DNA of 60,691 nucleotides, the filler included, from Chloroflexota bacterium (GTDB lineage Bacteria > Chloroflexota > Chloroflexia > QHBQ01), in assembly GCA_043754535.1 (NCBI GenBank). It is 2 parts of 2 records of this genome, joined end to end, with 100 filler letters (N's around TTAATTAATTAA, not from the genome) between each part and the next. Parts side by side here need not be neighbours in the genome. Positions count along the whole stretch, not along the records: positions 1 to 30,346 come from JAYUUN010000095.1; 1 more part is not named here. One strand, given 5' to 3'. The notes under the pieces are model-generated. The model ran no database searches, was not told where the DNA came from, and saw nothing but the letters and a program-made list of their open reading frames with translations. Of this stretch, positions 1 through 60,691 are shown piece by piece; position 1 is the stretch's first letter; the number at the start of each line of letters is the position of its first letter. A program made the position numbers and the translations under genes.

Positions 1-897
1 TCACTGCTGTGGGGTAGCCACCACTGGCGAAACCAGTTCCCTGTATTGGTCTACTACGATGGGGGTGACTACGATGGGGGTGACTGCCACTGGTGTACCT
101 TGCACGATAAACTGATGTGTCGCCATGTCGAAGCTAGCAATGATGTTCGGATTTGTTGGTGAGATGGTAGCAAGACTCCAGTTGCTAGCACCAGCATTGA
201 GAATGACAGCGGACACAAGATTAAAGCGCGTCCCCACCAGTGAGGCAATGCGAATACCATCGTGGTTGCTAGCTAGCAAATTAGCAGGTACTTCATAGCC
301 ACGCAATGTGACGTTAGGATCATTGATGTCACAAGGTTCAATAACAAACAGGTAGCCATGTTCTACGTTGTCTCTATCAAGGCGAGTGGAGTAAGTAGCA
401 TTGCAGAGCTTGCCGTTCAACATGAAAGTTCTGCAACTCATTTCATAATAGTATTCATATGGGCTAGCCTGTGAACACGAGTCTGCCGTGTATGACACGT
501 CCCAAGTAGGCGTAGGTGGGTCTACAGGTGCACCAGGGGTACGCAGCACTGGTGTAGCAGTTAGTGCCATGATAGTTGCTTGTAGAGACTCAACTGTTGA
601 CCAGGCTGGGTCATCATAATCCACTTTGTCGCGGAGCAGTGCTTTGTACGTAGCTACGTAGGCAGGTACATTGGTAGCAGCAGGTGACGAGATTGAGGTA
701 TTGCTCGCAGCCGCACTAGGGGAGGCTTGAGCAACAGCTACCAACGACGCATCACTGGCTCGTGGGGTACCCGCTGCCAGCGAGATGGGTTGCTCTTTAG
801 CCTGGTTGTTGCAGGCAACGCATAGTAGCAGCCAAGCGACGAAAGTCGAACTGGCAAGCATCTTCGTTTGCTTATCTACTAGTAGCGACCAATCCAT
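1..897 (-). CDS. Hypothetical secreted lipoprotein
   Basis: GGAGG RBS upstream. N-terminal hydrophobic stretch ends in a lipobox-like LLLCVAC, followed by an Ala/Ser/Pro linker. Stop TGA at 1-3. No recognisable family; looks less GC-rich than its neighbours by eye. Confidence 0.6.
   Translation of the reverse strand: MDWSLLVDKQTKMLASSTFVAWLLLCVACNNQAKEQPISLAAGTPRASDASLVAVAQASPSAAASNTSISSPAATNVPAYVATYKALLRDKVDYDDPAWSTVESLQATIMALTATPVLRTPGAPVDPPTPTWDVSYTADSCSQASPYEYYYEMSCRTFMLNGKLCNATYSTRLDRDNVEHGYLFVIEPCDINDPNVTLRGYEVPANLLASNHDGIRIASLVGTRFNLVSAVILNAGASNWSLATISPTNPNIIASFDMATHQFIVQGTPVAVTPIVVTPIVVDQYRELVSPVVATPQQ
53..82. repeat. 15-bp tandem duplication (ACTACGATGGGGGTG x2)
   Basis: Exact copies at 53-67 and 68-82, encoding the repeated TPIVV near the lipoprotein C-terminus. 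Confidence 0.85.
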
Positions 898-909
898 CTT
901 ACCTCCACC

Positions 910-1830
910 TCAGCGTTCGATATAGAACGCGCTGCCGCCAACCGAGCGGGCGCGTTGGCGGGCCTCGTTGACTACCTCGCTCAGTTCGCGGATGTCGGTG
1001 AATGGCCCCTGCGCGTCGGTGATCGCCCCGATAGAGAGGTTCATCAAGGGAGCCTGCCGCTGTTTGCCGTTCGGGTCGATAAAGGTCATGTAGCCAGCCT
1101 TGCGATCCTGGTAGGAGTAGAGCGGGGCCGTCTCGCGGTCGAAGCGGAGGATCGTCTCCTCCCCAATCTGGCGTACCTGTTCTGGCGTAGTGGTCAGCAG
1201 GAAGTCGGAGCCGCCAATGTGACCAATGAAGTCGTTCTCAGTGCCGTACTGGTTCACTACGTCGGCCAGCATCATCGCCACCGTCTTGAGCGCATCGTCG
1301 CCCGCCAGGAAGCCGTAGACCTCGTTGAAGGGGCCAAAGTTGTTGACGCTGATGCTTGCCAAAGCCCACTTCTGATCCTTGAGCAGCCGCTTCAGTTGCT
1401 CCTCAATCAGCTTGCTGCCTGGTAGCCCGGTTACGGCATTGGTCAGGCTCTCGCGGTTGGCCCGGCGCAGGGCATTCTCCAGGCGCAAGTGCAACTCCTC
1501 AATGTCGAAGGGCTTGACGATGTAATCGTCCACATCCAGTTCGAGGCCACGCATCTTCGCGCTCTTTTCGCCCCGCTCGGTAAGGAAGAAGATGGGGATG
1601 TGGCTGGTTCGCAGGTTCTGGCGGAGTCGGAGGCAGACCTCGTAGCCGTCCATGTCGGGCAGATTGATGTCAAGGATGATCAGATTAGGGATGATGCGGC
1701 GGCAGAAATCAAGCGCACCTTGCCCATTGCTGACAGTGCTGGTGTCAAAACCCTGCGTATTGAAGTAGAATTGCAGCAGGTTGGCGATGTCTGGTGCATC
1801 ATCCACAACCAGGATTTTCTCTTTGCTCAT
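910..1830 (-). CDS. Response regulator: REC plus degenerate GGDEF domain
   Basis: REC motifs ILVVDD, LIILDINLP, FFLT and YIVKPF. GGDEF-like domain begins at VTGLPG, but the signature reads GGSDF and the DxDxFK motif reads SVNNFG. Confidence 0.9.
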   Translation of the reverse strand: MSKEKILVVDDAPDIANLLQFYFNTQGFDTSTVSNGQGALDFCRRIIPNLIILDINLPDMDGYEVCLRLRQNLRTSHIPIFFLTERGEKSAKMRGLELDVDDYIVKPFDIEELHLRLENALRRANRESLTNAVTGLPGSKLIEEQLKRLLKDQKWALASISVNNFGPFNEVYGFLAGDDALKTVAMMLADVVNQYGTENDFIGHIGGSDFLLTTTPEQVRQIGEETILRFDRETAPLYSYQDRKAGYMTFIDPNGKQRQAPLMNLSIGAITDAQGPFTDIRELSEVVNEARQRARSVGGSAFYIER

Positions 1831-3368
1831 CAGTCCCTTGCCCCCTCATTCGGTTGAGCGGGGGCTGGCACAGTGCCGACCACTCCGCTGTCAGTGCCTT
1901 CGCTGCTGCCATTACCGCCATTGCTGCCGTCGCTACCGTTGTGTGGCTTGAGATAGCGACCCTCGCCCTGGCTGATCGGCTCACCCATGATGCGGGTGTA
2001 GTCGGGCTGGCCGCTACCGCTCGCCCCCAGGTTAGCCACGTCAGTGATCGGCGGCGCGTGGCTCTCCTCACGCTGCAACTCATCCCGCGAGTGGGGCATC
2101 CAGAGCCAACCAGCCTTCGCATCTTCCTCTACCGTGACATGGCGAGCGTAGCTATCAGTAGTGTGGTGCGCTACGTCCTCCCAGTGTATGTCACGGTTGA
2201 TTACCGCCTGGTCACCGACGTAAGGCAGGATCACGCCCGACTCGATGGTGCGCCCAGGATAGAAGACGAAGCCTGCCCCAATGCGGCAGTCATGGCCGAC
2301 GGCGCAACCGCAGGCGACCATACCCACGTCGCGCAGTATACCACGGTGCATAGTGCGGATCGCCTTGCCCATCAGATTGTAGTCGGTGAAGACGATGCCG
2401 CCGCCAATAAAGGTGTTGCGACCCACCACTGTCCCTTGCATAACCGTATTCTGGGCCACCATCGAGTTCTCCATCATGCTACAGCCATAGAGCGCAGCGC
2501 GGAATGGTATATAGCAGCCGTCGCTGACCACGCTAAGGACGATCTGCGCCCCCTGCATGATATTGACATTGGAACCGATGATGCTGCTGACGATCAGTGT
2601 GCCAGCCTGGATCGTCACGTTGTTGCCAATAATCGTCGGCCCCTGGATGATCGCCGTCGAGTCGATCTTACAGTTGCGCCCAATCTTGACCAGGGCCGAG
2701 GAGGAGAGCAGCGACTTGCGCTCCAAAACCGCTTTGAGCAACACCTTGAGCTTGACCGACAGCTTGTTCGAGTCCTTCAGCAGCCGCCGCGCCCAGCCGA
2801 ACGCGCCGAACAGCGAGTTCGCCATCATCACGTGCGTCCAACTCTCAATCGGGATGAACGCCTTGAGCGGCACATGGTAGACAAAATCGCCACTCTGCAC
2901 CAGATAGTCTGGCACATGGTAGAGGCCAAGCTCCATCGGCTCGGTGTCGATCTGCAAAGGCTTGAGTTCCTGCTCTGTCCAACCGTGCGGGTAGTACCAT
3001 AGTTCGCCCCGAAAGTGATCTCCCAGGTCAATGATGCTGTCATTGAGGGGAACGACGTGGTTGGCGATAGCCTTGTCATCCTTGCTAAAGGCGATCTGGC
3101 AAGGTTGGCCGCCCGCCCTAGCCCGACGCACAAACTCATCCACCAGGGGAGGGTTGAAGAACAGACAGTCACGGTAGACCAACAACTCCTCGTTGGTCTG
3201 CAAGTGGCGCAGGTCATCCTCGTCGTCGATCACCACCTCGGTATCACAGTGGCGAGCCAGAACGTCGCGCTGGTAGAGCCAGAGTACCTTGTTGAGGATG
3301 CGCAAATCTCTGGCGTACTCGCCAAAAGGTGGCACCCGATGATGGTCGCGCAGGATCACCTTACGCAT
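1830..3368 (-). CDS. Left-handed beta-helix (hexapeptide repeat) protein, GlmU/acyltransferase-like
   Basis: Hexapeptide repeats such as VKIGRNCKIDSTAIIQGPTIIGNNVTIQ and AVGHDCRIGAG, with a low-complexity G/S/N tail. Its stop overlaps the REC-GGDEF start by 1 nt (TGATG). Confidence 0.75.
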   Translation of the reverse strand: MRKVILRDHHRVPPFGEYARDLRILNKVLWLYQRDVLARHCDTEVVIDDEDDLRHLQTNEELLVYRDCLFFNPPLVDEFVRRARAGGQPCQIAFSKDDKAIANHVVPLNDSIIDLGDHFRGELWYYPHGWTEQELKPLQIDTEPMELGLYHVPDYLVQSGDFVYHVPLKAFIPIESWTHVMMANSLFGAFGWARRLLKDSNKLSVKLKVLLKAVLERKSLLSSSALVKIGRNCKIDSTAIIQGPTIIGNNVTIQAGTLIVSSIIGSNVNIMQGAQIVLSVVSDGCYIPFRAALYGCSMMENSMVAQNTVMQGTVVGRNTFIGGGIVFTDYNLMGKAIRTMHRGILRDVGMVACGCAVGHDCRIGAGFVFYPGRTIESGVILPYVGDQAVINRDIHWEDVAHHTTDSYARHVTVEEDAKAGWLWMPHSRDELQREESHAPPITDVANLGASGSGQPDYTRIMGEPISQGEGRYLKPHNGSDGSNGGNGSSEGTDSGVVGTVPAPAQPNEGARD

Positions 3369-3561
3369 CAGTCAACCCCGTTTCCCTCAAGGCCCAAGCG
3401 GTGGGCGACGCACATCCCTGGCAGCATAATAGTCGCCTTTAGTATACAACAAATGCCAACCGCTTGCAATTATGCAAGTAGCAGCAACTAAATTGCGTTG
3501 GTCGGTTGCAGCCAACCACCAACGCAAACCTGGATCGTCAGCCCACCATGCAAGCAGCCAG

Positions 3562-4299
3562 CTACTCAATCGGGGTCTTGTCGATCACGAAGCGGCAGGT
3601 GGGCTGGCCCATCGCCATACATTGCACCTCGTTCACGCGGTAGTTCTTGGTTGTTGCCCAGTGCAGGGTGGCGATCAGCACACCGTTGGCGACGTGGCAG
3701 CACGGGCTGGTCGTCTGGCGGTGCCAACACATCGAGCAGGTCTCGTTCTCGTAGATAAAGCCTTCGCTCGTCTCGCTCACCTTACTGGACTGGTCGCTGA
3801 TCGTGCTGAAGGTCTTGGCGACTACGCCGAGGGCGATCTTGACCTTGATGTTCTGCGGCATCAGGCGCATACCAAGGTTGCCGACCCCAGCAATGGCCGT
3901 GTACTCAGTCAAAGCGCGTTCGAGGCAGACCTTGCCCGCTCGCAGCAGCAGCCCCTTTGAGCCACGCACGCCATAGAAATCCTCAATCGCCTGGTTGATC
4001 GCTGCATAGTTGGCGAAGCTGAACTTCTTCTCCAGGTTGTTTGGTGGGTAGTTGTTGATGAAGCGGCTGAGACCGGCGAGGTTCAGCACGGCGTTGAGGC
4101 CGTTCTTGCCCAACAATTCCTCCATAGCGACGAAGAAGAAGCGACCCATGTTGTTCGGATAGAACAGATTGGTGTCCCCCTGGTGGGGATTAACATAGTG
4201 GCTGTTGCTGATCCCAGCAGAGGGGGTAATGATCCCTCCTGGCCCAACTGCGCCACCCTCAGCCTTGATGCGCTCTGGTTCATTGCGCTCGAATGACAT
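3562..4299 (-). CDS. V4R (4-vinyl reductase) domain protein
   Basis: C-terminal CCHVANG...NEVQCMAMGQPTCRFVI V4R motif. Start moved from 4332 to ATG 4299, which has GGAGGAGG upstream. Confidence 0.85.
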   Translation of the reverse strand: MSFERNEPERIKAEGGAVGPGGIITPSAGISNSHYVNPHQGDTNLFYPNNMGRFFFVAMEELLGKNGLNAVLNLAGLSRFINNYPPNNLEKKFSFANYAAINQAIEDFYGVRGSKGLLLRAGKVCLERALTEYTAIAGVGNLGMRLMPQNIKVKIALGVVAKTFSTISDQSSKVSETSEGFIYENETCSMCWHRQTTSPCCHVANGVLIATLHWATTKNYRVNEVQCMAMGQPTCRFVIDKTPIE

Positions 4300-4364
4300 T
4301 CCTGGCAACCCTCCTCCCGCCGTCGACTGCATTCCCTTGTTCTTTGTGCAGCCCTCTTACGATC

Positions 4365-4375
4365 ATTATATCACA
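4365..4375 (-). promoter_or_regulatory. Extended -10 promoter element (TGTGATATAAT) for the V4R gene
   Basis: TGnTATAAT on the minus strand, overlapping the stop codon of the DUF512 gene. Confidence 0.6.
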
Positions 4376-5813
4376 GAACCCCCAGGAAGTCTACAACCTC
4401 GCTGAAGCTCTGAGCCGGGTATACAGGGACGGCCAACTGCTCGTTAATCTGCTCCAGCGTCAACTCGTCCAGCGTACGGTGCGGTTCGGTGATGCTAAAC
4501 ATAGTATCAGGGATGAACAGCGCGTCTAGGCCTGCCGTACCCGCCTCCTGAACGGCGCGCACCACTTGGCCGCCAGTGAGTAGCCCTGCGACGGTCACCT
4601 GTGGCCCGAACAGTTCGTTCTCCAGCACCAGCACGTCAGCTTCTATCCCTGGCAGGCTGTTTAGTTCGGCGGTCAGCTTTTGCAGCAGCGGTCCGATCAT
4701 CGTCGCAGTGACAAGGCGGATGCGCTTGTTACCCCTACCAGCCCAACCCGCGCCCGCAAGGGGGATAGGAGCAGGAGGGTTGGCGGCTAGCTTCTTGTGT
4801 AGGCGGCGGAGAGTGCGGGCGTGGTCGTCTACCAGTTGGCGCACCATGCCCACCCCGTTCTCTAGCTGTACAAAGCCGTCGTAGCTGGCGGCCTTCGGCA
4901 AGTCACTGCCAGTCAGCAGGTACCACTCGTCGGAGAGGTGAACCAGGGTCTTGCCGATCTCCTTCTTTAGCCGCTTCTGCATGGGGGCGACCTGGGCAAT
5001 CACAGCACGGGCTTCCTCTGGAGTGTAGCTCCGCATCACCTCGTTGTAGCGGGTGCGGTATTTGGTCAGCCCCACGGGGACGATGCCGATGCTCTGCACC
5101 GTCGGGTACATGGCAGCCAAGTCGCGCACACTGCGCTCAAGCTGCGTACCATCGTTTACGTCGGGGCAGAGGACGATCTGGGTGTGAGCCTGGATGTCCA
5201 GCGACTCCATCTTGCGTAGCTGCTCAATCGGGTCTGGCACACGGGGGTTGCCCATGATGTAGCGGCGGCACTCCATCTCGGTGGCGTGGACGCTGAAGTA
5301 GAGGGGGGTCAGCCGCTCCTCGTCGATCCGCTGCCAGTCCTCCTCCTTGAGGTTGGTCATCGTCACGAAGTTGCCGTAGAGGAAGCTGTAGCGGTAGTCA
5401 TCATCCTTGATGTAGAGTGAGTGACGGAAGCGGGGAGCCATCTGGTCTACAAAGCAGAACAGGCAATGATTGTTGCAGCGTTTGATGCCGTCGAAGGTAG
5501 GGTCATCGAAGTCGATACCAATATCCTCGGCGTAATCCTTCTGGATAGCAAACTCGCGGGCAATCGTCTCGCCTTGCTTCAGCACCTTGAGGGTCAGGGC
5601 GTTCTCAGTTTGGTAGTAGCGCACCCCTACTATGTCCTTGACGGGTCGCCCGTCAATTGCCAGCAGGCGGTCGCCTGGCGCAATGCCGATGCGCGCCGCT
5701 GGGCTGTCGATTGCTACCAGGCTGATGAAGCCACCGGCCTTGCGCTGGCTCTTGCGTAGGTTCTCTGTTTCCTTCAGTTCAATTTCCAAGACGTGCTTCC
5801 TCTTTTGTAGCAT
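4371..5813 (-). CDS. PDZ + radical SAM-like + DUF512 FeS oxidoreductase (TIGR03279-like)
   Basis: PDZ (DSPAARIGIAPGDRLLAIDG), CNNHCLFC CxxxCxxC motif, KDDDYRYSFLYGNF, QLENGVG and VAGLLTG. The start may be TTG at 5789. Confidence 0.9.
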   Translation of the reverse strand: MLQKRKHVLEIELKETENLRKSQRKAGGFISLVAIDSPAARIGIAPGDRLLAIDGRPVKDIVGVRYYQTENALTLKVLKQGETIAREFAIQKDYAEDIGIDFDDPTFDGIKRCNNHCLFCFVDQMAPRFRHSLYIKDDDYRYSFLYGNFVTMTNLKEEDWQRIDEERLTPLYFSVHATEMECRRYIMGNPRVPDPIEQLRKMESLDIQAHTQIVLCPDVNDGTQLERSVRDLAAMYPTVQSIGIVPVGLTKYRTRYNEVMRSYTPEEARAVIAQVAPMQKRLKKEIGKTLVHLSDEWYLLTGSDLPKAASYDGFVQLENGVGMVRQLVDDHARTLRRLHKKLAANPPAPIPLAGAGWAGRGNKRIRLVTATMIGPLLQKLTAELNSLPGIEADVLVLENELFGPQVTVAGLLTGGQVVRAVQEAGTAGLDALFIPDTMFSITEPHRTLDELTLEQINEQLAVPVYPAQSFSEVVDFLGVL

Positions 5814-5846
5814 TATCCTATAGATAGCAGACAGATAGCAAACTGC

Positions 5847-6608
5847 TCAACCAATCTCAGCGAAGACAGCGAGAACGAGGGTAGCGGCTACGACTGCTGC
5901 CGTCTCTGCGCGCAGAATCCGCCTACCGAGGCTAACAGGTATTATACCAAACGTACCCGCAATTTGCACTTCTTCAGCACTATAACCACCCTCTGGCCCG
6001 ATCAGCAGCGCAACCGAGGGCGGGCTGACGTGTTTGGCTAGATCGTAGTAGGTTTGCCGATGATGGCCCAGCACGTCGCGCAGGCTGGCGGCGCGTTCCT
6101 CCTCCCAGAGGATCAGCGTGAGGTCGGCAGTCGACGCATCTGCGCAGGCGGCAGCGAAGGGGAGCGGCTCGGCGACAGCGGGGACTCGCGCCCGATGCGA
6201 CTGCTCGGCGGCCTCCTGTACGATCCGCTGCCAGCGTTCGCCCTTGCCCTCGGCGGGTCGGGCCACACTCCGTTCGCTGACTGTCGGCACGAAGCGACTG
6301 ACCCCCACTTCGGTACCCTTCTGCAAGACGAAATCGAACCGCTCGCCCTTGAGCAGGCTGGGGTAGAGGCTAAGGCGCAGGGTCGGCTCGGTGTCCAACA
6401 CGTGACCTTGCCCGACCAGCACTGCAACCTCGCGGCGGCTGACTGCCTCCACCACGGCAGGGTACTCGCTACCCAGCCCATCCAGCAGCGCGATTTCGTC
6501 GCCGACGCGCACTCGCAACACACTAACCAACTGGTGAGCGACGGTGGCGGGCAGGTTGACGCGTTGGCCGGGCAGCAGCAAGGTCGGAGGGACGAAGAAG
6601 CGGTTCAT
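5847..6608 (-). CDS. rsmE: 16S rRNA m3U1498 methyltransferase
   Basis: MNRFF, HQLVSVLR, QKGTEVGV, EAAEQS, LIGPEGGYS and LGRRILRAETA SPOUT motifs. Confidence 0.97.
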   Translation of the reverse strand: MNRFFVPPTLLLPGQRVNLPATVAHQLVSVLRVRVGDEIALLDGLGSEYPAVVEAVSRREVAVLVGQGHVLDTEPTLRLSLYPSLLKGERFDFVLQKGTEVGVSRFVPTVSERSVARPAEGKGERWQRIVQEAAEQSHRARVPAVAEPLPFAAACADASTADLTLILWEEERAASLRDVLGHHRQTYYDLAKHVSPPSVALLIGPEGGYSAEEVQIAGTFGIIPVSLGRRILRAETAAVVAATLVLAVFAEIG

Positions 6609-6614
6609 GGCTGC

Positions 6615-6643
6615 ATCTTAGCACAGCAGCACGCTAGTGGCAA
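6615..6643 (-). promoter_or_regulatory. Sigma70-type promoter for rsmE, probably leaderless
   Basis: TTGCCA (6643-6638), 17 bp, TAAGAT (6620-6615) with TG extension. The -10 lies 6 nt before the ATG and there is no SD. Confidence 0.55.
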
Positions 6644-6902
6644 GCACGCCAGTGAGCCGCACAGAATTGCTGGCGGCGGATATTGCATCTTGTGATATCT
6701 GAGGGTGGTCTGCTCGTCGGGCTGGTCGAGGCCTGTTGATTACCAGTCCAGTCCCATAATCTGCGGCATGGTTGCTCTAGGGGTTTGACACAAGGGTACT
6801 ACGTAGTGGGGTAGCCGTCGGCAACTGGTTCAGCCAGCCTTACCGCCAGCTTACCAAAGCATAGCTACTGGGATGTTTATACTATGTTTAGTAGGACACC
6901 TA

Positions 6903-6931
6903 TTGACAAAGCCTGTATGTACCTGTATAAT
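6903..6931 (+). promoter_or_regulatory. Consensus sigma70 promoter upstream of the Rab-like GTPase
   Basis: Perfect TTGACA (6903-6908), 17 bp, TATAAT (6926-6931). Confidence 0.85.
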
Positions 6932-7028
6932 TGTGGCACGATGACAGAAGGCAACGCAGTCAGTTGGGCTGCCCGGCCTTAACGATACCCAGGTAAGAGT
7001 CTGAAGTTGGTTACCAGGGAGAAGGCAT

Positions 7029-7634
7029 ATGGAGACCGTAGGTAACAGGCGAGAACAGACCGGGATGCTACCCCCTATCGAAGACAGCCAACCGTTGCGG
7101 CGGATGGATGAGCAGCCCAGCCACAAGGTGATCCTGGCGGGCGACGGTGGGGTGGGCAAGAGTACGCTGGTACGCCGCATCTGCGACGGTGAGTTCGCTG
7201 CCCTGCGGCGGATGACTATTGGCGTGGACTTCCAGGTTAAGCGGCTGCGGGTGCTTGAGCGTGACATCAAGCTGGTTCTGTGGGATATGGGCGGACAGGA
7301 TCGCTTTGCCTCGATGCGCCCTGGCTTCTATCGTGGAGGACGGGCGGTTGGCCTAGTCTACGATCTGACCAACCGGGCTAGCTTCGACAACCTACCGCTC
7401 TGGCTAAAGGAAGTGGGGGCTAACCTGCCACAAGTGCCAATCGTATTGGTTGGCAACAAGCGCGACCTGGCGGGCGAGACGGGGCGGGCTGTCTCCCACG
7501 AGGAAGCGGTAGCTTTCGCTCTCATGCACGCCCTCCCCTACGGCGAAACCTCCTGTCGCACAGGCGATGGGGTGGATGCCTTCCTTAACAGCCTGGGGCG
7601 GATCGCCATGCTTGGCCTGCGTACCCGCCGCTAA
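7029..7634 (+). CDS. Rab-like small GTPase (Ras superfamily)
   Basis: G1 GDGGVGKST, G2 TIGVDF, G3 WDMGGQ, G4 NKRD, G5 ETSCR. RabF-like motifs IGVDF, KLVLW, RFASMR, FYRGG and LVYDLT. No COR domain and no C-terminal Cys prenylation motif. The start could be a later Met (7069 or 7105). Confidence 0.93.
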   Translation: METVGNRREQTGMLPPIEDSQPLRRMDEQPSHKVILAGDGGVGKSTLVRRICDGEFAALRRMTIGVDFQVKRLRVLERDIKLVLWDMGGQDRFASMRPGFYRGGRAVGLVYDLTNRASFDNLPLWLKEVGANLPQVPIVLVGNKRDLAGETGRAVSHEEAVAFALMHALPYGETSCRTGDGVDAFLNSLGRIAMLGLRTRR

Positions 7635-7682
7635 CCAACCAGTCACCAGATGTTTAACTAGTCTATAGGGAAGGTTGTACTC

Positions 7683-8633
7683 TTGCGGGACTCCTACCTG
7701 GAACTGTTTATCCTTACAATCAATGGCGAGATACTGCTCTACGACTGTGCCAGTATTTGGCACCCCGAACTCGATCCAGCCCTCTTTGCCGCCCGCATTG
7801 CCGCCCTACAAACTACCAGCGAGGAGTATAGCGGCAGGATGGTGGAGAGCGAACGGACAGCAGACAGCCTGATCGTCTACAGCCGTAGCAACGACCTGTT
7901 TGCAGCAGTACGCTTCCTGCCCAACATCCGCTGGGCTAGAGCCAGCAAGCTAACCACCCAGCTACTAGCTACCTACCTCCAGATCAGCGGCACTGGTGGC
8001 CCCATCGACCAGCTACGCCTGCTAGGCGACGTAGACAAGCTGACTACCTCTACGGCACCTCTCAGCGAGTCCGAGTTGAGCGAGGGACTATTGGTCAGTT
8101 TCTGCGCGGCGCAGCCAGCCATCCGCGGTGGGGCGATCCTTTACTGCCCACCAGGTTCGCTCACCTACCGCCACCTTGCCAGCAAAGGTGAACAAACCGA
8201 GACGTTGATCGAGTGGTGGCAGTTGGCTTCACACATCAGCACAGTGCTGGATGAGCAGAGCGAAGTAGCGATCATGCAAGGTTGGCGTAGCGTCTACCTG
8301 GCTATCCCCTTCAATGGTGAAGCGGGCGGCCACTACGAGGGTACTACCCTCTGGTACTTGCGGTTCGACGGCACTAGCCCTGCCGCTGTGGAGCCGGAGG
8401 TAGTCAGCCCCTCCTATGCTGATGCAGCCAACAACGAGTTTCTCAGCGTGGTGGTGCGTTCGGCCCGCCGCAAGCGGCTAAAGGAAAGCGGTGCGCCCAC
8501 ACCAACCAAAGCAGACCGCCAGCCCTTGACCGCAACTCAAACCATAGAGCGCATTGGCGAGGTGCGGCGGGCCATCGGCGAGCAGATGCTGCCTGCCCTC
8601 CACCACCTGCTGGCTGTGCCATCGACCAGCTAG
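7683..8633 (+). CDS. Putative longin-like + roadblock/profilin-like domain protein (paralog A)
   Basis: TTG start giving MRD, as in its paralog. N-terminus LELFILTINGEILLY...DPALFAARIAAL fits the longin beta-beta-alpha-beta3-alpha2 pattern. Second domain begins FCAAQPAIRGGAIL. Fold inferred by eye; ORF itself is solid. Confidence 0.6.
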   Translation: MRDSYLELFILTINGEILLYDCASIWHPELDPALFAARIAALQTTSEEYSGRMVESERTADSLIVYSRSNDLFAAVRFLPNIRWARASKLTTQLLATYLQISGTGGPIDQLRLLGDVDKLTTSTAPLSESELSEGLLVSFCAAQPAIRGGAILYCPPGSLTYRHLASKGEQTETLIEWWQLASHISTVLDEQSEVAIMQGWRSVYLAIPFNGEAGGHYEGTTLWYLRFDGTSPAAVEPEVVSPSYADAANNEFLSVVVRSARRKRLKESGAPTPTKADRQPLTATQTIERIGEVRRAIGEQMLPALHHLLAVPSTS

Positions 8634-8735
8634 CCTCTCTCCTTTCCACCAACATCACGCCTGACAGCGGTGGCACGTAACCAGATCATATTACTCATGA
8701 CTAATGTATTGCCTATCTGCCAGCCTACTAGCCAC

Positions 8736-8772
8736 AATGGGCTATTGAACAGGCCCATTACTGTGCTATAAT
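8736..8772 (+). promoter_or_regulatory. Promoter with overlapping inverted repeat upstream of paralog B
   Basis: TTGAAC (8745-8750), 16 bp, TATAAT (8767-8772) within TGTGCTATAAT. AATGGGC-N10-GCCCATT (8736-8759) brackets the -35. Confidence 0.65.
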
Positions 8773-8821
8773 TGAATGTGGCAACATCATAATTACCGGG
8801 CGGGAATAGGGGAAGAAGACG

Positions 8822-10099
8822 ATGCGCGACCTACTGGAACTCTTTGTCGTTGGTCAGGACGGGCGATTGCTGCTGCACCAGCGGGCTGCACACTGGCAAC
8901 CGCAGGGATTGATGACCAGCCCACGCCGCTTTGCTTCCTACCTGGCGGGTCGTCGCATGATCGAAAGTAGCTACTTCGGTCACACCGCTCACAGTGAAAA
9001 AATCGGTCACTGGCTGCTCACCTTTGCGGTCAGTGAGCAACTGAGCGTCGCCCTGATCTCCGAGGAGTGGGCCGACGAGCGGGCTGCCACCGACCGCGCC
9101 CGACGACTGATCACCACCCTGGAACAGCCAGCATACCTGGCTCGCCTGCTGCACAGCACCGCCGACCCAGAGGAGCGAGCGACCCTGTTGGCGGAGATCA
9201 ACCCCTTCCGCCTGGCGGCTGTCAACCTGGCAGTGGAGGTGCGCATGAGCCTGCAAGAGGTGGTTAGCCGCTTCGCCCGCCAACACCCCTGGCTTGATGG
9301 TGGCTTGCTCGGCTTCAACGGGCAGACCCCTATTGCCCTCAGCGGGCGTAGGCTAGAGGGCTGGGGCGAGTGGCAGCGAGCGATGAACCAACTCTCTGCC
9401 ACCATGCAAGAGCATTGCCAGACAGTGATCGCTACTAGCGCACAATATATCTACTACCTACGCCTATTTGCCTGCCCAAAGGACACCCGTTGGCTTGGCT
9501 TCTGGTCTGCCAACCGTTCACTACTGCCTCCTAGCAGCGAACTGGCGGCTAGCTCAGCCCTGCCACCAGACCCCATTGCCAGCCAGCTAGCAGCGAGTGA
9601 GCCGCAGGTAGAGCCACTAGAGAAGGTCCGCCTGCGCGTTGCCGCCGAACTGGGCATTGCAGCGGACGAACGTAGTTCCGCCTTCCTCAACCGCCTGGTT
9701 GCCGCCGCTGCTGCCCGCCGTGGTAGTCTGCTGCCAACAGATGCGGCCACCCCAGCAGAGAGCATTACGCCCCTGGTAGTCAGTGTGCTATCCAGCAGTC
9801 TAGCTCTCGTTCCAGGTGCTAATGACGAGGAGGAAGTCTACCGGCCACGCGGCAAGCCGAAGCGGGTAGCCACTCGCAATCTTGGCGAGATGAGTGATAG
9901 CATTCGGGCGGCGATTAACGGCCTGGCTGCCGCACCTGACACGCCCAGTAGTAGGCTGAAGGTAGCCACTGCCGTCCAACTGGCACCGCTGCTCCCCGGC
10001 CTGGACGACCACTACGACGCACCAGCGGTGGAGTTCGTTCGCAGCACACTGGAGCGCGAACTGCTGCCCCCGCTCTATGCCATAATTGAGCAGGCATAG
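8822..10099 (+). CDS. Putative longin-like + roadblock/profilin-like domain protein (paralog B)
   Basis: MRDLLELFVVGQDGRLLL aligns with the paralog A N-terminus. FARQHPWLDGGLL aligns with FCAAQPAIRGGAIL. C-terminal VRSTLERELLPPLYAII aligns with VRRAIGEQMLPALHHLL. Long Ala/Pro/Ser insertion before the last helix. Confidence 0.6.
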   Translation: MRDLLELFVVGQDGRLLLHQRAAHWQPQGLMTSPRRFASYLAGRRMIESSYFGHTAHSEKIGHWLLTFAVSEQLSVALISEEWADERAATDRARRLITTLEQPAYLARLLHSTADPEERATLLAEINPFRLAAVNLAVEVRMSLQEVVSRFARQHPWLDGGLLGFNGQTPIALSGRRLEGWGEWQRAMNQLSATMQEHCQTVIATSAQYIYYLRLFACPKDTRWLGFWSANRSLLPPSSELAASSALPPDPIASQLAASEPQVEPLEKVRLRVAAELGIAADERSSAFLNRLVAAAAARRGSLLPTDAATPAESITPLVVSVLSSSLALVPGANDEEEVYRPRGKPKRVATRNLGEMSDSIRAAINGLAAAPDTPSSRLKVATAVQLAPLLPGLDDHYDAPAVEFVRSTLERELLPPLYAIIEQA

Positions 10100-10135
10100 C
10101 CGAAGCAGCAGCCCTGCGAACAGAGCAACCACAAA

Positions 10136-10146
10136 TGTGCTATAAT
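10136..10146 (+). promoter_or_regulatory. Extended -10 promoter (TGTGCTATAAT) upstream of roadblock-V4R
   Basis: Identical 11-mer to 8762-8772 and to the minus-strand copy at 25067-25077. Confidence 0.65.
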
Positions 10147-10254
10147 ACAGTAGCAGGCACTATATTGTAGCCGTGCTGCCCGGCAATGGACGGCAAGCAG
10201 CTTCGGCTGGCTAGCCCAAGTGGACAGGACGCATAGGATGTAGGAGGACACAAG

Positions 10255-10635
10255 GTGGCTGGTGATGATACACTCAGTGAGAAACTACGGAGCATTGTTA
10301 CTCTTAGCGATGGGATCATGGGGGCGGCTCTGGTTACAAGCGATGGCTTCGCCCTTCGCAGCAATCTCCCCGCCGACGTGGATGTGGAGGTGCTGTGCGC
10401 GATCTCTGGTCTGGTGGGTGCCTCCTCGGCCAAAGCCAGTCAGGAACTGCGGCAGGGTGCCATGAGCAAGACGGTGATCGAGTTCGAGGACGGTAAACTG
10501 CTGCTAGAGCAAGGCAACGAATTCGTGCTGATGGTGCTGACCAAAGCCGACACCAACCTCGGCATGGTGCGGCTGGCGATGCGGCGGCTGGTAGTCAGCC
10601 TCAACGAAGTGATCGAGGAGTTGCTCGAGCTATGA
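10255..10635 (+). CDS. Roadblock/LAMTOR2 (MglB-like) domain protein
   Basis: GIMGAALVTSDGFAL, ELRQGAMSKTVIEFEDGKLLL and TNLGMVRLAMRR are the classic Robl_LC7 pattern. AGGAGG RBS with GTG start. Confidence 0.93.
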   Translation: MAGDDTLSEKLRSIVTLSDGIMGAALVTSDGFALRSNLPADVDVEVLCAISGLVGASSAKASQELRQGAMSKTVIEFEDGKLLLEQGNEFVLMVLTKADTNLGMVRLAMRRLVVSLNEVIEELLEL

Positions 10636-12152
10636 GCGAGGCAATCCCACCCCTCTACCACCAGCCTGAAGGCTTCGTCAAAATCGACCCGGTACGTGGG
10701 GTAATGCGCTCCCCCTATGGCTGGCGCATGGTGCTGTTCAGCGAGGATCAGGTCGACTCGCTGCAACGTAGCCTGGAAATGATGACTGGTTCGGGGGCGA
10801 ACATCGTCCTCTACCGCCTGGGCGACAACTTTGGTCGCAAGCAATTCCACGACCTGGACAAGGTGGCCCGCACCAACCCCACTATTGGGGGCGATGCGCC
10901 GCAGCCCCTCAGCGGGCGCGCCCTCGCTTTCGTGATGCAGGCTGGCATTGAGCTAACCACTCTCTTTGGCTGGGGTGTCTTCCAGCTGCTGGGTGAGGTG
11001 CTGGGTAAGGAAACCTTCGTGATGAGCCTGTTTAACTCTGGCTACGCCAGCGTGGTCGGGGTCAAAGGCCAGCCTGCCTGCTACCTCTACGCTGGCTACT
11101 GGGCAGGCTACCTCTCCGCCTACCGCCAATATCGTTACAGCGCACTGGAAACCCGCTGCACCTCGAAGGGCGACGAGCAGTGTCTCTTTATCATCGGCCC
11201 AGAGCAGCGGATCAATACTGCGCGCTTCCTGCTCAAAAAAGGGGCTGACATTAGCAGCATTGAACAAAAATTGGTCAACTTAGGCTGCGGCGGCTGGCTT
11301 CGGGCAGCCCGCTGTTACAAGTACAGGGAGGTTCTCATGGGTATCGAAGGCATGAAGCTAGAAGCAACCCCGCTAGATCAGCAGACCCTGGAGATGCAGG
11401 AGATTTACGCCGAGCAGTCTGCTGAGCGTCAACGAGCCTGGGAGCGGATACAGCAGGACACCCCTGGCGACATGGGTGTGTCGCCCACCCGCGACATTGA
11501 CGTGATGGAGGCGGGCATCCGCAAGCGCGTGCGTTATGACCCCGACAAGTTCATCCGCCTCAACCCAGAGAAGGGCGAAGTCCGCAGCGTCAACGGCTGG
11601 AGGCAGATCATCTACCCAGAGGACTTCATCGTAGCGATCCAGCAGAGCCTGGAGTCGGTGACGGGTGAGGCAGCAGCGATCATCCTCTACCGCTTCGGCG
11701 AAATCTTCGGCTACAAGCAGTGGGCCTGGTCGAACCAGGTGTCTAGTGCCATGTTCAAGGGCAAGACCCTGCGCGACTTCAAGTTCCCCTTTGTGATGAA
11801 GCTAGCCAGTGAGACGATGGCCTTCAGCGGTTGGGGCAACTTCGAGTTGGTCAAGGATTTGGAAGAGAAGCAGGTGTTTACAATCGAACTGGGCGACTCG
11901 GCCTACGCCGGGCTGGTCGGCATCCTCGGCGTACCCGCCTGCCACATCTACGCAGGCTACTGGGCGGGCTACTTTAGCGGCTTCTGGCGTACCCGCCTGG
12001 GCAGCATCGAAACCAAGTGCCTGAGCATGGGCGACACCTACTGCCGCTTCGTGATCTGCTCCAACGACCGCATCAACGCCGCCCGCTTCTGGCATAACAA
12101 AGGCATGAAGTACGAGGAGATTCAGGATCGGCTAGCCTACGCCAAAGAGTAG
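10632..12152 (+). CDS. Tandem V4R domain protein (possibly two genes: 10632-~11283 and 11337-12152)
   Basis: Two homologous units: PACYLYAGYWAG...ETRCTSKGDEQC and PACHIYAGYWAG...ETKCLSMGDTYC. ATGA overlap with the roadblock gene. Internal AGGGAGG RBS and in-frame ATG at 11337. Confidence 0.88.
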   Translation: MSEAIPPLYHQPEGFVKIDPVRGVMRSPYGWRMVLFSEDQVDSLQRSLEMMTGSGANIVLYRLGDNFGRKQFHDLDKVARTNPTIGGDAPQPLSGRALAFVMQAGIELTTLFGWGVFQLLGEVLGKETFVMSLFNSGYASVVGVKGQPACYLYAGYWAGYLSAYRQYRYSALETRCTSKGDEQCLFIIGPEQRINTARFLLKKGADISSIEQKLVNLGCGGWLRAARCYKYREVLMGIEGMKLEATPLDQQTLEMQEIYAEQSAERQRAWERIQQDTPGDMGVSPTRDIDVMEAGIRKRVRYDPDKFIRLNPEKGEVRSVNGWRQIIYPEDFIVAIQQSLESVTGEAAAIILYRFGEIFGYKQWAWSNQVSSAMFKGKTLRDFKFPFVMKLASETMAFSGWGNFELVKDLEEKQVFTIELGDSAYAGLVGILGVPACHIYAGYWAGYFSGFWRTRLGSIETKCLSMGDTYCRFVICSNDRINAARFWHNKGMKYEEIQDRLAYAKE

Positions 12153-12164
12153 GTTGCGCCCGCG

Positions 12165-12200
12165 CTCCACGTCCCCTTCCACGCAGGGAGGGGGCGGGAG
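12165..12200. terminator. GC-rich hairpin between convergent V4R and mreB genes
   Basis: CGTCCCCTTCC-ACGCA-GGGAGGGGGCG stem-loop, extendable by CTCC/GGAG. No clear U-tract. Confidence 0.5.
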
Positions 12201-13211
<1,011 letters not shown>

Positions 13212-13378
13212 CTGCTCAACTCTCCATATGGTCCGCAGCCCACTTGCCAGGCGGCCCAAAGTTTAATTGCGATCATCATGCAGCAAGGACGCGCTCCAGT
13301 TACGTCCCTACCTGGTCAGTACAGCAGAGCGCAGCTAGAGGTTGGTAGCTACATAGTACCGCTTTACTAGCAAGCTGG

Positions 13379-13819
13379 TTAGAGGTTGTTGTTGTCGCTG
13401 CCAGCACTGCTACCCCGCCGGGCGCGGTAGCGGCGGACGACCCGGATTTCGGCCAGGCTGCGGCGCAGGGCGGAAGCGTCGAGTTCTGCCGTGCCGCGCA
13501 CCCCCTCGCGGGTCGTCACCTCGGCCCGTTGGCGAGCGGACTCAGCGGCGGCCAAGTCGATATCCTCGGCCCGCTTGGCAACGTCGGCCAGGATGGTGAC
13601 GCGGTTGTTGCTTACTTCCAGGAAGCCGCCAGAGATCAGTAGGTCGGTCTCCTCGCTTCCCTTCTTGATGCGCGCAGGGCCGGTCGCCAGGATGGTAAAG
13701 AGCGGCGCGTGGTTGGTCAGGATGCCCAGTTCGCCCTCAATACCAGGAGCCACGATTTCGTCTACGTCGTCGCTGAACACCACCCGCTCGGCGGTAACGA
13801 TTTCAAGGTGCAATGCCAT
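13379..13819 (-). CDS. atpC: F1 ATP synthase epsilon subunit
   Basis: LEIVTAER, GELGILTNHAP and ISGGFLEV. Confidence 0.97.
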   Translation of the reverse strand: MALHLEIVTAERVVFSDDVDEIVAPGIEGELGILTNHAPLFTILATGPARIKKGSEETDLLISGGFLEVSNNRVTILADVAKRAEDIDLAAAESARQRAEVTTREGVRGTAELDASALRRSLAEIRVVRRYRARRGSSAGSDNNNL

Positions 13820-13842
13820 GCTTTACTCCTCACTTCGGGGCT

Positions 13843-13853
13843 ATTATATCACA
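13843..13853 (-). promoter_or_regulatory. Internal extended -10 element (TGTGATATAAT) before atpC
   Basis: TGnTATAAT about 24 nt upstream of the atpC ATG and upstream of its GAGGAG RBS. Confidence 0.55.
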
Positions 13854-13910
13854 TCGTGGGCCGAATGTCTGCGCCCAGCTACTTGAGGCTGCGTGTAGCT
13901 GATCAGCACG

Positions 13911-13934
13911 AAAGGGCGGGCAGGCCGCCCACCC
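13911..13934 (-). terminator. Possible weak intrinsic terminator or stabilising hairpin after atpD
   Basis: Minus strand GGGTGGGC-GGCCT-GCCCGCCC followed by TTT. Confidence 0.45.
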
Positions 13935-13980
13935 CTCTGTGCTTGTGCTATGTAGCAATCCGCAGGCAGATGCCGCAGGA

Positions 13981-15495
<1,515 letters not shown>

Positions 15496-15511
15496 TTATC
15501 TCCTCTAGGTA

Positions 15512-16414
15512 CTAGCCCTTCAGTGCATCGGCCCCGGCAGAGATTTCTGAAATCTCCTTCGTGATGTTGGCCTGGCGCACCTTGTTGTAGGTCAGGGTAA
15601 GGTCGGATACGAGGTCGTTGGCGTTCTGGGTTGCGTTCTTCATCGCCACCATCTGTGCGCTCTGTTCGCTAGCTACCGACTCCAGCAACGCCTGGTAGAT
15701 CAGCACTTCGACGAAGCGGGGCAGCAGTGCGTTAAGCAACTGTTGTGGTCCTGGCTCGTAGATGTAGTCCACCGCCTTATGCGTGGTGTCCACCTCTGGT
15801 AGGTTCACCCCGATCTGCACTTGCTGTGGGGCGTTCGGGTCAATCGGCAGCAGCTTGAGCATCACGGGCCGCTGGATCAGGGTGTTGATGAAGTCGGTGT
15901 AGATCAGGTAGACCGCATCCACCTGGCCGCTGATGTAAGCGTCGGTGACGAGGCGGCCCACGCCGCTGATGTCCTGCAACTGTGGCTTGGCCCCCATGCC
16001 AGTAAACTCGGCCACCACATTGCGGCCATAGCGGATCATGAAGTCGCGGCCCTTCTTGCCGACCGTGACCAGGTTGACTGGCGCGCCCGCCTCATTGAGG
16101 ATGAAGCGAGTGGTGCGGCGGATCACATTGCTGTTCAGGCTACCAACCAGCCCCTTGTCGCCTGTGATCATCACCACACCGACATTCTTGATCGTACGCT
16201 GCTGCAAGAGCGGATGTGCGCCGTCGCTCACATCCACCCGCTGCGAGAGGTTGCGGATGATCTCAAGCATCTTGCTGGCGTAGGGGCGGGTAGCGATCAC
16301 CGTCTGCTGGGCGCGGCGCATCCGACTGGAGGCAACCGTCTCCATCGCCTTCGTTGTCTTGGCGATGTTCTTGACGCTGCTGATTCGGCGGCGCAGTTCT
16401 CTTGTACTAGGCAC
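15512..16414 (-). CDS. atpG: F1 ATP synthase gamma subunit
   Basis: TKAMETVASSR, GDKGLVG, ASEQSAQMVAMKNATQNA and NKVRQANITKEISEI. Confidence 0.98.
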   Translation of the reverse strand: MPSTRELRRRISSVKNIAKTTKAMETVASSRMRRAQQTVIATRPYASKMLEIIRNLSQRVDVSDGAHPLLQQRTIKNVGVVMITGDKGLVGSLNSNVIRRTTRFILNEAGAPVNLVTVGKKGRDFMIRYGRNVVAEFTGMGAKPQLQDISGVGRLVTDAYISGQVDAVYLIYTDFINTLIQRPVMLKLLPIDPNAPQQVQIGVNLPEVDTTHKAVDYIYEPGPQQLLNALLPRFVEVLIYQALLESVASEQSAQMVAMKNATQNANDLVSDLTLTYNKVRQANITKEISEISAGADALKG

Positions 16415-16457
16415 TATTCGTTCTCCCCTACAAAGTCGTCACTGCCGACCGCCGTAC

Positions 16458-17990
16458 CTACTTGGCCGCTGCGGGGGCCTGGCTGTAGCCATTGGCCTGG
16501 TTGAACTCGCCAATAGCAGCCTTCAGCGTCTCAATTGCTGGGTCACTCAGCTTCTTGTCGCGCATGATCTCCTCCACCAACGGCCCGTAGCTGCCAGCCA
16601 TAAACTGGTGGAAGTTCTGCTCGTAATTGCGAACCTGCTCCACTGGTACATTGTCCAGGAAGCCGTTGGAGACCGCGAATAGGATGGTCACCTGCTGGGC
16701 CAGACTAAGCGGCTGGTACTGTGGCTGCTTGAGTATCTCCTGGGTACGGAGGCCGCGATTGATCTGGTTCTGCGTCCCCTTATCCAGGTCGCTACCGAAG
16801 CTGGCAAAGGCGGCCAATTCGCGGAACTGGGCCATGTCGAGCTTCAGCTTACCGGCCACCTGCTTCATCGCCTTCGTCTGTGCCGAGCTACCCACACGGC
16901 TGACCGAGATGCCGACGTTCATTGCGGGGCGGATGCCAGCGTTGAACAGGTCGGCTTCCAAGAAGATTTGGCCGTCAGTGATCGAGATCACGTTGGTGGG
17001 GATGTAAGCAGACACGTCGTTGGCCTGCGTCTCAATGATCGGCAAGGCAGTCAGGCTACCGCCGCCGTACGCTTCGTCCAGACGAGCAGCACGCTCTAGC
17101 AAGCGGCTGTGCAGGTAGAATACGTCGCCGGGGTAGGCTTCGCGTCCAGGGGGGCGGCGGATCAGCAGGCTAACCTGGCGGTAAGCCGCCGCGTGCTTGC
17201 TCAAGTCGTCAAAGACCACCAGCGCATCCATACCCTTGTGCATAAAGTATTCGCCGATAGCAGCCCCGGCGTAAGGGGCGAGGTACTGCAAAGGGGCGGG
17301 GTCAGCAGCAGAGGCGGCAACGATGATCGTATGCTCCATTGCGCCGTAGCGTTCGAGGGTAGCCTGCACCTGGGCGATCTGGGCTGTCTTCTGCCCAATA
17401 GCCACATAGATGCAGATTACATTCTGACCCTTCTGGTTGATGATCGTGTCAATGGCAACCGCAGTCTTCCCCGTCTGGCGGTCGCCAATGATCAGCTCGC
17501 GTTGGCCGCGACCAATCGGGATCATCGCGTCAATCGGCTTGATCCCAGTTTGCAGCGGGGTGTTTACCCCTTTGCGGTAGACCACGCCAGGGGCGATCAG
17601 TTCGAGCGGGCGGCGTTCGGTGCTGGCGATTGCCCCCTTACCGTCCAGTGGCACACCGAGAGTGTTGACTACGCGACCAAGTAGAGCATCGCCAACTGGC
17701 AGCGAGGAGATCGTGCCAGTTGCCTCCACCTCATCACCCTCCTGGATGTGGGTGTAGGGGCCGAGGATGATCACGCCAACACTCTCCTCCTCCAGGTTGA
17801 AGGCCAGGCCAGTTACGCCAGTGCGCTTGAACAGGACGAGTTCCTGAGCCATCACGTTGCTGAGGCCGTAGACAGTGGCGATCCCGTCGCCGATCTCTAC
17901 CACAGTGCCAACGTTGGTGGTACGCACCCCCGCATCAGTCTGCTCGATCTGCTGCTTGATAATAGAGCTAATTTCTTCTGCAATCGCCAT
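16458..17990 (-). CDS. atpA: F1 ATP synthase alpha subunit
   Basis: [17 protein letters not shown] and [21 protein letters not shown]. Confidence 0.99.
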
Positions 17991-18082
17991 CTTCGGCTCC
18001 TCCTCTTGTGAAGGGGGTCACAGCCCCCGCAACCTCTTAGCAGATGTGGTGTAGTGCTTTGGCACCCCAACCAATAAACCTG

Positions 18083-18619
18083 TCAGCGGGCGGTCAACCT
18101 ACGCCCCAGTTCTTGCAGGCGGGTGGCAACGCTGGCATCAATCAGTTCGTCACCCACGCGGGCTACCAGGCCACCAAGGATCGCGGGGTCAACATGGGTG
18201 CGTAGCTGCACTTGCTTGCCAGTGATCCGACCCAAGGTGGCAATCACCCGCTGTCTACCGCCCTCATCCAATTCGGTGGCGGTAGTTACGTCGGCAATCG
18301 CAATATTGCGGGCCTGGTTGTACATCTTGGTGAACTCACGCACGATCTGCGGAATGCGGCCCACCCGCCCCCGCTCGACCAGCAGCCTGACCAGGTTGTA
18401 GACCAGCGGGTTGACCTTGCCTTGTAGCAGTTGGGCGAGTGCCTGTTCGCGCTCCTCCCGCGTGTATTTGGGATCGTCAAAGACAGCAGCCATGCGCGGA
18501 CTCTGAAAGGTAATGCCGATGCGGTCAAGCTCGGCCTTCCACTGATCAAGCTGGCCCTTCTCCTGAGCGATCTCGAAGGCGGCCTGGGCGTAGCGGCGGG
18601 CCAGTGCTGCGCTAGCCAT
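18083..18619 (-). CDS. atpH: F1 ATP synthase delta subunit
   Basis: ARRYAQAAF and DPAILGGLVARVGDELIDAS. Confidence 0.96.
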   Translation of the reverse strand: MASAALARRYAQAAFEIAQEKGQLDQWKAELDRIGITFQSPRMAAVFDDPKYTREEREQALAQLLQGKVNPLVYNLVRLLVERGRVGRIPQIVREFTKMYNQARNIAIADVTTATELDEGGRQRVIATLGRITGKQVQLRTHVDPAILGGLVARVGDELIDASVATRLQELGRRLTAR

Positions 18620-19200
18620 CAGCCAGCCCTCCGCGAACTGCTTTGCTCAGCCTCGACCAACGCCTCGTCAACCAGGCGACGGTTGGTGTCGCTGTTGAGG
18701 TTCTGGCGCACTACGCGGCCTGCGGCCATGATCGCCAGGCTGGCAACCTCCTGCCGCAACTCCGCCTTCGCCTGCTCCTTCTGCGCCTCGATCTCCTGCT
18801 GGGCGCGGCTGATCAACTGCGAACCCTGCTGTTGAGCCTCGCTGCGGCTTTGCGCGAGCAAGGTCTCGCCTTGCTTCTGAGCATTGGCAATGTTCTGCTG
18901 GGCCTGGGTGCGGGCCTCGTTCAGGATGCGCTGGCTACTGTCTTGCGCTGCCGTCAGGTCGCGCTTGATCTGCTCGGCGTTTACCATGCTCTCCTCGATG
19001 CGGGCGCGCCGCTCGTCGATCACCTTGAGGACTGGGCCGATTACCCAGGCACGCATTGCAAGGATCAGGAGCAGGAAGGCGATCACCTGGTAAGCGATGA
19101 TCCAAAGATTGATGTTGATGCCACCACTTGCCGCCGTAGTAGCGGCATTATCACCCTCGGCGGCGAGAATGCTGGTGAGCAGGGTACTAAACTGGGCCAT
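18619..19200 (-). CDS. atpF: Fo ATP synthase subunit b
   Basis: Single TM helix followed by PVLKVIDERRARI and a long coiled coil; operon position. Confidence 0.95.
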   Translation of the reverse strand: MAQFSTLLTSILAAEGDNAATTAASGGININLWIIAYQVIAFLLLILAMRAWVIGPVLKVIDERRARIEESMVNAEQIKRDLTAAQDSSQRILNEARTQAQQNIANAQKQGETLLAQSRSEAQQQGSQLISRAQQEIEAQKEQAKAELRQEVASLAIMAAGRVVRQNLNSDTNRRLVDEALVEAEQSSSRRAG

Positions 19201-19330
19201 CTTGTCTTACCTCATTCTATTGTGCTTGGCGGCAAGTTGGGCTGTGCTTGCTGCTGGTGTGCCGCGCCAGGCGAACCAGACGCGACACACCGGATGGTAC
19301 AGGGCTTCGGGGTTGGCTCTGCTGGCGAAA

Positions 19331-19624
19331 CTAGACGGCGAAAATCAGGGCAAGGGCGACCACGAAGGCGTAGATGGCGACAGCCTCGGCCAAACCTGCA
19401 CCGAGAACCAGGGTGGTACGAACGGGGCCTTCAGCCTCTGGGTTGCGGCCAATGGCCTGCATTGCGCCGAAGGTAGCGATCCCAATACCAATACCGGGGC
19501 CGATTCCACCGATACCAATGGCGAGGCCAGCAGCGAGGCGGGCAGCCTGCTTGATCGCATTGGGTCCCACATCAGTGGTGGTAGTGGCCTGGGCTAGAAC
19601 TGTAGCTGCGTGCATGAAATCCAC
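19331..19624 (-). CDS. atpE: Fo ATP synthase subunit c
   Basis: GxGxG motif, GRNPEA loop and LAEAVAIY with the essential Glu. Start placed at GTG 19624 after AGGAGG (alternatively ATG 19615), not 19864. Confidence 0.95.
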   Translation of the reverse strand: MDFMHAATVLAQATTTTDVGPNAIKQAARLAAGLAIGIGGIGPGIGIGIATFGAMQAIGRNPEAEGPVRTTLVLGAGLAEAVAIYAFVVALALIFAV

Positions 19625-19751
19625 TTGTCTCTCCTCCTTGTTGCGTAAAGCACATGATGTTGTGTTGATGCGGCTCGTGGAGCGCGCGGGCCGGTTGGGG
19701 GTACTGCAAACCCCGATGGGTGCTGACCAGCCCTGGTCAGCGTAGTTGGCG

Positions 19752-20648
19752 TTAGTTGCCCGGAACGGACTGTTGGGTGTAAGGTTCGACCTTACTGGCA
19801 GGCAAGTCGCGGCTAGGGCCATGTGCGCCCTCATGCTCCTCTGGGTGTTCGCTCTGGCTAGCAAGGCTGATGTAGAGCAAGGTGAGGAAGCTGAACACCA
19901 GTGCCTGGATCAGGCCGAAGAACAACTCCAGACCGAGGAAGATTACGGTGCCAAAGCCGACAAATAGGCTGCCGAGCAGGAAGTACATGATCGAGACCAG
20001 CACTTCGCCGCCGAACACATTGCCGAATAGTCGGGCAGAGAGCGAGATCAGGTGGCTGACCTCATCAATTGCGTGCATGGGATTAAAGAAGTGCTTGAAG
20101 TGGCCGCCCACACCGTGCGCCCGAATGCCCCAGATTTGCACCGCGACCACCGAGACGATAGCCAGGGCGAGGGTGCTGTTCAGGTCGGCATTGGCAGCCC
20201 GAAAGAGGGGAACAAGCTCACCAGTGACGGCACTCCGCACCCGCAACGACTCGCCGAAGAAGGGGAGGATGCCAAGCCAGTTGGCAAGCAGGATGTAGCA
20301 GAAGGCGGTGACGATGAAGGGGAAAATCTGGCGGCCGACCCTCTTGCCCGCCGCCCCCTCCACCAGGTTGAGCAGAAACTCAACGATGCTCTCAAAGACG
20401 CTCTGCCCCCGTCCTGGTACCAACTTGGCCGCCCTGGCGACCAGCAGACCGAGGCCAAGCAGCAGCAGCGCGGCAACCGTGCTGTTCAACATCGAGTTAG
20501 TCACTGGTAGCGGGCCGAGGTTGAACAGCGTCTCTGCGCTGATCGAGATGTGCGGGGCCGTGTTGGGTAGATGACTGTCTACCACGAAACTGGTGGTGTC
20601 CGTGACTTTCTCTGCACCCTCAGCCAGGAAAGGCAGTGCGTGGAACAT
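19752..20648 (-). CDS. atpB: Fo ATP synthase subunit a
   Basis: ANWLGILP, SLSARLFGNVFGGE (essential Arg) and GLIQALVF. Confidence 0.97.
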   Translation of the reverse strand: MFHALPFLAEGAEKVTDTTSFVVDSHLPNTAPHISISAETLFNLGPLPVTNSMLNSTVAALLLLGLGLLVARAAKLVPGRGQSVFESIVEFLLNLVEGAAGKRVGRQIFPFIVTAFCYILLANWLGILPFFGESLRVRSAVTGELVPLFRAANADLNSTLALAIVSVVAVQIWGIRAHGVGGHFKHFFNPMHAIDEVSHLISLSARLFGNVFGGEVLVSIMYFLLGSLFVGFGTVIFLGLELFFGLIQALVFSFLTLLYISLASQSEHPEEHEGAHGPSRDLPASKVEPYTQQSVPGN

Positions 20649-20686
20649 AGGTCCTCCACTTCTGTCTATAATTTGCCAAAAACCGG

Positions 20687-21052
20687 CTAGTTGGGCCGGT
20701 CGTGATCGAGTTGTTCAGCTTCGCCCGGCTCATCCAGCAAGGCACGTTGCAAGGCCGCGTCTGCGGCAGTGTGTGAGGCGGCAATCTCTGCCTTCTCCTT
20801 CACACGAGCGGCGCGCTTAGCTGCCTCCGCCGCAATGTCCTCTTTGCTACGTTGGAACTTGAACAGGCGAGCAAGGATCAGCACTGCAAGTACCAGACCA
20901 AGCGCAATCCCCGATAGGGTGAACAGCGGGCTGGTTCGCAATTGAGCGTCAAGCCACGTCCCCAGCAAGACCCCAGCAAGCATGGGAAGCGCAATACTCA
21001 AACCGAGTTGCGACATGATCGCCAGGGCGCGCATAGTAGAGCGATCCAGCAT
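20687..21052 (-). CDS. AtpZ/AtpI family ATP synthase accessory protein
   Basis: LGLSIALPMLAGVLLGTWLDAQLRTSPLF two-helix pattern, first in the atp operon. Start reassigned to ATG 21052 after AGGAGAAGGGG. Confidence 0.85.
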   Translation of the reverse strand: MLDRSTMRALAIMSQLGLSIALPMLAGVLLGTWLDAQLRTSPLFTLSGIALGLVLAVLILARLFKFQRSKEDIAAEAAKRAARVKEKAEIAASHTAADAALQRALLDEPGEAEQLDHDRPN

Positions 21053-21204
21053 CCGCGATCCCCTTCTCCTAACCAACTTCGTCCCTGTTTCGGGGGTAGT
21101 ATAACCTAAAGTTCGTGAAAAATCAAGCAATGTGCTGGCCTGCTGCCCAGCATTGCAACAGATTGGAGCGGTGTAGCATTGCACCCAGCCGCCTGCTGCT
21201 GCGT

Positions 21205-24200
21205 TCACCGGTTGAGGCGGTCGAGGGCTTCTTGGGCGCGCCGTTGTAGGTCGGGGTCGCTGCCTGCTGCCGCCTTCGCCTGGGCGTAGGAGCGGCTGGC
21301 GGCCACCACGTCGCCCTTCTCCTGTTGGGTCTGACCGAGCGACAACCAGGCTTCGGCATAGTCGGGCTTGAGGTCTACCGCCTGCTGGTAGGCTGCGCTA
21401 GCCGCGTCGTAGTTGCTGCGCCCAGCGGCGCGATAGGCATCTCCCAGGGCAGCAAACGGCTCCGGTTGGCGGGGGCTGAGTTGGGTCGCCAGCTTCAGTT
21501 CACCCAGCGAACCATTCATGTCGCCCTTCTTCAACAGCGATCTACCCACGTAGTAATGAGCCAACCCCCAGGTGGGGCGCAGGCTGGCGGCCTGCTGGTA
21601 CTGGGCCAGTGCGCCTGCTTCGTTGTTCTTTGAGGTTAGCACCAGGCCGAGTTCAAGATGCGGGCGGGCTAGCAAAGCGTCCTTCTCAATCGCCTTGCGG
21701 TAGTAGCGTTCGGCCTCATCGCGGTTGTCTTTCGCCAGAGCCTTGCCATAGGCAGTCAGGGCCGCCGCGTTGTTGCCGTCCAGGTTGACCGCCTGCTTGT
21801 AGCGGTCGAGGGCGGCAGGGGCATTGCCCTTGCGCTCCTCTACGTCGCCCAGGCCGAGCATGGCGTTGCTGTTGCGCCCATCTGCCAGCAGCACAGCATT
21901 GAAGCTCTGCGCCGCCTTGTCTTTATCACCCACCTTGAGGTAGGCCTGGCCGAGGGCGTTCTGCACATCGGGGTCGTTGGGGGCGCGCTCCCTGGCAGTC
22001 TCCAGGTTCTTGACTGCGTTTGCGTCCTGGTTGTCGTCGCCGCTATTTAGTTGGGCGAGGCCTAGACAGTAGGGTGAGGCGGGCGAGCCTGCCTGCAACT
22101 GCTCAATACCTGGCAGCAGCCCACTGACCGCCCCCACGTTGCCCTGGCGGGCGTAGAACTTGCAGACCAGGATGGCAGTCTCTATATCCTGGCGGGCAGT
22201 CAGCACTGCATCGTACTCACGGGCGGCATCACTGGTGCGCCCAGCAATCTGATAAAGGTTGCCTAGTTGCAGGTGACTATCGGCGGCGATCACGCTGGCA
22301 TCCAGCCCTTCGCCAGCAGCGGTAGCGGGGGCGGCATTGAGGGTAGCAATGTATGCCTGCGCCGCCCGCCCGTTGTCGCCCGCCTGCCGATAATACTGAG
22401 CAAGGGAATATTGCGCGGGCAGATAGCCGGGGTTCACCTTGACCGCCGCTAGCCAGTAAGCCAGGGCAGCCTCCCGATCTCCCTTCAGCAAGGCGACCCT
22501 GCCACTACGGTAGTTTGCGCTGTCGGCTGGGCTGCCCAGTTGTGCCGCCCGCTGGTACTCGCCAATCGCCAGATCGTACTGGTTCAGCCGCTCGGCGGCA
22601 ATGGCTAGGTGCAGGTGCGCGTCCGCCGAACCAGCGTTCAGCTTCGCCGCCTGCTGGTAGGCAGTAGCGGCCCCCTGCGTATCCTTCAGTTCGTCGTAGG
22701 CAAGACCCTGGTTGTAGAAGTCATCAGCAGTGCTGGCGTTGGTAGCAATGGCGCGGCGGTAAGTCGCCTCTGCGTCGGCGGGCCGCCCCAACGACTTGTA
22801 GTAGCTGGCAAGGGCGAGATAAACGCTGCTATCTTCGGGGTTGAGTTGCAGCAGCCTGCTGTACTGAGCGAGAGCCGCATCGGTCTGGCCCTGTTGCTGA
22901 TAGATCGCAGCAGCGAGGACGTAGGCTTCGCGGCGGCGGGGGTCGATCTGCTTCGCCTTATCTAGTTCCGCCAACGCCTGGGCGGGTTGGCCCTGCCCCC
23001 AACGGGCGCGGGCTAGCTGGTACTGCGGCTCATACCAGCGGGGACGGCTGGCGAGGGCGGCGGTCAGGTCCGCCACCGCCTGCTCAAAGCCGTTGACCTT
23101 GCCCTGCACCCGGTTGAGGACACCCTGGAAGAAGTTGTCGCCTGCCGCAGCCTGCCCTTGCACGATATTGAGGCGGCCCTGCCAGTATTGCGCATTGCCG
23201 AGACTGCGGTTGAGGGTGAGGATGCGGTCGGCGATCTGCTCCGTCGGCTCGTTCTTGTTCTTCTTCACTGCCTGGGCGGTGTTCAGTTCGTTCAACCAGC
23301 CTTCCAGCAGCCCGCGCCCCTTGCCGAGGTAATTCTGCGCCTGGCCCACGTCGTTCAGCCGCGCCAACCAGAGCGCACCTTCGCCCACGTAAGCGTCGGC
23401 GTACTCCGGGTCACGGCTGATCGCGGCCAGATAGTCCTGGCTAGCTTGCTTTGCGTCGCCCTTACGCGCTTCGAGGTCGTAGCCGAGCCGGGCGCGGTCA
23501 TAGAGGGCGGGCGCAAAGTTGAGGTTGAGCTTGAGCGCGAGGTTGATGTCCTCCAGCGCACCCTGGCGGTCGCCAAGCTGCTCCTTCGCCAACGCACGGT
23601 TGCGAAGCGGGTAGAGGCCACGAGCCGGGGCATTGGTGGTGCCACCCAGGCGGTTGATCGCGTTGTTGAAGTCGGCGAGGGCAGCGGTCGGGTTGCCGCT
23701 ATCCAGCAGTGCCACCCCGCGGTTGTTGAGAGTAGCCGCGTCGTCCAACCCACCCGCTTGCTGATACTCTGCCACCGCCGCCCGGTAGTTGCCCAGCATG
23801 GCGAGGGCGTTGGCGTGGTAGAAGTGGATCGCAGCAGCGGCTAGCGGCTTGTCAGTCAGCTTCGCCAGTTCGCTGGCTGCGCTAGCCGCATCGTCGCGCC
23901 CATAGTAGGCGAGGGCTGCGACCAGGGCTACCACATCGGCCTGGCGGCTGCGTGGCTGGCTGCCGAGCGAGAGGTTGTTGAGGTTGAGTAGCTGGCTGGC
24001 AATACCCTGCCGTTGGTAGCGATTGGGCGAGTCGTCGAAGTTGATCGTAATGTGTGGGCTGAAGCTGCCGCCCCCCTCGTCCGCCACCCCCCAGAGCAGC
24101 AGGTCTGCATTACGGCGGTTTGCAGCGGCTATTGCCTGCTGCGGATCCGTGACGCTCTCACCGAGTTCGTAGACGTGCAGGCTGGCGGCCTGCTGGCGGC

Positions 24201-25029
24201 TGAGGGCGGCGGGCAAGTCGCGCTTGAGCAACTCGTCTGTCAGTCGGTCGCTGGCGGTGCTGCTGCCGAAGCGGGCGACGTAGACCGCGAACTGCTCACG
24301 CGGGGCGGGTCGAGCAACAAAGGTGTTGTAGCCCAGCCAGCCAACCCCGCCAACTACAGCGAGGACTGCGACCAGCAAGAAGATAGCGAAGGGAGTACTG
24401 GCTCCAAGTGCGCCCTCCTCGTCTACTGAGCGTAGTCGTAGGCGGCCAGTACGCGGGCGCGCTGGGGCCAGTTCAGGCAGGTAGGGGCGGTTGCGGTTGG
24501 CTTCTGCTGCCGTCACTGCCTGGGCCAGTTGAGCGTCGTCGCTACCGAGCGTGCCACTTGGGTTGTCAGTCAGGCGGCGTAGACGACCGCGCAGGGGACG
24601 AGCAGGCGTAGGCGCAGGGGTGAGACGGGTGATCTCGCGGGTAGTCTGCCCTGCAAGCGGGCGGCTAGCTAGTTGGGCCGCCAAAGCTGGGCCAGTGGCA
24701 AGTGGCTGGCGGCTGAAGCTGCCCGTTGCCGGAGCGACAGTGCGGGTTGTGCTGCGCGAGGCCACAGCGGGGATTGGATTGCTGCTGCGGCGGATTGCTG
24801 GGCTAGCTGGGGTGCTACTGCGCTGCGCTGCGGCTGCTAGCGGGCTGCTAGGCTGCTGCATAGCAGGAGCGGGCTGGCTCTCTACTACCCCTCCGCGCAG
24901 GGGGCTGCTGGCAGTACGCGACTGTGGGCGGCGTTGCTGTGGGAAGAAGCGGCGGTAGACCACCCAGCCAATCCCGCCAGCAACCACCACCGCACCCAGA
25001 GCGATCAATAGCACAAGCACTGCGTCCAT
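21205..25029 (-). CDS. Large membrane-anchored TPR repeat protein
   Basis: N-terminal TM helix, Pro/Arg/Ser-rich linker, second TM helix, small alpha/beta domain, then about 900 aa of TPRs (e.g. AYQQAVDLKPDYAEAWLSLG). Confidence 0.9.
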   Translation of the reverse strand: MDAVLVLLIALGAVVVAGGIGWVVYRRFFPQQRRPQSRTASSPLRGGVVESQPAPAMQQPSSPLAAAAQRSSTPASPAIRRSSNPIPAVASRSTTRTVAPATGSFSRQPLATGPALAAQLASRPLAGQTTREITRLTPAPTPARPLRGRLRRLTDNPSGTLGSDDAQLAQAVTAAEANRNRPYLPELAPARPRTGRLRLRSVDEEGALGASTPFAIFLLVAVLAVVGGVGWLGYNTFVARPAPREQFAVYVARFGSSTASDRLTDELLKRDLPAALSRQQAASLHVYELGESVTDPQQAIAAANRRNADLLLWGVADEGGGSFSPHITINFDDSPNRYQRQGIASQLLNLNNLSLGSQPRSRQADVVALVAALAYYGRDDAASAASELAKLTDKPLAAAAIHFYHANALAMLGNYRAAVAEYQQAGGLDDAATLNNRGVALLDSGNPTAALADFNNAINRLGGTTNAPARGLYPLRNRALAKEQLGDRQGALEDINLALKLNLNFAPALYDRARLGYDLEARKGDAKQASQDYLAAISRDPEYADAYVGEGALWLARLNDVGQAQNYLGKGRGLLEGWLNELNTAQAVKKNKNEPTEQIADRILTLNRSLGNAQYWQGRLNIVQGQAAAGDNFFQGVLNRVQGKVNGFEQAVADLTAALASRPRWYEPQYQLARARWGQGQPAQALAELDKAKQIDPRRREAYVLAAAIYQQQGQTDAALAQYSRLLQLNPEDSSVYLALASYYKSLGRPADAEATYRRAIATNASTADDFYNQGLAYDELKDTQGAATAYQQAAKLNAGSADAHLHLAIAAERLNQYDLAIGEYQRAAQLGSPADSANYRSGRVALLKGDREAALAYWLAAVKVNPGYLPAQYSLAQYYRQAGDNGRAAQAYIATLNAAPATAAGEGLDASVIAADSHLQLGNLYQIAGRTSDAAREYDAVLTARQDIETAILVCKFYARQGNVGAVSGLLPGIEQLQAGSPASPYCLGLAQLNSGDDNQDANAVKNLETARERAPNDPDVQNALGQAYLKVGDKDKAAQSFNAVLLADGRNSNAMLGLGDVEERKGNAPAALDRYKQAVNLDGNNAAALTAYGKALAKDNRDEAERYYRKAIEKDALLARPHLELGLVLTSKNNEAGALAQYQQAASLRPTWGLAHYYVGRSLLKKGDMNGSLGELKLATQLSPRQPEPFAALGDAYRAAGRSNYDAASAAYQQAVDLKPDYAEAWLSLGQTQQEKGDVVAASRSYAQAKAAAGSDPDLQRRAQEALDRLNR

Positions 25030-25066
25030 CAGTTCGCCTCCACTATCCAGCTTTCGTCTTTACATA

Positions 25067-25096
25067 ATTATAGCACAGCTAGCCAGCAGGGGGCAA
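25067..25096 (-). promoter_or_regulatory. Promoter for the TPR gene
   Basis: TTGCCC (25096-25091), 18 bp, TATAAT (25072-25067) with TG extension. Confidence 0.65.
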
Positions 25097-25240
25097 GGGG
25101 GTAGCGCGATTGATTGTCTTGCAGTGGCGGCAACGCAGCACAGGGTAGATTATGCATGGACGGCACGCGCTGATAGACGGGCCAGGTAGCAGAGCTGCAA
25201 AGAACGGCTGAGAGCAAGAACTTGAAACTCAACCCTCTGC

Positions 25241-25270
25241 TTGCCCGCCCTTGCGCCAGCGTGGTATAAT
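25241..25270 (+). promoter_or_regulatory. Promoter for the yebC-ruvC cluster (divergent)
   Basis: TTGCCC (25241-25246), 18 bp, TATAAT (25265-25270) with TG extension. Confidence 0.65.
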
Positions 25271-25347
25271 TGTGGTCAACCAGGGTGGGTGAGCCGCAAG
25301 CAAAGCAGCAGCCAGCCGATCACGACTACATGATAGGGAGCATTGCT

Positions 25348-26100
25348 ATGTCTGGACATTCTAAATGGGCAACGATCCGCCGCAAGAAGGAGATCACCGA
25401 CTCGCGGCGCGGCCAGATGTTTACCAAGCTAGCCCGTGAGATCACCACCGCTGCCAAAGAGGGGGGGGCTAGCGTAGACACCAACTTCCGCCTTCGCCTC
25501 GCTGTGCAGAAAGCGCGGATCGAGAGTATGCCTTCGGAGAACATTGACCGCGCTATCGCACGCGGGGCCGGGGCCAGTGCAGAGGGGAGCAACTACGAGG
25601 AGATCACCTACGAGGGCTACGGCCCGGTCGGGTCGGCGATCATCATCCAGGCTCTGACCGACAACCGCAACCGCACCGTTGGCGAGATTCGCGCTGCAAT
25701 GAGCAGGAGCGGCGGCAATCTCGGCGAGAACGGCTCAGTGATTTGGATGTTCAAGAGCCAGGGCATGATCGCTGTTGAGCCAGAGAAGTACAGCGTGGAT
25801 GAGATCGAGCTAGCCGCTATCGAAGCCGGGGCCGACGATGTGCAGAGTGATGAGGAAGACAACGTGATCGTCTACGTCCCGCTCGCTGGGCTGCGGGCTA
25901 CCACCGAGAGCCTCAACGCTGCTGGCTTCAAAGTCACATCCTCTGAGCGCACCATGACCCCCACCACCACGATGGAACTGGATGCGAACGACACCGCGAA
26001 GGTGATGCGCCTGGTCGAGAAGTTGGAGGAGTTGGACGACGTGCAGCAGGTCTACACCAACCTTGAGTTTACCGAGGCGGCAATGGCCGGGCTGGAATAA
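25348..26100 (+). CDS. yebC: YebC/PmpR family protein
   Basis: MSGHSKW start, EEITYEGYGP, LTDNRNRT and LEELDDVQQVYTN. Start reassigned to 25348. Confidence 0.97.
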   Translation: MSGHSKWATIRRKKEITDSRRGQMFTKLAREITTAAKEGGASVDTNFRLRLAVQKARIESMPSENIDRAIARGAGASAEGSNYEEITYEGYGPVGSAIIIQALTDNRNRTVGEIRAAMSRSGGNLGENGSVIWMFKSQGMIAVEPEKYSVDEIELAAIEAGADDVQSDEEDNVIVYVPLAGLRATTESLNAAGFKVTSSERTMTPTTTMELDANDTAKVMRLVEKLEELDDVQQVYTNLEFTEAAMAGLE

Positions 26101-26102
26101 CG

Positions 26103-26966
26103 ATGCGCGTGCTTGGTCTTGACCCCGGCACTGCGATCATGGGCTGGGGCGTGGTAGATGCGGACGCAGGTGGCAGCAACCTCCAACTGGTCGAGTACGG
26201 GGCGATCACCACGCGGGCTAAGGCACCGCTGACCGAGCGGCTGCCAATCCTCTACGCCGGGGTGTTGGCTGTTATTGACCGCCTGCACCCCGAAATCATG
26301 TCAATCGAGGAACTGTTCTTCGGCAAGAACGTGAACACTGCAATCAGCGTCGGCCAGGCACGCGGCGTAGCGGTGCTGGCTGCCGCTCACCGTAGCCTCA
26401 ACGTCTTTGAGTACACGCCGATGGAGGTCAAGCAGGCGGTGGTTGGCTACGGCAGGGCCGAGAAGCAGCAGGTGCAGGAGATGGTGCGGATGATCCTCAA
26501 GCTCAAGGTTGCGCCCACCCCCGATGATGCCGCAGACGGCGTGGCCCTGGCTATCTGCCACATCCAGTCCGCCCGCTTCAGCGCGTTGTTGGAGAAGAAC
26601 AGGGCGTTAGCCGCCCGCCGTCAGTTGTTGCTGTGGAATGTACAGGGGGAGCGTTATGGCAGACTACACCCTGGCCGTCGTGGGCGCAGACGAGCAGTTC
26701 CCGCCCACCGTCGTCGCCGACTACCAGGAGCGCACCGGCTCCGATCCGCTCTCCAATATCTTCCACGCCTGGCACCTACCCATCGTCAGCCGCCTGCTGT
26801 TGGAGGACGATGGCCGGGCGCGGGGCTTCCTCCTCAGCCGCCAGTCGCACCTGGCCGCCGACGCACAGCAAATCCTGTTCTACCACGCCCTGACCGACGA
26901 GGACGCAGACGCGCTGCTGCCCACCGCGCTTGGCTACCTGCAAGAGAAGTACAGAGCGATAGTTAG
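26103..26966 (+). CDS. ruvC: Holliday junction resolvase RuvC (apparent +1 frameshift near 26602-26604 removes the normal stop)
   Basis: LGLDPG, SIEELFF, VGYGRAEKQQV and DDAADGVALAICH. Homology ends near 26610, where a TAG sits in the +1 frame. Confidence 0.93.
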   Translation: MRVLGLDPGTAIMGWGVVDADAGGSNLQLVEYGAITTRAKAPLTERLPILYAGVLAVIDRLHPEIMSIEELFFGKNVNTAISVGQARGVAVLAAAHRSLNVFEYTPMEVKQAVVGYGRAEKQQVQEMVRMILKLKVAPTPDDAADGVALAICHIQSARFSALLEKNRALAARRQLLLWNVQGERYGRLHPGRRGRRRAVPAHRRRRLPGAHRLRSALQYLPRLAPTHRQPPAVGGRWPGAGLPPQPPVAPGRRRTANPVLPRPDRRGRRRAAAHRAWLPAREVQSDS

Positions 26967-27531
26967 CTCCTTCGCCCCGGCCAATCCAGCCTGGCTGCGC
27001 CACTTTGCCGCCTTCACTCGCAGCAGCGAGCAGCAACTCACGCTGGCGATGGAAAATCGCCCAGCCCCCGCCTCCGACCTAATCGGCTACAGCCTGGCTA
27101 GCCTGCTACCCCGCCATGTCGGCGACCTCACCCCAGTCTTTGCCGCCACGATCCGTAGCACCCCTGGCTACCATATCAATCATCCCAGCCCAGAGTTGAT
27201 CCGCAGCACGCTGGCGAACTATGCGGGGCGCAGCGATCAGTGGTCACTGCTGGGTAATAGAGTGCTACTCGCTCAGGGCGAAGCAGTCGGCTTCAGCGTG
27301 GCCGAGGCGGGCGACAGTGCAGAGGCTGCCCACCTGCGCCATCTGGTCGTCGCGCCAGCCCACCAGCCTGCCACCATGATGCTGCTGGCCTGGGCCTGCC
27401 AATCGCTGGCGAGCGGCTACCACACCCTCACTGCCGATGTTGCCACTGACGACCCCGCCTTGCCCACCTACCTCGCTAGCAACTTTCGGCTGGTCGGGCA
27501 GTATGATAGCTACTACTGGTGGCACGGATGA
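26656..27531 (+). CDS. Hypothetical protein, probable tandem GNAT fold
   Basis: AGGGGGAG RBS. C-terminal HLRHLVVAPAHQ...LTADVATDDPALPTYLASNFRLVG is GNAT-like. ATGA overlap with tlyA. Confidence 0.6.
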   Translation: MADYTLAVVGADEQFPPTVVADYQERTGSDPLSNIFHAWHLPIVSRLLLEDDGRARGFLLSRQSHLAADAQQILFYHALTDEDADALLPTALGYLQEKYRAIVSSFAPANPAWLRHFAAFTRSSEQQLTLAMENRPAPASDLIGYSLASLLPRHVGDLTPVFAATIRSTPGYHINHPSPELIRSTLANYAGRSDQWSLLGNRVLLAQGEAVGFSVAEAGDSAEAAHLRHLVVAPAHQPATMMLLAWACQSLASGYHTLTADVATDDPALPTYLASNFRLVGQYDSYYWWHG

Positions 27532-28373
27532 CCGCTAAAGCAAAGAAGGAGCGGTTGGACGTGCTGCTGGTCGAGCGCGGGCTGGCCGAGTCGCGGTCGC
27601 AGGCGCAGGCAATGATCATGGCTGGGCAGGTTTACAGTGGTCAGCAGCGCATGGACAAGGCGGGTATGGCGATCCTGCCTGACCTGCCGCTGGAGGTGCG
27701 CGGCGGCATCCCCTACGTCAGTCGCGGCGGCCTCAAGCTCGCCCACGCCCTACAACACTTCGGCTTGCGCGAGCAAGTGGTGGGCAAGGCCTGCGCCGAC
27801 ATTGGCTCCTCCACCGGCGGCTTCACCGACTGCCTCTTGCAGAACGGCGCAATCCTTGTTTACTGCATAGATGTTGGTACAAACCAGCTTGCCTGGAAGC
27901 TGCGTAATGACCCCCGCGTGGTGGTAATGGAAGGGGTGAACATCCGCTACGTGGCACACTTGCCAGAAGCGGTGCAGCTTGCTACAATAGACACCTCATT
28001 CATCGGCCTCAACCTCGTGCTGCCCGCCGCTGCTCGGCTACTGACCGCCGACGGCTGGATCGTCGCTCTGGTCAAGCCGCAGTTCGAGGTGGGTAGAGAG
28101 CAGGTGGGCAAGGGCGGAGTGGTGCGCGAGCCCGCCCTGCATCGGGCAGTGCTGCGCGACCTTGCGGCCTGGCTGATCAGCTACAACCAGGCTAATCCAG
28201 AGCTAGCCCTCTACCTGCGCGGCTACGTGCGTTCGCCAATTACAGGGCCAGCGGGCAACGTCGAGTTCCTGGCTCACCTGACCCGCCAGCCAGGGCCACC
28301 GCTGGATGTGGCCGCCGAGATCAAACAGGCCGTCAACAATCCGATAGTAGAACAAGAAGGAAGCCAACCTTGA
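27528..28373 (+). CDS. tlyA: TlyA family rRNA (cytidine-2'-O)-methyltransferase
   Basis: S4 domain KERLDVLLVERGL, YVSRGGLKL, DIGSSTGGFTD, LVKPQFE and SPITGPAGNVEF. Confidence 0.96.
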   Translation: MTAKAKKERLDVLLVERGLAESRSQAQAMIMAGQVYSGQQRMDKAGMAILPDLPLEVRGGIPYVSRGGLKLAHALQHFGLREQVVGKACADIGSSTGGFTDCLLQNGAILVYCIDVGTNQLAWKLRNDPRVVVMEGVNIRYVAHLPEAVQLATIDTSFIGLNLVLPAAARLLTADGWIVALVKPQFEVGREQVGKGGVVREPALHRAVLRDLAAWLISYNQANPELALYLRGYVRSPITGPAGNVEFLAHLTRQPGPPLDVAAEIKQAVNNPIVEQEGSQP

Positions 28374-29236
28374 GCGACAATCACCATAGCCAGCCGCAGC
28401 CTAAAATCAAAGAAGTAGGTTTCGTGGTCAACGAGAACAAGGCGGGGGCCGTCCAGCTTGCCAGCGAGATGCACGGCGCGCTGGAGCGGCAGGGAGTCAG
28501 TGTGCGCGAGTGCCACGACTCGGAGATCGACCACTGCTTTGGGCGCGGAGATCGCCTGGACTTGATCTTTAGCTTCGGCGGTGACGGCACCATCTTGCGA
28601 ACCGCCCGCGTCGCCGCCCCGCTGGGCATCCCTATCGTCGGCATCAACCTGGGCAAAGTCGGCTTCCTGACCGAACTGGTCGCGGAGCAGGCGGTTGCCA
28701 GCTTGCCGCGCTTCGTCGCAGGCGATTACTGGATTGAGCAACGGCTGATGTTGCAGGGTGAGTTGATCCGTGGCGGCAAGACGATCAACACCTTCCACGC
28801 CTTCAACGACATCGTAGCCAATCGCGGTTCGCTCTCCCGCGTGGTAGAGTGCATCCTCAGCGTGGACGGCGCAGTGCTGACCACCTACGTCGCCGACGGC
28901 ATCATCTTCGCCACCCCAACTGGCAGCACTGCCTATTGTCTGGCAGCGGGCGGCCCCATCGTCACCCCAGATTCGCGGGCAATCACTGTGATCCCTATCG
29001 CCCCCTACCTTGCCCTCGTTCGCAGCCTGGTGCTACCCGAACAGGCGATCCTTGAACTCCAGATCACCAAAGCGACTGACGCACTGATTACCGTAGACGG
29101 CCAGCAGGACATCCAGATGCAGATTGGTGACACTATGCGGGTGCAGGCCAGCCCAATCACCGCGCTGATGGCCCGCATCCAGCCGCGCAACTACTTCGCC
29201 GCCACCCTGGTAGACCGCCTGCGCCTGCGCGGTTAG
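28370..29236 (+). CDS. nadK: NAD kinase
   Basis: GGDGT, GINLGKVGFL, FND and ADGIIFATPTGSTAY. Confidence 0.96.
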   Translation: MSDNHHSQPQPKIKEVGFVVNENKAGAVQLASEMHGALERQGVSVRECHDSEIDHCFGRGDRLDLIFSFGGDGTILRTARVAAPLGIPIVGINLGKVGFLTELVAEQAVASLPRFVAGDYWIEQRLMLQGELIRGGKTINTFHAFNDIVANRGSLSRVVECILSVDGAVLTTYVADGIIFATPTGSTAYCLAAGGPIVTPDSRAITVIPIAPYLALVRSLVLPEQAILELQITKATDALITVDGQQDIQMQIGDTMRVQASPITALMARIQPRNYFAATLVDRLRLRG

Positions 29237-29250
29237 CCCCCGGAGGTCAA

Positions 29251-30346
29251 ATGCCTACAGCAGACACCCTGATCCTGACCATCAACCCTGGCAGTACCAG
29301 CACCAAAGTAGCCCTGTTCTCTGCGCTTGCTGCACCTCAGCCCGAAGGGGTAGACGAACCGCTACGCGAGGTGTGGGCGGAGACGATCACCCACAGTGCA
29401 GCAGAGTTGGCAAAGTACTCGCGCATTGCCGACCAATTTGGGATGCGCCGGGCTGACATTGCTGCCCTGCTAGATAGGAAGCAGACGAAGCTGGCGGAGG
29501 TTGGCATGGTAGTTGGGCGGGGCGGCCTCTTTCGCGCCCAGGTAAGCAGCGGCACCTACGCGATCAACCAGGCGATGGTGGACGAGATGCAGGCGGGCGA
29601 CCCTGGCGGCCAGCGCGAACACGCCAGCAATCTCGGCGTGCCACTCGCCACCAGCTTCGCGGATGAGGCAGGCGCGGGCAGCCACTATGTACCACGCTTC
29701 ATCGTAGACCCACCGCCGGTGGATGAGATGCCGCCCGTAGCCCACCTGACTGGCTGGCCGGAGATCACCCGCCGCGCTCTCGCACACGTCCTCAGCGTCA
29801 AGGCAGCAGGGCGCAAGGCTGGGCGGCAGCTTGGCAAGCCCTACAATCAACTAAATCTGGTGATCACCCACCTGGGCGGCGGTATCTCCGTCACCGCCCA
29901 CCGTTTGGGCCAGATGGTAGACGAGAACCAGGCGTTGGACGGCGAAGGGCCGTTTTCGCCCGAACGAAGCGGCGGCCTGCCCGTTGGCGATCTCGCCCGC
30001 ATCTGCTTCAGCGGCCAGTACACCTATGCCGAGGTAATGAAGAAGATAGCAGGGCGCGGTGGCCTGGTTGCTCATCTAGGGACGAACGATGCCCGCGAAG
30101 TAGAGCAGCGGATCGCAGGGGGCGACCAGCAGGCCGAGCTAGTCTATCGGGCAATGGCCTACAATATAGGCAAGGGGGTGGGCCACATGGCCGCCGCCCT
30201 CGGCAGCCGCCCGGATGCGCTGGTCTTCACCGGCTCGCTCTGCTACTCGGCCATGCTGATTAGCTGGATTAGCGCACAGGTGGAATGGATCGCCCCGCTG
30301 ATCGTCTACCCTGGCAGCCTGGAGATGCAGGCGTTGGCGGCGGGCG
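29251..30346 (+). CDS. buk: Butyrate kinase (3' end truncated by spacer)
   Basis: INPGSTSTK, VGRGG, HASNLG, HLGGGISV, GEGPFSPERSG and EMQALA; runs into the N spacer. Confidence 0.93.
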
Positions 30347-30446
30347 NNNNNNNNNNNNNNNNNNNNNNNNNNNNNNNNNNNNNNNNNNNNTTAATTAATT
30401 AANNNNNNNNNNNNNNNNNNNNNNNNNNNNNNNNNNNNNNNNNNNN
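30347..30446. other. Artificial contig/scaffold spacer
   Basis: 44 N + TTAATTAATTAA (stops in all six frames) + 44 N, exactly 100 nt. Confidence 0.97.
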
Positions 30447-31894
30447 ACGCCACCATCAATCGTGCTGGTGCTACCAGCACGGCTGCCGATTATAACAGCT
30501 ACAACGTGACTCAGGGGTACTTTGAGCCTGCCACCCAGCACAACATCCCGCTCGTGTTCTGGAAGTTCCTCAATCAGACCGGCCTGATCAGCCAGAACGG
30601 TCAGCGGACCAACGCCCGCCTCAACGACCCCTGGTTCTACGCCACTGGCTACCCGATCAGCGCGGCTTACTGGGCGAAGGCCAGGATTGCGGGGCAGCCA
30701 AACACCCCTGTACTGATCCAGGCGTTCGAGCGGCGGGTTCTGACCTACGTGCCGTCCGCCCCCGCCAGCTACAAGGTGCAGATAGGCAACATCGGCCAAC
30801 ACTACTACCAGTGGCGGTACAGCTCACCCACAGCACAACTGCCGACCGACTCCGACCCTGACTGCAAGGGGGGCAATCCGAAGGGTACCCAGGCCGATGG
30901 TGTCGCCTTCTTGTGGAACAACACCGCGAGCGTGCGCCAGCAAGTTGGCTGCCCCCTGAACAACAACTCCGACCTGCTCAACCCGGTGATCCGGCAGTCC
31001 TTTGCACACGGCATGATGGTCAGCGTGCAGGCCGACCCTTACGACAGCAAAACGATCAAGTACGTCTACGTCCTCTACGACGATGGTAAGGTGCAACGCT
31101 TTACCGACACCTTTGTTGACGGTAGCAAGGACCCCGCCCTCAACCCACCGGCCAGCCTGATCGCACCCCACCTCGGCTTTGGCAAGGTCTGGCGCGAGGA
31201 TGCCAGTGTACAGCAACGCTTGGGATGGGCGACGAGCTATGAGCGCAAGATGGCAGCGGTGGAGTATAACTTCTTCGAGCGTGGTCTGTTGTTCCAGTCT
31301 GGCCCTGACCTCGACCACGTCTACGTGCTAGTGGGCGGCAACCTGCAATACACTGGCTGGACCCGCCAGAACGTGCCGCTGCTCGCAGCCAGTTGCAATG
31401 CGATGATTGGTGGTAGCTTCGGCAAACTGTGGTTGAGCAGCAGCATGGTGGCAACCCAGCTTAGTTGCCCTAACATAGGCGGTAGCAAAGCGCAGGTCAG
31501 CATCCAACACTTCCAGGGCGGCCATCTAATCTACGTCGCACCTAGCGGTGTACCAGGTAGCCGCAGCCTAATCTTCTATCTGTTCAAGGACTATACCGCC
31601 TATCCCTACTTCAGCTTCAGTCACGATGAGCAGCCGGTAGCGGCCACCAATCCGCCCGCCGGTCTCTATACCCCTGGCTCCTCGTTCCGCCAAGAGTGGG
31701 CTGGCTTTGGTCTACTGCGCGACCGGCTTGGTTGGGCCACTGCCCCGGAGCGACAGATCGGGGAAGGTGACTACCAGTTCTTCGGCAAGGGGCTGATGCT
31801 GCGCGATGGCGGCAAGATTTACTACTTCTACAGCCTCACTCTGACTGGCTACACCCTACCCAGCTACTGGCAGGTCGCTGACGAGCCGCGCTGA
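30447..31894 (+). CDS. 5'-truncated Chloroflexota-type repeat surface protein
   Basis: Frame is open back to the spacer. GYPIS...QAFERRVLTY...GNIGQHYYQWRY domain followed by repeated GFGKVW...LGWA / LGCP units. Confidence 0.75.
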
Positions 31895-32130
31895 ACGCAA
31901 CTACGCTGCCAACCACCTTCGCTTGAGCAGGGCCGGTCAGATAGCGAAGACAAAGCAGCCTCTTGCTCGCTGTACTATGTTAAGGGCAGCAGAGAGTCAT
32001 CTAGCCGTAGGAGCCATCTTCCGTGATGAAGAATTATGCCAGCAGTATCCTGATCAAGGCCATCGCCTGCCTGGATAGTAGCGATCTCGCCATGCTCTGC
32101 CTCTACCTTGCCAGTCCCGCCGCTAAAGCC

Positions 32131-32962
32131 TCAGCGTAGCTTATACTGATAGCCAGAGGCGAACAAGTCGTACCTGGTGGTTTTCGCCCCGGAGATACTA
32201 CTCATGTTCGCGTAGATACCGCTTACGTTGACGTGGAACTTCACCGTGCTGCGCGCTTCAAGCGGGAGCGCAGCACCGGCGGCATCCATGCCGTTGCCGC
32301 TGCTCACATCCACAATCTTGCCGCTGCCGTCGTAGAAGATGACGTTGACCATCCAGAGGACGGCCTGGTGATCGCTGTCGTTCTTCACCACGCCCTCCAC
32401 CACTTACCCGCCGGTGGGCGAGGTGGCGAACTGGCTGCTGACGATGCTGAGTTGCGCAGGCTGGGGGTCATCAGCAGTGATCGCGGTGCCACTGGCGTTG
32501 AACTGGGGGTGCTTGATATCCCCGCCTACGTAATCCATGTTGAAGCCTGCGCTCTGGCCTGGTGGCAGCAGCGCATACTCCACATCACCTGCGGGTTGCT
32601 CCTGCACCTGGCCGCTGTCGTCCACCACCCGCACCATGAGTTCCTTGGCAGTGATACTACCTTCGTTCTTCACGATGCCGAGGTAGTGGGTGCTGAAGCC
32701 GGGGTTGCTATCGGTGGTGGTGATGTACTTGACTACGGTTAGCTTGATGTCGCTAGTGCTGCCTGCGCCAGCCTTAGAAGCAGTGGAATTGCTGCTGGGG
32801 CTGGCAGCGGCGTGGCTGTTGCTGCGCGGCGGGTTGCTGGCGGAGGTAGTGGGCTGGCGGGTCGCGCCGCTATTGCTGCTGCCCCCGCCATCGCAGCCGA
32901 ACAGGGTGAGGCTGAGGATGGCGGCGAACAGCAGGGTGGGTAAGCATCTTTCGGGTGTTCGC
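32131..32962 (-). pseudogene. Disrupted FxLYD-domain lipoprotein (paralog of 33031-33846)
   Basis: In-frame TAA at 32404-32406 where the paralog has Gln. Extra A at 32942-32943 and ATG changed to GCG at 32960-32962 relative to the near-identical paralog 5' end. Confidence 0.75.
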
Positions 32963-33030
32963 TTTATTTCTCTTTTCAGGTTGGGGCGCACTTTTAGCAC
33001 ACCCTGTGCGTTCTTGCTGTTCCGCGTGCG

Positions 33031-33846
33031 CTAGTGCAACCAACAACCACTGGCAAGGAGGTCGTAGTGGGTCGCTTTAGCAGCACTGCCGGTCAAGGTG
33101 ACGCTGAACTTCTGGGTACTCTGTGCGTCGAAGGGGATGCCTGAGTCGTTGGCGTTGCCCGCGCTAGCACCGTTGCCAGAGCCAGTATCTACGATGTTGC
33201 CACTATCGTCGTAAGCGATCACGTTGACAGACCACATGATGAGCGAATGGGCAGTGTCGTTCTTCACCGTACCTGTAAGCAGTTGGCCTGCTCCCGATGT
33301 ACTAGCCTGCTGGCTGAGTACGGGGAGTTTGGTACACATCTTGACGAGTGCGCTGTCACCCTCAACGCTGAGTTTGAACTGGGGCTGCTTAATCGATGCC
33401 CCCATCATATAGAGCATATTGAACCCAACGCTCTGACCGGGCGGCAGGGCGTAGACTTCGGCCAACAACCCCTCCGTCACCCCAGTGCCAAGTACGGTGC
33501 CGCTGTCGTTCATAAGCTGTATCCGGGGCTGGGCCACGCTGCTATTGCCGTCGTTCTTGATGATGCCGATATAATCGTAGTAGGTCTGTCCGCCGCTGCT
33601 CAGTTGCAGCGGCACGTACTTGACCAGGGTGAGCTTGGTAGCACCGCCACTGCCCACACTGCTGGTGGCATTGCTAGCCCCGCTAGGGGGATTGGCGACG
33701 GGGTGGTTGCTGACGCTGGCATTGGTCGGTTGGTTGGCGGCATTGTTGGCCGCACTGCTAGAGTTGCTGCCGCTATCGCAGCCGAACAGGGTAAGGCTGA
33801 GGATGGCGGCGAACAGCAGGGTGGGTAGCATCTTTCGGGTGTTCAT
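33031..33846 (-). CDS. Lipoprotein with two FxLYD-like Ig domains
   Basis: Lipobox TLFGC and Ser/Asn linker. Domain 1 GIIKNDG...LPPGQSVGF; domain 2 GTVKNDT...VIAYDDSGNIVD. Confidence 0.8.
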   Translation of the reverse strand: MNTRKMLPTLLFAAILSLTLFGCDSGSNSSSAANNAANQPTNASVSNHPVANPPSGASNATSSVGSGGATKLTLVKYVPLQLSSGGQTYYDYIGIIKNDGNSSVAQPRIQLMNDSGTVLGTGVTEGLLAEVYALPPGQSVGFNMLYMMGASIKQPQFKLSVEGDSALVKMCTKLPVLSQQASTSGAGQLLTGTVKNDTAHSLIMWSVNVIAYDDSGNIVDTGSGNGASAGNANDSGIPFDAQSTQKFSVTLTGSAAKATHYDLLASGCWLH

Positions 33847-33919
33847 GGGCTTAGTTCCTTTCTTTTTCGGGCAAGACGTACTGTTACCATTATCCGGGGG
33901 ATAGGCTGGAAAGGGAAGA

Positions 33920-33964
33920 AGTATTGTGCGGAGTATTGTGCGGAATAATGTGCGGCTGGTGCGG
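33920..33964. repeat. 12-bp phased direct repeats (core GTGCGG), candidate operator
   Basis: AGTATTGTGCGG x2, AATAATGTGCGG and CTGGTGCGG between the STAND regulator stop and the lipoprotein start. Confidence 0.8.
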
Positions 33965-33972
33965 TTTACCAG

Positions 33973-36720
33973 CTAGCGGGTGAGGGTAGTGGCTACAGCG
34001 AGGACTTCCAGGCTGAGGGCATCGGCAGTAGCGATGGCTAGTGCGAGAGCCTGACCGCTGGCCCACTGCTGATCAAACCTGTCCCCATCCAATTGCTGGC
34101 GCAAAGTGACGACGGCCTGTTCATATTCGTGGCGGTCGAAGGTGTGCAGGGGGACGTTGATCGCCTGACGGAGCGCGGCTGCCGCACCCAACAGCCGCGC
34201 TCCCTGCTCCGCTTGCGCCACAGCGACAGCAACCAGGGCCAATCCCTCCAGTGCGCCGACTGCGCCCAGCTTGTAATCCAATGCTTCAGCGATGGTGAGT
34301 GCCTCTTTGTAGCGGGCTGTAGCCTGTCCAAAGCTAGCCTGCTGCCTAGCTACGTTCGCCAGGCCAGTGAGCGACTGGACAATGCCTGTCTGGTCGCCCA
34401 GGGCGCGCATCAGCGCAAGACACTCGTCAAAGCGGTCGTTTGCCGCGTCATAAGCCTGCTGGAACAGCAACGCGCTAGCCAGATTGAGCAGTGCGAGGGC
34501 GATGCCATCCTGATCGCCTTGTTCGTGCGATAGCAGCAGGCACTCCTCGGCGGCGGGTTGCGCGGTGGCGTAATCACCCTCATACAGGGCAGTGGCGGCG
34601 AGGTTGTTCAACGACGCAGTGATGCCGTAGCTGTCGCCTAGTTCACGCTGAATGGCGAGGTTCTGCGCGTACATCTGCGCCGCCTGGCGGTAATCACCTT
34701 GCTCTGCTGCAATAATAGCCAGGTTGTTGAGCGATTGGGTCATGCCCCAGCGGTCGTTTAGCGATCGGCGCAGGCTGAGGCTTTCACCAAGTAGCCGTTC
34801 AGCAGCGGGGTAGTCGGCCAGGTTCCAGGCCAGCACACCCAGGCTGTTGAGTGCTTTGGCCTGCGCCGCTATGCTGCCCACTGCTTGCGCCATCGTCAGG
34901 CTTTGATGCAGCAGCACAGCAGCGGCGGCATAATCGCCCTGCACTGCGGCCAACCAACCCGCCGCGTTGAGCAGATTGGCCCGCAGGGGGCTGGGCGTGG
35001 GGCTACTCTGGGCCAGGGTCGTCTCTAGCCAGCTACGCCCCTCACTTAGATAGCCGCGCATAGACCAGAACCGCCAGACACCTGCAACCAGGCGGGCCGC
35101 TCCCTCCCGATTATGGCTCAACGTCCAACTGAGGGCGGCCCGCAGGTTGTCGTGTTCCGCTTCCAAGCGGGTCAGCCATTCACCCTGCTGCACCCCAATC
35201 AAGCCCTCCTCTGCGGCTTCGGCAAGGGTAAGATAGAGAGCAGCGTGCTGGCGGCCCATCGCTTCTGCCTCGCCACTGGCACGTAGCTTTTCGCTGGCAA
35301 ACTCGTGGATGGTTTCTAGCAGATGGTAGCGCGAAGGCTCATCCACGACGGTGGCGACCACCAAAGATTTATTCACCAGGCGCAACAGGCTGGTAAGCAC
35401 CTCGCTGGATTGTAGATCAACTGCCCATCCAACGGGTGCAGTGTTCGACTGCGCCACGGGGTTATCAGTCGCCAACGGCAACTTGAAATCACCAGCACAG
35501 GCTGCCTCGGCTGCTTCGAGGCTCCAACCACTGGCGAAGATAGAGAGCCGCCGCAACAAGGCCTGCTCGGCGGGGCTGAGTAGCTCATAGCTCCATTCGA
35601 TTGAAGCCCGCAGCGTCTGCTGATGAGGCATGGCGGTAGACGATGCTGACGCAAAGCTGGTGAGCCTATGATCCAGCCGCTGGGCCAGTTTCTCTAGCGA
35701 AAGACCTTCGAGTTGGGCGGCAGCCAGTTCGATAGCCAGCGGGATGCCGTCCAGCCGGGCGCAAATCTGGGCAACGGGGGCAACATTTTGGCTGGTCAAG
35801 CGAAAGCTGGGGCGCACCGCTTTGGCCCGCGCCACGAACAGGCGCACTGCCTCATAGTCACTTACCTGTGCCACCGCTGGCTGCGCTTGAGGTGGAGGGG
35901 TGGTTAGCGACGGCAGGCGCAGCCTACTTTCGCTGGGCAAGGAGAGCGGTTCACGGCTGGTAGCGATGACCACAAGGCGGGGGCAAGCGGTGAGCAGCAG
36001 TTCGGCGAACGCAGCGACGGGAGCAAGCAGGTGTTCACAGTTGTCGAGGATGAGCAGCATCTGACGGGGGCGCAGGTAATCGCAGATGGTTTGGGCAATA
36101 GTGCGCCCTGGCTCCTCATGCAACCCCAGCGTGGCGGCACTCACAGCCCCAACCAGGCGACTATCCTTAAGTGGGGCGAGTTTGACCAGCCAGGTTCCCT
36201 CAGGGTAGCGGTCGCGCAGCCGGTTAGCCAATTCTACGGCAAAGCGCGATTTGCCGACCCCACCCACCCCGCTGATGGTAAGCAGGCGAGCATTGGCAAG
36301 CAACTCCTGCGCGGTAGCTAGTTCGACTTCTCGACCGATAAAGCTGTTGAACGCGATGGGTAGATTGTTGGCACGGCGACCAAATGGGACTCGCAGAGGG
36401 CTGGAGGCGAGGGCGGTGAGGGGTGCAGCCTGCCATTCTTGTGTACTAAAGGGAGGGCAGTGCAGGAGGTCGAGCAGATCGAGCGCGGCGGCCTGAGTCT
36501 GAAGTGTCCCGCAGGCGGCAAGCTGACGGACGATGGCTTTGGCGTTGTCGCAGGTGAGCCGCACATCACCACTGCCGTTGAGCCGCCGACTGAGTTCAGT
36601 GCGACTGAGGCCAATCGCTCGTGCGAGGTCAGCTTGAGTGGGTGGACGACCCAAAGTAGTGGTAGCCATTTCCTTGCACAGGGCCAGCACGCGCCGACGG
36701 AAGGTGTCCAAATCATACAT
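33973..36720 (-). CDS. XRE-like HTH + STAND (NB-ARC/AfsR-like) ATPase + TPR regulator
   Basis: TQADLARAIGLSRTELSRRLNG HTH, GVGGVGKS Walker A, LLILDNCEH Walker B, TSRE, LDGIPLAIELAAA and C-terminal TPRs. Confidence 0.92.
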   Translation of the reverse strand: MYDLDTFRRRVLALCKEMATTTLGRPPTQADLARAIGLSRTELSRRLNGSGDVRLTCDNAKAIVRQLAACGTLQTQAAALDLLDLLHCPPFSTQEWQAAPLTALASSPLRVPFGRRANNLPIAFNSFIGREVELATAQELLANARLLTISGVGGVGKSRFAVELANRLRDRYPEGTWLVKLAPLKDSRLVGAVSAATLGLHEEPGRTIAQTICDYLRPRQMLLILDNCEHLLAPVAAFAELLLTACPRLVVIATSREPLSLPSESRLRLPSLTTPPPQAQPAVAQVSDYEAVRLFVARAKAVRPSFRLTSQNVAPVAQICARLDGIPLAIELAAAQLEGLSLEKLAQRLDHRLTSFASASSTAMPHQQTLRASIEWSYELLSPAEQALLRRLSIFASGWSLEAAEAACAGDFKLPLATDNPVAQSNTAPVGWAVDLQSSEVLTSLLRLVNKSLVVATVVDEPSRYHLLETIHEFASEKLRASGEAEAMGRQHAALYLTLAEAAEEGLIGVQQGEWLTRLEAEHDNLRAALSWTLSHNREGAARLVAGVWRFWSMRGYLSEGRSWLETTLAQSSPTPSPLRANLLNAAGWLAAVQGDYAAAAVLLHQSLTMAQAVGSIAAQAKALNSLGVLAWNLADYPAAERLLGESLSLRRSLNDRWGMTQSLNNLAIIAAEQGDYRQAAQMYAQNLAIQRELGDSYGITASLNNLAATALYEGDYATAQPAAEECLLLSHEQGDQDGIALALLNLASALLFQQAYDAANDRFDECLALMRALGDQTGIVQSLTGLANVARQQASFGQATARYKEALTIAEALDYKLGAVGALEGLALVAVAVAQAEQGARLLGAAAALRQAINVPLHTFDRHEYEQAVVTLRQQLDGDRFDQQWASGQALALAIATADALSLEVLAVATTLTR

Positions 36721-37555
36721 ATACTTCTCTGGCTGCTAGCTAGCCGGTTCAGCAAGTGGCGTTTGCCGCTATGCCAGCTAGATTATAAGGTAACGCCCTG
36801 AACCATGCTACGAAGACACAACATAACCGACATCCACTTGTTTGCCATGCCTCAGTTTGAACCAGCCAATACATGGTCAGCCGCTAGTTGCAGCGGTGCA
36901 GTCTCTACGCTGGGCAACTGCCAGAAGGTGGCAGCCTGAAGCATCGCTGCGACAAGCTCTGGGTCAGGGTAGCTCTGGAACCGGTGGTAGGCTTGGCTGT
37001 TGGTTTTGTCGAGCGCGTCGTAGAGCAGGCCGTGCGAGGAGAACAGGTGCGCCGCCTTGCCGAGGTTGTCACGGCCATGCTGCTTCACGCAGCCACACCG
37101 TCAGCGGTCAACCAGCTTGTGCTTGGAACGGTCAGGCAAGAAGTCCAGCACACTCATGTGCCACTATTCCCTGCTGTACTATCACCATTATAACATAAGC
37201 AAGGCACGTCTCACCACTTGCCCCACAGAGGTGGAATGGTGCCACCTTTGCACGATGGCGGTTAGTGACCCTGCGCTGTCAAAGCTGGGCGGGTAGCACC
37301 GTTTCACCGCATAGGCATCAGGTTATGAGTACAAAAAGTTGGTTTATACTGGCTAGTTCCCGATGGCAACCTTGCTCCTGCCGCTTGAGTACAAAGTTGG
37401 CGGAGCGGTGATCTAGTCACAGACGAGCTTAGCACAAAAGTTCTACCTAGCAGCGGGCTGTTACTGGAGCCGCGTATAGGGCTGCAAAATGTGGGCTAGA
37501 TGTGGTATGCTGGGCTGGTCAGCAACACATAACGTAGCTCAGCAGGGGCAATCCA

Positions 37556-40069
37556 TTGACAGAGCAACAGCCAGCACAGATCGGTCGCTACCTGATCCTC
37601 GGCGAAGTGGGACGGGGTGGGATGGGTGCGGTTTACCGCGCCCGCGACCTGGTACTTGAGCGTGAAGTCGCAATCAAGCTACTCAACCCAACCCTAACCA
37701 GAGATCCGCAGGCCAATGCTCGCTTTCGCCGCGAAGCAAACCTGGCCGCCCGCTTGCGGCACCCTAACATCGTTACTATCTACGATCTGGATGAGGATGA
37801 TGGCCGCTTCTTCATCGTTATGGAGTTGCTGGCAGGCGTATCGATGGCTGAGGTGCTGCATGAGCTTCACCATCTACCGCTGGCCGAAGCGATCCCCATG
37901 CTAGAGCAGGTCGCGTACGCACTCAATTATGCTCACCGGCAAGGCGTAATTCATCGTGACATCAAGCCCGCCAACATTGTCCTTACCAGCGAGAGCCAGG
38001 CAGTACTGACCGATTTTGGCCTCGCCAAGTCTTACAGCGAAGCCGACACGGCCCTAACGATGGTGACGATGCCCGGCACTGTCTTTGGCACCCCGCAGTA
38101 CATTGCGCCGGAGCAGATTGAGGGGCAAGCCGTCGACGGGCGCGCCGATATCTATGCCCTGGCAGTGGTTGGCTACGAGATGTTGACCGGCTTCTGCCCC
38201 TTCAACGGCACGATCAGCAATATTATTAAGGGCCACCTGACCGAAGCCCCGCCGCTGCCCAGCGAGTACAACCCGCTGTTGCCACCTGCAGTCGAGGCCG
38301 TGATCCTCAAAGGACTGGCAAAGGCTCCTGCTGACCGCTACCAATCGGCAGCCGACTTTCAGCAGGCTCTCCGTGCCGCCTACCTGCCCCCAACCCTTGA
38401 AGCGCATTCTACCGTCTCCGCATCAACCAATCAACTGCCGCAGCCCACCGCCAATGCCGACCAGCCAGCAGCGGGCGAGTTGGCGCGCATTGCTGCTCCT
38501 GCTCCCCGTCGGCGGTTGGTCGGCATTGGCGGTGGGCTGGTAGCGGCAGTGATCCTCCTCTACCTGGCTCTCAACCCGATCAGTGGCACAGGCCAGTTGG
38601 CGCAGAACGGCACCGCTACGCCATCAGTTGCTATCCTGCCGCTGACGTTCAGGCCCAGCGGGGAACCAGCAACCGAGGAGCCAGCCCAACCCAGCCCCCC
38701 TCTACCGCTACCCACCGTCGTACCAGGGGCCGAGGTTGAGGAAGGCTGGTCAAGTATGCAATTTGGCAGTAGTTACACCGAGCGTGCGGTGGCGCAGACG
38801 AGCGAACCCATGCTGACTGCCAGCCTGCCTGCCGATGTCCGCTTCAATACTCCGCCAGTGATCCTCAACGGCTCGCTCTACATCGTCAGCGACGCAAACG
38901 GGGCAACACAGGGCGGCAACCTGTTTGTACTTAACAGCCAGAGCCTCAAGAATCGCGCCCGCCTCAACCATGACCCACAAGGCAGCGGCGTGCAACTAAT
39001 CGGCCCACCCACGCTGCTTAAGGACGGTGGCTTGGCGGTGCGGGGTGGCAACAATGCAATTTACTTTACCACCGTCACCAATCCCCGTGACCTGACCAAC
39101 GTTTACTACTCAACTGTGCCGTTGACCGCTGCGCCAGTTGGGGATATCTACCGTGACAACCGCCTCTACCTGCCTCGCCGTGATGGGGTGCTGCTAGCCC
39201 TCGATGCTGCTACACTTGCACCAGTTTGGTCGTTCACCGCCACCGCTGGCATCAGCCTGACGATCCCGCCCCTGGTCGGCGAGAATGCAATCTACCTGGC
39301 CGACAGTGCGGGTATTTTGCACAAGCTCGACCCTGACGATGGCAGTGAGGTGTGGAACCAGGTCAACGGTTCGCCGATCAGCAGCCCGCTGCTGCTCGTC
39401 GGTAACTACATCTTCTATGTGACGAGAGACAGCGTGGCCCACGCCGTCGTGGACAAAGGTGAACGCGCCAATGTGGGCGACGAAGGCTGGACTAATGAGT
39501 ACGATCTACCCCACCTCAATGATGGTAGTGCCGTTGTGATCAGCCAAGCCGCCGCCACCTACGATGGGGTCGTCTACTTCCCAGCCTCGAATGGTGCAAT
39601 CTATGCCTTTGATTTTAGCACGGGTCGCTACCTCTACCATGTGCCAGCCACACCGCCAACCTGCGTTGACCCACCGACCTCGCAGCCCAACCAGCCTACC
39701 CCCGAACCACCCGCCGCGCTCTACTTCTACACCCACCCACCGCTAACGGTCAGCAACACGCTGCTGCTGATCAGCGATGGTGGCGGTTGCCTGGTAGCAT
39801 TCGACCGCAACCGGCTTGAGGATGTGGCGGATCAGCCAGGTCGCCACACTCTGGCCCTGATTGACCGCTGGCCCGGCGAATACGGCGGCCTCAGCCTGGG
39901 CGCGAACTATCTCTACGTCAGTGGGGCAGGCATCATGGCCTTTCCGCTCAAGCCGCTAGCCACACCAGAACCAACTACGCCGGGGTCAGGTACACCGTTT
40001 ATACCCACACCTACAGCAGCACCAGCCACGCCTGGAACGGCCACGCCTACGCGCACACCTGGAGGATGA
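37556..40069 (+). CDS. Membrane Ser/Thr protein kinase with extracellular PQQ-like beta-propeller
   Basis: GRGGMG, VAIK, HRDIKPAN, DFG, GTPQYIAPE, a TM helix and PQQ/BamB-like repeats (LLALDAATLAPVWSF). TTG start. Confidence 0.93.
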   Translation: MTEQQPAQIGRYLILGEVGRGGMGAVYRARDLVLEREVAIKLLNPTLTRDPQANARFRREANLAARLRHPNIVTIYDLDEDDGRFFIVMELLAGVSMAEVLHELHHLPLAEAIPMLEQVAYALNYAHRQGVIHRDIKPANIVLTSESQAVLTDFGLAKSYSEADTALTMVTMPGTVFGTPQYIAPEQIEGQAVDGRADIYALAVVGYEMLTGFCPFNGTISNIIKGHLTEAPPLPSEYNPLLPPAVEAVILKGLAKAPADRYQSAADFQQALRAAYLPPTLEAHSTVSASTNQLPQPTANADQPAAGELARIAAPAPRRRLVGIGGGLVAAVILLYLALNPISGTGQLAQNGTATPSVAILPLTFRPSGEPATEEPAQPSPPLPLPTVVPGAEVEEGWSSMQFGSSYTERAVAQTSEPMLTASLPADVRFNTPPVILNGSLYIVSDANGATQGGNLFVLNSQSLKNRARLNHDPQGSGVQLIGPPTLLKDGGLAVRGGNNAIYFTTVTNPRDLTNVYYSTVPLTAAPVGDIYRDNRLYLPRRDGVLLALDAATLAPVWSFTATAGISLTIPPLVGENAIYLADSAGILHKLDPDDGSEVWNQVNGSPISSPLLLVGNYIFYVTRDSVAHAVVDKGERANVGDEGWTNEYDLPHLNDGSAVVISQAAATYDGVVYFPASNGAIYAFDFSTGRYLYHVPATPPTCVDPPTSQPNQPTPEPPAALYFYTHPPLTVSNTLLLISDGGGCLVAFDRNRLEDVADQPGRHTLALIDRWPGEYGGLSLGANYLYVSGAGIMAFPLKPLATPEPTTPGSGTPFIPTPTAAPATPGTATPTRTPGG

Positions 40070-40072
40070 ACC

Positions 40073-40771
40073 GTGAGTAATGCAAGTCAGACTAGCTACA
40101 GCGCAACGCTAATCGTGATCGCGAGTCTGTCGCCCGCCCTGCAAAACAGGGAGTTTCTGTTCACTGGGCCAGCCAGTATCGGGCGAGTCAGCGGCAACGA
40201 CATCATGTTGCCCGACCCCGAAGTGTCGCGTAGCCACGCCCGGATCAGCCAGCGCGATGGTAACTACTACCTTGAGGATGACGGTAGCCTCAACGGTACG
40301 TACCTGAACAATGAGCGTCTAGCCGCTAACCAGCCTGCGCTCCTCAGCACCGGAGCCGAAGTGCGCTTTGGTAGCCACCTCCGCCTGATTTTCGCCGGAT
40401 TGGGCGCAACCCTGCCCGCTGGTAGCCTACATCTGGCTGCGCCAGAGCCGGTTGCCAGTGGCCTGCACCTTGACGACGAGCGGCGCGCAGTACGCTACAA
40501 TGGCAAGCTGATCGAGCCACCGCTCTCGCCTATTCAGTACAATCTGCTGGCGATGCTGCGGCGTGCGCCTGGTCGGGTGTTCAGCCGCGACGAGCTTGCC
40601 GCAGCACTCTGGCCCGAATATGACCGCGAGGGGGTCAGCAATGAGGCTATTGATGCCGTCGTCAAGCGGCTACGCGAACGACTGACCACCGTTGCCGGGG
40701 AGCAACCGCTCCTCATCACAGTGCGTGGGCATGGTTATCGGCTCAATGAAGATCAGCCGAACAGAAGTTAG
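40073..40771 (+). CDS. FHA domain + OmpR/PhoB-type winged-helix regulator
   Basis: FHA IGR, VSRSHA, SLNGTYLN; wHTH GRVFSRDEL...VKRLRERL...ITVRGHGYRL. Confidence 0.92.
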   Translation: MSNASQTSYSATLIVIASLSPALQNREFLFTGPASIGRVSGNDIMLPDPEVSRSHARISQRDGNYYLEDDGSLNGTYLNNERLAANQPALLSTGAEVRFGSHLRLIFAGLGATLPAGSLHLAAPEPVASGLHLDDERRAVRYNGKLIEPPLSPIQYNLLAMLRRAPGRVFSRDELAAALWPEYDREGVSNEAIDAVVKRLRERLTTVAGEQPLLITVRGHGYRLNEDQPNRS

Positions 40772-42048
40772 CCGAACAGCCCGACCTTGGTTGGCGTAAA
40801 GTTGGGGAAGACCGTTGCAAGGTCGGGGTTGTAGAGGCGTTGGCGCGTCACTTCGGCCAGCACCGAGCGGAAGTCGGTTGTCACCGCGAGGTCGCCAGGG
40901 CCGTAGAGGTTCTCCGGCTTGAGGCCGGGCCACTGGTTGTTGTTGAGGTAGACCTGGCCGCCGCGAACCGCCCCACCCAGCACCAGCATGGTTCCGCCAT
41001 GCCCGTGATCGGTACCCAGCCCGTTCTCCTCGACCCGCCGCCCAAACTCGGTCATCACCACAATCGTCGTGTTGCCGATCTGCGCTTCAAGGTCGGCGAC
41101 GAAGGCCGCTAGCGACTCGGAGAGGTCTTGGAGCAGGTTAGCCATCTGGCCGTCTGCGCCGCCCTCGTTCACGTGCGTATCCCAGCCCTCGTAGTCAAGC
41201 CAGGCCACCTCCATGCCAATGTCAGCCCGAGCTACACTGGCGACCTGGGTCAGCCCGCGTGCGAGGTCGCTATCCGGGTAGGGTGGGTTGGTGGTGCGCG
41301 GTTCCAGTGGGACGCTGCGGACGGTGCGGATTGCGCCAATCACGCTCTGGCCGGTGCGTCGCAGGAGGTCGTCGCCGCTGTAGAGGCTGCCCAGCACTCC
41401 TTCCAGTTGGGCGGCCACCGCGAGGTCATCGCTGAGGGCAAAGCCTTGCAGGTTGCTGATCGCCGTTGCCAACACCTGCCCGCGCAACGATTGCGGCACC
41501 TGCCCGCCGATGCTGAGGGCGCGGAACACCGAGTCGTTGCTGCTCCGCGTGCTTTGCAGGTGGCGCGACAGCCAGCCGGTCGCTTCCAGGCGATTGCCAG
41601 GGGTGCCACACTCCATATACTGCATTGCGTCGAAGTGCGAATGGGTGTCGTCTGGCGAACCGGCAGCATGGATCACCGCCAGGCGATGGTCGTCCCATAG
41701 TGGCTTGAGCGCGGCCATCTTGGGATGCAGGCCGAAGAAGCCGTCAAGGTCGAGAGCGGTTCCTGTCCCGCTGCCAGGGCGGGCGATAGCAATGTTCGGG
41801 CGCACTCGATAGTATTCGGGATCGCCATGCGGCACCACGATGTTGAGGCAGTCGGCGGCTCCGCGCAGGAAGATGACCACCAGCAGGTCGCGGCGGCTCT
41901 TGCTGGGGGCAGCCAGTACCTTGCGGCTACCAAGCTGGTGGGGCATGATCGCAGTGCCACCAGCGGCCAACAGACTGCCCAGGCTGAGGGCGTGTTGTCG
42001 CCCCATGATCTCGCGGCGGTCGGCCTCGACCTGTTGTACTTTAGACAT
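40768..42048 (-). CDS. DUF1501 domain protein
   Basis: IFLRGAAD, FGLHP, SHFDAM, GWDTH, TEFGRR and GTDHG. Confidence 0.92.
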   Translation of the reverse strand: MSKVQQVEADRREIMGRQHALSLGSLLAAGGTAIMPHQLGSRKVLAAPSKSRRDLLVVIFLRGAADCLNIVVPHGDPEYYRVRPNIAIARPGSGTGTALDLDGFFGLHPKMAALKPLWDDHRLAVIHAAGSPDDTHSHFDAMQYMECGTPGNRLEATGWLSRHLQSTRSSNDSVFRALSIGGQVPQSLRGQVLATAISNLQGFALSDDLAVAAQLEGVLGSLYSGDDLLRRTGQSVIGAIRTVRSVPLEPRTTNPPYPDSDLARGLTQVASVARADIGMEVAWLDYEGWDTHVNEGGADGQMANLLQDLSESLAAFVADLEAQIGNTTIVVMTEFGRRVEENGLGTDHGHGGTMLVLGGAVRGGQVYLNNNQWPGLKPENLYGPGDLAVTTDFRSVLAEVTRQRLYNPDLATVFPNFTPTKVGLFG

Positions 42049-42060
42049 TGGTTCGCTCCT

Positions 42061-43620
42061 TTAAGTTAGCTGGAACTGTGGCGAGGATAGGATTACGCTC
42101 GCGCAGAGCGGTATGGTGTCAGGCCACACCTCCCGATCATCGCCCACAATCTTAATTAGCTGTTGGTTGGCTGCGCCCCACGGATTGCCGCCCACTAGCA
42201 ACTGGCTGAGGCGGTTGACCACCTCGCTGGCATCGCGGGGCTTCCACTGCTCGACGAGAGTAGGCAGCGGCAGACGCGTACCTTCCAGGTCTTGGCTGAG
42301 AATGTACTGGGCGAATTGCCAGCGGGCAAATAGGGCGGAAGCACCCAGCCACTCTGCCGTCCGGGTCGGGTAGCCGGTCGGGCCATTATGCCGAAAGAGC
42401 GGCTGATCCAGGCTATACATACTGTCGTTAAGCACTGCACCGTCGGTATCGCCGCCGAACGTCCGCACTATCGTGGCGGCGTAGCGGAATGGTGGGCGCA
42501 GCTTCTGCCCAGCACTGCGATAGAACTCGCTGCTGTTCAGCAACACCCGCAGCATCGCCTTGATGTCGCCCTCATTGCCCCAGGCCGCCGCGACCTGCTC
42601 GATCAACCCGGCGGGTGGCTCGTCGGTCACGAGGTAGCGGCATAGCTTGGTGGCAATGTGCTTGCGGGTGGCAGGGTGGTTAATCAGGATGTTAAGCACG
42701 TCCCACCCATCCTCGATCCCGCGCCCCGCTGCCAGGGTACGGCCCAGCACCTGCTTCTCCGCCATGTCGTGTGTGGTTGGCTCAAAGTAGAACTGGTGGC
42801 TGGCCTTCCGCTTCTCCTCGTCATTCCAGTCTACTGTCCAGCCAGTAAAAGCCCGCGCCACATTGCGGACATCTTGCTGGCTGTAGCCGCCAGTTACACC
42901 CAAGGTGTGCAGTTCCAGGATTTCACGCCCGTAATTTTCGTTGACAGATTCGGTGGTACTGTAGGCGTTATCCAGATAAGTCAACATTGCTGGGCTGGTC
43001 GCGCTAGCCCGCAGCAAGTCACCAAAGCGACCCAGCGCGTGGCGGCGGATTACATCGCGGTCGTCGGTCGTCTTGTACCAGCCACAATTGTCCTTGTCCT
43101 GGTAGATGTTGAAGTGATTGCTCCAAAAGTCGCACATCACCTCGTAGAGTTGCCGCCTGCTATATACTGCCCGCACGATGGTGGCGCGTTGAAGTTCAAC
43201 CATACAGGTGCCAATGTTCTTGCCGTCTGATCCATCCATTGGGTAGTCAGCAGCAAGGCGAGAGTTGCTGAGGCTGATGGTCGGGAAGGCCCGCAGGCGG
43301 CGGTTGCAGTCAGCATCAACGATCTGCAACGGGTTCAGCTGCTCCTCGATGTAGTTGTTGCGGCCTAGCGCAATCATCCGCAGCAGGTCGGGCAAGGCGA
43401 TGCCATAGCTGGTACGCCGCAGCAGGTGGATAGCCAATAGGTCGGTGCCATTAGCAGGGCTGCGCACTGGAGTGGCCGACGCTGCGGGTATGCTGTTGGC
43501 TACGCCAGCCAGAGCCTCTCCGCCGGGCTGCCAGAGCGTACCAAGAGTAGCTAGCGCAGTTGTGGTCGCACCGCCAATCAGGAAGTGGCGACGGCTGATT
43601 TTGTTGCTGTTACTGTCCAT
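42061..43620 (-). CDS. DUF1800 domain protein with Tat signal
   Basis: SRRHFL twin-arginine motif, FWSNHFN, MLTYLDN, NENYGREILELHTLG and ARAFTGW. Start 43620 after AGGAGG. Confidence 0.92.
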   Translation of the reverse strand: MDSNSNKISRRHFLIGGATTTALATLGTLWQPGGEALAGVANSIPAASATPVRSPANGTDLLAIHLLRRTSYGIALPDLLRMIALGRNNYIEEQLNPLQIVDADCNRRLRAFPTISLSNSRLAADYPMDGSDGKNIGTCMVELQRATIVRAVYSRRQLYEVMCDFWSNHFNIYQDKDNCGWYKTTDDRDVIRRHALGRFGDLLRASATSPAMLTYLDNAYSTTESVNENYGREILELHTLGVTGGYSQQDVRNVARAFTGWTVDWNDEEKRKASHQFYFEPTTHDMAEKQVLGRTLAAGRGIEDGWDVLNILINHPATRKHIATKLCRYLVTDEPPAGLIEQVAAAWGNEGDIKAMLRVLLNSSEFYRSAGQKLRPPFRYAATIVRTFGGDTDGAVLNDSMYSLDQPLFRHNGPTGYPTRTAEWLGASALFARWQFAQYILSQDLEGTRLPLPTLVEQWKPRDASEVVNRLSQLLVGGNPWGAANQQLIKIVGDDREVWPDTIPLCASVILSSPQFQLT

Positions 43621-43689
43621 TACTTGTTTCCTCCTAGCAACTAACTTGCTATGCACCAATCATAGCCTAATCACCTCCTCTATTGCTGG

Positions 43690-43718
43690 ACGGCAAGCCG
43701 ACGCTAAACGAACGCTAA
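43690..43718. repeat. Heptamer direct repeats at 11-bp period
   Basis: ACGGCAA (43690), ACGCTAA (43701) and ACGCTAA (43712) upstream of DUF1800. Confidence 0.6.
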
Positions 43719-44059
43719 CCGCCCGCACGTGCTGGCCGCTGTTCGTGTTGCTGGCTGACCAACATCAGGTCGCGGCTCAGGACGGCGGCCTCGCTAGCTA
43801 TCCGAGTGCGGTTGCTAGACCAAAGGTACAGTAGCGTAGGGACACCTTTGGCGACCACCATGGTTGTCCTGCTGTTCATCACGCCATGAGCAAGCTCGGT
43901 TCAGGTACTTGCTGTCGGCATTGTCGGTCAAGCTACGCTCACCGCCAGCGGTAGCAGTCAGCCTGACCGAACCATCACCAGTCTGCAACCCCCAGGCAGT
44001 CACTTAGCCGCTAAGCTGGTTAGGGCGGTGATAAAAAAGCAGCACCTGTTCTTCAAGCG

Positions 44060-44103
44060 AAGTTATAATAACAGGTAGGCCAGCCGCAGGCCAGCCTACC
44101 TGT
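44060..44103 (-). terminator. Probable intrinsic terminator after the giant S8 gene
   Basis: 10-bp perfect stem ACAGGTAGGC/GCCTACCTGT (44071-44080 with 44094-44103), followed on the minus strand by AT-rich TATTATAACT. Confidence 0.65.
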
Positions 44104-44129
44104 CTCGTTCCCCTAAGTTCTACTGGGTT

Positions 44130-47100
44130 CTAAGGGAGGGCTAGCCCACCCATCGCTCTGTGTAGCACCTTTGCCATCTCACCACGGCGGATCAGCGCAC
44201 TGGGGCGGAAGCAAGGTGCATCGCCCGCGCACTGGCTAGCCTTGCGGTAGCCACTGATGATGCCGTGCTGGGCGGCAGTTTCGATCTCTGCAAAGCCGTA
44301 GCTGCCTGCTGGCAGGTCGTGGAAGCTGCTGCTGGTGGTTGCCAACGGCTGCCAGTCGTGTAGGCGAACGAGAGTCAATACTGCTTCCAGACGGTTCACA
44401 GATTGAGCAGGCCGGAACTGCCGCTGACTACTGCCGTCACTTGCATAACCATTGAGTATTCCCGCGTGGTAAGCTGCTTCGATGGCAGGGTAGAACACGT
44501 CGCTGGGGTTCACGTCGCTAAAGGTAGGTTGGCTGGGGCTATAGTCAGCAAGACCAAAGCCGATCATCACGAGCTTGGCGAACTGGCCGCGAGTGAGCAG
44601 GCTGCTTGGCTCAAAGCGGTAGCCGCCCGCCACATTGGGTATCCCATTAACCATCCCCGCCGCCGCCAGGTAGTTGATGTCTGGCGCAAAGGGGTCGTTG
44701 GCTGGCACATCGCTGAAGCTGACTATAGTGGCACAGCGACGGCTGTTGCTGCTGGCGGTAGCTGTCCGCCCTTGTAGCTGCCAGACCAGGTTGCTGCCGT
44801 CGAAGTTGGTGCTGAAGGCTGCCACCTGGCGACCAGGTAGGAAAGCAGTGGGTTGGCCGCGATCCCGTGGGGCGGGTGAAAAGTAGTTGGTGGTGGTGGC
44901 TGGTACCACTACTGTGTAGCTGTTGCGGTTGTAGTAGCCGAACCGGGCAGTGTAGCTGCCGCCGCTGTTGGCAACGACGCATTCGAGGATGGGGCTGATT
45001 GCTTGCTGCACGACTGCCACTGGGCTGGGTGTGGCCGTGTTGCTGCCACAACCGCCAGGGGCGACAGCTACATTGTCTACATCCAAGGTGATCGGGGTGG
45101 AGTTGCCGTTGCGGAGGTTGAATAGGATGTAGACGTTGCGCCCAGCGTAACTAGAGAGGTCTGCGCTGAGGTGCGTCCAGCCTGTAAACTGGTTTGCAGC
45201 ACCGGTGTACAGCGGTACCAATGGCTCATTGGTGCTAGCGTCCATCAGCCAGATGTACAGGGCAGCAACGTCACCACCAATGCTGTTAACGCGGAAGTCG
45301 AGGCTCCAGGTTGGGGTAGTAGCAGGGACGATAAAGTTCTGGCGCAAGTTAGTGGCATTGCCGTTGGTGGATGTCAATCTGGCGGCGTATGTACTGTTGT
45401 AGCCGCCGATCAGACTAACGTCGGCAGGTGGATTGGGTACCGCGAACCAACTCATCAGATCGCCGCTCTCAAACCCGCCGTTCTGCAAGATGTTGCTACA
45501 GGGAACGCTTGTCGTGGCAGTGGCGGTTGGGATCGCAGTGTTGCTAGCCGTGTTGGTAGGTGTACTGGTAGCGGTTGCAGTTGGTGTGCTGGTTGGTGTG
45601 GCTGTGGCACTGCCGCCAGAGCTGTCATCGGGGATGTAGACGATAGAGCGGTTGCTGAGGGTAGCAGCACCAACACCAAGGAGGTAGCCATATTGCAGAG
45701 CCTGGCTGCCGTCCTGGTTCTCGATGCCGAAGGTGAAGCTGCGTCCACTGCTGGCAACGGCTAGCGCACCATAGTTAGTGTAAATCTTGTTGCTACCTTC
45801 TTCCAACACGATCTCGAAGGTAGCTGAACCACCGCCACCGTAGACGAAGGCGTTACGCCACTCGACCACAAAGCGGCGGTTGGGCGCAGTGCCGAGCGTG
45901 GCTGTGTAAACTCCACCGCCAATGATCAGGTCGCTCCAGAATGGGTAGATGGCGTTGTTCGGCTCGTAGGGGTTGGGGATGGCAACCGGGCTGTAGCTGG
46001 TGCTGCTGCCAGTGAATTGCAGATTGCCATTGGTACTAACCCTGATCGTCGTACCCGTCGTGTAGGTTGTGCTGAAGTAAACGAAGTCGAAGGGCAAGTC
46101 TAGTGAGGCTAGACCATCGTCAGCACCGCTGAAACCAGTCACCTGAGTAGTACCAGTGATGATACCGTAGGCCACATCGTCAGCGCAGCTGTAACCAGCG
46201 ATCCGCCTGCCACAAGGGGAGACAAAGGGGGTAGGGCTGGGCGTGTTGGTTGGGGTTGGGGTGTTAGTCGGGGTGCTGCTCGGCGTGTTGGTCGGTCGTG
46301 GCCCTTGTGGTAGACAGCCAGAACGTGGTGTCGGTGTGATGGTGCTGGTGCCGAAGGCGGTAGCAGTGCTAGTAGCAGTAGCCGTACCTATGATAACAGC
46401 AGTGCTGGTGGCGGTTGCGGTAGGCGTTGCGCTGGCCTCGAACTGGCTAGCCCGATACGCAGCAGTGGCATCTACCACCTGACCAAGGTCGCTGACTGCA
46501 GCTGGGTCGTTGACCGGCCACAGCATTACGCTGCTTACGCTATACGGCCCATCCAGGCCGCTGTCGTGGATTTCTCCACCATCGAAGCGGAGCAGCAGTT
46601 GGTTGCTACCCGCTACCAATGCCTGTCCGCTGCGGTTGAGCTGGGCTACGGTGGTGCCGTCGGTGGTAACGAGCGTAGCGGCCACGGCGTAGCTGCCAGC
46701 TTGCAGCAGGTCGAGCGACAAGCGCACATCAAGGTTGTTGTAGAGGCCGTTGCCGTCGCTGTCTACCGCCTGCTCTGTGGCTGGCCCCGTCTGGATGATG
46801 TTGGGTCGCGGCCAATTGGAGCGGCTGTAGGCGGCAGTGTTGTAGGCCAGCGCGATGTTGTCGAGTATCAGGGATGTGTTATCCACCTTGGTGAACACCA
46901 GATCGCGCACTTGGTAAGGCCCGTTAGCAGCAGCCTGACCGATCAGCCTGCCGTCGAAGGTGAGGGTTAGAGGAACGCTGCCAGGACTTAGCGTGTAGCT
47001 TTGCTGGGCTGCACCAAGCCTGCGCCCATCGGTGGTGGTGAGGTTGGCCGCGAGGTTGTACTGTCCGCTCTCGGTGATCTGGGCAGTGGCAGTGACTACC

Positions 47101-50100
47101 AGGTAATCATAGCTGCTGCCACTGCGGTGGCCTTCGTCGGCGTAGCTACCCGTCAGGTGGGCAGCATTGCTCAGCTCTGCCGTAGTCAGGCTGGTGCGGG
47201 CAAACGGCTGGCCCTGGCTGTTCTGGCCTCTGGCTTCGATGTAGATCATGTAGGTGCCAGTAATCGTTGGTACATAGGTAGCCTGGTAGATACCAGGGCT
47301 GACTGGGGCAAGCACAAGCGTCTGCGAGTAGCTCTGGTTTAGCTCGCCGCCTGTGATCACCGCGATAGTAGCAGTCAGATTCGCGCCAGGGAGCGGGTTG
47401 CGGTCTTCTAGTCTGGCGGTGAGAGTCAGTGGTTGACCGGGGTCATTGTTTGCTGAAAGGCTGGGCCTGATCTGCACCCCGCCCCCGAATTGTCCGGAAA
47501 CGTAGTAGGGTTCGGGTTGGGCTGTGGTAGTGATCGCCCGCACTACCACCTGCCAGGTGCCAGTCAGCGGGTTGTTGAGGGTGATGCTCTGGCCGTTGGC
47601 CTGCGAGTTCAGCCTGACCACGTGGCGGGCTGGGTCTACCAGGCTGAGGCTGAGGGTGGCGGTCTCGTTGACCCAGCCGAGTTGGAAGCTGACGCTCTCT
47701 GCTTGATCCACCTGCACCGTGTGGCTAGAAACGCTGCCTGCACTGACCTCGTCAACAATTGCGGGGTAGCCAATCGGTAGCTGGTTGCTATCGGTCAGCA
47801 CCTTGTTGGGCAGTTGCCGCCTGGTCTGCTTCACTGCCTGTTGCTGGGGAACCTCAACGCTAGCATTGCCCTGAAGGAAGTGGCTGTTCTCCAGGTTGGC
47901 GTATGGCTCCATCGCGTTCCAGAACTCGGCCTGACTTGGTTCACGGCTGTGGATAAAGAGGTCAAGTCCACCAGTGGTGGCAACCGGCTCCAGCCGTACC
48001 GCATAATCAACTGCGTAGACACTGTCGCTCGACACCACGCCGTCGCAACGACAGTCGTAGCTCTCACCCGGCAGCGCGTAGTAGTTGGTCTTAAGGTTCT
48101 GTGGGTAAATGGCGTTGTGGATCAGCATATAAGCAGTAGTAAGTTGGCTGATGGCTGGCATCATCCTCCGGTAGTTTTGGCTGATTAGCTGGCAGGGTCG
48201 GGTGGCGGCTGCGACTGGCACCAGGCAGATCAGGGCCGCGCCGGAGGCAGTGTCGGCCAGATAACTGCCGAGGTTGGGGCTGCCCAGCATGATCAGGTTG
48301 TCTACGCCTCCACCAGTCGCCAGAGTAGCTGCAACTCGACCGTCAATGCCACCCTTCGAGTGGCCGATGATATTGACAGCGGGTGAGCCGTACATCGTCT
48401 TGATGTTCTGGACGAAGCCCCATAGCACCGCGCCATTGAACTCGTAGGCTTGGTGGCCGTTGCGCGGAGCGTTGAACATCATCGCCTGGTAAGCGGGATG
48501 CACAGGCCAGCCGAAGTAGCCATTGGTGTTGGTATCGTTGCTGCCAATCGGCCAGAACTTGAAGCCAGCCTGGAGGATCAAGGGGCGCATCCCCTGCACC
48601 TTCAGCAGCACCTGGTCTACGCGGGAGCAGTGCTTGCTGCGGGTGTGGCGAATGGTGATCGGGTTGTGGGCGGCTGCTGGCTCGCTGCTGAAGCTACCCT
48701 TGTCGGGCAGGAATAGCAGGTTGGTAGGGACGTTGTAGCTGGTAGTACTCCAGGCGTTGGGCGCAGTATCGAGTTGGAACTGCCGCCCAGCGAAGCTGAC
48801 CTGGATCGGGTCTTCTGGCAGCACGTTGTAGGCACGGATGGTCAGGCGAGCGTATTCAGCGATAGTACGTAGCCGATCTCCTGGGGCAGGGTGGCCCGCG
48901 CCGTCAATCGGGCCATAATAGCGCGTGATATCCACGTCGCCGCTCAGGTCTTCAGTGCCGTCAGCGGCAGGGACGCGGATGCGGAACAGGTCGTCAATCT
49001 TCTCGGTCGCGGGCAAGGTAGCCTGTATCCGGCTCGCACCCTCTATGTCGCACGGCACTGGCGTTGGCGTGCCAGTGCTACCAGGCGTGGCAGTAGGACA
49101 GGGTGGGCGGGTCGGGGTTGGTAGAGGAGTCAGATCGAAGTCAAGCTGGGCCAAGCCACTAGCAGGGATTGTGACTGTCTTGGTCAATGGCACATAGCCA
49201 GTCAAGCGGGCCGCTACCGTGTAGGTGCCAAACAGGATGCGGGTGATCGAGTAGACTCCGCTGGCGTTGGTCAAGGCTCCTAGCGAGGCTGGGCCATTAG
49301 CGCGAATGCTGACATTCTCCAAAGGCGCACGGGTAAGAGCGTCGCGTACAGTGCCACTGAGGGCTGAGGGTTGCAGGGCGAAGTTGAGGGTGGCCCAGCC
49401 CTCCTCTGGCAGGGTGACAGTCTTGGTTAGTGGCTGGTAGCCGTTCTTGCTGGCTACCACCTGGTAGTTGCCGGTGAGTAGTTTGGTTACAGAGTAGAAG
49501 CCCTGGTCGTTGCTCATGCCAGTGCGGTTGGTTGGGCCGCTAGCACGGATGCTAACCCCCTTGAGCGGCTCACCAGTCTCCGCATCGGTGATCGTGCCGC
49601 TGATGATCGTCGGCTTGAGCGCGAAGTTGACGATCCGCAGGCTGGCCTCAGTGAGGGTTGCTGTCTTGGTCAGTGGCTGATAGAGGTCGAGGTGGGCCTT
49701 GACGCTGTAAGTACCAGAGACTACATTGGTTATAGTGTAGAGACCGCTAGCCAGGGTATTGGTTACGTAGCTGGCCGGTCCTTCAGCTTTCACCTCAACC
49801 CCCTGGAGCGGGCCATGAGTGTCAGCATCTGCCACCTTACCCTTGATCGTAGAACCTAGACCACCAAGTACCGCCAGGGCGTACGGCTGCGGCCCCTGCG
49901 GGATGTTGGTTGCGTAGACGGTGACCAGGTAGACCCCTTCGGTAGGGCTGATCACGTCTACCGTCTCCACTGTATTGGCTCCATCACCGAGGTTATTGTG
50001 GTTGCCCCCGTAGAGAGTGCCGTTAGGGGCGGTCACGACCAAGTCCAGATCGTTGACCAGGAATGCGTTAGGGGCATCTGACCAGGCGATGGTGATGTGT

Positions 50101-53100
50101 AGCGGCACCGAGGTAGTGACGACGTTGTAGGTATACTGACGTACATCACCGGCCAGGAGGCTCTGGCTGTCGTCGAACTTGAACTTGTAGAGCGCAGGGT
50201 CAGGTTTGATCGCCAGTTGGGCGTTGACCCGCCCCCAGCCCTCTACATTATTGGGGCGGCGTTCAGCTATCTCCTGAGTTGCGCCCTGCCCATACTGGCC
50301 GGGGTACATTTCGTCGGCACTGTTGAGCAGGGTAGCCTTAACCAGGGCGGCTGAAGGATTGGCAGTTCCCAGATTGCGGGCGAAGTTCTCGCGCACCAGG
50401 GCGGCCACGCCGCTGACGTGGGGGGCGGCCATGCTCGTGCCACTGTTGTAACTGTAGAAGGGGTTGTTCGCCAGCAGCCCTTCGCCTACCCCTGCATTGT
50501 TGCGCTGAGACTGGGTGGAGATGATGTTGGTGCCAGGGGCGACGATGCTCGGCTCAATGTGACCTCCGTTGGTCGGGCCGCGCCCACTGAAGGCCGCCAT
50601 ACCATCTGGCTTGTCCGCGATGTAGTCGTCGCGGACAGGATTGCTTGGATAGCGATTTGCTACTCGCTGCGACCAGGTGAGGTTAGCGTAGCCACCCCAA
50701 CCTTGATTGGCTGGGTGATTGTTCTCGCTCGCGCCTACGGTGATGTCGTCCTTAGCAGTACTGGGTGCGGAGACGCTGCCGGGGTCTACAACCCCATCCC
50801 CATTACCATCAGCCGCATCGTTACCAGAGGCAAAGACGACGACCATCTGCTCGCCGCTCGCTCGGTTGCTCCACAAGTAATCGTCTACCTGGCGGGCGTT
50901 GTCGAGGTAAGAGCCAGCACTATTGCGGGTACCCCAACTGTCATTGTGTACCCGCGCGCCAGCAGCAAAGGCTGGGCCGAACAGCCCGCCAACCAGGTCG
51001 GCAGGGATACCAGCTAGCGAGCCGTTGGCGGCCTGGACTGATTGCACAACCAAGCGCGCCTGGGGAGCAACGCCAGCATAGGAGTTAGGGCCGGGACCAC
51101 CACTCTGCGCCCCACTACCAAGCACTGTCCCTGCTACGTGAGTGCCGTGACCATTGGGGTCTGACCAGTCGCCAGTGGCGGGCCGACCGAGGGCGAAGGT
51201 GGCAGCGATGCGGCCCGCAAAGTCGGGGTGGATAGCACCTTGCACTCCTGTGTCTAGACCGGTGTCAGTAACCGCTACGATCTGGCCTTGCCCTTGTAGG
51301 CCGGGGTCTTGCCAGACCTCGTTGACGTGGGTGATCTGACGGGCTTCGCGGTTGGCTAGCTGTGGCTCGTAGTATGGCTCGATGCGGAGTACGTCTTCCA
51401 ACTGAGCGAGAGCAATGGTCTGCTCTTTGTTGGCAGTGAGGAGCAAGAGCGGGCCTGCGTTGCTGTTGATGCGCTCACTGACCTGATTGCCAAGCAAGAG
51501 GGCCACAGCATCGGCCCCAGCAGTGGTGAAGGTACGCACCACTAGCCGCTGCGGGCTGATTGGCCCTGCGGTCTGCACCTCTTGCGTGAGAGGGGTAGCC
51601 AGCTTGTAGGCAGGCTGGTAGCGACCGACCCAGCGGATGAAGGGAAGCTGGCTGACCGTCTGCTGCTGAGCAGCAGTGAGGCGCACGATGAAGGCATCAT
51701 CAGCTACGTACTCCAGCAGGGGAGAAATCTTAGCCAACTGCGCCTTCTGGTTGGCGTAGACTGGGCCTTTGAACTGAACGATGTAGTAACGTGGGGCATC
51801 AGCAGCGAGGCTGGCATCCTTAGCCTGCAAGCTGGTGGGGATGGTCGGCTCGCCCTTGAGCGGGTCGAAGGTGGCGAAGTCGAAGCGGATGAGGGTGCGC
51901 TGCTTCACGGGGCGGGCCTCCGCAGCAGGGTTAGCGAGTTGAACCGCAGGCTGCTCCGCTGCGTTGGCAGCAGGCTGCGTGCCAGCGTTACTGGCTGGCT
52001 GGGCAGCCTGCGCCGCTGGTGCAGGTAGGTTGTCCACTGCCGCCTTGTTGGCCGGTGGCACACTACGGACGACTGGTGTCGGTATGGCAGCTAGTGGTTT
52101 GTTGCTGACGACATTGGGTTCGCAAGTGGGGGTGGGGCTGCCAGGTGGGGGAGGCGGCAGCTTCCAGCCATGCCCATTGCCCTTAATCTTGTCTGGCTGC
52201 TGGGGTGCCTCTGTTTGCCCTGGGCCTAGAGCGACAGGCGAGCCATCACCGCTGCCAGCGAGGAAAACTGCACCCGTGCTATCTACAGCCAGGCCAGTGC
52301 CATGCGAACCATGAGACTCTCCTACGTATGTAGAGTAGAGAAACGCACTACCGCTAGGATTAAGGACAGAGACAACTGCATTGTCGTAGGGGCCGCTCAG
52401 AGTGTTCTGGATAGCCCTGTACATTGGGTAGCTGCGCGACCAACTGTAGCCAGCGACGTAGGCGTTACCTGCCTGATCCAGGGCTATGCCCATGCCCGAC
52501 TCGTAGTAGAGATTATCGTTGGACGAGTTACTGCCACCAATATAAGTTGAGTAGAGCAGACCTGTACCCTGGGGGTTTAGGTGACTAACAAACACCTCAT
52601 CGCCACCACCAGAGGCGGCTTGCAGTGGGGCTTGCAGCGGGAAGTTGGTGGAGTTGGTACCACCTGTGACATAGGCCGAACCGTCCGAGCCTACAACGAC
52701 AGCGTTAACTACTTCGGCTCCGCTGCCGCCCAGGTAGGTCGAGTAGACCAAACCTGAGCCAGTGGGGTTGATCTTGGTGATGAAGCCATCATAACTACCT
52801 CCGTTGGCGGCTTGGAAGGCACCAGCAGTAGTGGGGAAATCTGCTGACCGGGTGCGACCCACAACATAAGCGTTACCTTGTGCGTCTGTAGCCACGGCGT
52901 AGCCACCATCAACACCAATGCCACCTAGAAAGGTTGAATATAGTAGGCTTGAGCCATTAGCTGCGAGCTTGACGAGGTAAGCATCATTGGGGCCTTGCTT
53001 GGTGGCTTGGAAGGCTCCAGGGGTGATCGGGAAGTCTGCTGATTGAGTCTCACCAGTGATATAGGCATTACCCTGACTGTCCACGGCAATGCCACCCCCA

Positions 53101-54317
53101 CCGTTTTCGTAGACGAAGACCTCTTTCGAGCTACCACCGAGGTAGGTAGAGTAGAGCAACTGGGTGCCATCGGCAGAGAACTTGGCAGCGAAGGCATCAC
53201 TGCCGCCTGCTAGCGAACTCTGAACGGCGCAGTTGGTCGGTAGGTCAGTGGAGCTGGTGTAGCCGCTGATGTAGATGTTGCCTTGATTATCTACGGCAAT
53301 GTCATGGGCGTAATCATCCAAGCTACCACCAAAGTAGGTGGCGTAAACTACGTTGCCCGTACTACCATCTACCTTCAGCAAGTAGCCATCGTAGCTACCA
53401 GCCAAGTATCCTTGCCAGGGGCTGGAGCCTCTGGCAAAACCGACACTCGTCACTGCGCCTGCATAGTAGGCATTGCCTCGTGCATCTACGGCTACAGCGA
53501 AGCTAGCACTGTTGTTACCGCCAAAGTCAATATCGTATGTAACTGGGTCGATCACCAGGGCCAGGCTGCGGTCGTACTCGGCTAGCTGGAAGCCAACTTC
53601 GCCGTTTGCCCGCAGGGTGTAGCCACCCGCGATCTGCTTGCGTCCACCCGCCCCATCCTGGTAGACGTGCGGCACCGTCTGGCGCACCTCCCCCAGGCTG
53701 GTATGTAGCACCAGGTCGCCAGCCACCACCTCGGTGCTGTACGCCCCAGTTACGTTCAGGCGGATAGCGGCAGGATCGGCACCAGCAGCCACGATGAAGT
53801 CGTGTTCTAGCTTGCCGCTCTTGCCATAGTAGGCCAGGTTGATACCAGGGTAGACTGCCTGGTACTCGACGCGGGCATAGTTTGGCACGTCCGTGAACCA
53901 GCGATTGGGGTCAGCCCCCAGAAAGTAGTTGCTCTTGCCCGCTAGCTCCTCAGCCCCCTTGATCTGCGGGTTGGCGTTCGCACCCTTGAGTTGGTAGTGG
54001 AGTACTACTGGCTCAGTATTACCCTTGTCCCCCTTCGTGCCGCCCAGCACCATCACCTGCTCGTCGGCTTTGAGCAGCAAGCTGTAACCTGCGCCGTGTG
54101 CCAGGTAGCGCACGCTTGCGTCCGCCTGACCGACGTTCGGCTCGAAGCTAAGGGGCATCTCGCCCAGGCGGGCAAGGGCTTGTGCTTGCCCACTACTAGG
54201 TTCATTCTGTTTACCGGGTGTGCTGCGCTCTGGCGCGAGGGGGAACTGGCTGGCGAAGCTGCTCATCAGCAGGACGAGCAGCAGGAGAATGGTAAGTTTT
54301 CGGTTTAGCTTCTTCAT
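44130..54317 (-). CDS. 3395-aa secreted multidomain protein: SBBP propeller, S8 (KP-43-like) subtilase, carboxypeptidase-regulatory-like repeats, GHSxG alpha/beta-hydrolase, beta-sandwich modules, SLH repeats
   Basis: Signal peptide; FEPNVGQ N-domain; YSTYLGGS / GIAVDSQGNAY repeats; S8 triad TDTG, HGTHVAG, GTSMAAP; three GxVxDAxT...PL units; IIGHSKGG...LGSPNLGS; Thr/Pro linkers; C-terminal FSDV...GMVNG...TRGQFAK SLH. Confidence 0.92.
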   Translation of the reverse strand: MKKLNRKLTILLLLVLLMSSFASQFPLAPERSTPGKQNEPSSGQAQALARLGEMPLSFEPNVGQADASVRYLAHGAGYSLLLKADEQVMVLGGTKGDKGNTEPVVLHYQLKGANANPQIKGAEELAGKSNYFLGADPNRWFTDVPNYARVEYQAVYPGINLAYYGKSGKLEHDFIVAAGADPAAIRLNVTGAYSTEVVAGDLVLHTSLGEVRQTVPHVYQDGAGGRKQIAGGYTLRANGEVGFQLAEYDRSLALVIDPVTYDIDFGGNNSASFAVAVDARGNAYYAGAVTSVGFARGSSPWQGYLAGSYDGYLLKVDGSTGNVVYATYFGGSLDDYAHDIAVDNQGNIYISGYTSSTDLPTNCAVQSSLAGGSDAFAAKFSADGTQLLYSTYLGGSSKEVFVYENGGGGIAVDSQGNAYITGETQSADFPITPGAFQATKQGPNDAYLVKLAANGSSLLYSTFLGGIGVDGGYAVATDAQGNAYVVGRTRSADFPTTAGAFQAANGGSYDGFITKINPTGSGLVYSTYLGGSGAEVVNAVVVGSDGSAYVTGGTNSTNFPLQAPLQAASGGGDEVFVSHLNPQGTGLLYSTYIGGSNSSNDNLYYESGMGIALDQAGNAYVAGYSWSRSYPMYRAIQNTLSGPYDNAVVSVLNPSGSAFLYSTYVGESHGSHGTGLAVDSTGAVFLAGSGDGSPVALGPGQTEAPQQPDKIKGNGHGWKLPPPPPGSPTPTCEPNVVSNKPLAAIPTPVVRSVPPANKAAVDNLPAPAAQAAQPASNAGTQPAANAAEQPAVQLANPAAEARPVKQRTLIRFDFATFDPLKGEPTIPTSLQAKDASLAADAPRYYIVQFKGPVYANQKAQLAKISPLLEYVADDAFIVRLTAAQQQTVSQLPFIRWVGRYQPAYKLATPLTQEVQTAGPISPQRLVVRTFTTAGADAVALLLGNQVSERINSNAGPLLLLTANKEQTIALAQLEDVLRIEPYYEPQLANREARQITHVNEVWQDPGLQGQGQIVAVTDTGLDTGVQGAIHPDFAGRIAATFALGRPATGDWSDPNGHGTHVAGTVLGSGAQSGGPGPNSYAGVAPQARLVVQSVQAANGSLAGIPADLVGGLFGPAFAAGARVHNDSWGTRNSAGSYLDNARQVDDYLWSNRASGEQMVVVFASGNDAADGNGDGVVDPGSVSAPSTAKDDITVGASENNHPANQGWGGYANLTWSQRVANRYPSNPVRDDYIADKPDGMAAFSGRGPTNGGHIEPSIVAPGTNIISTQSQRNNAGVGEGLLANNPFYSYNSGTSMAAPHVSGVAALVRENFARNLGTANPSAALVKATLLNSADEMYPGQYGQGATQEIAERRPNNVEGWGRVNAQLAIKPDPALYKFKFDDSQSLLAGDVRQYTYNVVTTSVPLHITIAWSDAPNAFLVNDLDLVVTAPNGTLYGGNHNNLGDGANTVETVDVISPTEGVYLVTVYATNIPQGPQPYALAVLGGLGSTIKGKVADADTHGPLQGVEVKAEGPASYVTNTLASGLYTITNVVSGTYSVKAHLDLYQPLTKTATLTEASLRIVNFALKPTIISGTITDAETGEPLKGVSIRASGPTNRTGMSNDQGFYSVTKLLTGNYQVVASKNGYQPLTKTVTLPEEGWATLNFALQPSALSGTVRDALTRAPLENVSIRANGPASLGALTNASGVYSITRILFGTYTVAARLTGYVPLTKTVTIPASGLAQLDFDLTPLPTPTRPPCPTATPGSTGTPTPVPCDIEGASRIQATLPATEKIDDLFRIRVPAADGTEDLSGDVDITRYYGPIDGAGHPAPGDRLRTIAEYARLTIRAYNVLPEDPIQVSFAGRQFQLDTAPNAWSTTSYNVPTNLLFLPDKGSFSSEPAAAHNPITIRHTRSKHCSRVDQVLLKVQGMRPLILQAGFKFWPIGSNDTNTNGYFGWPVHPAYQAMMFNAPRNGHQAYEFNGAVLWGFVQNIKTMYGSPAVNIIGHSKGGIDGRVAATLATGGGVDNLIMLGSPNLGSYLADTASGAALICLVPVAAATRPCQLISQNYRRMMPAISQLTTAYMLIHNAIYPQNLKTNYYALPGESYDCRCDGVVSSDSVYAVDYAVRLEPVATTGGLDLFIHSREPSQAEFWNAMEPYANLENSHFLQGNASVEVPQQQAVKQTRRQLPNKVLTDSNQLPIGYPAIVDEVSAGSVSSHTVQVDQAESVSFQLGWVNETATLSLSLVDPARHVVRLNSQANGQSITLNNPLTGTWQVVVRAITTTAQPEPYYVSGQFGGGVQIRPSLSANNDPGQPLTLTARLEDRNPLPGANLTATIAVITGGELNQSYSQTLVLAPVSPGIYQATYVPTITGTYMIYIEARGQNSQGQPFARTSLTTAELSNAAHLTGSYADEGHRSGSSYDYLVVTATAQITESGQYNLAANLTTTDGRRLGAAQQSYTLSPGSVPLTLTFDGRLIGQAAANGPYQVRDLVFTKVDNTSLILDNIALAYNTAAYSRSNWPRPNIIQTGPATEQAVDSDGNGLYNNLDVRLSLDLLQAGSYAVAATLVTTDGTTVAQLNRSGQALVAGSNQLLLRFDGGEIHDSGLDGPYSVSSVMLWPVNDPAAVSDLGQVVDATAAYRASQFEASATPTATATSTAVIIGTATATSTATAFGTSTITPTPRSGCLPQGPRPTNTPSSTPTNTPTPTNTPSPTPFVSPCGRRIAGYSCADDVAYGIITGTTQVTGFSGADDGLASLDLPFDFVYFSTTYTTGTTIRVSTNGNLQFTGSSTSYSPVAIPNPYEPNNAIYPFWSDLIIGGGVYTATLGTAPNRRFVVEWRNAFVYGGGGSATFEIVLEEGSNKIYTNYGALAVASSGRSFTFGIENQDGSQALQYGYLLGVGAATLSNRSIVYIPDDSSGGSATATPTSTPTATATSTPTNTASNTAIPTATATTSVPCSNILQNGGFESGDLMSWFAVPNPPADVSLIGGYNSTYAARLTSTNGNATNLRQNFIVPATTPTWSLDFRVNSIGGDVAALYIWLMDASTNEPLVPLYTGAANQFTGWTHLSADLSSYAGRNVYILFNLRNGNSTPITLDVDNVAVAPGGCGSNTATPSPVAVVQQAISPILECVVANSGGSYTARFGYYNRNSYTVVVPATTTNYFSPAPRDRGQPTAFLPGRQVAAFSTNFDGSNLVWQLQGRTATASSNSRRCATIVSFSDVPANDPFAPDINYLAAAGMVNGIPNVAGGYRFEPSSLLTRGQFAKLVMIGFGLADYSPSQPTFSDVNPSDVFYPAIEAAYHAGILNGYASDGSSQRQFRPAQSVNRLEAVLTLVRLHDWQPLATTSSSFHDLPAGSYGFAEIETAAQHGIISGYRKASQCAGDAPCFRPSALIRRGEMAKVLHRAMGGLALP

Positions 54318-54379
54318 TTCTTCACTCCCTTGTCTAACCTGGGCTGGGCGACTGCGAACCAGCCGCCCACTGTCCGCTG

Positions 54380-57300
54380 CTAGTGACCGCCCTTGCTCTG
54401 TAGCGTAGCGGCGGTGTAGTGCTTGTACAAAGTCAGGTTATGCGCGACGGGGTAAGTCTCGTGGCTGTCGCCCACCGCCCAGACCTCGCCTTCGCTGCTG
54501 TTCACACCGACGGAGTAGAGGGTTTGCTGGAAGCCGGGGCGCGGCGCATCCACCTGTCTCCAGGTCACGCCATCCCAGTGCAGGGTGAGCGCAGCAGGGT
54601 ACTGGCCGCTGGTGTCTTCACCAACCGCCCACACATCGCGGCTATCTAGCGCAGCAACGCTGTAGAGGTTGCCCACCAGCGAGGTGGAGTAGGGAGTGCG
54701 CGTCCAGTTGCTGCCATCCCAGTGCAGCATCAGCACGCCGTTGCTATCTGCGCCGACAGCCCAGGCATCGTTCGGCGCAATCGCCGTCACCGCGTAGAGG
54801 GTCTGGGTCAGGCTGCTGGTCAGGTTTAGGCTGATGTTGGCCCAGCCGCTGCCGTCGTTGTGCAAGAGCAAGGCAGTAGTGTTGGGGTCGGAGCCGCTGC
54901 TACCCACCGCCCAGACATCGGTGATTGTGCTGGCGGCTACGGCATAGAGCTTCTGCTCGCCAGCGTAACCGGGGGCGGTCACAGTATTCCACCCACTGCC
55001 GTCCCAACGCATAGTTAGTGGCTGATCGGGTGATTGCTCGTTGGGTCGGGCATAGCCAACGGCCCAAATCTGGTTGCTATCAGGGACGGCGGTTAGTCCC
55101 TCAAGGGTGTTAAAGTGCGGGTTAGCGTCGGGGGCAGGCACTTTAGTCCAGCCCGTGCCGTCATAGTGCATGGTCAGGGTGCGCTGCACCTCCTGGTCGT
55201 TGGCGAAGTAGTGGCACTGGCCGACCGCCCACACATCGCTGCTGCTGACTGCTGCAACCGCGTTGAACGACTTGCCCACATCTCCACGCTCATCGTCCAC
55301 CCGCCTACCACTAGCTAGCTTCGCAGCCACTAGCGGCTGCGTGACGCAGGCAGGTTGGTCGGCGACAGCCCAGGCAGTGCCGTTCCAGTGCAGAAGCTGA
55401 GGGGTCAGTTCGCTGAAGTCGAAGGTCTCCTTACTGCCAACCGCCCAGGCATCGTTGCTAGTAATCGGGGCGACCCCGCGCAAGATATTGGTCTCCTCAG
55501 TCTCTGGCGTGCTGCCCTGCTGCCAACAACTGGCGGGGGCGGTGGGTCGCTGCAAAGCCGTGTTTGCTGCATCTGTGCAGCCGAGGCCACCCAGTACAGC
55601 CAGGGCGAACGGTTGCTTACCACCAACCGCTACGTTCCTGGCGCGGACAATGACTTTGTACTCACCAACAGGAGGGTTACTGATGTCTACAGTCTCTACG
55701 TTGTTAAGCGTGTCACCGTCTTGCACTCGATTACCCCAGTAGATCGCACCATCTGGACCCTCTACCTTCAAGTCCAAGTTGTTTACTAGCTCCCCGCTGG
55801 TGTTGGCTGGGCTAGGTGCATCCGTCCAGGCGACAGTGATGTGGAGCGGTACTGTACCATCCGACACAGCGTACTTGAAAGCACGATTCTTCCCAGTTCG
55901 CAGACCGGCCTGATCCTTAATGTCCTTGAAGCTAAACACCTGCGGGGCATCAGGGTCAACTGCTTGCTTAACGTTGAGGCGGCCCCACCCTTCTACGTTG
56001 TTCGGACGGGGGCTGGTGATCTCGTTATACTGACCAGGGTAGATGTCAATGGCACTGTTCAAGAGGGTAGCCTTGACCAGGGCGGCTGAGGGGTTCGGCC
56101 AGTTCAGGTCGTGGATGAGGTGTTGGCGAACCAGGGCGGCGGCACCAGAAACCTGAGGAGCAGCGTGGCTGGTGCCACTCTGGAAAACGTAGAGGTCTTC
56201 ATGCCCAGGCACAGGGAAGCCCCAGTTGCTCGCTAGGAAGTGGCGTGAGCGCGTCGAGATGATCTCCGTCCCAGGGGCGACAATGCTGGGCTCGATCCTT
56301 TCGCCTGCTCGACCACGGTTGCTGAAAGGGGCCATGCCGCTAATATTATTTGCTGGGTAGTCGCTACCAATGGGATCATTGTAGGAGACCGGAGGTATCT
56401 TGGTTTGGCCCCACTCGTTCCAGGTTCTGTCGCTGTAACCGCCCTCGTGGTTCTCCGGTGGGCGCAGGTTCTCGCTCGCACCAACAGTGATGTCGTTCTT
56501 AGCCGATGAGGGGGCGGTTACACCTTTGGCTTGGATCACGCCAGTGTGGTACCCGTTCGCATCAACATCGCTGCCGTCATTGCCAGCCCCAAAGACGATC
56601 ACCATCTCACCGTCTGCGTTGCTGTTCGCCTTCTCCCAGAGAAAATCATCCACTCCACGTGATGAACCTGTATACCCATAGATGGGATTGCCATATTGAT
56701 CTACGCTACCGTAGCTGTCGTTGTGTACACGCGCCCGCTCTTCTGCATTGTAAGGGTCGTAAGCTTGGTCAAAGAGGTTGCGGATGTCGGCTGGCACGTT
56801 CCAACTACTATTGTTGACCCACAACGATTGCACAACAAGTTTAGCGTGCGGAGCCACACCAGCCCACTTGTTACCGTCGGCACCACTGCCATCACCCAGG
56901 ATAGTACCAGCCACATGAGTACCATGACCCTCCGGATCGTCCCAGTAGCCCGCACGACCCAAAGGGTAGCCGTGTAGCACGCGACCACGGAAGTCGGGGT
57001 GTATGGCATTACCTAGCACCCCCAAATCCAAGCCGCTGTCAGCCATTGCTACTATCTCACCATCACCTTTGAGGTTGAGATTCTGCCGGATCAGGTTTAC
57101 CCCAGTAATGGCCCTGGCACGGTCGTTAAGGCCACGCATCTGGTTGTAAGGTTCGATCCAGCTAACGCCCTCTACCCCAATGATCGCCAGGGTCTGTGTG
57201 GTGTTCGCCTGTATGGTCAGGATGTGATCATTTGTACGGTCACTGCGCTGGATCAAACTGTTGGCGACAATAGCAGCTACACCGTCGGCTGCCTTCTGCT

Positions 57301-57865
57301 CATATGTGTGGACTACCAGCTTTTGTGTCTCTGCCTGCTGCACGTCAGGGCGAATAAGCGGAGTAGCCAGTTTGTACGCAGGTTGGTAGTAGCCAACCCA
57401 GCGCACGAAGGGGAGGCTGCTCACTACCTGCCTGCTCTGCTCGTCGAGGTGGACAATGAAGGCGTAGTCGGGGATGTAATCAAAGATCACTCCGCCAGCT
57501 TGCTGGATTTGCGCCTTCTGAGACTCGTACACCGGCCCGCTAAGCTGGACGATGTAGTAGCGGTAGCCTGCTCCCGCCTGGCTGCTAGCCCGCAGGTTGG
57601 TGGGGATGTTTGGCTCACCCTTGAGCGGGTCGAAGGTGGCGTACTGTAGGCGGATGAAGCTGGGGCCGCTGCCGTTCGTCTCATCGCTGGCAGTGAGGTT
57701 AGCCACAGGTGGTTTCATGCTGTGGGCTTCAGCCACAAGCTGGTGCTGGGGTGAGGGTGCCGCCAGCGATGATGGTAGACTGCCCAGTAGGATGGTTGCT
57801 GTAACTGCCAGCATGGTGAGGGCGTAACGCAATTGCCACACCCACCTTGATTTAAGATACTTCAT
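54380..57865 (-). CDS. Secreted S8 (KP-43-like) subtilase with C-terminal beta-propeller
   Basis: Prodomain TFDPLKGEP / YYIVQ shared with the giant paralog; triad ADSG, HGTHVAG, GTSHAAP; repeats DVWAVG...LHWDGxxW. Start reassigned to ATG 57865 after AGGAGG. Confidence 0.92.
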   Translation of the reverse strand: MKYLKSRWVWQLRYALTMLAVTATILLGSLPSSLAAPSPQHQLVAEAHSMKPPVANLTASDETNGSGPSFIRLQYATFDPLKGEPNIPTNLRASSQAGAGYRYYIVQLSGPVYESQKAQIQQAGGVIFDYIPDYAFIVHLDEQSRQVVSSLPFVRWVGYYQPAYKLATPLIRPDVQQAETQKLVVHTYEQKAADGVAAIVANSLIQRSDRTNDHILTIQANTTQTLAIIGVEGVSWIEPYNQMRGLNDRARAITGVNLIRQNLNLKGDGEIVAMADSGLDLGVLGNAIHPDFRGRVLHGYPLGRAGYWDDPEGHGTHVAGTILGDGSGADGNKWAGVAPHAKLVVQSLWVNNSSWNVPADIRNLFDQAYDPYNAEERARVHNDSYGSVDQYGNPIYGYTGSSRGVDDFLWEKANSNADGEMVIVFGAGNDGSDVDANGYHTGVIQAKGVTAPSSAKNDITVGASENLRPPENHEGGYSDRTWNEWGQTKIPPVSYNDPIGSDYPANNISGMAPFSNRGRAGERIEPSIVAPGTEIISTRSRHFLASNWGFPVPGHEDLYVFQSGTSHAAPQVSGAAALVRQHLIHDLNWPNPSAALVKATLLNSAIDIYPGQYNEITSPRPNNVEGWGRLNVKQAVDPDAPQVFSFKDIKDQAGLRTGKNRAFKYAVSDGTVPLHITVAWTDAPSPANTSGELVNNLDLKVEGPDGAIYWGNRVQDGDTLNNVETVDISNPPVGEYKVIVRARNVAVGGKQPFALAVLGGLGCTDAANTALQRPTAPASCWQQGSTPETEETNILRGVAPITSNDAWAVGSKETFDFSELTPQLLHWNGTAWAVADQPACVTQPLVAAKLASGRRVDDERGDVGKSFNAVAAVSSSDVWAVGQCHYFANDQEVQRTLTMHYDGTGWTKVPAPDANPHFNTLEGLTAVPDSNQIWAVGYARPNEQSPDQPLTMRWDGSGWNTVTAPGYAGEQKLYAVAASTITDVWAVGSSGSDPNTTALLLHNDGSGWANISLNLTSSLTQTLYAVTAIAPNDAWAVGADSNGVLMLHWDGSNWTRTPYSTSLVGNLYSVAALDSRDVWAVGEDTSGQYPAALTLHWDGVTWRQVDAPRPGFQQTLYSVGVNSSEGEVWAVGDSHETYPVAHNLTLYKHYTAATLQSKGGH

Positions 57866-57975
57866 CACCCGCCTCCTTCTTGCTTGTCCGCTGCAAAGGG
57901 CCACGTTGCCGAGTCCCAGGCTAACCCTGATCCTGCCCATTGTACAGCCACTCTGTTGCATCTCATTGGGGTTTG

Positions 57976-58013
57976 TTGTCCATTTTGTTGGCCTTCATTG
58001 GCCTCCTTTGGTC
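57976..58013. repeat. Phased hexamer repeats (TTGGCC-like) in a divergent promoter region
   Basis: TTGTCC 57976, TTGGCC 57988, TTGGCC 57998 and TTGGTC 58008. Confidence 0.5.
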
Positions 58014-58134
58014 AGTTTGTTGCATTTGGCAATTGCGTATCAGATGTAAAGGTTATATAATCGTCAGCAGGAGGTCACACGGCTCACTTATTGGCGACAA
58101 TTGTACCTTGCTCAGCGGTGGAGGGAGACAAGCA

Positions 58135-60633
58135 GTGGAGAACTCGCAAATCTTTCGGGAACGGGTGCAAGAACTCTATCGGCGGGCGCAGCCCTACAAA
58201 GTAGGCAAGCGGCCAACCCAGCGCGACCTGGCGGAGGCGATTGGCCTCAGTCAGTTCGAATTGAGCAACCGATTGAACGGCACAAAGGGTAAAAGCCTGA
58301 GCGAGCGCGACATTCGCTCGATTGTCAGGACGCTAGTAGAGTGGGATACGATCCAGAGCCAAGCCGAGGCTCTGGAGCTACTCGCCCTGTTGGCCTGTAC
58401 TCCCTTCACTCCTGCCGAGTGGCAGGCTCCGCCGCTCGACCTGCTCAAGCCACTACCGGGCGGGGTGCCTCTAGCCACCAACCTGTCGATCCACGCGCGA
58501 CCGCATGGGCGGCCCAGGCCCAATTTGCCGAAGCAGCAAAGTAGTTTTATTGGACGGAGCCAGGAGTTGACTACCCTCAGCCAACTACTTGCTGACAATC
58601 GGTTGCTCACCATAACAGGTGCCGGAGGGGTAGGCAAGTCCAGGCTAGCTCTGGCACTGGCTGAACAAGTGCAAGCCCAGTTTAGCGGTGGTGTACTCCT
58701 GGTTGAGCTTGCCAGCTTGAGTGAGCCGGGCCTGGTGTGGCAGGCAGTAGCCGTCACGCTGGGGGTGAGAGAGCAGACCGGCCAGGAGCTTGCTGACTCC
58801 GTGCTGAACCACTTGCAGGACCAGGAACTCTTGCTTGTGCTTGACAACTGCGAACATTTGATTGGTGCTGTAGCACAATTGTGTAACAAACTGCTGCGTG
58901 GCTGTCCCTCTCTCAAAGTGCTAGCAACCAGCCGTGAGCCGCTTGATACCGGCGGAGAGATGATCTGGGCGTTGGCTCCCTTGCTCACGCCACGGCTTAC
59001 GGGCGGAGCAGCCGATGTGGGCGAGCTAAGTCAGTACCATGCCGTACAACTGTTTGTTGAACGCTCCCAGCAGGTACTGCCAACCTTCGGGCTAACTGAG
59101 GACAACGCTGATACGGTGAGAACCATCTGCTACCGCTTGGATGGCATCCCGCTGGCGATTGAACTTGCAGCCGCCCTAACTGCGGCTCTTGGCGTTGCCG
59201 AAATCAACAGGCGGTTGGACGAGCGATTTGCGCTGCTAAGTGGCGGGCGCAGGGGCGCGAACCCTCAGCAGCAAACCTTGCGCGCCTCAATGTCCTGGAG
59301 CTACAATCTGCTGAGCGAAGCGGAGCGCACCCTTTTGTGTCGCCTCTCCGTCTTTGTAGGCCGCTGGGGACTGGCAGCCTGCGAGCAGGTTTGTGCTGGC
59401 GGCAGCCTGCTGCGAGGCGAAGTGATCCACAACCTTGTGCAGTTGGTCAACAAGTCGCTAGTGATGGTCGAGATGCAGAACGGGGAGAATTGGTATCGCT
59501 TGTTGGAAACCGTGCGCCACTATGCCCAGGAGGAGCTGGTAGCGAGGGGGGAGCAGCATGAGTGGCAGCGAAGCTACGCCCTCTACTACCTGAACCTGGC
59601 CGAGACAGCCGACCCATTGCTACGGGGCGCACAGCAAACAACCTGGGTGCAGCAGCTTGAGGATAGTTACGACAACCTGAGGGCCGTGTTGCAATGGTCG
59701 TTGCAGCACGAGCAAGGTCATGCGATCAGGTTGGGCAGCGCACTTTGTCGCTTCTGGTATATGCACAGCCACTTTAGCGAGGGGCGGGCCTGGATTGACG
59801 CTATCCTGAACCTCCCGGTGGCTGGTCAAGTAGTGCAGCAGGTGCGCCTGCTCAGTGGTGCAGGCACTCTGGCCTGGTGTCAGGGTGAGATCGCAAATGC
59901 CCGCCATTACTACGAACAGTGCCTTAGCCTCAGCGAGGAGCTAGGCGACGTGGTTCTACTTGCCAACGCCCTCAACAACCTGGCCCTCGCTGTCGGTGAG
60001 GAGGATGCAGTTGGGGCGTGGCAGCTTCACCTCAGAAGCCTGAAGCTGCGTCGAGCGGCTGGGGATCGGGTCGGCATCGCCACCACCCTCAATAACCTTG
60101 CGCTGCTGACCACAGCGGCTGGTGACTATGCTGCCGCCCGCGAACTTCATCTGGAGGCATTGGCGATCAGCCGCGAACTGGGCGACTACACGACGGTGGC
60201 AGCCACCCTCAGCAACCTAGGTATGGTAGCTGCCGCGCAAGGTGATTATGCTACGGCTCGCGAACTTTACGAAGAAAGTTTGGAGATCAGCAGGGACGCT
60301 GGTCACAAGTTGAGCGAGGCCCACACGCTCGACAATCTGGCGAACGTTGCCAGCAGTGAAGGTTTGCTCCAACTTGCTCAACGGTACTGGACAGAGAGTT
60401 TGAGGCTGTTTCGCGAGGTGGGTGACAAGCTAGGTGTCATTCGCGCCCTCAACAACCAGGCAGACCTGCTCCATTCCCAGGCTAAGTACCAACAAGCTGG
60501 GGTCTGCTATCGGGAGAGTCTGGCAGCCAACCATGACCCTGTAGTAGTGAATGAGCAGGCACGCTCCCGCGCAGGACTGGCCGTGACTGCCCTTGCTCAA
60601 GGTGAGTACGCCCCTGCCCCCCACCCACCATAG
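58135..60633 (+). CDS. XRE-like HTH + STAND ATPase + TPR regulator (paralog of 33973-36720)
   Basis: TQRDLAEAIGLSQFELSNRLNG, GAGGVGKS, LVLDNCEH, LDGIPLAIELAAA and TPRs. Start reassigned to GTG 58135 (GGAGGGAG RBS), which matches the paralog N-terminus. Confidence 0.92.
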   Translation: MENSQIFRERVQELYRRAQPYKVGKRPTQRDLAEAIGLSQFELSNRLNGTKGKSLSERDIRSIVRTLVEWDTIQSQAEALELLALLACTPFTPAEWQAPPLDLLKPLPGGVPLATNLSIHARPHGRPRPNLPKQQSSFIGRSQELTTLSQLLADNRLLTITGAGGVGKSRLALALAEQVQAQFSGGVLLVELASLSEPGLVWQAVAVTLGVREQTGQELADSVLNHLQDQELLLVLDNCEHLIGAVAQLCNKLLRGCPSLKVLATSREPLDTGGEMIWALAPLLTPRLTGGAADVGELSQYHAVQLFVERSQQVLPTFGLTEDNADTVRTICYRLDGIPLAIELAAALTAALGVAEINRRLDERFALLSGGRRGANPQQQTLRASMSWSYNLLSEAERTLLCRLSVFVGRWGLAACEQVCAGGSLLRGEVIHNLVQLVNKSLVMVEMQNGENWYRLLETVRHYAQEELVARGEQHEWQRSYALYYLNLAETADPLLRGAQQTTWVQQLEDSYDNLRAVLQWSLQHEQGHAIRLGSALCRFWYMHSHFSEGRAWIDAILNLPVAGQVVQQVRLLSGAGTLAWCQGEIANARHYYEQCLSLSEELGDVVLLANALNNLALAVGEEDAVGAWQLHLRSLKLRRAAGDRVGIATTLNNLALLTTAAGDYAAARELHLEALAISRELGDYTTVAATLSNLGMVAAAQGDYATARELYEESLEISRDAGHKLSEAHTLDNLANVASSEGLLQLAQRYWTESLRLFREVGDKLGVIRALNNQADLLHSQAKYQQAGVCYRESLAANHDPVVVNEQARSRAGLAVTALAQGEYAPAPHPP

Positions 60634-60691
60634 ATGGCGAGGCTGGCGGCATCGTCAGCTCAACAATACTAATGGCTCATTTGTTACGAGC

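Follow-up and report, generated by a model that had tools for sequence, protein, structure and literature searches.

We describe here five neighbouring genes of a Chloroflexia bacterium, encoding a Rab-like GTPase, two paralogous proteins (A and B), a Roadblock/LC7 protein and a tandem V4R protein. We propose, with a probability of roughly one half, that they form a cytoplasmic small-GTPase signalling switch which a single genus of Chloroflexia has built by combining two bacterial modules. Most likely this is a home-grown bacterial signalling unit made from the parts of TRAPP and not a true TRAPP, and in our best reading the cluster is TRAPP-like in its parts list only. This reading starts from genes, selection, motifs and neighbourhood counts, which were observed directly, and from a modelled fold for the first domain of A. 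The cluster lies in a stretch of 60,691 nucleotides (the window, to which all coordinates refer) and has the following features.

6903..6931, + strand: promoter-like site of sigma70 type, 12/12 consensus, upstream of the GTPase gene
7029..7634, + strand: small GTPase gene, 201 aa, Rab-like (Rup family), G1-G5 intact, DxxGQ
7683..8633, + strand: gene for protein A, 316 aa
8745..8772, + strand: promoter-like site with extended -10, upstream of B; the extended -10 is kept in the congener
8822..10099, + strand: gene for protein B, 425 aa, paralogue of A
10136..10146, + strand: extended -10 promoter-like motif upstream of the roadblock gene, an 11-mer identical to that of B
10255..10635, + strand: Roadblock/LC7 gene, 126 aa, with a 4-base overlap with the V4R start
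10632..12152, + strand: tandem V4R gene, 506 aa
12164..12201, no strand assigned: GC-rich hairpin where the V4R and mreB genes converge, likely a shared terminator

The ORF coordinates and Pfam agree with the preliminary description of five co-oriented ORFs between rsmE (5847-6608, - strand) and mreB (12201-13259, - strand). The perfect sigma70 promoter that it placed ahead of them is borne out by the 12/12 site, one of 97 such sites in the genome, with both hexamers conserved in a congener. The 11-mer ahead of the roadblock gene, also conserved there, has 104 genome copies. Given that the gaps between A and B (188 bp) and between B and the roadblock gene (155 bp) each contain a promoter-like site of their own, kept in the congener, the cluster need not be one operon. 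The terminal hairpin stands as a predicted structure (-33.3 kcal/mol, z -2.8, equalled by 1 of 200 shuffles) but is absent from the terminator scan output. No Rfam matches were found in 1-30346.

All five genes are intact and under purifying selection relative to the congener, which has the same gene order at a dS of 0.15-0.32. The dN/dS values range from 0 to 0.19 (0.08 for the GTPase, 0.07-0.18 for A, 0.19 for B and 0.08 for the V4R protein), and the roadblock gene shows 25 synonymous and no amino-acid changes. Codon style is host-like, as previously claimed, with a GC3 of 0.67-0.78 in the five genes and 0.72-0.79 in the flanking genes. The cluster is likewise free of any spacer, the N run at the contig join (30347-30446) being distant from it. 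An assembly or binning artefact, in which archaeal or eukaryotic DNA was joined to a bacterial contig, may come to mind for a metagenome assembly of 132 contigs, but we give it practically no chance. Single contigs cover 4500-14500 at flat depth in three of four sequencing runs, from three studies, two of these runs being possible sources of the same DNA and the fourth giving scattered cover only. With the congener in the same order and another assembly of the five-gene block (L017), the artefact is already refuted, and no chimeric join was seen.

The GTPase matches Ras (PF00071, E 2.7e-40) and falls within the Rup definition, having a single G domain of fewer than 240 aa, eukaryote-like G1-G5 and DxxG in G3. 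Its alignments to Rab26 and Rab2A share IGVDF, KLxxW, RFxS, F/YYRG and LVYD stretches, which we take to be the RabF1-F5 motifs (names as in PMC4915359); the RabF1-F5-like switch motifs expected of a eukaryotic Rab are thus present. According to PMC4316618, MglA family members have TVPGQ or GTPGQ in G3, whereas this GTPase has WDMGGQ, so that its description as Rab-like and non-MglA holds. In trees it falls outside the Group 1 Rup clade, although joining the two was not rejected (AU test p 0.052), nor was grouping it with viral Rabs (p 0.129).

An arginine in switch I (R60 in the GTPase of the cluster), three places before the G2 threonine (RxxT), is found in 120/120 protein matches and in 76 of 79 metagenome loci, the remaining three being unparsed. 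The same place is held by Y in all 22 other Chloroflexota Rup genes and by F, Y or H in five viral Rabs. Combined with DxxGQ, this invariant arginine suggests, from sequence, that the GTPase clade has a built-in (intrinsic) arginine finger. The C-terminus, LGLRTRR, lacks a prenylation cysteine, and none of the 79 clade loci has a cysteine within the last five residues, though some ends are possibly cut by contig ends. As searches for a membrane anchor, a prenylation site or a transmembrane segment all came up empty, the control of membrane organisation proposed earlier is unsupported.

In the wider Chloroflexota clade of this GTPase, a co-oriented, unannotated partner gene adjoins it in 56 of 79 loci (54 in an HMM recount), and roadblock or V4R genes occur in none of the 79. 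Nine clade loci lack the partner despite room on both sides, and in genome G089 the partner is present with no GTPase next to it. The partner family has no Pfam or PDB sequence match. A and B align in register with its C-terminal domain (hhalign E 0.008, a score reached by 1 of 100 column shuffles), a weak homology at a probability of 4.8, and the partner-profile HMM gave no significant match to either protein. Against a Group 1 Rup membrane protein, A/B gave an alignment E of 0.02.

A and B are 26% identical over 220 aa (E 5e-12) and have no Pfam family and no PDB sequence match. A consists of an N-terminal domain (about 1-115), a second, putative alpha/beta domain (about 130-230), a linker and a terminal helix; the linker of B is longer and changes faster, and B differs from its counterpart in the congener at 15 of 236 positions in the N-terminal part and 28 of 189 in the rest. 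An AF2 model of A 1-104, built on an alignment borrowed from the weakly homologous partner gene, has a pLDDT of about 70 and the order strand-strand-helix-three strands-helix. It best matches Ego3/Gse1 (Z 12.4, rmsd 2.6, 99 aligned), followed by MglB (Z 12.0), the Vamp7 longin (Z 11.2) and TRAPP 3cue_A (Z 9.3); roadblock, longin and profilin chains score Z 8-12.4, with roadblocks at the top. The first C-terminal helix is confident, helix 107-117 falls below pLDDT 50, and A and B have no room for an N-terminal helix, their open frames extending only 7 and 4 codons upstream. This borrowed-alignment model supports a longin/roadblock fold, putatively in longin order, for the first domain of A. Thus the longin-like pair proposed earlier is upheld for A in modelled form; B, folded without an alignment, gave a pLDDT of 38.7. 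The second domain of A, below pLDDT 50, was hardly probed by fold searches, and a roadblock profile made from the same genome gave no match to it (hhalign E 0.58). In the ESM Atlas a Fuz_longin_1 cluster lies at 0.83, at the level of a lead; a search of the own genome for Fuz_longin_1 gave nothing. Predicting a complex of A 1-232, B 1-236 and the GTPase gave 0.01 against a mark of 0.32, which speaks neither for nor against binding.

The roadblock and tandem V4R assignments proved sound. The roadblock protein matches Robl_LC7 (E 1.7e-10; PF03259 at 40.9 bits with a cut-off of 23), and the V4R protein has two V4R matches (E 9.1e-25), both halves, which are 41% identical and separated by a 96-aa linker, passing the PF02830 cut-off. 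Both halves carry the Cys/Glu/Cys/Cys set of the MopR/PoxR sensors, presumably a zinc site, and C150, E173, C176 and C184 are invariant. In another Chloroflexia V4R family a roadblock gene adjoins V4R in 18 of 25 loci, 6 of the 25 have an MglA-type GTPase no more than 1.5 kb away, and a roadblock-V4R-DUF4388-MglA cassette was seen.

Among close relatives, the GTPase, A/B and the tandem V4R are restricted to one genus; GTPases 76% and 57% identical to that of the cluster exist (P0005 and P0006). There is a synteny break at the five-gene site: all five genes are missing there in three sister-genus genomes, and other genes occupy the slot in relatives. A/B were present in 1 of 301 genomes of the phylum (their own), and a profile search of 1.84 billion representatives found only their own pair; two further matches were rejected as repeat artefacts. 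In word searches, neither B nor the full tandem V4R had relatives beyond the genus. Of the refutation set out earlier, a gene set kept together in no other genome, half applies: the congener keeps the order, but the five-gene set was not found beyond the one genus. In the literature searched, mostly outside subscription journals, neither the cluster nor the Chloroflexota GTPase-partner pair is reported. Members of the GTPase clade may be among the unclassified Rup of the supplementary tables of PMC4316618, and a preprint (10.64898/2026.10.19.760177) mentions unpublished links of profilin-longin-like domains to GTPases.

In the switch that we propose, the Rab-like GTPase, A and B would be the core. 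A and B would pair through their N-terminal longin-fold domains, and the resulting platform of two subunits would contact the GTPase at its switch regions and set its nucleotide state. Since the GTPase has both a catalytic glutamine and the invariant switch-I arginine, this platform need not give a catalytic residue and is probably allosteric, placing the GTPase's own arginine in the manner of MglB, promoting exchange, or both. On the input side, the roadblock and tandem V4R proteins, produced as a coupled pair, would sense a small hydrophobic or redox ligand and feed the same switch, like the role that roadblock-V4R pairs apparently have next to MglA-type GTPases elsewhere in Chloroflexia. 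What we infer here comprises each of the binding steps, which way the regulation runs, and both ligand and output. The earlier notion of a small-GTPase switch with likely regulators is retained as a putative one, judged from sequence. Counted against the proposal are the one-genus range, the 0/79 for roadblock or V4R, the three promoter-like sites and the genome's complement of roadblock, V4R and MglA genes, as well as the weak homology of A/B to the partner, the pLDDT of 39 for B, the nine partnerless loci and G089.

The genes might instead be two or three unrelated units standing side by side, the GTPase with A (and B) as one module and roadblock-V4R as an independent sensor for the MglA system or another, which we consider doubtful. 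The separate promoter-like sites ahead of B and the roadblock gene, the clade loci devoid of roadblock and V4R, the occupation of the slot by other genes and a GTPase-free roadblock-V4R-roadblock cassette in a sister-genus genome (G002) all favour this. Since the genome encodes its own MglA along with 4 V4R genes and 7 roadblock genes that pass the Pfam cut-off, the roadblock-V4R pair could serve another GTPase. However, the confinement of GTPase, A/B and tandem V4R to one genus is consistent with joint arrival, and roadblock-V4R pairs elsewhere often accompany a small GTPase.

Readings closer to TRAPP fare worse. It is improbable that the proteins are a TRAPP-like machine put together independently by a bacterium, in which an A/B longin heterodimer, with a pseudo-dimeric V4R and a roadblock bound to it, controls a Rab-like GTPase with a G-alpha-style built-in arginine finger, and quite improbable that they form a true TRAPP-like complex, in which an A/B longin heterodimer flanked by V4R halves is the exchange factor. 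Bet5 lacks a second domain such as A and B carry, which speaks against the latter, even though two putative longin-order paralogues, two V4R halves and a Rab-like GTPase equal the TRAPP core count (PMC10933270) and V4R and Bet3 are homologous (PMC2253512). Moreover, the solved relatives of the V4R halves by sequence are MopR (best, E 6e-5), PoxR and MJ1460, with no Bet3/TRAPPC3 chain among the matches listed; the gene coupled to V4R is the roadblock and not A/B; and lipid anchors and membrane segments are lacking. The idea of a TRAPP counterpart is hence unsupported, the V4R halves being sensor-type by sequence, the roadblock-V4R pair an existing Chloroflexia cassette and the closest kin of the GTPase bacterial, not Asgard. 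An Asgard origin by horizontal transfer of the block, or of A/B and roadblock, is highly improbable. In the ESM Atlas, B and A lie nearest to clusters of Asgard hypothetical proteins (0.93 and 0.91, respectively), a lead only and in itself no sign of transfer, and the best solved relatives of the roadblock protein (7f8m, 9jue, 7yh1) are titled Asgard roadblocks. Yet Chloroflexota-type relatives match the GTPase at 144-177 bits and the Thorarchaeota Rab 7ezb at 110 (with slightly different query lengths), and the GTPase nests among the former (support 92/85, in trees without Asgard sequences), roadblock relatives at 37% identity exist in the same bacterial order, and base composition fits the host.

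Longin-Rab pairing is commonly regarded as typical of eukaryotes and Asgard archaea, and in Asgard genomes the partners are difficult to assign to one another since they rarely lie side by side (PMC10933270). Here, a bacterial Rab-like clade has a candidate regulator gene next to it at dozens of loci, joined in one genus by roadblock and V4R. The invariant switch-I arginine with DxxGQ points to a catalytic arrangement absent from the prokaryotic types in the sections of PMC4316618 consulted. If the TRAPP-like machine were real, a Rab-longin-V4R partnership would either predate the Asgard-eukaryote lineage or be convergent with it; as the five-gene set has so narrow a range, its bearing on the origin of TRAPP is limited. 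The cluster is a small test case for the control of such GTP switches, and since all its proteins are small and soluble, GEF or GAP activity is directly testable.

The TRAPP core is the GEF for Ypt1/Rab1, and G-alpha subunits combine a switch-I RxxT arginine and the DxxGQ glutamine in one chain. The GTPase shares RxxT and DxxGQ with G-alpha but has no helical domain and is otherwise Rab-like. In the TRAPP core the Bet5/Trs23 longin dimer is flanked by Bet3-family subunits (PMC10933270). The cluster has three fold classes in common with that core (Rab-like GTPase, putative longin-order pair, V4R/Bet3 pair), but no V4R-Bet3 sequence link was found, the Rab prenylation site is absent, the roadblock is extra and the assembly is a candidate one. 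Asgard archaea have the same domain classes and a Rab-like GTPase without C-terminal cysteines (PMC10933270, PMC4915359). In MK-D1, GTPase genes do not generally share operons with roadblock, longin or TRAPPC3/V4R partners (PMC10933270), whereas here the genes sit side by side in a bacterium and the GTPase belongs to a bacterial clade. As in MglA-MglB and roadblock-V4R-DUF4388-MglA systems, a small GTPase occurs with a roadblock gene and V4R adjoins the roadblock. An intrinsic arginine finger is known from Group 1 MglA (PMC4316618), where the arginine is adjacent to the threonine and not three places before it; here the GTPase is Rab-like with DxxGQ, DUF4388 is missing, two putative longin-order proteins are added and V4R is doubled. 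With Group 1 Rup the cluster shares a single-domain Rab/Ras-like GTPase in Chloroflexota and a neighbour domain weakly alignable to A/B. Group 1 Rup lack the G3 glutamine, and next to them lie genes for a coiled-coil protein, for a membrane protein and for a kinase or cyclase (PMC4316618); the window GTPase, in contrast, keeps this glutamine, has the switch-I arginine and lacks such neighbours. In the same paper, the Rup survey of Wuichet and Sogaard-Andersen places 0/121 Rup sequences near mglB/roadblock; the 79 clade loci conform to this lack of coupling within four genes, whereas in the cluster described here a roadblock gene is the third gene downstream of the GTPase.

The five open reading frames, promoter-like site and hairpin of the preliminary description lie at the positions it assigned to them. 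They are listed with dN/dS values against the congener, the second genome of the same genus, which indicate purifying selection on every cluster gene.

6903-6931, promoter-like site
7029-7634, +, GTPase, dN/dS 0.08
7683-8633, +, gene A, dN/dS 0.07 and 0.18 (two parts)
8822-10099, +, gene B, dN/dS 0.19
10255-10635, +, roadblock, dN/dS 0
10632-12152, +, tandem V4R, dN/dS 0.08
12164-12201, hairpin
12201-13259, -, flanking mreB, dN/dS 0.007

Intergenic gaps of 188 and 155 bp within the cluster, absent from that description, each carry an extended -10 motif kept in the congener, so that the layout becomes three units, GTPase-A, B and roadblock-V4R, each of which may have a promoter of its own. The cluster lies inside contig C95 (assembly 3.87 Mb, completeness 88.9%, contamination 0.7%), and positions 4500-14500 are spanned by single contigs at flat depth in three of four runs from three studies, which speaks against a chimeric join. 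Gene order in the congener is identical, with a break between two contigs falling inside gene A. Farther along the window, 30347-30446 is the run of N between C95 and C97, and the genes flanking it are not neighbours.

The GTPase is indeed Rab-like, on the evidence of its Pfam family and of relatives with solved structures (Rab26, 114 bits; a Thorarchaeota Rab, 110 bits). Among the best 120 of 473 related proteins, identities are 44-57% save for one at 76% and the protein itself, and all eight that carry a taxon name are from Anaerolineae or Chloroflexi. The matches at 76% and 57% (P0005, P0006) both sit on short contigs. A 37-row tree, rooted with viral Rabs and built without Asgard or cellular eukaryote sequences, places the GTPase inside the clade of these relatives (support 92/85), and Group 1 Rup genes, the branch with coiled-coil, membrane and kinase/cyclase neighbours, form a separate group (100/99); AU tests on this set did not reject alternative placements of the window GTPase. 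DxxGQ is kept in all of these best 120 proteins, its count among metagenome loci being imposed by the search pattern. An arginine three places N-terminal of the G2 threonine is found in the same 120/120 and in 76 of 79 metagenome loci of the clade; tyrosine occupies the corresponding switch-I position in 22/22 other Chloroflexota Rup genes. RxxT has the spacing of the G-alpha arginine finger, and we infer from these sequences that the clade GTPases carry a built-in finger. The finger of MglA adjoins the threonine, according to PMC4316618. The window GTPase has no C-terminal cysteine; it is a Rup family member and not a Group 1, MglA or prenylated Rab protein. All four family f6 genomes of the relatives sample hold Rab-like GTPases (L003-L006) that are stand-alone and long-branched, read DIAGE in G3 and have a shortened switch II.

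An adjacent, co-oriented gene, here termed the partner, is present at 56 of the 79 clade loci, several of which are near-duplicates; 14 of the 23 partnerless loci have a flank shorter than about 1 kb, whereas nine have room. It encodes a soluble protein with a Pro-rich linker, a helical hairpin and a 125-residue C-terminal longin/roadblock-like domain, and has no Pfam or PDB sequence match. The partner occurs in 3/401 genomes sampled, adjoining the GTPase in two. Chloroflexota examples of the two-gene module, with an RxxT + DxxGQ GTPase, are:

L043:2449-3177
G083:C173:2890-3813
series L021-L098

At G089:C184:43685-44440 the partner gene has no adjoining GTPase, and no clade GTPase is among the matches listed for that genome at E 1e-30. 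This unannotated GTPase-partner clade and its arginine are the main interest of the analysis, and are open to direct test.

Pfam has no family for A and B, which are paralogues, and three sequence searches returned no relatives beyond the genus. Starting at the first strand, they align weakly to the partner C-terminal domain (hhalign E 0.008, probability 4.8; equal score in 1/100 column shuffles). Given the partner rows as its alignment, AF2 yields for A 1-104 a model (pLDDT ~70) of two strands, a helix, three strands and a helix, followed by a low-confidence helix. Fold searches with this model returned roadblocks, longins and profilins, including:

Gse1/Ego3, Z 12.4
MglB, Z 12.0
Vamp7 longin, Z 11.2
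TRAPP 3cue_A, Z 9.3

The longin/roadblock fold claimed earlier is thereby upheld for the N-terminal domain of A, with Z up to 12.4 on an alignment borrowed from the partner; the model is partly circular, in that what it shows is this fold for the partner family and a fit of A to it. Strand and helix orders of both domain types are given in PMC3747258. When aligned to the model, longins match from their first residues and roadblocks minus their first helix, and the open frames of A and B leave no space for a helix at the N-terminus, which favours the longin order. The second domain of A (helix-strand-strand-helix-three strands, pLDDT <50) could, as a guess, be roadblock-like with a long insert; A and B both terminate in a similar helix. 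The Group 1 Rup membrane protein aligns in one register to A/B (E 0.02) and to the partner (E 0.003), so bacterial Rab-like GTPases appear often to have longin-like partners, which makes A and B less surprising.

The V4R halves, 41% identical with the Cys/Glu set kept, match MopR, PoxR and MJ1460. Window-type V4R is strong only in the two genomes of this genus and weak in three more of 301 class genomes. Roadblock relatives at 34-37%, from the same bacterial order, adjoin V4R genes. A different V4R family, reached via a sister-genus cassette, occurs in 26/251 class genomes; a roadblock adjoins it at 18 of 25 loci examined, and an MglA-type GTPase lies within 1.5 kb at six (for example roadblock-V4R-DUF4388-MglA), so these three components already travel together in the class. 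Such cassettes, after which DUF4388 and an MglA-type GTPase often come next, are seen in several Chloroflexia families (L191:1023-3436; L184-L208), and the sister genus has roadblock-V4R-roadblock at G002:C237:4526-5910. In the window, a stand-alone V4R gene with a weak BchJ match (3562-4332, -) lies 2.7 kb upstream; being 82% identical in the sister genus, it belongs to the older rsmE block, outside the cluster. The source genome has further GTPase/roadblock-related sites (C103:87778-89714, C32:8897-14999, C85:12040-13479, C42:9002-13860), among them a low-complexity protein of 1,500 residues followed by a roadblock; it also has an MglA-type GTPase with a roadblock and, by eye, several DUF4388-like proteins.

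We put at about 0.5 the reading in which A and B would pair into a two-subunit longin platform acting allosterically on a GTPase that brings its own arginine and glutamine, and roadblock-V4R would serve as a ligand-sensing input to the switch. Ranked second, and rather doubtful, is that independent units merely stand side by side. The bearing evidence is from range: the gene neighbourhood is conserved in the congener and, in these samples, no further, with roadblock or V4R at 0/79 clade loci and other genes in the cluster slot of three sister-genus genomes (83-84% complete), all of which conserve the atp-mreB block and two the rsmE block. Only the congener, among 61 relatives, has a close GTPase. 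As far as the samples show, this arrangement is confined to the genus and sits where synteny breaks.

Below this stand a true TRAPP-like complex, which we consider unlikely, and transfer from Asgard archaea, more improbable still. Bearing on the latter, the best solved relatives of the window roadblock are Asgard, and ESM Atlas places Asgard hypothetical proteins top for B (0.93) and A (0.91), with a longin cluster at 0.83, as leads only. As to the suggested polarity or membrane role, no transmembrane segment was found (top 19-residue hydropathy 1.7), and the mreB neighbour, an atp-block gene whose transcription runs towards the cluster, is therefore no evidence for polarity.

The cluster is an exception to a published survey, which counts 0/121 Rup genes near a roadblock (PMC4316618). 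For TRAPP it is, from genes and models, a candidate member only; in its working it is likened most to MglA-MglB and the eukaryotic longin platforms.

Follow-up and report, generated by a model that had tools for sequence, protein, structure and literature searches.

The control of Rab GTPases by longin dimers is treated as a feature of eukaryotes and Asgard archaea. The locus described here raises the question of whether two adjacent genes of a Chloroflexia bacterium, A and B, encode such a control for the Rab-like GTPase encoded just upstream of them, as an earlier note on this DNA had proposed.

The gene block and its apparent transcription units

The window, i.e., the whole stretch of DNA analysed (60,691 nucleotides), is made of two pieces joined by an N run at about 30347-30390, and only positions 1-30346 belong to contig C95 of genome G000 (3.87 Mb, 89% complete). 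On this contig, five genes on the + strand are found between two genes that we take to be rsmE-like (5847-6608) and mreB-like (12201-13259).

7029..7634, + strand: stand-alone Rab-like GTPase, 201 aa (Pfam Ras 2.7e-40; G1-G5 intact)
7683..8633, + strand: protein A, 316 aa, TTG start, beginning 48 bp past the GTPase stop
8822..10099, + strand: protein B, 425 aa, longer-tailed paralog of A (ORF and BLASTP/phmmer homology)
10255..10635, + strand: stand-alone roadblock/LC7 protein, 126 aa (Pfam Robl_LC7 1.7e-10)
10632..12152, + strand: tandem V4R protein (Pfam V4R 9e-25, two stretches), its start overlapping the roadblock stop

The block is not an assembly artefact, because three of four sequencing runs, from separate studies, each gave a single contig across 5500-13500 with 14-17 differences, the fourth giving fragments. 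Two of these three are flagged as possible sources of the window DNA; run X10, which is not, has lost three bases of A in frame. The base composition of the block is near that of the host. The same gene order, split over two contigs, was present in the same-genus genome G001, and a 96% identical GTPase is found in a Chloroflexia bacterium record (L006). A was present in 2 of 61 relatives and the tandem V4R gene in 2 of 40 genomes of the order (G000 and G001 in both cases), and the GTPase in one of four other family genomes (G001), the other family genomes surveyed being 83-84% complete. In these surveys the GTPase, A and the tandem V4R gene share one narrow range, this Chloroflexia genus only. 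In G002-G004, rsmE and mreB lie on separate contigs with neighbours differing from those in G000, so that a single clean insertion is not demonstrated. The G000 genome totals five V4R and eight roadblock matches and has no third copy of A/B, and the GTPase is the sole close match to its own query in this 89%-complete genome.

Three promoter-like sites were found in the block.

6903..6931, + strand: sigma-70-type promoter-like site, perfect (12/12, spacer 17), upstream of the GTPase; both hexamers kept in G001
8745..8772, + strand: promoter-like site of extended -10 type preceding B; extended -10 kept in G001
10136..10146, + strand: promoter-like 11-mer (extended -10) ahead of the roadblock gene, read by eye and kept in G001

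The last is not listed by the promoter scan, which demands a -35 box. The genome has 104 copies of the extended -10 11-mer. The scan listed no promoter-like site in the 48-bp gap between the GTPase and A. Since such sites precede the GTPase, B and roadblock genes and all are kept in G001, the block looks like three units, GTPase-A, B and roadblock-V4R, B seeming to possess a promoter of its own.

Elsewhere in the window, a second stand-alone V4R gene (3562-4332, - strand) lies 2.7 kb upstream of the block and has a 33% paralog on contig C82. A 1274-aa membrane-anchored protein, TPR-rich by eye, is encoded upstream of ATP synthase genes (21205-25029, - strand). Two NTPase/TPR regulators that resemble each other and share an unusual helix-turn-helix-like region at the N-terminus (33973-36720, - strand, and 57940-60633, + strand) enclose very large secreted proteins that look subtilase-like (3395 and 1193 aa), all read by eye.

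Proteins A and B and their domains

Our results support the earlier description of A and B as two + strand ORFs with a shared N-terminal motif and a common origin. The two proteins are 26% identical over 220 columns (BLASTP, E 5e-12), and the phmmer score was 29.2 bits vs a best of 3.4 bits among 500 shuffles of B. Compared with G001, the dN/dS of A was 0.07 (residues 1-186) and 0.17 (147-316), and that of B was 0.19 overall, with 0.15 and 0.12 in its two domains. The tails gave 0.21 (A) and 0.27 (B), which is also purifying selection, although the selection is strongest in the two N-terminal domains of both proteins. The GTPase gave 0.08 and the roadblock protein 0, without any amino-acid change. 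A and B are paralogs, and real intact genes under purifying selection. They belong to no Pfam or NCBIfam family. The features within the two proteins are as follows.

7683..8027, + strand: A domain 1, residues ~1-115, probable longin/roadblock-superfamily fold (model order; profile z 3.1)
8079..8366, + strand: A domain 2, residues ~133-228, alpha/beta unit common to A and B (alignment)
8418..8489, + strand: helix in the A tail, residues ~246-269, resembling B280-300 and a candidate for the helix that ends domain 2
8562..8612, + strand: A terminal helix, residues 294-310, alike B406-422
8822..9196, + strand: B domain 1, residues ~1-125, probable longin/roadblock-superfamily fold (profile z 4.1; Atlas features)
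10037..10087, + strand: B terminal helix, residues 406-422, alike A294-310

Four homologous segments are common to A and B. The terminal helix is among them, in agreement with the earlier note: the two helices compared end to end gave a BLOSUM62 score of 30. Among the C-termini of genome ORFs, a null that includes spurious ORFs, 5 of 1500 and 2 of 1500 scored as high. A second shared block lies at about A140-190/B151-192. The homology and the strands stop near residue 230, and the remainder, 84 residues in A, is A/P/S-rich with helices (0.34 in A and 0.40 in B vs 0.23 and 0.22). The low-complexity insertion seen earlier is thus correct as to composition, but this stretch is under purifying selection and holds an extra helix common to both tails (A246-263/B280-300). 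The best ungapped 22-mer between the tails falls in the region of this helix (score 33, matched by 57 of 1000 shuffles), and in A this helix lies where the model is predicted best.

The longin topology proposed for domain 1 is seen only in a low-confidence model of A. The model of A 4-115 has the order strand-strand-helix-three strands-helix-helix, which is the longin order, at a mean pLDDT of only 36.9; the AF2 model of B did not resolve this order and is uninformative. Among the Foldseek matches listed for the A model, nine of the first ten and roughly 34 of 45 are, going by their titles, longin, roadblock or profilin proteins or complexes of these. These matches span A 1-113 and are mixed with PAS/LOV, phytochrome, Mrs2 and spermine synthase ones. 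None was significant, nor did Pfam or NCBIfam give a significant match for the N-terminal domain of either protein. At E up to 10 the isolated domains had no match among the Pfam longin families, Fuz_longin_1 did not match A or B, and a PF19036 search gave 0 of 1 genome. In language-model (Atlas) features, the nearest neighbours of A(1-235) and B(1-235) were Asgard archaeal clusters (0.91-0.93), with a Fuz_longin_1 cluster at 0.83; searches turned up no Asgard protein homologous to A or B in sequence. A longin-like profile was built from nine uncurated domains, eight of them from genes beside Rab/Rup GTPases of other Chloroflexota. With this profile, A1-120 scored z 3.1 (reached by 2 of 300 shuffles and 2 of 600 genome ORF N-termini) and B1-130 scored z 4.1 (0 of 300 and 1 of 600), while a true roadblock gave 3.8 and the GTPase and V4R about 0. 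A longin/roadblock-superfamily fold is a good deal likelier than not for domain 1; the supports are concordant though weak, and no family or structure match was significant.

For domain 2, the shared block stood, and the split roadblock assignment gained no support from sequence. Its pattern of helix, two strands, helix, three strands and helix suits a roadblock by eye. The roadblock profile, made from 31 roadblocks of six Chloroflexia genomes with a long gap permitted before the last helix, gave scores reached by 22 of 100 shuffles for A125-316 and 47 of 100 for B135-425, vs 0 of 100 for a control roadblock. The roadblock HMM did not match domain 2, and the longin-like profile gave z 1.6 (A) and -1.0 (B). 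The top window of B for the roadblock last-helix profile was B353-373 (window ~9878-9940), with a non-significant 8.1 vs 24.6 for a true roadblock; it is an alternative candidate for the helix closing domain 2.

The GTPase and comparison with known systems

The Rab-like character of the adjacent GTPase was confirmed by its Pfam Ras match and by its closest solved relatives, Rab26 and Rab2A, followed in third place by a Thorarchaeota Rab. It keeps the catalytic Gln of G3, lacks a C-terminal cysteine, and falls under the Rup-family definition of PMC4316618 (single domain, eukaryote-like G1-G5 motifs). In an 88-row quick tree it joined P0003 (98), then P0004-P0007 and receiver-domain fusions (85). 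The next to join were the G083 and G106 GTPases together with two rows on long branches (82); the Rup group 1 clade of 18 rows (SH-aLRT 100) stood apart. At E 1e-25, the GTPase profile matched 22 of 401 phylum genomes: its own, two close and 19 distant. The two close GTPases, those of G083 and G106, are the nearest with GTDB genome context, and each has a longin-like gene directly upstream; a neighbouring gene with a longin-like stretch was found at 18 of the 19 distant loci, and none beside the receiver-GTPase fusions L027 and L029. In switch I, R60-R61 come before T63, the register being fixed by the G2 threonine and the comparison using Rab7 numbering. R60 is invariant in all seven aligned GTPases. 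It lies three residues before the G2 threonine, and the corresponding Arg of this genome's MglA-type GTPase lies directly before it.

In G106 (L108:1489-3010) and G083 (L109:1489-3196), the Rab-like GTPase retains the G3 glutamine, and the longin-like gene directly upstream of it codes for a soluble protein that starts proline-rich, contains a weak SHOCT-like segment and ends in a longin-like domain; the homolog present in G089 lacks a neighbouring GTPase. In L027:4899-5840, L028, L029:2233-3225 and P0005, a Rab-like GTPase from the clade of the GTPase studied here carries a receiver domain, which suggests that phosphorylation may control these proteins. Rup group 1 cassettes were found in 18 of 401 Chloroflexota genomes (L110-L128 except L124), and their third gene carries a 'domain of unknown function' with a longin-like pattern.

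The analogy with the tri-longin RabGEFs Mon1-Ccz1, HPS1-HPS4 (BLOC-3) and Inturned-Fuzzy, on which the earlier note relied, lies in the two paralogous subunits, their probable N-terminal longin and a Rab-type GTPase with G3 glutamine as the candidate client. As reported in PMC12383261, tri-longin GEFs have three longin domains per subunit and need Y-K/R in switch I of the substrate, and a Y-to-R change at this position of Rab23 abolishes stimulation. Here only two alpha/beta units are seen, with R-R in the GTPase, no prenylation cysteines and a bacterial host. Membership of the tri-longin family was therefore rejected, since no third longin is seen and R-R stands in place of Y-K/R.

The block resembles Rup group 1 cassettes in its stand-alone Ras/Rab-like GTPase of Chloroflexota and in the longin-like stretch of a neighbour. 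Group 1 GTPases lack the G3 glutamine, and their neighbours are a coiled-coil protein, a membrane/OmpA protein and a kinase or cyclase (PMC4316618), whereas this GTPase keeps the glutamine, falls outside the group 1 clade and has no such neighbours, its partners looking soluble and duplicated. With MglA-MglB, in which a roadblock homodimer acts on a small GTPase, the block shares the clustering of GTPase and roadblock genes, and MglB is among the Foldseek matches of A; it differs in the Ras/Rab-type GTPase and the multi-domain A and B, and the MglA-type loci of this genome lie elsewhere. The TRAPP core (Bet5/Trs23 longin heterodimer plus Bet3-like) and the Asgard Rab, roadblock, longin and TRAPPC3-V4R proteins offer the same candidate fold set; moreover, the nearest feature neighbours of A/B are Asgard hypothetical proteins, and a Thorarchaeota Rab is among the GTPase relatives. 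In the present case the genes are clustered in a bacterium and the V4R protein is sensor-like. The GTPase genes of MK-D1 are generally not in operons with roadblock, longin or TRAPPC3/V4R genes, according to PMC10933270.

The roadblock protein had 7f8m as best solved match (E 3e-13). The two V4R domains are 41% alike, and their best solved match is the MopR sensor domain (E 6e-5); the four solved matches at E up to 10 are to MopR, PoxR and MJ1460, with no TRAPP subunit, and the ligand sensor MsvR is also near. In G002 (C237, L169) a V4R-like gene, identified by eye, lies between two roadblock genes, so the family may hold further roadblock-V4R pairs that are not accompanied by this GTPase.

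Candidate control of the GTPase and its meaning

Longin and roadblock dimers are small-GTPase platforms, mostly exchange factors (PMC3747258 and PMC10933270). The most likely reading, because longin is probable in both paralogs and a Rab-like GTPase appears to be transcribed with A, is that a longin-type dimer platform, probably A-B, controls the neighbouring GTPase; we favour it tentatively, short of calling it probable. A and B would be an old duplicate pair whose longin-type N-terminal domains pair, most likely A with B, into a two-domain platform where a small GTPase could dock. The platform would set the nucleotide state of the upstream-encoded GTPase, most likely by faster nucleotide exchange, toward which we lean because the GTPase has its own G3 glutamine. 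The second domain and the helical tails might be further contact or localisation surfaces, and the downstream roadblock and tandem V4R proteins might feed signals in. A-B dimerisation, GTPase binding and exchange activity are what we infer from these features, so that a heterodimeric GEF is plausible and A/B may work like a longin-dimer GEF while staying outside the tri-longin family.

The same fold could also be wired otherwise: an A homodimer would partner the GTPase, like MglB with MglA, as GAP, GEF/GAP or effector, and B and roadblock-V4R would be separate units working apart or in other conditions. A is the gene within the transcription unit of the GTPase, a conserved promoter-like site precedes B and another precedes roadblock-V4R, A-B likeness is only 26%, and the related system of G083/G106 has one longin-like gene rather than two. 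Prokaryotic roadblock regulators are homodimers according to PMC3747258, and the invariant switch I Arg could serve catalysis. On the other hand, the GTPase retains its own glutamine, the position of the Arg is unlike that in the MglA-type GTPase, and B carries all four A-homologous segments down to the terminal helix, which leaves this wiring somewhat unlikely. We consider it unlikely that A/B are PAS/GAF/profilin-like sensors or scaffolds, or have another alpha/beta fold, without action on the GTPase, the block being a chance cluster of lineage-specific signalling genes. The absence of a significant fold assignment, the PAS/LOV, phytochrome, Mrs2 and spermine synthase matches, the V4R neighbour closest to ligand sensors (MopR, MsvR), the three promoter-like sites and the different rsmE/mreB neighbours in G002-G004 would fit such a cluster. 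Yet the longin/roadblock signals agree across three kinds of method, the same 5-kb block contains both a Rab-like GTPase and a genuine roadblock gene, and longin-like genes accompany nearly all distant and both closer GTPase matches.

The five genes might even encode one TRAPP-core-like complex, in which an A-B longin heterodimer flanked by a V4R pseudo-dimer (TRAPPC3-related fold), with the roadblock protein as accessory, is the exchange factor. Every TRAPP-core fold class has a candidate within the block, the V4R range is the same as the GTPase range, and V4R and TRAPPC3 are structurally related (PMC10933270), and a tandem V4R could mimic the TRAPPC3/C6 dimer. This is highly improbable, as the V4R protein matches phenol-sensor V4R, with no TRAPP subunit among its four solved matches, roadblock-V4R pairs seem to exist without the GTPase, and the promoters look separate. 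The wider claim, that the block encodes a Rab-like GTPase with a eukaryote-style paralogous longin-heterodimer exchange factor, possibly completed by tandem V4R and roadblock as a minimal TRAPP-like machine, is quite unlikely. If true, it would mean that Rab GEFs built as longin heterodimers are not confined to eukaryotes and Asgard archaea, and this one could be rebuilt from five soluble proteins.

A 2013 review stated that prokaryotes have no longin domains (PMC3747258), and no Rup GTPase had been characterised as of PMC4316618. The longin/roadblock superfamily in bacteria is not itself new, since 48% of its signature proteins fall in structural clusters common to all four lineages (bioRxiv 10.64898/2026.10.28.762692). 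Literature on longin with bacteria, Rup or Chloroflexota, with subscription journals thinly covered, gave no paper on such a system and no description of this block; Rup neighbourhoods are tabulated in the supplements of PMC4316618, and this subgroup could be among them. What the locus holds is a real, conserved orphan paralog pair beside a bacterial Rab-like GTPase, and if A/B do not regulate the GTPase, it is an orphan pair beside an unusual GTPase. If they do, the block would offer a compact system in a bacterium for studying how Rabs came under the control of longin/roadblock platforms, and would bear on whether this pairing had a single origin or was shuffled between the domains of life.
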